DNA of 64,000 nucleotides, taken from positions 998 through 64,997 of the forward strand of contig DATMBN010000048.1 in assembly GCA_035559275.1 (NCBI GenBank). The letters are read 5' to 3'. The stretch comes from Burkholderiaceae bacterium (GTDB lineage: Bacteria > Pseudomonadota > Gammaproteobacteria > Burkholderiales > Burkholderiaceae_C). The notes beneath the pieces were generated by a model. That model was given only the letters and a program-made list of their open reading frames with translations. It was not told where the DNA came from and ran no database searches. Positions 1 to 64,000 of the stretch are shown here, piece after piece. The position numbers and the translations under genes are program-made. The first letter of the stretch is position 1; every line of letters starts with the position of its first letter.

Positions 1-9417: not shown

Positions 9418-9816
9418 CTATTGCTGGTTCTTCAGCAACGTGCTGAAGAGACTGGTCGCGGCCGACGCCAGGCCCGTCGAGATGTGCAGCTTGGCGAAGG
9501 TCATGTGCGCCTCCATCGAGTGATCGGTCAGCGCGAACATCGTCTTGATCGGGTCGCGCAGGTCGATGGCCTCCAGCATGCTGCGCCGCATCTCCTCGTA
9601 CGACCGCACGTTGCCGGTGAGTTGCGCGGCATAAGCCATCGCGGCATCACGCAGCGCATGGGGCGCGCTGGTCGCCGGCGGAGCGGGCACGCCCTGCATC
9701 ATGTGGGCGAACATGCGCGTCTCGGCCGGATCGAAGCGCGACGGACCGCCGTGCGCCTGCGGCGTCGGGGCGGCCGCCGGCGCCGACGAGGCGGCCGAGG
9801 TGACGGGTTCGGTCAT
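9418..9816 (-). CDS. sctI: T3SS inner-rod protein SctI (HrpB2-like)
   Basis: 132 aa from ATG 9816, just upstream of sctJ; ends TLLKNQQ, matching the conserved HrpB2 C-terminal TLMKNQ motif. Confidence 0.75.
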   Translation of the reverse strand: MTEPVTSAASSAPAAAPTPQAHGGPSRFDPAETRMFAHMMQGVPAPPATSAPHALRDAAMAYAAQLTGNVRSYEEMRRSMLEAIDLRDPIKTMFALTDHSMEAHMTFAKLHISTGLASAATSLFSTLLKNQQ

Positions 9817-9917
9817 GGCATCTCCCTGCAACGCACAACGGGTGCGGCGCCGCGCGAGCGCAGCAGCCGGACCCAGGGCGGACACCGCACGGCCTCCCCG
9901 GCCATGCGGCCTCCCGT

Positions 9918-10121
9918 TCAAGCCGCCTTCGCGGCCTGGCGCATGTCGTTGCCGGTCGACTTGGCGACTTCGCCCCCGGCGGCGTTCGCGCCGTTGACGG
10001 TGTGCGTCGTGGACGCCGCACCCTGGATCGCCGTGGACGCCGCCATGCTGGCCGACATCAGGCGCGCGTTGTCCGCGGCCGCTTTCTGCATTTGGGAGAT
10101 CGACTCATTGACAGACGACAT
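9918..10121 (-). CDS. Small helical protein, candidate needle/Hrp-pilus subunit (SctF/HrpA/HrpY-like)
   Basis: 67 aa, Ala/Ser/Gln/Met-rich, no aromatics, strong GGAG SD; lies between sctD and sctI. Confidence 0.65.
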   Translation of the reverse strand: MSSVNESISQMQKAAADNARLMSASMAASTAIQGAASTTHTVNGANAAGGEVAKSTGNDMRQAAKAA

Positions 10122-10264
10122 CTTTCACTCCTGAGTGGTTGGTTGGACGAGTGCCAGTGAAGCTCCCGCCCGGCGGGCGGGGCATTCCATGCGGGCGCCG
10201 ATCGGGCATCCGGCATGAAATCCGTCGGACGCAAGGGGTGTTGCGCGGTCCATCGCTTGCGTGT

Positions 10265-11392
10265 TCATTTCGGGTCGCCGGGCCTGGCGTCGTTGCCACC
10301 GCTGAGCACCAGGCCGTCTGCGTCGATTCTCTTGAGTTCCGCACCCGAGCGCAGCACCGAACCTTCGTAGTAGCGGGTGCCGTTCGACAGTTGGATGTGG
10401 CGCAGTCCGTTGCCGTCGTCGGTGATGCCCACCATGCGCGCGGGCAGGATGCTCTGCCATGCGGCCCACTGCGCGTTGGGGTCGGTCTCATCCTTGCGTT
10501 CCTTCGGGCGGTACTGCACCTTGTCGGAGACCAGCACCGTCGGGTGCAGGTCTTCGCTCAGGCGCCGCACCTTCTGGCGCACGGACTCGTCGTCGACGGT
10601 GCCGGTGAGCAGAAGGCGCCCCTGCCCCGCGTACTGCACCGCCACGCCGGGGTCGGCGATGTAGCGGCGCGCCTGCTCGACCATGTCCTCCGCCGCGTGC
10701 ACGTGGACGGCCACGCCCGAGCCGAAAGGCCCCATGACCTGTTGCAGGCTCGCCTTGCGCGCCCGCGACTCTACGTATCCTCGTAGGACGATCTGGCCGC
10801 CCGGTTGGGCGATGACCTCGACCTCCGGGTAGGCGGCGACGATGCGTTCCACCTCGGCGAGGTGGGCGGCCACGCTGCCGGCGGGGCCACGCCCGTGCGG
10901 CAGTAGCGTCACGACGACCAACCCCGCCAGCGCCAGCGTCCCGAGCGCCAGGCCGGCGCGCAGGTAGGGTTGACGCAGGAGCGGGGCCTCCACGGGTACT
11001 TCCCTCGCGACCGTCGAGGGCGCCGCCTGCTCAGGCGCAAACATGTCCTCGGCCTCGATCGCCGGGTAGCTGCGGTCGAGCTGCACCTCGATACTCCCGA
11101 TCGTCAGGACATCGCCCGCAACCAGGCTGCGGCGCTGCTTGAGTTCCTCGCCGTTCACCTGGGCGGTGGCGGTGCCGAGCTTCTGCACCGACACGACGAG
11201 CTCGCCGACCGTGAGCACCAGGTGGCGCGGCAGCACGTCGCCGCCCGGCAGCATCACGTCGCATTCGCCCGAGCTGCCCAGGACGTTGCTGCCTGGATGC
11301 AGCGCGATGGTGCGGCCGCGCAGCACGCCGCTTTGCAGGCGCAGGCACCAGGTCGGCGCCGGCGCGACAGGGGTGGCCTCGGCTGTCGTCAT
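10265..11392 (-). CDS. sctD: T3SS inner-membrane ring protein SctD
   Basis: N-terminal FHA-like domain (LRLQSGVLRGRTIAL...LGSSGECDVML), one TM, periplasmic ring-building region, C-terminal GTRYYEGSVLRSG. Confidence 0.88.
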   Translation of the reverse strand: MTTAEATPVAPAPTWCLRLQSGVLRGRTIALHPGSNVLGSSGECDVMLPGGDVLPRHLVLTVGELVVSVQKLGTATAQVNGEELKQRRSLVAGDVLTIGSIEVQLDRSYPAIEAEDMFAPEQAAPSTVAREVPVEAPLLRQPYLRAGLALGTLALAGLVVVTLLPHGRGPAGSVAAHLAEVERIVAAYPEVEVIAQPGGQIVLRGYVESRARKASLQQVMGPFGSGVAVHVHAAEDMVEQARRYIADPGVAVQYAGQGRLLLTGTVDDESVRQKVRRLSEDLHPTVLVSDKVQYRPKERKDETDPNAQWAAWQSILPARMVGITDDGNGLRHIQLSNGTRYYEGSVLRSGAELKRIDADGLVLSGGNDARPGDPK

Positions 11393-11396
11393 GGCA

Positions 11397-13115
11397 TCAG
11401 CCTCCGCTGGGAGCGGGAAGCGCGCCCGCCGTCGACGGCACCACCATGCGCGGCGTGAGCATGTAGAACCGCTCGAGCTTCAGCGAGCGCTTCTCGGAAT
11501 ACCGGAACAGGTTCCCGAGCACCGGGATCTTCGACAGCACCGGCACACCCGTCACCCCATTGACCGTCTCCAGCGAGCTGTAACCTGCGATCAGCAGGCT
11601 CGCGCCGTCGGCGACGAGGGCCTGCGTGTTGACGGTGCGTCGCCGCACGATGGGGATGTTGTCCACCGTCACCTCGCTCAGGTCGCCGTCCTCGATGTTG
11701 ATGGACAGCATCACGCCACGCCCCTCGTTCTCGTCGATGAGCAGCGGCGTGACGCGCACCGCGGTGCCGGCGGTGACGCTGAAGAGCGCGGCGTCCTGGA
11801 AGCCGTCGACGCGCACGTGGAACTCGTTGAGGTTCTCCAGCACCGCCTCGTTGTTGTCGAGCGTCAACACCTTGGGCCGCGCGACGAAGTTGGCATCGCC
11901 TGTCTTGGTCAATGCGTGCACGCGCGCGAGCAGGTAGTTGCGCACGTCGTTGCCGATGGAGGCGGTGAACACGCCTCCCATCGGCGGCGCCGCGCCGGTC
12001 TGCCCTGCCTCGGTGGTGCCATTGCCCCAGGTGAGCGGCACGCCCGTGCCCCGGCCGGTCTGGAAGTCCGCATGCCGGCCGTGCGCGCGCCAGTCCACGC
12101 CCAGGCTGTCGAGCGTGTCGGTGCTGATGTCCATGATGGTGACCTCGATCTCGATCAGCCGCGGCCGCACGTCCATCGACTGGATCACCCGCGCGTGTTG
12201 CGCCATGCGGTCCGGCAGGTCGCGCACCAGCACCGCGTTCATGCGTGTGTCGGCATGGAACTGGGGCAGCTCCTGGCTGGAGGACAGGGCCGCGTCGAGG
12301 CCCTCGCTATCCGGCGAGACGGCGGGAAGCTCGACCCGGGGGGCATTGATCGTCTCGCCGGTGCGCAATTGGATCTGGCGCGGCGGTCCCACGCGGAAGG
12401 GGGCGTTCGCCTCGCCTGCGGGTGCCGCGCCGCGCGATGCCCTTCCTCCATAGAGGCGACGCAGCACGCTGGCAACCCCCGGTACCGTCACTTCGCGGCC
12501 CTGGCGGTTGATCTTGAAGTCGCCAGCCCATGCGTACTTGAGCGGGAAGAGCCGGATCTCGGAGTGGTCGGCCAGCGCCGCGCGCTCGTCGGCCAGCTTG
12601 ACCGCCTGGCGCACCATCTCGACATAGCGCTTGGGACCGGAAACGAAGACGCTGCCCTGGTTCTCGCTGATCGACAGCGGAAACCGGCTGTCCGAGATGC
12701 GCAGCGCGACGATGGTCTCGGCGATGCGCCTGGCGCTGCCCGGGGTGATCGACATCACCTCGCTGCGTGCCTCACTGGCCAGGTCCACGTACAGGAAGGA
12801 GCCGTCGAAGTACCACGTCAGGCCATAGGTGGAGCAGACGCTGTCCAGGATCTGCTTGGCCGCACCGCTGAATCTGCCGCTGATCACGCCGCTCACCTTC
12901 GGGTCGACGACCGCGGTCGTGCCTTGCGAGGCCGCCAGTTCGCGCAGGAAGTCCGGCAGCGGCTTCTCGTTGGCGACGATCTGGAAAGGCCGGCCCGTCC
13001 ATCGCAGTTCGGCGGCATGGGCCGCCTGCGCGAGGACGAGCAGCACCATCGCGGCGAGGAGCCAGATCCAGAGGCCCGCGCGGGGCGGTTGCGTCAGCGG
13101 CAGTCGTGCGGTCAT
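11397..13115 (-). CDS. sctC: T3SS outer-membrane secretin SctC
   Basis: 572 aa from ATG 13115 with signal peptide; PRLIEIEVTIMD, ARPKVLTLDNNEA, VPVLSKIPVLGNLF. Confidence 0.96.
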   Translation of the reverse strand: MTARLPLTQPPRAGLWIWLLAAMVLLVLAQAAHAAELRWTGRPFQIVANEKPLPDFLRELAASQGTTAVVDPKVSGVISGRFSGAAKQILDSVCSTYGLTWYFDGSFLYVDLASEARSEVMSITPGSARRIAETIVALRISDSRFPLSISENQGSVFVSGPKRYVEMVRQAVKLADERAALADHSEIRLFPLKYAWAGDFKINRQGREVTVPGVASVLRRLYGGRASRGAAPAGEANAPFRVGPPRQIQLRTGETINAPRVELPAVSPDSEGLDAALSSSQELPQFHADTRMNAVLVRDLPDRMAQHARVIQSMDVRPRLIEIEVTIMDISTDTLDSLGVDWRAHGRHADFQTGRGTGVPLTWGNGTTEAGQTGAAPPMGGVFTASIGNDVRNYLLARVHALTKTGDANFVARPKVLTLDNNEAVLENLNEFHVRVDGFQDAALFSVTAGTAVRVTPLLIDENEGRGVMLSINIEDGDLSEVTVDNIPIVRRRTVNTQALVADGASLLIAGYSSLETVNGVTGVPVLSKIPVLGNLFRYSEKRSLKLERFYMLTPRMVVPSTAGALPAPSGG

Positions 13116-13378
13116 GAGAGGGTCGTCACGGTATGAAAGGCCCGTTCGGCGAAGCGCATCACGTGGCGGCCGAGCCAGCCGGCCGTGACGACGATCGCCA
13201 CCATGACGGCGATCAACCGTATGGACTGGCCGATGCTCTGGTCCTGGATCTGCGTGACCGCCTGCAGCACGGCGACGATCAGCGCGGTCACGGTGGCCAC
13301 CACCACGACCGGCAGCGAGACCCACAGCACGACGAACAGGCCCTCGCGCGTGAGATCGAGTACGTTGAGCGGCGTCAT
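13112..13378 (-). CDS. sctS: T3SS export apparatus protein SctS
   Basis: VAVLQAVTQIQDQSI motif, 88 aa; alternative GTG start at 13384. Confidence 0.93.
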   Translation of the reverse strand: MTPLNVLDLTREGLFVVLWVSLPVVVVATVTALIVAVLQAVTQIQDQSIGQSIRLIAVMVAIVVTAGWLGRHVMRFAERAFHTVTTLS

Positions 13379-13385
13379 GCGCACC

Positions 13386-15461
13386 TCATGGGGCCTTGGG
13401 GTTGGTGACCCAGCCGACCGGCTGCAGCGAGACGTCGTCGTCCACCTCCTGGTACGACAACACCGGCAGCTGCGGCGCGACCGGCTCGAGCAGCATCTTC
13501 ACGTAGCGCCTGACGTCGGACGACGCGATCGCCACCACGCGTCCCGTCGTCGTCTCGAGGATGCGCCGCGTCTGCTCGCGGATGTCCTGCGTCACGGCGG
13601 GGCTGAGCAGCAGCAGATTGCCTCGCGACGAGCGCTCGATCGCGCCCTGCACGCGCTCGAGCAGACTGGACTCGAACAGGATCGCGTCGAGCCGCCGCTC
13701 CGGGCCCACGTAGCGGCTCGTGATGTAGCGGCCCATGTCGATGCGCACCAGTTCGGTCAGGGCGATGGTGTCCTGCTCCTTCGGCGCCCAGTTGACCAGG
13801 CTCTCGCAGATGGCGTGCAGGTTGCGCACCGGGATACCCTCCTGCAGCAGGCGCCGCAGCACCTCGGCCATGCGCTGCACGGGCACCACGCGCGCCACCT
13901 CCGCGGCCAGATCGGGCGCGTCGCGCTGCACCGTGTGCAGCAGCCGCTGCACCTCCTGCAGCCCGATGAACTGCTGCACGTGGCGCCGCACGACCTGTTC
14001 CGCATGCCGCGCGATCACTTCCTCCACGCTCCACGAACGAGCGCCGTCCGGAAGCTGGCGCACCCACACCACGCGGGCAAAGGGCCCGAACGGCGCGCCG
14101 ACCTCGGCACCCGGCGCAGGCGCCGTGGCCTCGGCCGGATCGAGCAGCCGGGCACCTGGTTGCACCGCGCCCTGGGAGACGACGACGTCCTGCACGAGGA
14201 GCTGATAGGCGCGGTCGCCGAGGGTCGGCGAGTAGCCCACGTGCACGCGTGGGAACACAGGGCCCAGGTCGCTCTCGAGCTGCGCCTTCGTCACGGCGAG
14301 CTGGCGGTCGAGCTCGTGCCTGTCGATCTCGCCCCTGAGCCCGCCCGCCAGCCGCACGGCCAGCGGCGCGGCGACGGCATCCGCCTCCGTGTACGGAAGA
14401 TCGGCGCCCGCTTCGTCCTCTCGATGCCGGATCCACGACGGCGTGCGGGTGCGCTGGCGCACACGGCGCAGCACGAGCCCGGCGCCCAGGATCCCGAAGG
14501 CCAACAGCGCGAAGGCCCACTTGGGGAAGCCCGGCACCGCGAGGAAGCTGGAAAGCGCGAGCCCCGCGACGATGAGGGCGCGCGGGTGGGCGAGGATCTG
14601 CCGGCCGATCTGGCTCGACAGCTGCGCCTCGGAGCCGCCTTCTCCAGCACCCACGCGGGTGATGACGACACCGGCCGCGATCGACACCAGCAGGGACGGG
14701 ATCTGCGAGACCATGCCGTCGCCGACCGTGAGGATGGCGTACCGCTGCAACGCCGCGCCGATACCCATGTCCAGCATCAGCGTGCCGATCGCCAGGCCCG
14801 CGAGGATGTTGACGATCGCGATGACGATGCCCGCGATGGCGTCGCCCTTGACGAACTTCATCGCGCCGTCCATCGCACCGTGGAAGGAGCACTCCTGCTC
14901 CAGCAGCTGGCGCCGCCTCTGCGCCTCGGTGGACGACAGCACGCCGGCTCGCACCTCCGCGTCGATGCTCATCTGCTTGCCGGGCATCGCATCGAGCGCG
15001 AAGCGGGCGGCGACTTCCGCCACGCGCTCGGAGCCCTTGGCGATCACGATGAACTGCACGATCGCGATGATCGTGAACACCACCGCCCCGACCACGACGT
15101 TGTTGCCGACGATCAGCCGGCCGAAGGTATCGATGATGGCGCCTGCATGGGCGTGCAGGAGGATCAGCTTGGTCGACGCGATGTTGAGCGCCAGCCGGAA
15201 CAAGGTGGTGAACAGCAGCAGCGACGGGAACGTCGACAGCGACAGTGCCGAGGGCACGTACATCGCGACGATCAGCAGCACGACGCTCATCGAGAGGTTG
15301 GCCGCGATCAGCAGGTCCAGCAGCGGCGCCGGCAGCGGCAGCACGAACAGCGCGACGATGGCGACGAGCAGCGCCGCCAGCAGCAGGTCGTTCTGCCTGC
15401 GCGTGAGGCGGAGGAGTTCCCGTACGCCGCCGCCTGGAATGCGCGATGGAATGGCTGCCAT
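13386..15461 (-). CDS. sctV: T3SS export gate SctV (LcrD/HrcV family)
   Basis: RVAEVAARFALDAMPGKQMSIDA, FHGAMDGAMKFVKGDAIAG, C-terminal LPVLSYQEV. Confidence 0.98.
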   Translation of the reverse strand: MAAIPSRIPGGGVRELLRLTRRQNDLLLAALLVAIVALFVLPLPAPLLDLLIAANLSMSVVLLIVAMYVPSALSLSTFPSLLLFTTLFRLALNIASTKLILLHAHAGAIIDTFGRLIVGNNVVVGAVVFTIIAIVQFIVIAKGSERVAEVAARFALDAMPGKQMSIDAEVRAGVLSSTEAQRRRQLLEQECSFHGAMDGAMKFVKGDAIAGIVIAIVNILAGLAIGTLMLDMGIGAALQRYAILTVGDGMVSQIPSLLVSIAAGVVITRVGAGEGGSEAQLSSQIGRQILAHPRALIVAGLALSSFLAVPGFPKWAFALLAFGILGAGLVLRRVRQRTRTPSWIRHREDEAGADLPYTEADAVAAPLAVRLAGGLRGEIDRHELDRQLAVTKAQLESDLGPVFPRVHVGYSPTLGDRAYQLLVQDVVVSQGAVQPGARLLDPAEATAPAPGAEVGAPFGPFARVVWVRQLPDGARSWSVEEVIARHAEQVVRRHVQQFIGLQEVQRLLHTVQRDAPDLAAEVARVVPVQRMAEVLRRLLQEGIPVRNLHAICESLVNWAPKEQDTIALTELVRIDMGRYITSRYVGPERRLDAILFESSLLERVQGAIERSSRGNLLLLSPAVTQDIREQTRRILETTTGRVVAIASSDVRRYVKMLLEPVAPQLPVLSYQEVDDDVSLQPVGWVTNPKAP

Positions 15462-15524
15462 GTCGGTTGCACCTCGTGGGGACCTGGCCGCGCGTGGCGA
15501 GCGCAGCGCCGGACCGTGCGCCGC

Positions 15525-15570
15525 ACTCTAAGAGCCGGTGCTTGGTACCGGCAACACCGAGTCTTCGTAG
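15525..15570 (-). promoter_or_regulatory. Putative activator box plus sigma70 promoter of the sctV operon
   Basis: Minus strand reads CTACGAAGACTCGGTG-TTGCCG-N18-TAGAGT. Confidence 0.6.
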
Positions 15571-15594
15571 CTTTGCGCAGGCCTTGCGTCGCTT

Positions 15595-15639
15595 CTACGC
15601 GTCCTCGTAGTCCGTATGCCTCAGGGGCTTGGCTACGCT
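15595..15639 (+). promoter_or_regulatory. Putative activator box (perfect CTACG-N6-CGTAG) plus promoter of sctQR
   Basis: CTACGCGTCCTCGTAG-TCCGTA-N17-TACGCT; the poor -35 is consistent with activator dependence. Confidence 0.55.
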
Positions 15640-15685
15640 GCCTGCGCACCCCTTACTGCATACGTACAGGCGAAAGGCGCGACAC

Positions 15686-16756
15686 GTGGGATCGAGCGAC
15701 ACGGTGACGGACCTTGCGAGCTGCCGGCTGCTACCGCGGCTGGAGCCCGCGGTCGCCCGTGCCCTCAGCCGGCTCTACGGGGCGCTGCCGGCGGTGCGCT
15801 TGGTCGTGGGCGGCGCGACGTACGAACTGGAGTGGGACTTCGCCGCCCTGCCCGTGCCCGGGCAGGAGGCGTTCCGCTTCCGCCTCGGCCCGCACGCAGG
15901 ATGGCTGTACCTGGACGCGCCGGCGCAGTGCGCGCTGATGCATGAACGCCGCGCCGAATCCTTGCCCAAGGACCTGCGCTACCTGCTGCTGGCCGACGCG
16001 CTGGCCCCGCTGGCCGATCGCCTCGAGGCGCTGCTGCGCCTGCGCTTCGAATGGTCGCCCGATGAGACGGCGCCCGCGGCCGAGCCGGCCGAGGCCGAAC
16101 GCGGTGCGTGCTTCCTCGTGCAGGCGGATGACGGCACCCGCTACGGCGGGTGGATACGGTTCGATCCCCCGCAGGCACTGGACAAGCTGCTCGCGCTGGT
16201 GCCCGCCCGGCCTCGCCCGCGGCGCCATGGGTTGGCCGGGCTGCGCATCCCGCTGTCCTTCGTGGTCGGGCGCACGCAGATCCGGCTGCGCGAGGTCCGC
16301 AGCATCCGGGCGGGCGACATCATCGGCATCGAGGACTGGGCCTCGTCGGGCTCGGCGCTGGTCGTCACGGCGCAGATGGGCGGGCCAGCGGGCCTGCAGG
16401 TCGTCGCACTCGCCGAAGGCGCGCGCATCACCGTTCAACAACTCAAGGACACAGCCATGACCGCAGAGATCTCCCCGTCCACGGCGCCCGACGAGGAAAG
16501 CGACGCCGGCCACCTGCCACTGGACCGGCTCGATGCGCTGGAAGTGACGCTGCGCTTCGAGGTGGGCGACCTGGCCACCTCCCTCGGCGAGCTGCGCAGC
16601 CTGCGCCCCGGCCACGTGTTCGAGCTCGGCCACGAGCTCAACCGCAGCCCGGTGCGCATCCTCGCGCACGGCAACGTGCTCGGACGCGGCTACCTCGTGG
16701 CCGTGGGCGACCGGCTCGGCGTGCGCGTCAGCGAGTTCGCTCCCAGCGAGATCTGA
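15686..16756 (+). CDS. sctQ: T3SS cytoplasmic ring/sorting platform SctQ
   Basis: C-terminal SPOA domain (LEVTLRFEVG...LRSLRPGHVFEL...GRGYLVAVGDRLGVRV). The start is uncertain; GTG 15686 was chosen for its AAAGG SD and position downstream of the predicted promoter. Confidence 0.9.
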   Translation: MGSSDTVTDLASCRLLPRLEPAVARALSRLYGALPAVRLVVGGATYELEWDFAALPVPGQEAFRFRLGPHAGWLYLDAPAQCALMHERRAESLPKDLRYLLLADALAPLADRLEALLRLRFEWSPDETAPAAEPAEAERGACFLVQADDGTRYGGWIRFDPPQALDKLLALVPARPRPRRHGLAGLRIPLSFVVGRTQIRLREVRSIRAGDIIGIEDWASSGSALVVTAQMGGPAGLQVVALAEGARITVQQLKDTAMTAEISPSTAPDEESDAGHLPLDRLDALEVTLRFEVGDLATSLGELRSLRPGHVFELGHELNRSPVRILAHGNVLGRGYLVAVGDRLGVRVSEFAPSEI

Positions 16757-16761
16757 GGACG

Positions 16762-17415
16762 ATGGGCCTGCCCGAACCCCTCACCCTGGTCGCGCTGATC
16801 GTCGCCTTCGGCGTCGCGCCCTTCGTCGCGCTGATGGTGACGAGCTACACCAAGCTCGTGATCGTCTTCGGCCTGCTTCGCACCGCGCTCGGCCTGCAGC
16901 AGACCCCACCGAACATGGTGCTCAACGGCATCGCGATCGTGCTGACGATCTACATCATGGCGCCCGTGGGCATGGACGTCGCCGACAGCCTGCGCAACCG
17001 CAGCCTCGGGGCACCGGGCGAGACGATGAAGGACATCGTCACCATCCTCGAGACGGCCAAGGAGCCGATCAAGGAGTTCCTGCAGAAGCACACGCAGGAG
17101 CGGGACCGCCAGTTCTTCCTCAAGTCGGCGCAGAACATCTGGCCCAAGGAACGGGCCGACTCGCTGCAAGCCGACGACCTGATGGTGCTCGTGCCCAGCT
17201 TCACCTTGAGCGAGCTGACGCGCGCCTTCCAGATCGGCTTCATCATCTATCTGGTGTTCGTCGTCGTCGACCTCATCGTCGCGACCGTGCTCCTCGCGCT
17301 CGGCATGTCGATGATCGCGCCCACCACCATCTCGCTGCCGTTCAAGCTGCTGCTCTTCGTGATGCTCGATGGCTGGACGCGGTTGATCCACGGACTGGTG
17401 CTGTCTTACCGGTAG
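16762..17415 (+). CDS. sctR: T3SS export apparatus protein SctR
   Basis: TSYTKLVIVFGLLRTALGLQQTPPNMVLNG, PSFTLSELTRAFQIGF, ISLPFKLLLFVMLDGW. Confidence 0.97.
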   Translation: MGLPEPLTLVALIVAFGVAPFVALMVTSYTKLVIVFGLLRTALGLQQTPPNMVLNGIAIVLTIYIMAPVGMDVADSLRNRSLGAPGETMKDIVTILETAKEPIKEFLQKHTQERDRQFFLKSAQNIWPKERADSLQADDLMVLVPSFTLSELTRAFQIGFIIYLVFVVVDLIVATVLLALGMSMIAPTTISLPFKLLLFVMLDGWTRLIHGLVLSYR

Positions 17416-17473
17416 TGACGGGCGCTGCCCGCCGACCGATCACCGTCACGAAGGAAGGTGTGCAGGAATCGCT

Positions 17474-18406
17474 TCAGGCGACGGGCCGGGAGGGCCAGAT
17501 CGAGGCGGCCGCGGCGGCGTTCACCAGCTGCACCCGGTTGCGCACGCCGAAGTGCCGGCGCAGCTGGCGCATGTGATAGTCGATGGCATAGGCGCTCAAC
17601 CCCAGCTGCTCGGCGATGCCGCGGTCGCTGTGGCCCTTGGCCAGGAGGTCCAGGATCTCGATCTGCCGCGCCGACAGCGCCTGCCGCGCCGCCGAAACGG
17701 CAGGGCGGATCAGCGCATGGCGCGACAGCAGTTCGTGCATGCAGCACGCCAGCGTGAACGCCCCCTGCAGCACCTGGTCGCTGAGCCATTCGGCGCGCGG
17801 ATCGCTCGACAGCAGGCTCACCAGATAGCGCTCGTTCTGCCGCCTGGGGCCCGGCACGTCGAACGACACGCCCGAGCCCACGCCGCTGGCCCGCAGATCG
17901 TCCAGGTAGGCCCGCGCGCGGTCCGACCTCATCGTCCGATGGGCCGCCAGCTCGTCGACCGTCCATGCGATCGGCAGGCTGGTCTCGGTCGTGCCTTGAT
18001 AGAACGGATCGACCTCGTGATGCCGGCGACTGAAGTACCGGTGCAGCAATGTCGGGTTCGCATAGCTGGCGAGGAACGCGCGCGGATGCAGCTGCCGCCG
18101 CTCGACGGCGATGCTGCCGTAGACCATCCACTCGAACCCCAGGTCGCGCAAGGCGTTGCGCACGACCTCGCCACGCGCCCGGGCTCCGTTGGCACGGTGC
18201 AACTGCTCGGCCAGTCGCGGCAGCCGGAAGGCGGGCAGCTGCACCGCCGGGATCACGAGGTCGCTCTCCTCGTAGAACAGCACCGCCTGGCGACCGGTGG
18301 CCCCGTGGTCCGCGAGCCTGCGCAATGCGGACGCCGCGTCGTGGCCGTCGATGGCGGCCTGCGCGTCGGCGGAGGAGGAAGGTCTGCGGTGTGCCTGCCG
18401 TTCCAA
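17474..18406 (-). CDS. LuxR-family transcriptional regulator (autoinducer-binding domain plus HTH), no adjacent luxI (LuxR solo)
   Basis: Y-x8-DP-x13-W and SG motifs of the Autoind_bind domain; C-terminal LSARQIEILDLLAKG...IAEQLGLS HTH; TTG start with AGGGAAG SD. Confidence 0.9.
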   Translation of the reverse strand: MERQAHRRPSSSADAQAAIDGHDAASALRRLADHGATGRQAVLFYEESDLVIPAVQLPAFRLPRLAEQLHRANGARARGEVVRNALRDLGFEWMVYGSIAVERRQLHPRAFLASYANPTLLHRYFSRRHHEVDPFYQGTTETSLPIAWTVDELAAHRTMRSDRARAYLDDLRASGVGSGVSFDVPGPRRQNERYLVSLLSSDPRAEWLSDQVLQGAFTLACCMHELLSRHALIRPAVSAARQALSARQIEILDLLAKGHSDRGIAEQLGLSAYAIDYHMRQLRRHFGVRNRVQLVNAAAAASIWPSRPVA

Positions 18407-18457
18407 GACTGTCGCTTCCCTGGAGCCCGGCCCGAGGTCTCGGACCCGTCGCCACGG

Positions 18458-18503
18458 ATGCTAGGTTTCGCGAGATGGCAGGGTCAACAACGAGATCTCG
18501 TAG
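18458..18503 (-). promoter_or_regulatory. Putative activator box plus sigma70 promoter of the luxR solo (autoregulation)
   Basis: Minus strand reads CTACGAGATCTCGTTG-TTGACC-N18-TAGCAT; contains the 12-bp palindrome ACGAGATCTCGT. Confidence 0.65.
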
Positions 18504-18742
18504 GGGGAGGGGCCCTCCCCGTCGTGTCCGCCCGCGCAGCCGGACACGGTTGGCGCCGGCCCCAGGTCGGCGCTTTCGTGGAGCGCGCCGAGCCGCTCTC
18601 GTTCAGCCTTGTCCAGACAGGCGCGTGAGGAACGCGAGCGTGCGGCCGAACGCAAGGTCCGGTGTGCGGGTGGCATGGCGCGCCCAGCAGTTGAACCCGT
18701 GCCGCGCGGAGAAGGAACGATCGCTGGAGCGCCGAATCCGGG

Positions 18743-19252
18743 TCAGAACGGAATGTCGTCGTCCATGTCGTCGAACCCGGTCGACGACTTGGGCGCCGGC
18801 TTGCCTGCGGGGCGCGAAGCGGGCGCGGCACGCTCGCTGCGAGCGCCGCCACCGCCTTCGTACGGCTCGCGGCTGTAGCCACCTTCGTCGCCGCCACCGG
18901 CCCCGCCGCCCATGCCCTCGCGGCTGCCGAGCAGCTGCATCTGCTCGGCGATGATCTCGGTCGTGTAGTTGTCCTTGCCGTCCTGGCCCTGCCACTTGCG
19001 GGTCTTCAGGCGGCCCTCCACATACACGGAGCGGCCTTTCTTGAGGTATTCGCCGGCAATCTCGGCCAGGCGGTCATAGAACACCACGCGGTGCCATTCG
19101 GTTTCTTCCTGGCGCTCGCCGCTGTCGCGGTTCTTCCAGTTGCGCGTGGTGGCCAGCGAGATGTTGCACACGGCCGAACCATTGGGCGTGTAGCGCACCT
19201 CGGGGTCGCGGCCGAGGTTGCCGATCAGGATGACTTTGTTGACAGAGGCCAT
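18743..19252 (-). CDS. ssb: Single-stranded DNA-binding protein
   Basis: [21 protein letters not shown]... with C-terminal DDDIPF. Confidence 0.99.
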
Positions 19253-19429
19253 GGGTCCGGCTCCTCCACAGGGAATGTGTTCGTGACGTACCGACGGGGT
19301 ACGGAAACGGGCTTGCCCGCATTATCGCCCCGGGCCCGGACGGTTTGGAGGCCCTTCGCCTCACCCCGATGAGGGGTGGCTCAGCGCCCGCCCCGCGCGG
19401 TTCCCGCGGCGGCACCCGGGGGCCCCACC

Positions 19430-20650
19430 TCAGACCGACGCTCGGTCGTGCGCCTGCACCGAGCGCCGCGCCGGCGCGCGCATGGGCCAGGCGAGGGCCA
19501 GCCACACCAGCATCAAGGCCGCGCACACCTGGAACACCGCGCCCGGCCCCCAGCGGGCCGCGACCTGTCCGCCGACCACGCCGCCGGCAAAAAGACCCAG
19601 CGACTGGCAGGTGTTGAAGGCCCCGAGGGCCAGCCCCTTGGCCGCCGGTGCCGCCACACGGGAGACCAGCGACGGCAGGGAAGCCTCCAGCAGGTTGTAG
19701 CCGACGAAGAAAGCGACCAGCGCGCCGATCAGCCAGACCGGGTCGGTCCAGCCGTATCCGAGGGCCCACTCGGTCAGGGCCAGCAGACCGATCGCGCCGA
19801 GGAAGGCGGCCCGCACCTGCCCGCGCCGCTCGCTCCACAGCATCACCGGCACCATCAGCACGAAGGAGAGCACCACCACCGCCAGGTACACCCAGCCGTG
19901 CTGCGCCACCGGCAGATCGGCGCGCTCGACCAGCGCCACCGGCACGACGACGAACATGGCCATCTGCACCAGGTGCAGCAGGAAGATACCGGCGCACAGG
20001 CGCTGCAGCTCCGCGTTCGCAAGCACCGTCCGCCAGCGCGGGGGCGCCGCCGGCCGCGGCATGGGCTGCGCGGGCGGCAGCCCGCGGGTGACGACGACGA
20101 TCGCACCCAGCGCCAACAGCCCGGTGAGCGTGAAGAGTCCCTCCATGCCGATCCAGGTGTAGAGCCAGGGCGCGAGCGCCAGCGAGAGCGCGAACGACAG
20201 ACCGATCGAGCCGCCCACCATGGCCATCGCCTTCGTCCGCACCTCGTCGCGGGTGTGGTCCGCAACGAGCGCGGTGACGGCGGCCGAGATCGCGCCGGCC
20301 CCTTGCAGCGCGCGGCCGACCACGATGACCCACAGCTCGTCCGCCATGGCGGCCACGAAGGAGCCGAGGGCGAACACCAGGAGGCCCGCGACGATGACGG
20401 GGCGCCGGCCCAGCCGGTCGGAGGCCGCGCCGTAGGGGATCTGCAGCACGGCCTGGGTGAGGCCGTAGATGCCGATGGCCAGGCCCACCAGTCCCATCTG
20501 CTCGCCGCCCGGCATCTGGCGCGCGTGCAGCGCGAACACCGGCAGGATGAGGAACAGGCCGAGCATGCGCAGCCCGAAGACCGCCGCCAGCCACAGGCTC
20601 GCGCGGCGTTCGGCGGCGGTCATGCGCAGGGAAACGGAGGGGTCGCTCAT
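19430..20650 (-). CDS. MFS transporter (YajR-like)
   Basis: [41 protein letters not shown] motif A; 406 aa from ATG 20650. Confidence 0.92.
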
Positions 20651-20766
20651 CGCTCGGGGAAAACCGCTATTGTCGCCGGTCCCGCCATGGGCCGCCCGGC
20701 GCCTCCTCGGCGCAGCCCGGGCCGGCAGGTGCGGTTTGCACAAGCCGCTACCATGCGTGCCTTGCC

Positions 20767-22743
20767 ATGCCAGACACCGCCACGCCGCCCCGCACCGCCG
20801 CCAGCACGCGCCCGCTCGACATCCTGCGCGAGGTGTTCGGCTACGACAGCTTCCGCGGCCAACAGGGCGCGATCGTCGAGCACGTCTCGGGCGGGGGCGA
20901 TGCGCTGGTGCTGATGCCCACCGGGGGCGGCAAGTCGCTGTGCTACCAGATCCCCGCGATCGCGCGCCATCGCGCCGGCCTTGGGGTGACGGTGGTCGTC
21001 TCGCCGCTCATCGCGCTGATGCACGACCAGGTCGGCGCGCTGGAAGAGGCCGGCGTGCACGCAGCCTTCCTCAACTCCACGCTCTCGCTGGAGGAAGCCC
21101 AGCAGGTCGAACGCGAGATGATGAGCGCGCGCCTCGTGCTGCTCTACGCCGCCCCCGAGCGGGTGACGACACCACGCTTCCTCGCGCAGCTGGAGTCGCT
21201 CTACCTGCGCGGCCGGCTCGCGCTCTTCGCGATCGACGAGGCGCACTGCGTCTCGCAATGGGGGCACGACTTCCGCAGCGAGTACCTGGGCTTGAGCGTG
21301 CTGCACGAGCGGTTCGCGGACGTGCCGCGCATCGCGCTGACCGCCACCGCCGACGAGCACACGCGCGCGGACATCATCGAGCGGCTGCAGCTGCAGGACG
21401 CGCGCGTCTTCATCAGCAGCTTCGACCGGCCCAACATCCGCTACACCATCGTCGAGAAGGACCACCCGCGCACGCAGCTGCTGCGCTTCATCCGCGACGA
21501 GCACGAGGGCGAGGCGGGCATCGTCTACTGCCAGTCGCGCAAGAAGGTAGAGGAAACCGCCGCCTGGCTCAACGAGGAGGGCATCCCTGCCCTGCCCTAC
21601 CATGCGGGGCTGGACGCCTCGGTGCGCCAGCAGCACCAGGACCGGTTCCTGCGCGAGGAGGGGCTGGTGATGGTCGCGACCATCGCCTTCGGCATGGGCA
21701 TCGACAAACCGGACGTGCGCTTCGTCGCACACCTGGACCTGCCCAAGAACATCGAGAGCTATTACCAGGAGACCGGCCGGGCGGGCCGCGACGGGCAGCC
21801 TGCCGAGGCGTGGATGGCCTACGGCCTGGCCGACGTCGTCAACCAACGGCGCATGATCGACGAAAGCCCCGCGAGCGAGGACTTCAAGCGCGTGCAGCGC
21901 GGCAAGCTGGATGCGCTCCTGGCTTTGGCCGAGACGCACGAATGCCGGCGGGTGCGGCTCCTGGGCTACTTCGGCGAAGACTACGGAGCTGCCGCGCCGG
22001 CCGCGGCGGCCCCCCAACGAGGGGGCAGCCCCGTGGGGCGGCAGGCAGAGCCCGAAGCGCCGACGATGAGGGCACGATGCGGCAATTGCGACAACTGCCT
22101 CGCGCCGCCGGCCACCTGGGACGCGACGGACGCCGCGCGCAAGGCACTGTCGTGCATCTACCGCTTCCACCAGCACGGCGCGCACGGCGCCGCGCCCCGC
22201 GCCTTCGGGGCCGGGCACCTGATCGACGTGCTGCGGGGCAAGCGCACCGAGAAGGTCCTGCAGTACGGCCACGAGCACCTGAGCACCTTCGGCATCGGCG
22301 CCGATTTGACCGACACGCAGTGGCGCAGCGTCCTGCGGCAGCTGGTGGCACTGGGCCACGTGAGCGCGCAGGGCGAGTACCACACGCTGCACCTGTCGGA
22401 CAGCGCCCGCGCGGTGCTGCGCGGCCAGGTGCAGATGCTGCTGCGCGTGCCCGCCGAGCCGGCCAGGGCGCGCGCAGCGCGCAACCGCACCCTCAAGGCG
22501 ACCGCCTTGCCCGCCGAACTCGACGCCGCCGCGCAGGCCCGCTTCCTCGCGCTCAAGGCCTGGCGGGCCGAGGTGGCACGCGAGCACAACCTGCCGGCCT
22601 ACGTCGTCTTCCACGACGCCACGCTCGCCGACATGGCGCGCCGCGCGCCCGCGACGATGGAAGAGCTGGCCGGCGTGAGCGGCGTCGGAGCGAAGAAACT
22701 GGAGGCCTACGGGCGCGAGATCCTGCGCGTGCTGCAGGGCTGA
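20767..22743 (+). CDS. recQ: ATP-dependent DNA helicase RecQ
   Basis: [38 protein letters not shown], Zn module CRR...CGNCDNC, RQC and HRDC domains. Confidence 0.98.
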
Positions 22744-22909
22744 GGCCCGGCGCCCGGCCGCCCGAAGCCGGGCCGCAACCCCCACGGGGGGTGGGGCGCA
22801 AGCCCCCGGGGGCACAGATACAAGGCCCGGCGCCCGGCCGCCCGAAGCCGGGCCGCAACCCCCACGGGGGGTGGGGCGCAAGCCCCGGGGCAAAGATACA
22901 AGGCCCGGC
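22741..22909 (+). repeat. Two tandem copies (80 and 78 nt) plus a partial third start of a GC-rich palindromic REP/MITE-like element
   Basis: AGGCCCGGCGCCCGGCCGCCCGAAGCCGGGCCGCAACCCCCACGGGGGGTGGGGCGCAAGCCCC starts at 22743 and again at 22823; AGGCCCGGC recurs at 22901. Confidence 0.92.
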
Positions 22910-22933
22910 TCCGGGGCCAAGGTCCAAGCCGCG

Positions 22934-23314
22934 CTACTGCAGCATCCCCCACAGACGCCGCAACAGTTCGTGCGCCCAGGGCGGCAGATCTTCCGTGAAG
23001 GGCTCCTCCTGGCCGTACTCGTCACCCTCGATCACCGCGCTGTGGGTCAGGGTGCCTCGACCCGACACCTGCAGCGACAGCCAGCCGCGTTCGCCCGCCT
23101 CCCAAGTGAAGGTGAGCGCGCCGTCGGGCTCGGCCTGCAGCGCCGGAGGCGGCCAGCCGCGTTCGACCAGCGCCAGCAGGCGCTGCGCCTCGGCCAGCGT
23201 CTGCGGGCTGGGCCAGGCCCAGGCTCGGTCCTCCACCAGCGAGCGGACTTCTTCCAGCGCCGCGGCCAGGGCGGGCGGCAGGGCATCGGCGGGCGGGGCG
23301 GCGGGTGCGTTCAT
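22934..23314 (-). CDS. Hypothetical protein (126 aa)
   Basis: ATG 23314 with plausible globular composition (PPPALQAEPDGALTFTWEAG...); family not recognised. Confidence 0.7.
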   Translation of the reverse strand: MNAPAAPPADALPPALAAALEEVRSLVEDRAWAWPSPQTLAEAQRLLALVERGWPPPALQAEPDGALTFTWEAGERGWLSLQVSGRGTLTHSAVIEGDEYGQEEPFTEDLPPWAHELLRRLWGMLQ

Positions 23315-23439
23315 GACGACATTCTGAGGGCCGTGCAACCACCTGCTGCGCGCAGGGGTGTTGCGCGTACGGGTTGTCGCGACGCGAGGGTCCGCACTAC
23401 CGTTGGCGTCCCGACAACCCACACAGCGAAGGAGCCCGC

Positions 23440-23865
23440 ATGAAGCGCAGCGCATCGGCCGTATGGTCCGGCGGCCTGAAAGACGGCAAGGGACGAATCT
23501 CGTCGCAAAGCGGCGTGCTCAGCGACACGCAGTACGGCTTCTCGACCCGATTCGAGGACGGCGCCGGCACCAACCCGGAGGAGTTGATCGCCGCCGCTCA
23601 CGCCGGCTGCTTCTCGATGGCGCTGTCGGCGCAGCTCGGGGCGGCCGGCATGACGGCCGAACGCATCGAGACGCAGGCGACGGTCACGCTGGACAAGATC
23701 GGCGACGGGTTCCAGATCACGCAGGTGCATCTGCAGCTCGCCGCGAAGATCCCGGGCGCCGACCAGCAGGCCTTCGAAGCGGCAGCGCAAAAGGCCAAGG
23801 AAGGCTGCCCGGTCTCCAAGGTGCTCAACGCGAAGATCACGCTGGACGCCCGGCTCGAGGCGTGA
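23440..23865 (+). CDS. osmC: OsmC family peroxiredoxin
   Basis: TNPEELIAAAHAGCFSMALS and CPVSKVLN; GGAG SD before ATG 23440. Confidence 0.95.
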   Translation: MKRSASAVWSGGLKDGKGRISSQSGVLSDTQYGFSTRFEDGAGTNPEELIAAAHAGCFSMALSAQLGAAGMTAERIETQATVTLDKIGDGFQITQVHLQLAAKIPGADQQAFEAAAQKAKEGCPVSKVLNAKITLDARLEA

Positions 23866-23870
23866 GCCCG

Positions 23871-23912
23871 TAGGGCGCCTTCCCCACGCCCACGGACGGG
23901 GCGGGCGCCCTA
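23871..23912. terminator. Hairpin between convergent osmC and lipoprotein genes
   Basis: TAGGGCGCC (23871-23879) pairs with GGCGCCCTA (23904-23912); no clear U-tract. Confidence 0.45.
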
Positions 23913-23945
23913 TCCTCCCGCCCCTACGTGCGCATCACTGGTGCG

Positions 23946-24359
23946 TCACGGCTGCACCGTCACCGTCACGACCTCGCTGTACCCCCGCTGACCCCATGTG
24001 TCGTAGGCAATGGCCTGGTACCGCCACGGGCCGCCAGCCGCGGGCGCCTGCAGCACGAGTTCGTGCGGGCGCTGTGTGTCTTCCCGCAGGAAACGCCGGC
24101 TGCCGTCGGGCAGCACCTCGAAGAAGTCGACCTGCTCCACCCCGCCATCGTCCCGGGCGTCGGCCACCAGCGTGAAGGTGCCGCCGGGGGCGACCACCGC
24201 GGGCTGCACCGACAGCGAGACCCGTGGCGCGTCGTCGTCATCGTCGCCGATCCCGATCCCGATGCCCCAGGAAATGCCGCCTCCGCAGGCCGCCAGCAGG
24301 CAGGCGGCCGCGGCCAGGGCCGGGACGAGACGGCGGCGGTAGGCAGGCGGCGAGGTCAT
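23946..24359 (-). CDS. Lipoprotein with a bacterial Ig-like domain
   Basis: Lipobox LAAC; APRVSLS...[18 protein letters not shown]...YQAIAYD...SEVVTVTV is Ig-like. Confidence 0.75.
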
Positions 24360-24450
24360 ACCCGCATGCTACCGCGCCCGCCCTCCGCACGGCCGGTGGC
24401 ACGGGTGCTGCTCGCCACTATCATGGTGGGTTTTCCGCACCTGCCGCGTC

Positions 24451-27467
<3,017 letters not shown>

Positions 27468-27471
<4 letters not shown>

Positions 27472-29477
27472 ACGCCCGGCGCCAGGGCCTCCCGCCGCGC
27501 CTTGGCGTTGCCGATCCAGATGCCGGCCAGCACCAGCACGATCACCGCCGCCTGCGCCAGCACGCCTTCGAGCGTCGGGTAGATGCCCAGGAGGGGAACC
27601 GTGACGAAGGGGATGGCAGTCGCCTCGATCACGCCGGCTTCCTGCAGCGCGGCCACGCCATTGCCGGCGAACACCACCGCCAGCAGCGCGAGCAGCCAGG
27701 ACGTGGCCGCAAAGAACGGCCCGATCGGCAGGCGCACGCTGTACTTGAGGATCGCCCACGCCAGCACCGTGAGCAGCACCGCGGCCGCCGCGATCCCGGC
27801 CAGCACCGCCTGGTGCGCCTGCGGCCCGGCCTGGCTCCACAACGACTGGTAGAACAGGATGATCTCGAACAGCTCGCGGTACACCGCGAGGAAGGAGACC
27901 GCCGCCATCGCCCACAGCGTGCGCTTTTGCAGCGCGCCGGTCACCTGGTCGCGGATGAAGCGCTGCCACGCCTGCGCGTGCGACTTGCTGTGCAGCCAGT
28001 AACCCACGTAGAGCAGCATCGCGGCCGCGAGCAGTGCGGTCACGCCCTCGGTCAGCTCACGGCTCGCACCGGAGATGTCCACCACGTAGCTGGCCACCGC
28101 CCACGTCGCCAGGCCCAGCGCCACAGCGCCCACCCAGCCGACGTGCACGTAGGCGATGGCATCGCGGCGCCCCGTCTTGCGCACGAAGGCGACGATGGCC
28201 GCGAGGACCACGATGGCCTCCAACCCCTCGCGCAGCAGGATCAGCAGCGAACTGACGAAGGCCGTGGTCGGCGACAGGCTGCCGGCCGACAGCATCTGTT
28301 CGGCCCGGTCGATCAGCGCCTCGACCTTGGCGACCTGGGTGGCCACCGCCTCCGGTGACTGCCCTTGGCCGATCGCCTGGCGCAATGCCATCATCTCGCG
28401 CTCGACCTGCGCGCGCAGCGCGCCGTCGAGGTTGTCCAGGCTGCTTTCGACCAGCTCGAAGCCTTCGAGGTAGGCGCTGATGGCCAGCTGCCTCGCGCCT
28501 TCCTGGTCGCCAGCACGGTAGCGCTCGAGGCTGCGCTCGATCTGGGCGCGCGCGAAGGCCAGCGGCGCGGGCTTGCCTTCATCCAGCGCCCCCGGGTTGG
28601 CGGTGAGCCAGGCCTGGGCGGCGGCGGCGGGCTCGCCTTCGGCGGCGGCCACCTCGCCGGGCGTCATCGTCACCAGGGCCTGCAGCGAACGCAGGGTCTG
28701 GCGGCCCTGCCCGTCGCGCCAGGCCGCCTGCCCCGCGGCGAGCGCGGCCGGGTCGTGCCGCATGGCAGCGACGAAGAAGGCCAGCGCCCAGCGGTCCTCG
28801 TCGGAGATCTGCTTGAAGCCGGGCATGGCGGTGTCCGCCACGCCCAAGGTGATGGTGTTGTAGAGCCCGTAGACGCTGCGCGAGCGCATGCGCTCGGCGT
28901 CATGGAAGTTGGCGGGGGCAGGGTCCATCGCGGGGGTGGCCGCAGGTCCGTCCCCCCGTCCCTGCGCGCCGTGGCAGGCCGCGCACTGCGCCTCGTAGAT
29001 GCCTGCGGCCACGCGCAGGTCGGGCGCGCGCTTGGGCGCCACCGCGAGCCGGTAGACCTTCACCACGTCCCATCGCAGTGCGTCCGCCGCGCGCGACACC
29101 TCCTCGGCCGGTGCCTTGGCGTCGATGCGCGCCTTGAGCTGCGCCGTCTGCTGCACCAGGCGCTCGCGTTCGGGCACCGCCGGCATGCGTTGCAACAACT
29201 GCGCGACCTGGCCGACGAACTCCACCTGCTCCTGGTACTCCGCCTCGTCGACCACCTGCCCGTCCTTGACGGTGGGGGGGTAGTCGACCGCGACGTAGTC
29301 CAGCAGGTGGACGATGGTCGGGCCGGTGTCGGCATCCGCGGCGGCCTCCTGGGCGGCGGCGGGGCGTGGCGGGGCCATGATCCACAAGGCAAGGCCCAGC
29401 GCCAGGAGCGCGAAAGGGGCACAGTGGGCACGCAGCGCGCGCAGGGCACGCAGGACGAGCGGCCGGATCGGGTTCAT
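27468..29477 (-). CDS. Cytochrome c / FTR1-family iron permease fusion (PbrT-like)
   Basis: CAACH heme motif, REGLE and RELFE permease motifs, multiple TM segments; alternative start at 29495. Confidence 0.93.
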
Positions 29478-29603
29478 CGGACTCTCCGAAGGCACAGGGC
29501 GAAGTACCAGCCAGCGCCCGACGCGCGGGCCATGCGAGGCAGGGATACGTCAGGCACCCGCCGCGTGCGCGCCAGCTGGCATGCAGGACGAGCACGCAAG
29601 TGT

Positions 29604-29622
29604 AATGCGAATTAGTCGTATT
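29604..29622. promoter_or_regulatory. Putative Fur box upstream of the FTR1 permease
   Basis: AATGCGAAT-T-AGTCGTATT, a 9-1-9 inverted repeat with 2 mismatches, AT-rich in a GC-rich context, ~127 nt upstream of the ATG. Confidence 0.7.
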
Positions 29623-29757
29623 CGTGAATACAGGCAGACGGGCCAAGTTCCCGGGGCACGCCGCCCGGAGCACCCCGACATCCCAGGGTCATTGGGCCGT
29701 CGCTAGACTGGCCCGCGGCCGTCGAGGTCCGCCCACCCCCACCACAGAGGAGATGCC

Positions 29758-30363
29758 GTGAGCCTGCGCGTGGACTACTACTTCGCTCCCCAGTCGCCCT
29801 GGGCCTACCTGGGCCACCAGCGCTTCTGGGACATGGCCCTGAAGCACCGGGTGCAGATCCGCGTGCTGCCCGTGGACCTGGGCGGACGGGTGTTCCCGGT
29901 GTCCGGCGGGCTGCCCCTGTCCAAGCGTGCACCGCAGCGCCAGGCCTACCGCCTGCTCGAACTGCGTCGCTTTGGCGAGCACCTGGGGCTTCCCATCAAC
30001 ATCGAGCCCAAGTACTTCCCCGTCGCGGGCGATGACGCCGCCCGCCTCATCATCGCCGTCGAGATGCACGACGGCACCGAGGCAGCGATGCGCATTGCCG
30101 GCGCGGTGATGCGCGCGGTCTGGGTCGAGGAGCGCAACATCGCCGACGAGAGCGTGCTGGCGGCGCTGCTCACCGAGACCGACCTGCCCGCCCGCCGCCT
30201 GGAGGACTCGCACAGCCAGGCCGCGCACGAGCGCTACGAGGCCAACACCGAGCAGGCGATCGCCGCGGGCGTGTTCGGGGCGCCCAGCTACGTGATCGAC
30301 GGCGAACTCTTCTGGGGTCAGGACCGGCTCGACTTCGTCGAGCGACGACTGCAGCGCGGCTGA
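29758..30363 (+). CDS. 2-hydroxychromene-2-carboxylate isomerase / DsbA-like (GST-kappa) family protein
   Basis: [14 protein letters not shown] and [24 protein letters not shown]. Confidence 0.92.
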
Positions 30364-30371
30364 AGGTTGCC

Positions 30372-31280
30372 ATGCCCGGCGTTCGCCCCGATCCGATGCG
30401 GCGCCTGTGGGTCGCCGCCCTGCTGTGCGCCGCCGGGCCCCTGCGCGCGAACGACAAGGCCGCGCCGGGAAGCGACGCCCCGGCACCTTACGCAGGCCCG
30501 CTCTTCGACGCGCACCTGCACTACAACGACGAGGCACAAGGGCCTCATCCGCTGCCGGACGTGCTGGGCCGCATGCAACGCAGCGGCGTGCGCGCCGTGC
30601 TCGCCAACAGCCGGCCCAACGACGGCACCCTCACGCTCGCGTCGGCGCGCGAGGCGACGGCCGCGGCGGGCGTCACCGTGGTGCCCTTCGTGCGCCTGTA
30701 CCGCCACCGCGCCGACTACACCGGCTGGTTCGCCGACGAGTCCATCTACACGATGGTCGAGGAGATGCTCCCCCGCGGCACCCCGGCGGGCCCCTTCCGG
30801 GGGATCGGGGAATTCCACCTCTACGACAGCGCCAACGCCGACGGCCCGGTGGCGCGGAAACTGATGCAGCTGGCCGAGCGCCGCGGCCTGGCGGTGCTCG
30901 CGCATTGCGACGACGTGGCGGTCGACAAACTGCTCGCGCACGCGCCAGGGGCGCGGTTGATCTGGGCCCACACCGGCATCAGCGGCGTGCCGCTCGAACG
31001 CGTGCAGCGCATGCTGGAGCAGTACCCCACGCTCCACGGCGAGCTGTCTTACCGCCCCGGGCTGACGCAGGACGACGGCCAGCTGACGCCGCAGTGGCGC
31101 GCGCTGCTGCTGTCCTGGCCGCGGCGTTTCATGGTCGGCTCCGACACCTGGATCAACGCGCGATGGCAGTACTACGAGGCGCTGATGCGCGCCTACCGGG
31201 TGTGGCTCGCAGGGTTGCCAGCCGACACCGCCCGCCGCATCGCCTGGGGCAATGCCGCGGGGCTGTTCGGGCTGGAGTGA
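30372..31280 (+). CDS. Amidohydrolase-family metallo-hydrolase, probably exported
   Basis: Signal-like N-terminus; DAHLH, GIGEFH, AHCD, WAHTG and GSDT motifs. Confidence 0.82.
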
Positions 31281-31292
31281 GTCCGCGGCCCC

Positions 31293-31853
31293 TTAGCGAT
31301 TCACGTCGCCACGCGCGCGGCGCAGGCAGGCGTCCTTGGCATCACCCGAGAAGTTCTCGCACCTCTCTTCTTCCGCGTCGCGGCGCGCATCACGGGCCTG
31401 CTCGCGGGCGTCGCGGTGCGCATCGGCGCTGCGCCGTTCGGCCCTCGCGTCGGCGCGGGCCTTCTCGTACGCCGCGCGCGCCTCCTTCATGCACACGTCC
31501 TTGGCGTTGCCCCCAAGCTCCTCGCAGCGCTCCTCGGCGAGTTCATGTTCGGCCTCCGCGATGTCCTGGGCCGCTTCCTCGCGGGCCTCGGGCGTGTTCC
31601 TGTAGCGGGCCTCGGCCTGCGCGGTGGCGCGGGTGCGCTCCAGTTCCGCCTGCTCCTCGCAGATGTCCTTGGCATTGCCTGCCAGGCTCCTGCACTGCTT
31701 GCGTGCGTTGTCGTACTGCACCTGCGCCGCATCTCGCGCCTGGTCGTACGCCCCTCGATCGCCGGATTGGCTCATCGCGCCGCCCGCCGCGAAACCCAGG
31801 GCCACGACCGCGGCCTGTGCGATGCGGGACAAAGACTTGCGTGCATCGTTCAT
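31293..31853 (-). CDS. Secreted helical protein with three CxxLxGxAKDxC repeats
   Basis: Signal peptide; repeats CRSLAGNAKDIC, CEELGGNAKDVC, CENFSGDAKDAC. Confidence 0.8.
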   Translation of the reverse strand: MNDARKSLSRIAQAAVVALGFAAGGAMSQSGDRGAYDQARDAAQVQYDNARKQCRSLAGNAKDICEEQAELERTRATAQAEARYRNTPEAREEAAQDIAEAEHELAEERCEELGGNAKDVCMKEARAAYEKARADARAERRSADAHRDAREQARDARRDAEEERCENFSGDAKDACLRRARGDVNR

Positions 31854-32014
31854 TGCTTCCTCCTCGTGCATCCTCGCGGGAGGCCGACGCCCGCCGGCCC
31901 GCCACTTTCACGCCTAGGGTAGGCGGTGGCGCGAGACGGGCTCGCCGGGCGGGGGCCGACGCAGGCATCGGACGGGAGGAAACCGCGTGTCGGAACCGTC
32001 CGACACCGTGAGAG

Positions 32015-32806
32015 TCAGATCTCGAAGCCGTAGTCGATGGTCAGCGGCGCGTGGTCGGAAAAGCGCTCGTCCTTGTAGACGGCGGCCGAACGCGCCGTTT
32101 CGGCCAGCGCCGGGGTGGCGATGTGGTAGTCGATGCGCCACCCCACGTTCTTGGCCCAGGCCTGGCCACGATTGCTCCACCAGGTATAGGCCTCGCCGGT
32201 GGCATCGGGGTGCAGGCGGCGGTACACATCCACCAGGCCGACATCCTCGAGCATGCGCGTGAACCAGGCGCGCTCCTCGGGCAGGAAGCCGCTGTTCTTC
32301 TGATTGCTCTTCCAGTTCTTGAGGTCGATTTCCTTGTGGGCGATGTTGATGTCGCCGCACAGCACGAACTCGCGCTCGGCCTTGAGCTTTTGCAGGTGCG
32401 GGAAAAAGGCGTCGAGGAATCGGTACTTGGCCTGCTGCCGCTCCTCGCCGCTGGAGCCGCTGGGGAAGTAGCAGCTGATGACCGAGAGCTTGCGCCCCGG
32501 CCGGTCGTAGCGCGCCTCCAGGTAGCGGCCTTCGTCGTCGAACTCGCCGCCGTCGAAGCCCACGACCACGTCGCTCGGTTCGGTCTTCACATACAGGCCC
32601 ACGCCCGAGTAGCCCTTCTTCTGCGCGCAATGGAAGTGCGCCTTGAAGCCGTCCACCGTGCGCATCGCCGGCGTGATGTCGCCGTCATGCGCCTTGAGCT
32701 CCTGCACGCAGACGATGTCGGCCGTCTGCTTCTCGAGCCAGGGCAGGAAGCCTTTGGTGACGGCGGAGCGGATGCCGTTGAGGTTGGCGGTGATGATGCG
32801 GGTCAT
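32015..32806 (-). CDS. xth: Exodeoxyribonuclease III (Xth/Crc family)
   Basis: ITANLNGIRSA, VCVQELKA, CGDINIAH, GWRIDY, FSDHAPL. Confidence 0.96.
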   Translation of the reverse strand: MTRIITANLNGIRSAVTKGFLPWLEKQTADIVCVQELKAHDGDITPAMRTVDGFKAHFHCAQKKGYSGVGLYVKTEPSDVVVGFDGGEFDDEGRYLEARYDRPGRKLSVISCYFPSGSSGEERQQAKYRFLDAFFPHLQKLKAEREFVLCGDINIAHKEIDLKNWKSNQKNSGFLPEERAWFTRMLEDVGLVDVYRRLHPDATGEAYTWWSNRGQAWAKNVGWRIDYHIATPALAETARSAAVYKDERFSDHAPLTIDYGFEI

Positions 32807-32830
32807 GGGCGGCAAGTGTAGGGGCTGCGG

Positions 32831-32921
32831 CGCCGGGCCTCGTATCCTTGCCCCCGGGGCTTGCGCCCCACCCCCCGCGGGGGTTGCGGCCCGGCTTCGG
32901 GCGGCCGGGCGCCGGGCCTCA
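32831..32921 (-). repeat. Third copy of the palindromic element, starting at the rmlC TGA
   Basis: Reverse complement reads TGAGGCCCGGCGCCCGGCCGCCCGAAGCCGGGCCGCAACCCCCGCGGGGGGTGGGGCGCAAGCCCCGGGGGCAAGGATACGAGGCCCGGCG. Confidence 0.92.
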
Positions 32922-33470
32922 GTCGAAGAGCGGTGCGTCGAACAACGACGGCGCGGCAAGATCGCGCGCCGAAACGATGGGCGTGATGCCGCTCAGGGGC
33001 CAAGAAATGCCGAGGAACGGGTCGTCCCAGCGAACGCTTCTCGCGGCCTCGGGCGCATAGTGCGCGGTGACCTTGTAGAGCACTTCGGCCTCTTCCGAAA
33101 GAGCCATGAAGCCATGCGCGAACCCGGGCGGTATCCACACCTGCAGCCGGTTGTCCTGCGTCAGCTCATGCGCCAGCCAGCGGCCGAAGGTCGGGCTGCT
33201 GCGCCGCAGGTCGACGGCGACATCGTAGACCGCTCCCCGCAGCACACGCACCAGCTTGCCCTGTGCGTGCGGGGCCGTCTGGTAGTGCAGGCCGCGAACC
33301 ACGCCTCGCCGCGACCCCGATTGGTTGTCCTGTACGAAGCGGACGGCAGCGCCAACGGCCCGATCGAATGCGCCCTGATGGAACGCCTCCATGAAGTAGC
33401 CGCGCTCGTCGTCGAGGCGAGTGGGTTCGAGCAAGAGGACCCCGGGGAGGGATGTGGTGTGGATCTTCAT
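32919..33470 (-). CDS. rmlC: dTDP-4-dehydrorhamnose 3,5-epimerase
   Basis: [27 protein letters not shown]. Confidence 0.97.
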
Positions 33471-34363
33471 GGCGAGGTCGAGAAGACGCGCTCGTGGACG
33501 ATCCGCAGGAGGTAGTCGCCGTACCCGCTGGCGCGGCACCGCTGCGCCAGCGCCACCAGCTGCTCGGTGGAGATCCACCCCTGCCGCCATGCGACCTCCT
33601 CCGGGCAGCAGATCTTCAAGCCCTGCCGGCGCTCCAGCGTCTGGATGAAATGGCTCGCCTCCAGCAACGCGTCGGGTGTCCCCGTGTCGAGCCAAGCGTC
33701 CCCGCGACCCAGCGCCACGACCTGCAACTGCCCCCGCTGCAAGTACAGGCGGTTCAGATCGGTGATCTCCAGCTCGCCCCTCGCGCTCGGGCGCAGGCCC
33801 GCTGCGAGCCGTGGAGCGTCGGCGTCGTAGAAGTACAGCCCCGTCACTGCGTAGCGGCTGCGAGGCTGGACGGGCTTTTCTTCCAAACCCACCACGCGCC
33901 CCGCCGCATCCCACTCCACGATTCCATAGCGCTGCGGGTCCTGTACAGGATAGGCGAACACGGTGGCGCCGCTTGCGCGGGCCGCCGCCCCTCGCAGGCG
34001 GCTGACCCAGTCATGTCCATAGAAGATGTTGTCCCCCAGCACGAGCGCGCTGGGCGCGCCGGCCAGGAACCGCTCACCGATCAGAAAGGCCTGCGCGAGA
34101 CCCTCCGGCCTTGGCTGCACCGCGTATTGCAACGACAAGCCCCAGGCGCTGCCGTCGCCCAGCAGCTGCTCGAAGCGCGGCGTGTCTTGCGGGGTGGAGA
34201 TGAGCAGGATCTCGCGGATGCCGGCCAGCATGAGCGTGGCCAGCGGGTAGTACACCATCGGCTTGTCGTACACCGGCAGCAACTGCTTGCTCACCGCCAG
34301 CGTCATCGGATGCAGCCGCGTGCCGGAGCCACCGGCCAGGATGATGCCCTTGCGTGTTGTCAT
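33467..34363 (-). CDS. rmlA: Glucose-1-phosphate thymidylyltransferase
   Basis: [15 protein letters not shown]...[20 protein letters not shown]. Confidence 0.98.
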
Positions 34364-34412
34364 GGTGATGTGTCTCCCGAGTGCTTCTTGGGCTTGTTGC
34401 TTCTTCTTGGGC

Positions 34413-35318
34413 TCAGTGAGCGAGGCACTCTTGCAGCATGCGATCGACCCCCGCCTGCCACGCAGGCAAGTGCAGATGGAAGGCGTGCCGCAGCCGGGTG
34501 GTGTCCAGCCGCGAGTTCAGCGGCCGGCGCGCGGGGGTGGGCCAGGCCGTGGTCGCGATGGCTTCGACCTGCTCGGCCGTCACCTTGAGGGGCTGGCCGA
34601 GCGCTTGCGCCTGCCGCAGCACGTGACAGGCGTAGCCGTGCCAGCTGGTCTCGCCCGCAGCCGCGAGGTGATAGGTACCGGCCACCTCCGGCTGCCGTAT
34701 CGCATGCCGGAGGGCATGGGCCGTGACGTCGGCAATGAGGTCGGCCCCGGTGGGGGCGCCCACCTGGTCGGCCACCACGCGCAGCTGTTCCCGCTCGCTG
34801 GCGAGCCGGACCATCGTCTTGGCGAAGTTGCCGCCCCGCACGCCGTACACCCAGCTCGTGCGCAAGATCAGATGCAGGCAGCCGGCCCCGCGGACCTGCA
34901 CCTCGCCGTCGAGCTTGGTCTTGCCGTACACGCTGAGCGGACCCGTCGGGTCGTCTTCCCGCCACGGCCGCTCACCGCTGCCGTCGAAGACATAGTCGGT
35001 CGAGTAGTGGACGAGCCAGGCACCGAGCGCGGCCGCCTCCCGTGCCAGTACCCCGGGTGCGTCGCCATTGACCCGCTGCGCCAGTTCTGGCTCCTGCTCG
35101 GCCTGGTCGACCGCGGTGTAGGCCGCGGCATTGACGATCACCTGGGGGTGGACCTGACGCACCGTCGCCGCCAGCGCATCGAGCCGCGTCAGGTCGCCGC
35201 ACAGGCCCTCGGCCGCGCGCCCGTCGCGCCCGAGCGCGATCACTTCGCCCAGCGGCGCGAGCGCGCGCTGCAGCTCCCAGCCGACCTGCCCGTCCTTGCC
35301 CAGCAGCAGGATCTTCAT
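34413..35318 (-). CDS. rmlD: dTDP-4-dehydrorhamnose reductase
   Basis: [28 protein letters not shown]. Confidence 0.97.
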
Positions 35319-36382
35319 GCCGGCCCCGTGCTGCCGTACTGGGTGGCGATCCACTGGCGGTACGCGCCGCTTTGCACCTGCGCGACCCACTCGGGGTGGT
35401 CCAGGTACCACTGCACCGTCTTGCGGATGCCGGTCTCGAAGGTCTCGGCCGGTCGCCAGCCCAGCTCGCGCTCGATCTTGCGCGCGTCGATCGCATAACG
35501 GCGGTCGTGCCCCGGGCGGTCGGCGACGAAGGTGATGAGCCGCTCGCGTGGGCCGCCCGCATCGGGCCGCAGCTCGTCGAGCAGGCGGCAGATGGTGCGC
35601 ACGATCTCGAGGTTGGTCTTCTCGTTCCAGCCGCCGATGTTGTACGTCTGCCCCACCCGGCCTCGCTCGAGCACGACGCGGATGGCCGCGCAGTGGTCCT
35701 TGACGTACAGCCAGTCGCGCACGTTCAGGCCGTCGCCGTAGAGGGGCAGGGGTTTGCCGGCCAGCGCGTTGACGATGGCAAGCGGGATGAGCTTTTCCGG
35801 AAAGTGGTAGGGCCCGTAGTTGTTGGAGCAGTGGGTCGTGACCACCGGCAGGCCATAGGTGTGGTGCCAGGCGCGCACGAGGTGGTCGCTCGCGGCCTTG
35901 CTGGCCGAGTACGGGCTGTTGGGCTGGTAGGGGTGGTCCTCGGTGAAGGGAGCGTCGTCAGGACCCAGCGAGCCGTAGACCTCGTCGGTGGAGACGTGGT
36001 GGAAGCGAAAGGTCTCGCGTTCGGTGCCTTGCAGGTGGGACCAGTACGCGCGGGCAGCTTCGAGCAGCGTGTAGGTGCCCTCGATGTTGGTCTTCAGGAA
36101 CGCGCCCGGCCCGTGAATGGAGCGGTCGACGTGGCTCTCGGCGGCGAAGTGCACGACCGCCCGCGGGCGGTGTTCGGCCAGCAGTTGGTCCACCAGCGCC
36201 CGGTCGCAGATGTCGCCTTGCACGAAGACATGCCGAGGGTCGCCCTGTAGCGAAGCCAGGTTGGCGAGATTGCCGGCATGGGTCAGCTTGTCCAGGTTGA
36301 CCACCGGCTCGTCGTATTGCGCGAGCCAGTCGAGGACGAAATTGCTGCCGATGAAGCCGGCGCCGCCGGTGACGAGGATCAT
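35315..36382 (-). CDS. rmlB: dTDP-glucose 4,6-dehydratase
   Basis: [39 protein letters not shown]. Confidence 0.98.
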
Positions 36383-36457
36383 TGCGGGTCTCGATGCAAG
36401 GAAGAACAACATCGCTCTTGCAGAGCCTGTCCTATCAACCTTAGCGAATTATTCTGA

Positions 36458-36484
36458 CCCGCGGGGAGAACTCCTCCCCGCGGG
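36458..36484. terminator. Perfect 11-bp hairpin between nadM-nudix and rmlB
   Basis: CCCGCGGGGAG-AACTC-CTCCCCGCGGG; no U-tract. Confidence 0.5.
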
Positions 36485-36564
36485 ATAGCCACATCGCCGC
36501 TCGAGCTGCCGGCCCTCCGCCTCGGTAGAGATCGATGTACGCCAGAGCCCGGTCATCCTCGGGC

Positions 36565-37620
36565 TCACGCCATGTCGGATAGCCCCAGAAAGCTGTCCAG
36601 GATCTGAAAATGATCGTCGTGGAAAGAGCCCTCCAGGGCCATCAACCGGTCTACCGGCATCCATTGCGCAGCGGCTGCGTCGTCACCGGCGCGCACATCG
36701 GGAAGATCGCGATCGTCCCCCAGGTCGAAGTAGTGCGCATGTGTGATCGCCCTCCCCCTCGAGCTTCGATCAGGGTCCGCGAACACTTCCGTTCCGCGTA
36801 AGCGGCTGCGCAGTTCCTCCTCCGGCACGTCGATCCCGGTTTCTTCCCGCAGCTCCCTGACGGCGCACTGATACAACGTCTCGCGCTGTTCGAGGAACCC
36901 TCCGGGGACCGCCCAAAGACCCTTACCGAGAGAGTGCCGCCGCTGGACCAGCAGCACCTGCCCCGCGCACCTCAAGACGACGTCCACGGTCACGAACACG
37001 GGAGGGAACGGACTCCCCGCCCACTCCTGTCTGTACCGCTGCAACGTGCGCCACTCCTGCTCGAGATAGGAGGCTCCGGGCTGGCGACACCACTCCTCCA
37101 AGAAGCGAGCGACAGCCTCGGGCACGCCCCCTTCGAGTGCGGCGCGCACGCGTTCCGGCCGGCCGCACAACTCGCTAAAGAGCAGATCGCGCAGTTCCTG
37201 CGCTCGTACCCCGGGGATCAGGTCGCAAAGAACGGGCGCCCAGGAAGGAAAGCGCCGCAGATACTCGCGGGTCTCGTCCTTGATGCAACCGACGACCGCA
37301 ACCGGGCCGAGAGCCTCGCCAAGCAGATCTCGCACGCCGCGCTCCACGGCAGCAAACCATCGGCGCTCATCGTGATAGTCGCGCACCGGCAGGAAGCTCA
37401 CCCGTGCCCGCTCCTCGGGTGGCAAGCAGGCCGCGATCATTGCCGCCCGCTCTTCCCACGAGAAGGGAGCCCGAAGCGTGCGGGCCTGAAAACTCGACCC
37501 CAGTACGACCACGCATCGTTGTGCGATGCCCAGGGCCCGCCGCAGCAGGACGAGGTGCGCGGCATGGAACGGCTGGAACCGCCCGACGAACACCGCGGCG
37601 GAAAACCGGACTTCCTTCAT
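36565..37620 (-). CDS. Bifunctional NMN adenylyltransferase / Nudix hydrolase (NadM-Nudix), divergent
   Basis: GRFQPFHAAH nucleotidyltransferase motif; intact Nudix box GFLEQRETLYQCAVRELREETGI. Confidence 0.9.
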   Translation of the reverse strand: MKEVRFSAAVFVGRFQPFHAAHLVLLRRALGIAQRCVVVLGSSFQARTLRAPFSWEERAAMIAACLPPEERARVSFLPVRDYHDERRWFAAVERGVRDLLGEALGPVAVVGCIKDETREYLRRFPSWAPVLCDLIPGVRAQELRDLLFSELCGRPERVRAALEGGVPEAVARFLEEWCRQPGASYLEQEWRTLQRYRQEWAGSPFPPVFVTVDVVLRCAGQVLLVQRRHSLGKGLWAVPGGFLEQRETLYQCAVRELREETGIDVPEEELRSRLRGTEVFADPDRSSRGRAITHAHYFDLGDDRDLPDVRAGDDAAAAQWMPVDRLMALEGSFHDDHFQILDSFLGLSDMA

Positions 37621-37870
37621 TCTTTCATCATCGCTTCACTGTTTCGATTTACCGAGAGGCTGCCGCTCGCTGCCCCATTTCTCGTTCTCGCGAAGAAGCG
37701 AGAAAGGGAAACGTCGCAAGACAGGAGAAACCCGGCCAAAAGGGGGATTGACAACAAAAAATCCGCTCCTCCGCCTCAAATGCTGCGCTTTACGCGGTGT
37801 TTCCCGCCCCTGTTGAGGGGAAATTCTCCCTGATAATTAAGCGCCTTTTTCTTTCGTTGATTCAGAGCCG

Positions 37871-39301
37871 ATGCTCATCCCTGTAATTCTGTCCGGCGGC
37901 GCCGGCACACGCCTGTGGCCCGTCTCCCGCGAAGGCCACCCCAAGCCGTTCATGAAGCTGGCCGATGGCGAGAGTCTCCTGCTGAAGACCTACCGCCGCG
38001 CGCTCGACGTCTCGTCGCATCAGGAACTCATCACCGTCACCAACCGGGACTACTTCTTCATGAGCAAGGACGAGCTCTTGAAGCTGCGCCCCAAGGAGGA
38101 CAGGGGAGCGACATACCTCCTGGAACCGCAAGGGCGGAATACTGCGCCGGCCATCGCCCTTGCTGCGCTCTACGTCGAGGAGAAGTACGGTCCCGAGGCG
38201 CAGTTGCTCGTCCTTCCCGCCGATCACCTCATCCGTGACACGGGCGCGTTCTGTCAGGCCGTGCAAACAGCCTGCGCGCTCGCGCGCGACAACCGCCTCG
38301 TCACGTTCGGCATCCGGCCCACCGGGCCGGAAACCGGCTTCGGGTATATCGAGTGCGGCGAGCAGCAGGGGGAGGGGCGTGCCGTCGTACGCTTCGTGGA
38401 AAAGCCGAGCCTCGAAGTGGCCCGAGACTACGTCGCCAGTGGCAACTACCTCTGGAACTCGGGGATGTTCTGCTTCAAGGCCTCGGCGATCCTCCGTGAA
38501 CTGGAAGCGCTGGCGCCCGAGGTCTGGCAAGCGGCCCGCGGATGCTGGGAGAGTCTGCGCCGCGATGGCGCCAGCATCCCCAGCGCCATCGAGATCCCGG
38601 CGGACTTGTTCTGCAACGCGCCCGACATCTCCATCGACTACGCGGTGATGGAGCGTTCCCGCAACGTTTCGGTCGTGCCCAGCAGCTTCGACTGGAACGA
38701 CATCGGCTCGTGGAAAGCGATCAGCGGCCTGGTCGATCCGGACGACGACAACAACCGCGCGGTCGGCGACGCCGTGCTCGTCAACGCGAGGGACACCTTC
38801 GTGCATAGCGAGGACAGACTCGTCGCTGCGGTCGGCGTCCAGGGGCTCATGATCGTCGACACACCCGACGCTCTGCTTGTCGCCAGCGCCGATGCCGCGC
38901 AGGACGTCAAGCAAGTGGTCACCCACCTGAAGGCGCGCAACCATGATGCGTACAAGCTGCATCGCACGGTCGCGCGACCCTGGGGCACCTACACGGTTCT
39001 CGGAGAAGGGCCGCAATTCAAGATCAAGCGCATCGAGGTCCGGCCGGGGGCAAGCCTGAGCCTGCAGATGCACCATCACAGGAGCGAGCACTGGATCGTC
39101 GTTTCTGGCATGGCGAAGGTGGTCAACGGCGACCGGGAGATCTACCTGCGGACCAACGAGTCGACCTACATCCCGGCAGGCCACAAGCACCGCCTGGAGA
39201 ACCCCGGCAAGCTCGATCTCGTGCTCATCGAAGTGCAAAGCGGCGAGTATCTCGGAGAGGACGACATCGTCCGCTTCCAGGACGTGTACGGGCGGTGCTG
39301 A
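37871..39301 (+). CDS. manC: Mannose-1-phosphate guanylyltransferase / mannose-6-phosphate isomerase
   Basis: [28 protein letters not shown]-terminal cupin RPWG...[12 protein letters not shown]. Confidence 0.98.
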
Positions 39302-40659
39302 TGAGTCTGAGCTGTTTCAAGGCCTACGACATTCGGGGCCGGCTCGGCGAGGAGCTGAACGAAGAGATCGCATACCGTATCGGCCGGGCATATGCGGAGG
39401 TCGTGCGCCCCCGGACGGTGGTCCTCGGCGCCGACGTGCGGCCGACGAGTGAGGCCCTCAAGCTGGCGCTCGCCGACGGCCTCCTAGATTCAGGTGCCGA
39501 TGTCATCGATCTGGGGCTAACTGGAACGGAGGAAGTCTATTTCGCGACCTTCCATCTCCGCGTGGACGGTGGCATCGAGGTCACGGCTAGCCACAACCCC
39601 ATCGACTACAACGGCATGAAGCTGGTTCGTGGCGGCGCGCAGCCCATCAGCGGCGACAGCGGGCTGCGCGACATCCAGGCGCTGGCCGAAGGCAATCGAT
39701 TCAGTCCGCCCGTCCGGCGAGGGCGCCTCACGCACCGATCGGTGCTCGATGCCTACGTGGACCACCTGATCGGCTATGTGGACCTGGGAGCCTTCACACC
39801 CCTGCGTCTGGTCGTCAATGCCGGCAACGGGGCGGCAGGGCACGTCATCGACGCGCTGGAGTGCCGGATGGCACGAAGCGGAGTTCCGATCGAGTTCGTG
39901 AAGGTGCACCACGAGCCGGACGGTCGCTTTCCCAACGGGATTCCGAATCCCCTGCTTCCCGAAAACCGGGCGGCCACGGCCGACGCCGTCCGGGCGCACG
40001 GGGCGGACATGGGGATTGCATGGGACGGCGATTTCGATCGCTGCTTCCTGTTCGACGAGACCGGTCGCTTCATCGAGGGCTACTACATCGTGGGTTTGCT
40101 CGCCGCCGCCTTTCTGACGAAGCAGCCAGGACAGCGCATCGTGCACGACCCGCGGCTCACGTGGAACACAGTGGACATCGTCACCGGCAAGGGGGGCATT
40201 CCGGTACAGAGCAAGACGGGCCACGCCTTCATCAAGGAAAGAATGCGATCGGAGAACGCCATCTACGGGGGGGAGATGAGCGCGCACCACTACTTCAGGG
40301 ACTTCGCCTACTGCGACAGCGGAATGATCCCCTGGCTCCTGGTTGCGGAGCTCCTCTGCAGGAGCAGGCAGCCGATGTCTTCCCTGGTCGACGAACGCAT
40401 TGCCGCCTTCCCTTGCAGCGGCGAACTGAACTACAGGGTGGCCGACATCGGGCGGACGCTGGACCGCGTCATGGCACACTTCGCATCCGAGAATCCGGCC
40501 ATCGACCGCACCGACGGCATCAGCCTGGAGTTCGACGATTGGCGTTTCAACCTGCGAGGTTCCAACACGGAGCCGCTGCTGCGCCTGAACGTCGAGGCGC
40601 GGGGTGATGCCCAGGCCGTTGAACGGCGCGTGCGGCAAATCGAGCAACTGCTGGTCTGA
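39301..40659 (+). CDS. manB: Phosphomannomutase
   Basis: [33 protein letters not shown]. Confidence 0.98.
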
Positions 40660-40685
40660 TGGCTGCCAGCGAGAAGTAGTAATTC

Positions 40686-41831
40686 ATGCAGCTTGTCACG
40701 ACTTCGAACGCGGGCCTACTCTCGCGCGTCGGCTCCTACCTGCGAACCCACCGCCTTTTCGTCCTGGTGGTGGTGGTGCCGACGATCCTGTCTGCCCTCT
40801 ACTATGGGCTGATCGCCTCGGACATCTACGTGTCCGAGTCGCGGTTCATCGTACGCAGCCCCCAACGCCAGTCGACGGGCGGGCTGAACGCGCTCCTACA
40901 AGGAGCCGGATTCTCCGGCTTCGCGCGCGCACCGGACGACGTCTATACCGTTCACGACTACATCCTCTCGCGCGATGCCCTCGCCCACTTGGACCAGCAA
41001 CTCGATCTGCGCGCATCCTTTTCGAGCCGCGACATCGACTTCCTGAGCCGTTTCCCCTCGCTGGACTTCGACGACAGCTTCGAAGCGCTCCATCGCTACT
41101 ACCAGAAGCGCGTGTCGGTGAACCTTGACACGCTGTCGTCCATCTCCACGCTCACCGTCACCGCCTTCTCCGCGGAACAGGCGCGGCGGATGAACGAATT
41201 GCTGCTCGAAGCCGCAGAACGCCTCGTCAACAAGCTGAACGAACGGGGGCGGCAGGATCTCATCCGCTTCGCCGCAGCCGAGGTCGCAGAGGCAGAGCGC
41301 AAGGCGAAAGCGGCGGCGCTCGCGCTGGCCTCCTACCGCAATCGCCAGGCCGTCGTCGATCCGGAGCGGCAGACCACCATACACCTGCAACAGATCTCCA
41401 AGTTGCAAGATGAACTCATCGCGACCAAGACGCAGCTGGCGCAGGTGCGCGCCTTCGCGCCTCAGAACCCGCAGCTGCCCTCGTTGCAACTGAAGGCCAA
41501 GACCTTGCAGGCCGAGATCGACGCGGAGCTTGCAAGGATCGCGGGCGGAGGCGCGTCGTTGACCAACAAGGCGGCCGAGTTCCAGCGGCTGGCGCTGGAG
41601 CGCGAGTTCGCCGACCGTCAGCTGGCGGCGGCGCTGGTCTCGCTCGAGCAAGCGCGCAACGAGGCACAGCGCAAGCAGCTGTACCTGGAGCGCATCGTGC
41701 AGCCCAACCTGCCCGATGTCGCCACCGAGCCTCGCCGGCTGCGTTCCTTCCTGTCCACGGTGGTGTTGGGCCTGGTCGTCTGGGGCATCCTGAGCATGCT
41801 CATCGCGGGCGTGCGTGAGCATCAGGACTGA
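40686..41831 (+). CDS. kpsE: Capsule export inner-membrane PCP protein (KpsE/BexC/CtrB/WcbD family)
   Basis: YYGLIASDIYVSESRF, DYILSRDA, YLERIVQPNLPD...EPRR, two TM segments. Confidence 0.93.
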   Translation: MQLVTTSNAGLLSRVGSYLRTHRLFVLVVVVPTILSALYYGLIASDIYVSESRFIVRSPQRQSTGGLNALLQGAGFSGFARAPDDVYTVHDYILSRDALAHLDQQLDLRASFSSRDIDFLSRFPSLDFDDSFEALHRYYQKRVSVNLDTLSSISTLTVTAFSAEQARRMNELLLEAAERLVNKLNERGRQDLIRFAAAEVAEAERKAKAAALALASYRNRQAVVDPERQTTIHLQQISKLQDELIATKTQLAQVRAFAPQNPQLPSLQLKAKTLQAEIDAELARIAGGGASLTNKAAEFQRLALEREFADRQLAAALVSLEQARNEAQRKQLYLERIVQPNLPDVATEPRRLRSFLSTVVLGLVVWGILSMLIAGVREHQD

Positions 41832-41842
41832 GCGAGGTAGCC

Positions 41843-42631
41843 ATGAGCGGCGAATCGTTGCTGCGATCCTGGGCTGTGCAGCGGCGGGTCATCGGCGCGC
41901 TGTTGATGCGCGAGATCCTCACGCGCTACGGGCGGCACAACATCGGATTCCTATGGCTCTTCGTGGAGCCGATGCTGTTCACGCTGGGTGTTACCGCCTT
42001 GTGGACGATGGCGAAGGCCACCCACGGCTCCGACCTGCCGATCGTCGCGTTCGCCATCACCGGGTATTCCTCCGTGCTGTTGTGGCGGAACATGCCATCG
42101 CGCTGCATCAGCGCGATCACGCCGAACCTCGCCTTGATGTACCACCGGAACGTGAAGGTCATGGACGTGTTCGCGGCGCGCCTGCTGCTGGAGGCGGCAG
42201 GCGCGACCATATCGTTCATGACGCTGGCCTCGTTCTTTACCTTCATCGGGTGGATGGAACCGCCCGAGAACATCGCCATGGTGATGGTGGGCTGGGTGAT
42301 GCTCGCTTGGTTCGGCTCGGCACTGGCGATCCTGCTCGGTTCCCTCAGCGAGCGTTCCGAGATCGTGGACAAGCTCTGGCACCCGACCTCCTACATCCTG
42401 TTCCCGTTGTCGGGAGCCGCCTTTCTTGTCGACGCCTTGCCGAAGGCCGCGCAGGAATTCGTGCTTCTGCTGCCCATGGTGCACGGTGTCGAGTACCTGC
42501 GGGAAGGCTACTTCGGCCAGTCCATCCGGGCTCATCATGACCTGACTTACATGGGCACCATCTGCCTCGGCCTCACCTTGCTGGGCCTGGCCATGATGCG
42601 GCGCGTCAGCCGGGAGGTGATGCCCGAATGA
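41843..42631 (+). CDS. kpsM: Capsule ABC transporter permease (KpsM/BexB/CtrC)
   Basis: LMREILTRYGRHNIGFLWLFVEP, PMVHGVEYLREGYF. Confidence 0.95.
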   Translation: MSGESLLRSWAVQRRVIGALLMREILTRYGRHNIGFLWLFVEPMLFTLGVTALWTMAKATHGSDLPIVAFAITGYSSVLLWRNMPSRCISAITPNLALMYHRNVKVMDVFAARLLLEAAGATISFMTLASFFTFIGWMEPPENIAMVMVGWVMLAWFGSALAILLGSLSERSEIVDKLWHPTSYILFPLSGAAFLVDALPKAAQEFVLLLPMVHGVEYLREGYFGQSIRAHHDLTYMGTICLGLTLLGLAMMRRVSREVMPE

Positions 42632-43281
42632 TCCGGCTCGATGGCATCCACAAGCGCTACCACACCCGCCACGGTTCGGTGCACGTGCTCAACGACGTCA
42701 ACCTGGTCGTGAGGCCCGGCGAGAAGGTGGGGGTGCTCGGCCGCAACGGCGCGGGAAAGTCGACCCTGATCCGCCTCATCAGCGGCGCCGAGCGACCGAG
42801 CGAAGGCCGCATCGAGCGCAAGATGAGCGTGTCGTGGCCGCTGGCCTTTGGCGGGGCCTTCCAGACGGCCCTGACGGGTCTGGACAACCTGCGGTTCATC
42901 TGCCGGATCTATGGCACCTCCGCGGAGGACAAGATCCCATACGTGCAGGAGTTCTCGGAACTGGGTCGCTACCTGCGCGAGCCGGTGCGCACCTACTCCG
43001 CCGGCATGAGGGCGCGGCTCGCCTTTGCCATCTCGATGGTGGTGGAGTTCGACTGCTTCCTGATCGACGAGATCGTTGCCGTCGGCGACGCACGATTTCA
43101 CGAGAAATGCCGGGTCGAACTGTTCGAGAAGCGCGGCGACAGGGCGATGATTCTCGTGTCTCACGACCCCGGCTATGTGCGGGCGCACTGCGACCGGGCG
43201 TCGGTGCTCGTGGCGGGCAGGCTGCACAACTTCGACAGCGTCGAAGAAGCCTATGCCTTCTACCAGGAGCACTCGGCATGA
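42628..43281 (+). CDS. kpsT: Capsule ABC transporter ATPase (KpsT/BexA/CtrD), no C-terminal CBM
   Basis: GRNGAGKST, YSAGMRARLAF, LIDE; only 217 aa. Confidence 0.96.
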   Translation: MIRLDGIHKRYHTRHGSVHVLNDVNLVVRPGEKVGVLGRNGAGKSTLIRLISGAERPSEGRIERKMSVSWPLAFGGAFQTALTGLDNLRFICRIYGTSAEDKIPYVQEFSELGRYLREPVRTYSAGMRARLAFAISMVVEFDCFLIDEIVAVGDARFHEKCRVELFEKRGDRAMILVSHDPGYVRAHCDRASVLVAGRLHNFDSVEEAYAFYQEHSA

Positions 43282-43348
43282 ACCAGCATCGCTTCGCCGA
43301 GCATACGCTCCCGCCCCAGCCCGCTGCCCCTTTCGCGGGAGGCGGTTC

Positions 43349-44617
43349 ATGATGAGCATGTTCGACAAGGCATGGGTCGCCCCTCTGACGCTGCTTCCCG
43401 TTCCCTGGGGGCGGCAATGGGTCGGCCGCAGGAGCGCAGGCGGAGGGGGAAAGGTCGCCCCGCGCGCCGAACGCCAGTTGCTGATCGATGTCTCCGTCAT
43501 CGTTCGCGAGGATGCGCGTACGGGCATCCAGCGTGTCGTGCGGGCGTTGCTGATGCAACTGCTGGAGCACCCCCCTGCGGGCTGGACCATACGCCTGGTC
43601 CGCGCGACCAAGTACCGCGACTACCGTCTCGCACCGGCCCTGAACGGGCTGCCAGAACAATGCGGTGCGGGCGCCCCGCTCGAGGTCAGGCCCGGCGACC
43701 TCTTCCTCGGTCTGGATCTCGCTGCGCACCTCGTGCCGCGGCACTTCGGCCAGTTGGCGCGATGGAAGAAGCAGGGCGTCAACTTCTATTTCATGGTCTA
43801 CGACCTGCTGCCGCTGTTGCAGCCGCAATGGTTCAACCCTCGCACGCAGCGTCACTTTGCGCGGTGGCTGCACAGCGTCGCCCTGCTGGCCGACGGTGCC
43901 ATCTGCATCTCCCGCGCGGTGAGGGACGAACTGGAGCAGGAACTGGCCGGGCGCTACCACCTGCCGAAGCACAGCATCGCGCTGCATCACATCCATCTGG
44001 GTGCGGACCTGCATACCAGCGCACCGAGCCGAGGTCTGCCGCACGCCTTCGATGTCTGGCTCGACGACCTCACGCAGCGACCGACCGTCCTGATGGTCGG
44101 CACGCTCGAACCTCGGAAGGGTCACGCCCAGGCATTGGGTGCTTTTGAACTGTTATGGGGTCAGGGGCACGACGTCAACCTGGTCATCGCCGGCAAGCCG
44201 GGGTGGAAGGTGGACGGGCTGTTGGCCTCACTCCGAGGACATCCCGAACTGGGCAAACGTCTGCACTGGCTGGAGCAGCCTTCGGACGAAACCCTGGACG
44301 CGCTGTACCGGCGAACGACCGGCGTGTTGATGGCGTCGGAGGCGGAAGGTTTCGGCCTTCCGCTGGTCGAGGCCGCAAGCTACGGCAAGCCGGTCTTGGC
44401 TCGCGACACGCCCGTATTCCGTGAAGTAGGCGCGAACGCCGCGCACTATTTCAGCGGCCGCCAGCCGCGCGATCTCGCCACGGCCCTTGCAGAATGGCTG
44501 GGATTGGGCGCACGGCAGCCCTGCAAACACGGTGTCATCCCCTGGCAGACGTGGGCGGACAGTGCCCGCCAGTTGGTGTCCTGCCTCCCGGTCGACATCC
44601 GCGAAAGATCACAATGA
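43349..44617 (+). CDS. Glycosyltransferase family 4
   Basis: TGIQRVV, VGTLEPRKG, SEAEGFGLPLVEA; start inferred from the GGAGG SD. Confidence 0.9.
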   Translation: MMSMFDKAWVAPLTLLPVPWGRQWVGRRSAGGGGKVAPRAERQLLIDVSVIVREDARTGIQRVVRALLMQLLEHPPAGWTIRLVRATKYRDYRLAPALNGLPEQCGAGAPLEVRPGDLFLGLDLAAHLVPRHFGQLARWKKQGVNFYFMVYDLLPLLQPQWFNPRTQRHFARWLHSVALLADGAICISRAVRDELEQELAGRYHLPKHSIALHHIHLGADLHTSAPSRGLPHAFDVWLDDLTQRPTVLMVGTLEPRKGHAQALGAFELLWGQGHDVNLVIAGKPGWKVDGLLASLRGHPELGKRLHWLEQPSDETLDALYRRTTGVLMASEAEGFGLPLVEAASYGKPVLARDTPVFREVGANAAHYFSGRQPRDLATALAEWLGLGARQPCKHGVIPWQTWADSARQLVSCLPVDIRERSQ

Positions 44618-45786
44618 GTTCCTTGCCCCCGTTCCTCTTGATGCGACTTTCCGCCCCCCTGTTGGTCTTCTCGGCCCTGGCCGGGTGCGCCAATTTCGGT
44701 GTTCCCAACAGTGGGCCCACGCGGAATGAAGTCGCCGAAGCGACGCGAGAGACCAGCGGCATACAGATCGTCGATGTGACAGACAACGTCGCGCGGCAGT
44801 TGTTGGCCCAGCGCCGCCAGGACGCCTTTGCCGAATCCCTCGGCTCACCGACCGTGCTGCCTGGCACGGTGGCCGCTGGCGACGTCCTCGAAGTCAGCGT
44901 GTGGGAGGCTCCCCCCGCGACCCTTTTTGGCACTACGCTCGTGGAAGCGCGGGCCACGGCCGCCCAGGGCAGCCGGCCTACCACGTTGCCCGAGCAGGTG
45001 GTCAGCAGCGAGGGGACCATCAACGTGCCGTTCGCGGGGGCCGTGCCCGTCGCCGGACGGACACTGCCGCAGATCGAAGCCGAGATCGCCCGCCGCCTGG
45101 CAGGCAAGGCGAATCAGCCGCAAGTCCTCGTACGACTGACCCGCAATTCGACCGCCAACGTCACGGTCGTGGGCGAGGTCGGTCAAAGCACCCGACTGCC
45201 CCTGACACCGAAGGGGGAGCGCTTGCTCGATGCGCTGGCCGCCGCCGGAGGAGTGAGGCAGCCCGTCAACAAGGTGACGGTGCAGGTCACCCGGGGCCAG
45301 AACGTCTACTCGATGCCCCTTGAAGCCGTGATTCGCGATCCCCGGCAGAACATCGTGCTCCAGCCCGGCGACGTGGTGACCGCGCTCTTCCAGCCCCTCA
45401 GCTTCACGGCGCTGGGCGCCACGGGGCGAAACGAGGAAATCAACTTCGAAGCCGGCGGCATCACCTTGGCTCAGGCACTGGCACGAGCGGGGGGCCTCAA
45501 CGACATGCGTGCCGACTCGCAGGGCGTGTTCATCTTTCGCCTGGAATCGGCCAACGCCTTGGCTTGGCAAACCCCGCCGCGCACCACGCCTGATGGCCGA
45601 GTGCCGGTCGTCTATCGGCTCGACCTCAAGGATCCGGGCAGCTTCTTCGTGGCGCAGAGCTTTCCCATCAGCAACAAGGACATCGTGTATGTCTCCAACG
45701 CGCCCGCAGCTGAACTGCAGAAGTTCCTCAACGTGATCACGTCGGTCGTGTATCCGGCCATCGGCATCATCAATCTGACCCGTTGA
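44614..45786 (+). CDS. Outer-membrane polysaccharide export lipoprotein (OPX; CtrA/BexD/WcbC family)
   Basis: Lipobox LAGC, PNSGP, GDVLEVSVWE, GTINVPFAG. Confidence 0.93.
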   Translation: MSSLPPFLLMRLSAPLLVFSALAGCANFGVPNSGPTRNEVAEATRETSGIQIVDVTDNVARQLLAQRRQDAFAESLGSPTVLPGTVAAGDVLEVSVWEAPPATLFGTTLVEARATAAQGSRPTTLPEQVVSSEGTINVPFAGAVPVAGRTLPQIEAEIARRLAGKANQPQVLVRLTRNSTANVTVVGEVGQSTRLPLTPKGERLLDALAAAGGVRQPVNKVTVQVTRGQNVYSMPLEAVIRDPRQNIVLQPGDVVTALFQPLSFTALGATGRNEEINFEAGGITLAQALARAGGLNDMRADSQGVFIFRLESANALAWQTPPRTTPDGRVPVVYRLDLKDPGSFFVAQSFPISNKDIVYVSNAPAAELQKFLNVITSVVYPAIGIINLTR

Positions 45787-45808
45787 GGATGCAAGACCAG
45801 GACGAGCC

Positions 45809-48271
45809 GTGAGGACACTGTTCTACCTGCATCCGGCGGTTCTCCCTGGGGGACCCGAGTTCAACTCGGGCTGGACGAAGCTGTTCGTGGACATGCTGTC
45901 CACGCTGGAAAGCACATTCCCTGGCGACAGTTTGCTGGTTACGGGCTCCAGGTTCGGAAGCATTGCGCAGGAAGCGGGCGTGGGCGACAGGGTGCGGCTT
46001 CTCAGCGAACACGACCTCCTCGCCAAGGTGAGAAGTGCTTCGCCTGCCGCGGCGGTGCCTGGAGTGTTCGCGCGGCTCGCAAGGACGGAGAAAAGCGCTG
46101 CGCACCCGGCGCTCGCGATCCTGGCCGGCGAGACGCGCCGCGCCTGCGGCGATTTCCAGCCGGACTTGATCGTTTCGTTCAGCATGCCCTGCTTCTTCCT
46201 CAGGGATGTATGGCCGGACGCGGTTTGCATGACCGCCGAAGCTGGCGCGTTCTCGAGATCGCCCTTTCCGTTCAGCCTGTTCTTCGACCACCAAGGGATG
46301 TACCGCGAGTCGGGCGCAGCGCGCTATCGGCTTGAACACTACCGCGCGGCCGACCGCGAGGAAATGCTTTCGGTAGCCCGGGAGTTTCGCGAGAGGAGTG
46401 GCGCACTGCTACAGGCCCAGGATCCCTTTTCGAGCTTCGGCTTTCGTCATCGATACGAGCGCCTGGTGCTGTTGCCGCTGCAGGTCTCTGGCTGGTATTC
46501 GTTCGACGAACAGGCCCCGTACGGCACGCAGTTCGAGTACCTGCATGACGCGCTTAGTGGCCTGCCGGAGGAGATCGGGGTGCTGGTGTCCGAGTACATA
46601 CAGTGGGGTCCGGTCTTGCTCGACGAAGGGTCGAACCGAAACCTCCAGTACCTTCGTGATCGCTTTCCGAATCTGATCTTCCACAGGAGGTTCAGGCAAT
46701 ACGCGTCGCCCTCGCAGTACCTCGTGCATCACGTGGACGGTGTCTGGACTCAATCCTCCAACCTGGGATATCAAGCGCTGCTGTGGGGAAAGCGGTTAGG
46801 CACGACCTCGCAGACCCACCTGCGTAACGTCGCCCACGACCTTTCCCTGCGTTCCTTCGCCCGCAACGTTCTGAGTGGGGAAAAGCCAGGAAATCACGAA
46901 GAGTATCTCGCCTGGTACCTTCAGCACTACGCAGTGCCACAGCCTCTCCTTCGCGACCCCGCCCTCTTGCGCGACTACCTCCAGCGGCGGGTTGCAGCCG
47001 CCCGAACCGAGGCGCAACCCTCGCCAGCCTCCTTCGTTCCGGTGGCTCCAGCGGGAGCCATGAAGGATGCGTGGATGGGCGCGTTCGCATCGGAGCCTGG
47101 CGGCGCGGAACGATGGCATGTGCCGAGCAGCCGTGCGTTGGCGCGGTTCGCACAGTCGGAGGCCGCGCTCGCGCACGCCCAGGCTCTTACGTTGGCGATC
47201 AGGAGCCAGCCCGCGAAGCCGCGCGCTCCCCGTTACATCCTCCTCAACGACACTCGTTCGATCGACGGAATGTTGCACCTTGGGTGCAACATCGTGACGG
47301 AGCATATTCACCAGCGGATGCGGTCGCTGGGATTGACCCTGCACGGGAGCGCCAACACCGGGGACGAGTGCCGGGCGCTGATGGAGGATCCGCTCTTTCC
47401 CGACGTGTGCGTGGTGGTGCTCAATGGTGAAGGAAGCGTCCACCATGACAGCCAACGCATGGTCGAACTTTTCGACTTCTGTGGGGCGATGCGGAACAGG
47501 GGCGTTCCATGTGTCCTGATCAATTCGGTCTGGCACGAAAACACCTCGGTCCTTGGCAGCCGCCTTGGATGCTTCGAGCTCGTAGCGGTAAGGGAGTCCA
47601 TCAGCCTGGAAGCGGCCCGGATGTGGCGCACCGACGCACGCGTGGTGCCGGACCTCTCCTTCGCCGCCTTCCGTGCGGCCACCGCTGGATTCGACGTATC
47701 GCCTGCGGCTTGGCCGCCTTCGCGCTATGCGGTCATCGACAGTGTCTACCGGGATCGCACGGAGGCGCTGGTGGACTTCGCCGATTTTCACGAAGTCCCG
47801 ATGTATTTGATGGGTCGCCTCCATGCAGACCTGCTGCTGAACTCGGTCCACTGGAGCCAGCATCTGCACGGCGAAGGGATTTTCCCGCGCATCCTCAAGA
47901 GTTCGACCGAGTTGGGATCCGCGCAGGCGTGCGTCACGGGGCGTTTCCATGGATTGGCAGCCGGCCTCGTGGCGGGGGTACCGACCGTCGCACTCGGCTC
48001 CAACACACCCAAAATCGAGGGGGTTCTCGGAGACATCGGTATCTCCGAGGCAAGCCTGCTCGACGAAGATTGGTGCCGGATGAGCAACCCGGAGCGGGCA
48101 GAGGCCGTCGAGCGGTTGATCGACCGATGGAACACCAGGACGCGTGCCGCCGTTGTGTCGTACATCGACAAGGCTGTCTCGGAGGTGGACGACCTCTTCC
48201 GCTCCATTGGACAGATGCTGGGGCGCCAGCAGCTTGACGCCTCGTGGCAGCCGGGGGCGATCTCGAAATGA
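45809..48271 (+). CDS. Fusion of a KpsC/KpsS-like (capsule synthesis) domain and a polysaccharide pyruvyltransferase
   Basis: N-half EAGAFSRS...SLFFDHQGMY, LPLQV, SSNLGYQALLWGK; C-half (from ~47231) NDT...HLGC, NGEGSVHH, VRESIS, VPDLSF, TGRFHG. Confidence 0.75.
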   Translation: MRTLFYLHPAVLPGGPEFNSGWTKLFVDMLSTLESTFPGDSLLVTGSRFGSIAQEAGVGDRVRLLSEHDLLAKVRSASPAAAVPGVFARLARTEKSAAHPALAILAGETRRACGDFQPDLIVSFSMPCFFLRDVWPDAVCMTAEAGAFSRSPFPFSLFFDHQGMYRESGAARYRLEHYRAADREEMLSVAREFRERSGALLQAQDPFSSFGFRHRYERLVLLPLQVSGWYSFDEQAPYGTQFEYLHDALSGLPEEIGVLVSEYIQWGPVLLDEGSNRNLQYLRDRFPNLIFHRRFRQYASPSQYLVHHVDGVWTQSSNLGYQALLWGKRLGTTSQTHLRNVAHDLSLRSFARNVLSGEKPGNHEEYLAWYLQHYAVPQPLLRDPALLRDYLQRRVAAARTEAQPSPASFVPVAPAGAMKDAWMGAFASEPGGAERWHVPSSRALARFAQSEAALAHAQALTLAIRSQPAKPRAPRYILLNDTRSIDGMLHLGCNIVTEHIHQRMRSLGLTLHGSANTGDECRALMEDPLFPDVCVVVLNGEGSVHHDSQRMVELFDFCGAMRNRGVPCVLINSVWHENTSVLGSRLGCFELVAVRESISLEAARMWRTDARVVPDLSFAAFRAATAGFDVSPAAWPPSRYAVIDSVYRDRTEALVDFADFHEVPMYLMGRLHADLLLNSVHWSQHLHGEGIFPRILKSSTELGSAQACVTGRFHGLAAGLVAGVPTVALGSNTPKIEGVLGDIGISEASLLDEDWCRMSNPERAEAVERLIDRWNTRTRAAVVSYIDKAVSEVDDLFRSIGQMLGRQQLDASWQPGAISK

Positions 48272-51200
48272 AAATCTCCTACGCACAGAACTTTGAGGAC
48301 GTTCTGCTCGCGCGAGCGCTAAAACACGTCGAGAAAGGCTTCTATATCGACGTGGGTGCGCAGCACCCTGTCGTCGACTCGGTCAGCATGGCGTTCTATG
48401 AAATGGGATGGCGCGGATTGCACATCGAGCCTGTCCCTCAGTACGCCGCCCTGCTACGGGAGCACCGCCCCGACGAGACAGTGTTGCAGGTCGTCGTGGC
48501 GGCCAACGGGGGGGCCCGCACCCTGTACGAGTTCCCTGATACCGGTCTGTCCACCATGGACGCCGAAATCGCGGAGCGACACCGTAAGGCCGGCTATCGC
48601 GCCAACGAGATCACTGTGGCGGCCCTGCCTCTCGCATCCATCCTTGACTCCATCGGTGAGAAGGAGGTGCATTGGCTCAAGATAGATGTAGAGGGTGCAG
48701 AAGAAGAGGTGCTGAGGAGCTGGGCGCCATCAACGGTTCGACCATGGATTGTTGTCGTTGAAAGCACATTACCCCTGAGACCCGAGCAGAGTCATGAGCA
48801 GTGGGAGCCCGTTCTCCAGGAGTACGGCTATGTGTTTACGTTCTTTGACGGACTCAATCGCTACTATGTCGCGGAGGGGCACCCGGAATTACGGACGGCG
48901 CTCAGCACTCCCGCCAATGTCTTTGATGGGTTCCAGCTGAGCGGGACTTCAAGTTGGTCGCGGTGCGCAGACATCGAGACCCGATTTCGCGAGCAACTGA
49001 GCGATCTCGAAAAGGCCCATCAAACTCATCTGGAAAGCGTCCACGCTGAGAGAGCCGCGCTTCAACAGCTGCTCGACGAGCAGGCATCACGTTCCCAGTG
49101 GCAGGATGAGGAGATCTCCACGCTAAGAAGCGAACTCGCGAAGCTGGCAACGGATCTCCGGGCAGGGCACGAACACCAGCAAGCGTTGGAGTCGGAACTG
49201 GCGCGCGCGCGCTCAGAGCGGCTTCGTGCCGAGCAGGAGGCCAAGGAGCGCAGCGCCACACTAGAAGAGCAACTGAGCCGCACCTTAGAAGCGCTCCGCT
49301 CTCAGACCAAGGCCCAGAGTTACGCTTTGGCGCTGACCCGACGACTCGTCGCGAATCAGCAGGCGCAGCTTTCCGAGATGGCGCGGGCGCACCTTCAACG
49401 CGAGCAAGACATGCGTAGACGGTTCGAGGCGCAACTCGACGAACTCACTAGACGCTTGAACACCCAGTCGGCGCAGTCAGAAGCCGTACTGTCTGCTCTG
49501 AGGGCACAAGCGGAAGCGCACAACTTCGCTCAGCAGCAGATCGACGCCCGGCTGGCTTGCTTGCACGAGCGAATCGAAGCACAACGCTCTGCGCGGACGG
49601 GCTCCCTATTGGGGCGCTTCTTGCGAGGGACTGGAAGCGGCTCTTCCCGCTCCGAGAACTGTATAGAGGCTGCGGGCGAAGTTCGTTTTCCTCCGGCCTC
49701 CGCAGTCTCTGACGCCGTGCCTCCAGCTCTCTCTCGGCCGCCCCAACTCCGAACGACCAACTCTTCTGAGCTGGCCTCTGCAGCGGAAGGAACATCGGGT
49801 GAAATCGAAGCTGTCGCAAATGAAGAGCCGGATATGCGACGTGGAACGGAAAATATGCTCATGGGTACTCGAGAAGAGTTTTTGACCTCAGCCTACACTC
49901 AACTTCTCGGCAGGGAACCTGATCCGGAAGGCTGGCGCTACTACTTAGATCGTCTGAACTCGGGGCACTCGCGGGTGTCGGTGGTAAGCCAGCTGCTCAG
50001 ATCACCCGAATACCGGTCTCGTCGTTTTCCAGTCCACTCGGCCCCAATATCCGTCTACCTCGAAAAGTTGAGCGACTTGCCGTTGGTAGGTCACCTGTTT
50101 GCAGCGATCAATCTGGTGATCTACGGGACCGGCCGCTGGACTGCATGTTCGTCCGGCGTTAGCACCGCACCTCAAAGCCCCCACGAAAACTATCATCTCG
50201 ATGATCTCCTGGCCCTGAGTGACAAGGCTTTCCTGGAAGAGGTCTACAAGCTCTTCCTTCGGCGAGAAGTCGACGGGCCTGGCGCGGCGCACTACGAAAG
50301 CAGGCTCAAAGAGGTGGGGCGTGTGCCGGTTCTTCTGGATATCTATTTTTCCTCAGAAGCACGGAAGCTAGGCAACAGCTACCAGATCCAGGGAGCGCGC
50401 GCGGCGCAATTTCTTCGGAAACTATTCTTCCCTAAAAGGTCCCGGCGGAACACGCCGAACAACGCGCCCCCGCTTAAAGCTGGGCGATTGGTCGGCCCAT
50501 CTTCGGCGAAGGAGTGGGAAAGAGAAAACCTAAAACCGACGGCTGCAGTCCCTTGGCGCGTGGAACGGAGCGGTGAAACCAGAACGAAGAACGTTCTGCT
50601 TCTCACCACCTACCCGATTCGGACTCCACGCCACGGAGGACAGCATAGGGCTGCGAACATCGCCGAGCACTATACGAGCGCAGGGTTTACTGTCTATCCA
50701 GCAGGGGTGCTGGGAAGCGATTCATATACGCTAGAACCTGGGTTCGACTTATTTCCTACCCATCAACGCCTAGCTCACTACATCGAGCAGCCCTTCTTGA
50801 TGGAAGATTGGGCGATCGGCCAGATGTATGCCGGCGATACTCATGCCTTTGAAAGGCTATGCCACCTTATCCCTGTAAAGCCAGACATCATTCATGTTGA
50901 GCAACCCTGGTTAGTTGCTTTCGCCAACAAGTTCAACCAAGAACATTGCCACCGACAAGCCAAGCTAATATACGGCTCCCAAAACATCGAGTCCACGTTA
51001 AAGGAGGGCATCGTCCGGCAGTATCGGGGCACCCAAGCAGCGGAAGATTCCCGGCATCGCGTTCATCTCACAGAACTGTCCGCCATTTCTGTATCTGATG
51101 CGGTTGTCTGCGTTTCCGAGCATGACGCTCGATGGATACAAGAACGAAAAGCCGCCCGGGTTGTGCTAGCACCGAACGGTGTGGCGGACAGCAGCCCCGA

Positions 51201-51789
51201 TTTTTTCGCGATTCGCAAAGCAGCAGAAATCGCAGGAAACCACCAATACGCTCTATATTGCGCCAGCGCGCATCCACCTAATATTTCTGGGTTTCTTGAG
51301 CTTCTTGGCGGAGGTTTAGGATCGCTTTCACCCCGCCAGAAGATCATCATTGTCGGCAGTGCTGGACCTCACATTGCCAACTCCGAAACAGCAAGAAAAT
51401 CTCGGAGCCTATCAAATGCACTGATAGTCGCTGGCGAACAGGATTTGTCTATACTTTCCGCCCTCATCAGTGGAGCGCACTGTATGTTGCTACCCATAAC
51501 ACTCGGAGGCGGAACCAATCTAAAAACAGCGGAGGCGCTGTGGGCAGGCAAGCACATCGTCGCCACCTCGAAGGCTCTCCGAGGATTTGAATCGTATATT
51601 GATGCCCCAGGCGTTCGCATTGCGGACGACGCACCATCGTACAAAAGAGCGCTATTCGATGCGATGCAGGAAGCGCCTCTTTGCCTAGACGAGAGCGAGC
51701 GCCACCGGCGCCAGGCGTTGTTGTGGTCGCACGCCTTAGCTCCGCTGCGAGAACTTGCACGCGCACTAATCGAGCAAAAGGTGGACTGA
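48268..51789 (+). CDS. FkbM methyltransferase - coiled coil - 2x DUF4214-like - GT4-like glycosyltransferase fusion
   Basis: SYAQNFED, FYIDVGAQHP, LKIDVEGAE; heptad-rich segment at residues ~236-443; two AY-x-x-LLGREPD-like repeats; C-terminal GGGTNLKTAEAL. Confidence 0.88.
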   Translation: MKISYAQNFEDVLLARALKHVEKGFYIDVGAQHPVVDSVSMAFYEMGWRGLHIEPVPQYAALLREHRPDETVLQVVVAANGGARTLYEFPDTGLSTMDAEIAERHRKAGYRANEITVAALPLASILDSIGEKEVHWLKIDVEGAEEEVLRSWAPSTVRPWIVVVESTLPLRPEQSHEQWEPVLQEYGYVFTFFDGLNRYYVAEGHPELRTALSTPANVFDGFQLSGTSSWSRCADIETRFREQLSDLEKAHQTHLESVHAERAALQQLLDEQASRSQWQDEEISTLRSELAKLATDLRAGHEHQQALESELARARSERLRAEQEAKERSATLEEQLSRTLEALRSQTKAQSYALALTRRLVANQQAQLSEMARAHLQREQDMRRRFEAQLDELTRRLNTQSAQSEAVLSALRAQAEAHNFAQQQIDARLACLHERIEAQRSARTGSLLGRFLRGTGSGSSRSENCIEAAGEVRFPPASAVSDAVPPALSRPPQLRTTNSSELASAAEGTSGEIEAVANEEPDMRRGTENMLMGTREEFLTSAYTQLLGREPDPEGWRYYLDRLNSGHSRVSVVSQLLRSPEYRSRRFPVHSAPISVYLEKLSDLPLVGHLFAAINLVIYGTGRWTACSSGVSTAPQSPHENYHLDDLLALSDKAFLEEVYKLFLRREVDGPGAAHYESRLKEVGRVPVLLDIYFSSEARKLGNSYQIQGARAAQFLRKLFFPKRSRRNTPNNAPPLKAGRLVGPSSAKEWERENLKPTAAVPWRVERSGETRTKNVLLLTTYPIRTPRHGGQHRAANIAEHYTSAGFTVYPAGVLGSDSYTLEPGFDLFPTHQRLAHYIEQPFLMEDWAIGQMYAGDTHAFERLCHLIPVKPDIIHVEQPWLVAFANKFNQEHCHRQAKLIYGSQNIESTLKEGIVRQYRGTQAAEDSRHRVHLTELSAISVSDAVVCVSEHDARWIQERKAARVVLAPNGVADSSPDFFAIRKAAEIAGNHQYALYCASAHPPNISGFLELLGGGLGSLSPRQKIIIVGSAGPHIANSETARKSRSLSNALIVAGEQDLSILSALISGAHCMLLPITLGGGTNLKTAEALWAGKHIVATSKALRGFESYIDAPGVRIADDAPSYKRALFDAMQEAPLCLDESERHRRQALLWSHALAPLRELARALIEQKVD

Positions 51790-51790
51790 C

Positions 51791-53362
51791 ATGCCGACCA
51801 TTTGGTTCAATGTTACTAGCTCGCGTGACTGGAGGCGACCGGCCGTAGGCGTGATCCGGGTAGAGCGATCACTTATGACCGCGATCAGAAGGATTACCGA
51901 CCATCGCACCTTTAGGCTGTGCGCCTGGATGGGAAATGGCTTTGTTGAGGTACATGAGGTGGAAGGCGGTTTTGTACCGTCTCATCCGCCTCAGCCCGCG
52001 CCGCTTAGTCCTGGGGATGCGCTGATTTCCGTTGGGCTCGACTGGGATTCTCCTTATGTGTTTCATTTTCAGACTTTGCACGCGCGAGGAATTCGCGTCG
52101 TTACCTGCTGCTACGATTTGATACCAGTACTATTTCCCCAGTACTGCGTAGGAGAGGTCGCGCAACATTTCACAGACTACTTTATAAGTCTCGCCTGGAG
52201 TTCTAGTCTCATTCTATGCATTTCAAAGAGAAGTGAACAGGACTTGCGGGCCTTGTTGGAACGAGTGGGCGCACCAATCCCTCGAACCGCCGTCATTGAG
52301 CTTGGGGACAATGTACCTTCGGGGGATGAAGCCCTTTCGGAGGAAATTAGAACCGTGCTGGAGAAGCCGTACATCTTATTCGTCTCCACCATCGAGCGAA
52401 GAAAGAACCACGAAGTCCTCTACAGGGCATACCACTTGCTCGCCAGAACTGGTCGCATCGACAGAATGCCTAAACTGGTGTTTGTTGGAATGCCGGGCTG
52501 GGGGGTTGGCGACTTGATGAAAGACATTGAGCTCGACCCCCTCACCAGGGGCATGATTGTCCAGCTCAATCAGGTAAACGACAGTGAGCTCCGGGCTCTG
52601 TACGACAATGCGCAGTTTTGTGTGTACCCGTCGCTTTACGAGGGATGGGGATTGCCGGTGGGAGAGGCCCTGGCACTGGGAAAAGCCGTTGTCGCCTCGG
52701 ATCGAGGTTCTCTCCCAGAGGTTGGAGGAGATCTCGTTCAATATGTTGATCCCTGGGACCCGGAAGCCTGGGCGGAGACGATGTACGGACTGGCGACGAA
52801 CACTTCCTTGCTATCCACCCTGACCGATCGTGTCCGAGAGAATTACGTGCCCCGCAAGTGGGAGACGTGCGGCGAGGTCGTTTTGCGCGAACTCAGCAAC
52901 CTCCCTGACACCCCTAACACACTCCGGCTTTATCCGGGCTATCAGATGAGCACTCAGGTAGGCGTTCATCATGGGCCGCGCATTGTGGGCTTCGAAGAGG
53001 GTGGATTTCTCATGTTCGGCCCGCATTTGAGCCTACAGCCCAACAGGTATCGTGTAAAAATCTGGCATGAACCGCTCGCGGATGCAGTCGAGACGGCGTT
53101 TTGGGTCGATTTCGTGTCTGATCGCGGGTCGCGCTCCTACTATCGTCAAGAACTGAGCCTTAGTCCCGCACAGCAACATTGTAAAGAGGAAATTCTCTGC
53201 ACCTTCGAGATCGAAGTGCCCTTACCCGTCGAAGATTTCGAGATCCGCTGCTGGCTGACTAAGGGCAAGCTCTGCCTTTGCCGCGTAGAGGTGGACGCAA
53301 TCGGCGGGGTTGGCTTAGTAGACGCGGCCCAAGGAAAGCGAGTGACGATTGCGACTGATTGA
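51791..53362 (+). CDS. Glycosyltransferase family 4 with an extra C-terminal domain
   Basis: VSTIERRKNH and PSLYEGWGLPVGEAL; low GC. Confidence 0.88.
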   Translation: MPTIWFNVTSSRDWRRPAVGVIRVERSLMTAIRRITDHRTFRLCAWMGNGFVEVHEVEGGFVPSHPPQPAPLSPGDALISVGLDWDSPYVFHFQTLHARGIRVVTCCYDLIPVLFPQYCVGEVAQHFTDYFISLAWSSSLILCISKRSEQDLRALLERVGAPIPRTAVIELGDNVPSGDEALSEEIRTVLEKPYILFVSTIERRKNHEVLYRAYHLLARTGRIDRMPKLVFVGMPGWGVGDLMKDIELDPLTRGMIVQLNQVNDSELRALYDNAQFCVYPSLYEGWGLPVGEALALGKAVVASDRGSLPEVGGDLVQYVDPWDPEAWAETMYGLATNTSLLSTLTDRVRENYVPRKWETCGEVVLRELSNLPDTPNTLRLYPGYQMSTQVGVHHGPRIVGFEEGGFLMFGPHLSLQPNRYRVKIWHEPLADAVETAFWVDFVSDRGSRSYYRQELSLSPAQQHCKEEILCTFEIEVPLPVEDFEIRCWLTKGKLCLCRVEVDAIGGVGLVDAAQGKRVTIATD

Positions 53363-53420
53363 AGCGGTCGTTTATCCCGGCAACCGTTTAGCAGCTTCTG
53401 CTGTGTCATTTCCAAGGTAG

Positions 53421-54515
<1,095 letters not shown>

Positions 54516-54516
54516 C

Positions 54517-64000: not shown

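Follow-up and report, generated by a model that had tools for sequence, protein, structure and literature searches.

How is the length of a capsular polysaccharide set when the transporter that exports it has no domain for reading the end of the chain? In characterised O-antigen systems with a Wzt-CBM transporter, length control is solved by a capping enzyme carried on a coiled-coil ruler together with the transporter CBM, which reads the terminal cap. For Kps capsules, a 2025 review describes the current view, that synthesis and export together determine chain length, as a presumption in need of investigation (PMC12220298). The stretch of DNA analysed here (the window, 64,000 nucleotides) raises this question since it holds a Kps-type capsule locus in which one gene is predicted to encode a methyltransferase, a helical stalk of ~31 nm and a glycosyltransferase (GT) in a single polypeptide. 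All the features of the window described below lie on the forward strand.

Architecture of the fusion protein

The gene (48268..51789) encodes a protein of 1173 aa, in which the open reading frame, translation and domain matches define, from the N terminus, an FkbM domain, a coiled coil, two DUF4214 repeats and a GT-B domain. Its ATG, at 48268, overlaps the stop codon of the upstream gene (ATGA), and its own stop, at 51789, is separated by 2 nt from the downstream gene, which points to translational coupling. There is an alternative in-frame GTG at 48244, but the starts of homologues coincide with the ATG instead. An independent Logan contig encodes a 1172-aa protein that is 96% identical.

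The first 230 residues (48268..48957) correspond to an FkbM-type SAM methyltransferase domain. The PF05050 match (100.3 bits, cut-off 22.7) covers residues 36-198 in GTG numbering and spans profile positions 1-173 of 173, and TIGR01444 scores 58 bits against a cut-off of 37.7. The domain is modeled by AlphaFold2 (AF2) with a pLDDT of ~90, its fold is matched by Foldseek to the sugar O-methyltransferase MeT1 (6g80), and it retains all of the 58 columns that are invariant across 42 homologues. One end of the protein is therefore predicted to carry a chain-modifying, putatively chain-terminating, catalytic domain.

Residues 231-443 (ATG numbering; 48958..49596) form one continuous DSSP helix in the AF2 model, corresponding to an irregular coiled coil ~31 nm long (213 residues x 0.148 nm). 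This stalk contains no Pro and one Gly, and 68% of its residues are A, L, R, E or Q. Its register-shift-tolerant heptad DP score lies at z=5.3 above composition-matched shuffles, a value reached by 0/500 of them. The heptads are irregular, since a plain 3.5-residue Fourier test across the whole stalk was not significant, and no tandem DNA repeat was found in the coil region. The mean pLDDT of the full-length model is 59.6, with the coil and GT domain predicted at just moderate confidence, and it is in this model that an extended coiled coil separates the putative terminator from the putative polymerase module. A predicted disordered linker rich in Pro, Ser and Ala follows (residues 444-526; 49597..49845; AF2 pLDDT 24-33, no secondary structure).

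Beyond the linker, PF13946 identifies DUF4214 over two stretches (61 bits, gathering threshold 23.2). Repeat 1 (residues 527-602; 49846..50073) is a small helical bundle with a pLDDT of 85 when modeled on its own, and its best Foldseek matches are phycobilisome linker domains, while repeat 2 (residues ~644-700; 50197..50367) is weaker, with 26 bits for the second PF13946 stretch and low AF2 confidence. The DUF4214 model resembles a protein-docking-type fold, not a CBM fold. DUF4214-like repeats are also seen at the C terminus of KpsT in Legionellaceae.

The C-terminal 400 residues (774-1173; 50587..51786) form a divergent GT-B (GT4-like) domain. GT4-family Pfam matches fall below gathering thresholds (25.3 versus 28.5 and 24.3 versus 27), and Foldseek matches the model to PimA, BshA, WaaG and MshA with a probability of 1.0 and low TM-scores. 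The motifs HGGQxR, EQPWL, HPPN and GGGTNLKTAEAL are kept in stand-alone orthologues (44-48% identity). Of the EX7E motif classical for GT4 enzymes, the first Glu is replaced here (GGGTNLKTAE), as it is in these orthologues. A candidate polymerase module is thus predicted at the far end of the coil.

A sequence-only reading of the window had proposed these same four parts (FkbM, coil, two DUF4214 repeats and a GT4-like domain), and Pfam, AF2 and Foldseek bear it out. Both FkbM profiles are above their cut-offs, and the PF13946 stretches match the positions given for the repeats (49861-50016 and 50218-50367). The coiled-coil and AlphaFold modeling that it had suggested as a check recovered its coil (residues ~236-443, about 30 nm) as the single helix and heptad signal described above, and its GT4-like domain matches GT-B structures of GT4 enzymes, though sub-threshold in Pfam.

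A Kps-type capsule locus with a CBM-less ATPase

Upstream of the gene, manC and manB (37871..40659; Pfam), for GDP-mannose supply, are followed by kpsE, encoding a PCP-3 protein (40686..41831; TIGR01010 BexC/CtrB/KpsE, 5e-117, 391 bits versus a cut-off of 437.5), by kpsM, encoding an ABC-2 permease (41843..42631; PF01061; best NCBIfam KpsM model NF050053, 104 bits, below cut-off), and by kpsT (42628..43281). Next come a GT4 gene (43355..44617, start approximate; Glycos_transf_1), which is the same neighbor of kpsT in related loci L001, L004, L005 and L006, a gene for a kpsD-like OPX protein (44494..45786, start uncertain; Poly_export and SLBB), and the gene whose stop overlaps our ATG (45809..48271). 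The latter encodes an 820-aa protein with weak local KpsC-like motifs in its N-half and a polysaccharide pyruvyl transferase C-half (PF04230, 41 bits).

Downstream, a gene for a 523-aa GT4 (51791..53362; Glycos_transf_1), begins 2 nt past the stop, and its orthologues (42-48% identity) lie directly 3' of the GT gene in L020, L030, L067 and L013. It is followed by gmd and a gene for a 296-aa Rmd-like SDR reductase (53481..55407; TIGR01472 gmd, 477 bits, above cut-off; GDP_Man_Dehyd/Epimerase Pfam), for GDP-6-deoxyhexose supply, by two further GT4 genes (55397..58077; Pfam), and by the beta-Kdo linker genes, a single-domain kpsC-like gene and kpsS (58091..60357; PF05159, 137 and 312 bits), the KpsS match to NF050054 being 4e-135, with 451 bits against a cut-off of 600. 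The capsule sugars are probably mannose and/or a GDP-6-deoxyhexose such as D-rhamnose.

KpsM/KpsT, a PCP-3 (KpsE) and an OPX protein (KpsD) are thus all recognizable by family, with NCBIfam equivalog scores below strict cut-offs. The genome holds just two Capsule_synth matches, and the KpsC-like protein has one Capsule_synth domain where the KpsC of congeners has two, which makes the beta-Kdo anchor chemistry less secure.

KpsT consists of 217 aa with an ABC_tran domain alone and no C-terminal domain. There is no Wzt_C (PF14524) anywhere in the 99.95%-complete genome, which has a single KpsM/KpsT pair, so that the separate O-antigen Wzm/Wzt-CBM system that might have existed elsewhere was not found. 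The locus thus has no ABC ATPase with a cap-reading CBM. The Kps-type locus and its CBM-less KpsT, both read at the outset from the letters, stand. The further proposal of a pathway lacking CBM quality control holds for the absence of the CBM, while a lack of quality control is not established: export coupling by another route is possible, because DUF4214 goes with CBM-less transporters and its fold is of a protein-docking type.

Distribution of the FkbM subfamily

We surveyed 83 loci from named genomes and found the FkbM subfamily in two settings, beside Wzt-CBM transporters or beside tail-less KpsT. In the first (33 loci, whose Wzt_C tails are confirmed by Pfam in 2 and by homology in 31), the coil is short and DUF4214 is present in 0/33; in the second, the coil is long and variable, and DUF4214 accompanies it in 18/21 loci. 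In Kps contexts the median length of the first Pro-free span is 257 aa, versus 89 aa in Wzt-CBM contexts, the end-of-coil motif falls anywhere between residues 390 and 844 across homologues, and coil lengths are ~150, 213 and 404-432 aa among loci whose GT sets are orthologous. The FkbM domain of our protein is 52-64% identical to FkbM genes adjoining Wzt-CBM transporters. Since the two contexts interleave in the FkbM tree, where supported branches require at least 3-5 switches, one FkbM catalytic module serves both pathways.

The same cassette is found inside kps loci of Ralstonia, Comamonas and a MAG. The hybrid is therefore not unique, as had been implied, since FkbM, long coil and DUF4214 together form a widespread Kps-linked cassette. 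In our genome the cassette is low-GC, missing from 14 congeners and 97.5% identical to one foreign contig, the kpsMT of which is 75% identical. What is particular to this lineage is the fusion to the GT. The counterpart of the GT domain in relatives is a separate gene next to that for the FkbM-coil protein, as seen in all four of the closest syntenic loci, among them Undibacterium and two Burkholderia. Judging from this gene order, the fusion is a recent local event.

A model for chain-length control and its alternatives

On balance, we lean toward a reading in which the protein combines a chain terminator, a length gauge and a polymerase module for a Kps-type capsule. KpsS and KpsC-like enzymes synthesize the beta-Kdo linker on lipid, and their homologs here would do the same. 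The chain would be extended in the cytoplasm by the GT4 adjoining kpsT, the GT domain of our protein and three other GT4s, while the coiled coil, presumably oligomeric, and the flexible linker would keep the FkbM domain ~31 nm from the GT end. Once the chain reaches far enough, FkbM would O-methylate its non-reducing end, and elongation would stop. Export would proceed through KpsMT-KpsE-KpsD and, with no cap-reading module on KpsT, would escape CBM gating. The DUF4214 repeats, confined to Kps-linked versions, most likely would dock the stalk to the polymerase/export complex. However, a transporter with no CBM could also export chains that lack a cap, in which case the cap might not control length.

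A bolder proposal, which we consider improbable, is that DUF4214 is a phycobilisome-linker-like docking module that takes the place of the Wzt CBM checkpoint and physically links the terminator/ruler protein with the KpsMT exporter. It would act in trans in this locus and the majority of Kps loci, and in cis on some Legionellaceae KpsT. If true, protein-protein contact, not cap reading, would license hand-over of the finished methyl-capped chain.

The same repeats are at the heart of an alternative that we judge rather unlikely, in which the protein is a scaffold and not a ruler. The coil and DUF4214 would tie both enzymatic parts, methyltransferase and GT, to the KpsMT/KpsE or KpsC/S complex, organizing the assembly line, and chain length would depend on how synthesis and export balance each other, as the 2025 review presumes (PMC12220298). 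This would fit the confinement of DUF4214 to loci with a CBM-less KpsT (18/21 versus 0/33), the likeness to the linker domains of phycobilisomes, known docking modules, and the repeats on Legionellaceae KpsT, but 100-500 residues of variable rigid helix are unneeded for tethering, and the coil is a ruler in every characterised protein with such a layout (PMC11231755). Tethering is compatible with a ruler, and the two are not exclusive.

It is also conceivable, though we find it improbable, that FkbM decorates the chain, methylating internal residues stoichiometrically in every repeat unit, with the coil merely oligomerizing the protein. FkbM-family enzymes are general O-methyltransferases, and the methyl group that MeT1 adds goes to a defined position on a mannoside and does not cap growth at the non-reducing end. 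Moreover, overexpressed methyltransferases of the Pseudomonas aeruginosa CPA (D-rhamnan) locus do not behave as WbdD-like regulators (PMC3560663). Set against this, the same FkbM subfamily lies beside Wzt-CBM transporters in 33 loci, a setting implying a terminal epitope, and 30 nm between a decorating enzyme and the polymerase would be odd. Very improbable, in our view, is a two-step capping unit in which the GT domain, as a terminal or adaptor transferase, adds one special residue that FkbM then methylates. The GT subfamily does have motifs of its own (HGGQxR, HPPN and GGGTNLKTAEAL), is encoded beside the FkbM gene in Kps and Wzt-CBM loci alike (L020, L030, L067, L013) and, in L050 and L052, makes up the C terminus of proteins with multiple GTs. 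Yet its fusion partners in these last two are ordinary GT4 modules, as for part of a polymerase, and a 31-nm spacer would be counter-productive if the capping steps act together.

If, as in the reading that we favor, the stalk measures chains, it would provide a genetic handle on capsule thickness, a change in the coil leading to a change in the capsule, and would account for the coil-length polymorphism in Escherichia coli group 3 capsule clusters. The capper-on-stalk part of O-antigen pathways seems to have been transferred repeatedly onto a Kps chassis, with no CBM, a longer stalk and an added DUF4214 module. With its predicted role, the protein offers a lead on capsule length control that can be put to the test, directly so in culturable Ralstonia, Burkholderia, Cupriavidus and Comamonas, which carry the cassette.

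Comparison with known systems

The terminator/ruler-like layout proposed from the sequence is borne out by Klebsiella pneumoniae O12 WbbB and O7 ORF6, in which the ruler role of the coil is proven or accepted, and with which our protein shares its N-to-C order: a modifying enzyme (the terminator), a long coiled coil and C-terminal GT(s), in one polypeptide (PMC11231755). There too, neighboring genes supply further GT modules, and assembly is ABC-transporter-dependent (PMC11231755). In contrast to these proteins, the putative terminator here is an FkbM methyltransferase, without a kinase or beta-Kdo GT99, the GT is GT-B/GT4-like instead of GT2, the coil and GT are separated by DUF4214 repeats, and the export chassis is KpsMTED with KpsS/KpsC-like enzymes. 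The ATPase lacks the CBM present in all characterised terminated OPS systems.

WbdD with WbdA of E. coli O9a/O8 (Klebsiella O3/O5) uses a methyl-type cap together with a coiled-coil ruler and polymerase modules of the GT4 type, as we propose here, and makes a mannose-derived homopolymer; our locus likewise has mannose-derived sugar genes. Relatives of our protein in Ralstonia (L004) and Comamonas (L005) even show a WbdD/WbdA-style split, with the terminator followed by a separate two-GT4 protein. However, the catalytic domains of WbdD are not FkbM, WbdD has no DUF4214, and the O9a cap is read by the Wzt CBM on a polymer that is Und-PP-linked and ligated to lipid A-core.

Among the 33 Wzm/Wzt-CBM loci (Pseudomonas, Mesorhizobium, Advenella, Hydrogenophaga, Lysobacter and others), the FkbM-short-coil proteins are of the same FkbM subfamily as ours, and most loci have gmd or a related dehydratase gene, some with an rmd-like match. 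These proteins differ in size (~320-550 aa), in a helical tail with a median of 89 aa, in never having DUF4214 and in a transporter with Wzt_C. WsaE of Geobacillus stearothermophilus reportedly is a methyltransferase fused to rhamnosyltransferase domains that caps an ABC-pathway rhamnan; to our knowledge it has no long coiled coil or DUF4214, and it serves a Gram-positive S-layer glycan, not a Kps capsule. D-rhamnans capped with 3-O-methyl-D-rhamnose occur in nature, according to a title cited in PMC9445017.

Finally, E. coli group 3 capsule clusters encode putative coiled-coil methyltransferases, mentioned only in passing in a 2026 paper, which views coil-length variation as not critical and proposes no mechanism (PMC13171606). 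Their methyltransferase is PF13578, in contrast to FkbM (PF05050) here, and the supplementary material examined holds no FkbM or DUF4214 terms (PMC13171606). On E. coli plasmids, we found no homologue of our FkbM domain. Nevertheless, as exemplified by K114 gene 5 (857 aa, a PF13578 methyltransferase with Coils at 258-748), the group 3 proteins described there, like ours, have a methyltransferase followed by a variable coiled coil of several hundred residues, in Kps-type clusters (PMC13171606).

A fused methyltransferase-stalk-glycosyltransferase gene in a Kps-type locus

The G+C content of the window is ~70% but falls to only 55-65% at ~36-54 kb, and this stretch, together with the genes after it, forms one polysaccharide locus on the + strand. 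The locus starts with manC and manB, followed by kpsE (TIGR01010, 5e-117), kpsM, kpsT, a GT4 gene and an OPX/kpsD-like gene. Next come a gene (45809-48271) for an 820-aa protein with a pyruvyl-transferase C-terminal half and, directly downstream, the target (48268-51789), whose ATG at 48268 overlaps the preceding stop. A second GT4 gene, which starts 2 nt beyond the target stop, precedes gmd (TIGR01472, above cut-off), a gene for a 296-aa Rmd-like reductase, two further GT4 genes, a kpsC-like gene encoding a single Capsule_synth domain (58091-59083) and finally kpsS (NF050054, 4e-135). This content, from kpsE/M/T/D-like genes to kpsC-like and kpsS genes, confirms that we are dealing with a Kps-type locus whose ABC ATPase has no cap-reading CBM, as proposed in the sequence-only reading, the KpsT protein consisting of ABC_tran only.

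Since the KpsC-like protein has a single Capsule_synth domain, the Kdo-linker chemistry at this locus may differ; KpsC of congeners is a two-domain protein (open frames of 683-832 aa). The kpsC-like frame overlaps the ORF of the preceding GT4, and its product shows weak local similarity (E ~0.003) to the N-terminal half of the 820-aa protein. The gene for the latter carries ~530 extra nt (46774-47303) relative to a near-identical Logan contig, which look like an internal duplication because their flanks align to overlapping parts of that relative. An ORF of 586 aa at 59688-61448, encoding a PhyH domain (phytanoyl-CoA dioxygenase-like), overlaps the end of kpsS.

Predicted architecture of the target protein

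As for the target protein, the sequence-only description (FkbM, coiled coil, two DUF4214 repeats and a GT4-like domain, beside a 217-aa KpsT) was borne out in all its parts by Pfam/TIGRFAM, AlphaFold2, a heptad score and Foldseek. The N-terminal FkbM methyltransferase scores well over cut-off in both Pfam and TIGRFAM, is modeled with a pLDDT of ~90, and retains all 58 columns that are invariant in a 42-sequence alignment. In the AlphaFold2 model, it is followed by a single uninterrupted helix (residues 231-443), a disordered linker (444-526), a first DUF4214 predicted confidently as a small helical domain, a second, weaker repeat and, with moderate confidence, a GT-B domain (774-1172). The helix contains no proline and one glycine, would span ~31 nm (at 0.148 nm per residue), and shows no tandem repeats from which the coil could have originated. 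Over the whole length of the helix, 3.5-residue periodicity was not significant in a plain Fourier test; a register-shift-tolerant score, used in place of that test, finds that the hydrophobic residues match register-shifting heptads far better than shuffles do (z=5.3, 0/500). In 64 of 121 family members (P0002-P0121), the coil ends in the motif W[RK]x[TS]xP[LIVM]R, at positions 390-844, which could serve to contact the membrane or a partner; the target has only a degenerate version (GSLLGRFLRG).

Sequence searches of the FkbM and GT domains against PDB chains gave no useful match, the fold search alone being informative. In Foldseek, the N-terminal domain is matched with MeT1, a sugar O-methyltransferase from mycobacteria, and the C-terminal domain with the GT4 enzymes PimA, BshA, WaaG and MshA. 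The GT domain scores under the Pfam gathering threshold and misses the first Glu of EX7E, but it looks functional from its motifs, since HGGQxR, EQPWL, HPPN and GGGTNLKTAEAL are kept in stand-alone orthologues.

When DUF4214 is modeled on its own, a helical bundle is predicted with confidence (pLDDT 85), and its best PDB matches are nearly all phycobilisome linker domains (TM ~0.6, rmsd 1.5-2 Å over 50-58 columns), with probabilities up to 0.99 but, for so short a domain, E-values of 0.3-1. The predicted fold is therefore a protein-docking one and not a β-sandwich CBM, and DUF4214 probably docks the target protein to partner proteins.

A local fusion in a mobile cassette

The closest syntenic loci, from Undibacterium, Burkholderia lata, Burkholderia sp. 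and a Sphingomonas MAG, keep the two parts unfused: a gene for the terminator (~690-860 aa) stands beside one for the GT (395-424 aa, 44-48% identical), and the orthologue of the downstream GT4 comes after them. The fused form is also found, with 96% protein identity, on an independent Logan contig (L001), which rules out an assembly artefact. DNA identity between this contig and window positions 42157-53189 is a mosaic: the target and the next GT4 reach 97.5%, the region of the OPX and 820-aa genes 88%, and kpsM, kpsT and the GT4 after them 75%, which indicates a recent exchange of a serotype-specific cassette between different kps backgrounds. Moreover, the target gene is present in none of 14 congeners, 10 of which have KpsS and KpsC. 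This absence and the mosaic identity together place the target within a horizontally exchanged, serotype-specific region 2 in a genus-typical kps locus.

One methyltransferase module in two transporter settings

The sequence-only reading, which is partly supported, had proposed a capper-on-stalk layout on a Kps chassis lacking a CBM. The layout stands and is not a one-off: the 5.8 billion proteins searched include more than 800 relatives, in nearly all of which FkbM is combined with DUF4214. These range from 650 to 1930 aa, and some have fused GT2 or GT4 modules. Kps-type loci of Ralstonia pickettii, Comamonas aquatica and one MAG also contain the gene; all have a 216-218-aa KpsT as well as OPX, gmd and rmd genes, and KpsE, Capsule_synth and manC genes each occur in most of them.

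We fetched 80 loci from named genomes and typed the neighbors. In 21 loci, the neighboring ABC ATPase is KpsT-like and tail-less, with KpsE/D/C/S; DUF4214 is present in 18 of these, and the medians are 257 aa for the first Pro-free span and 860 aa for the protein. In 33 others, the neighbor is a Wzt whose tail of 169-193 aa is homologous to Wzt_C verified by Pfam; none has DUF4214, and the corresponding medians are 89 and ~430 aa. Counting two Legionellaceae loci, DUF4214 occurs in 20/23 Kps-type versus 0/33 Wzt loci (Fisher p=2e-12, uncorrected for phylogeny). A maximum-likelihood tree built on the FkbM domain groups the two contexts into clusters that nevertheless interleave, with supported branches forcing at least 3-5 switches. 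One FkbM module has thus changed repeatedly from one type of chassis, O-antigen or capsule, to the other, with long stalk and DUF4214 gained on the capsule type. Elsewhere in genome G000 (L003; G000:C82:26777-27232) lies another FkbM gene, distantly related at 28% identity, whose 768-aa open frame lacks DUF4214.

A Wzt-CBM encoded elsewhere could in principle read the cap, a possibility raised from the sequence alone. This is ruled out for the target's genome, which is 99.95% complete and contains no Wzt_C domain, a single KpsM/KpsT pair and no DUF4214 beyond the target. It is ruled out, too, in 12 of 24 further carriers, from whose genomes Wzt_C is entirely absent. In two Burkholderia genomes, 678-aa open frames that include a weak Wzt_C-like domain scoring 30-35 bits (G076:C1:1083844-1084179 and G082:C13:205387-205686) are located ~15-17 kb from the capsule cassette and are distinct from the KpsT of the locus.

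In Fluoribacter gormanii (L016:7955-9001, -) and Legionella qingyii (L021:7951-8997, -), KpsT of a full kps locus has a 128-aa C-terminal tail, sited where Wzt has its CBM, with two DUF4214-like repeats (ILGREPExE ... SSEEF). The tail has no homology to Wzt_C and no DUF4214 call in Pfam; profile-profile comparison to DUF4214 by hhalign gives 64% probability (E 6.5e-5). Only three clusters of KpsT-with-tail proteins exist among the 5.8 billion proteins, and we regard these putative repeats as a lead.

A putative terminator and its relation to known systems

We lean towards reading the target as an O-methyltransferase that would terminate chains from a stalk setting their length, with one polymerase module fused to it, on a Kps chassis that lacks a cap-reading checkpoint. 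A coiled-coil ruler is present in all characterized terminators, and a Wzt CBM in all terminated OPS systems (PMC11231755). That the stalk would be a pure scaffold is in our opinion unlikely. We give still less credit to FkbM making a stoichiometric decoration, and very little to the target being a two-step capping unit.

The target makes the question of capsule chain length testable. The capsule pathway of H. influenzae b is stated to lack a terminating residue (PMC11231755), and a 2025 review presumes that chain length in Kps capsules results from synthesis plus export, and calls for study (PMC12220298). We found no paper in which a ruler was tested in a Kps capsule among those consulted, to which two reviews (Whitfield et al. 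2020; Williams et al. 2017) do not belong. The window adds just one more member to a large family, and coiled-coil methyltransferases of E. coli group 3 capsule clusters already have a passing mention in the literature (PMC13171606).

Several known systems resemble the target. K. pneumoniae O7 ORF6 fuses a methyltransferase-kinase, a coil and two GT2 (PMC11231755). In R. pickettii and C. aquatica, a two-GT4 protein is encoded separately after the terminator, a split like that of WbdD/WbdA, the E. coli O9a capper and polymerase. For the E. coli group 3B plasmid clusters, tblastn against plasmids returned only α-proteobacterial/other FkbM genes, none from E. coli, whose coiled-coil methyltransferases belong to another family. 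Gene 5 of the E. coli K114 group 3 capsule cluster, listed in a supplementary table as a PF13578 methyltransferase of 857 aa with a Coils stretch at 258-748 (PMC13171606), is analogous in design to the target but is built on a different methyltransferase family.
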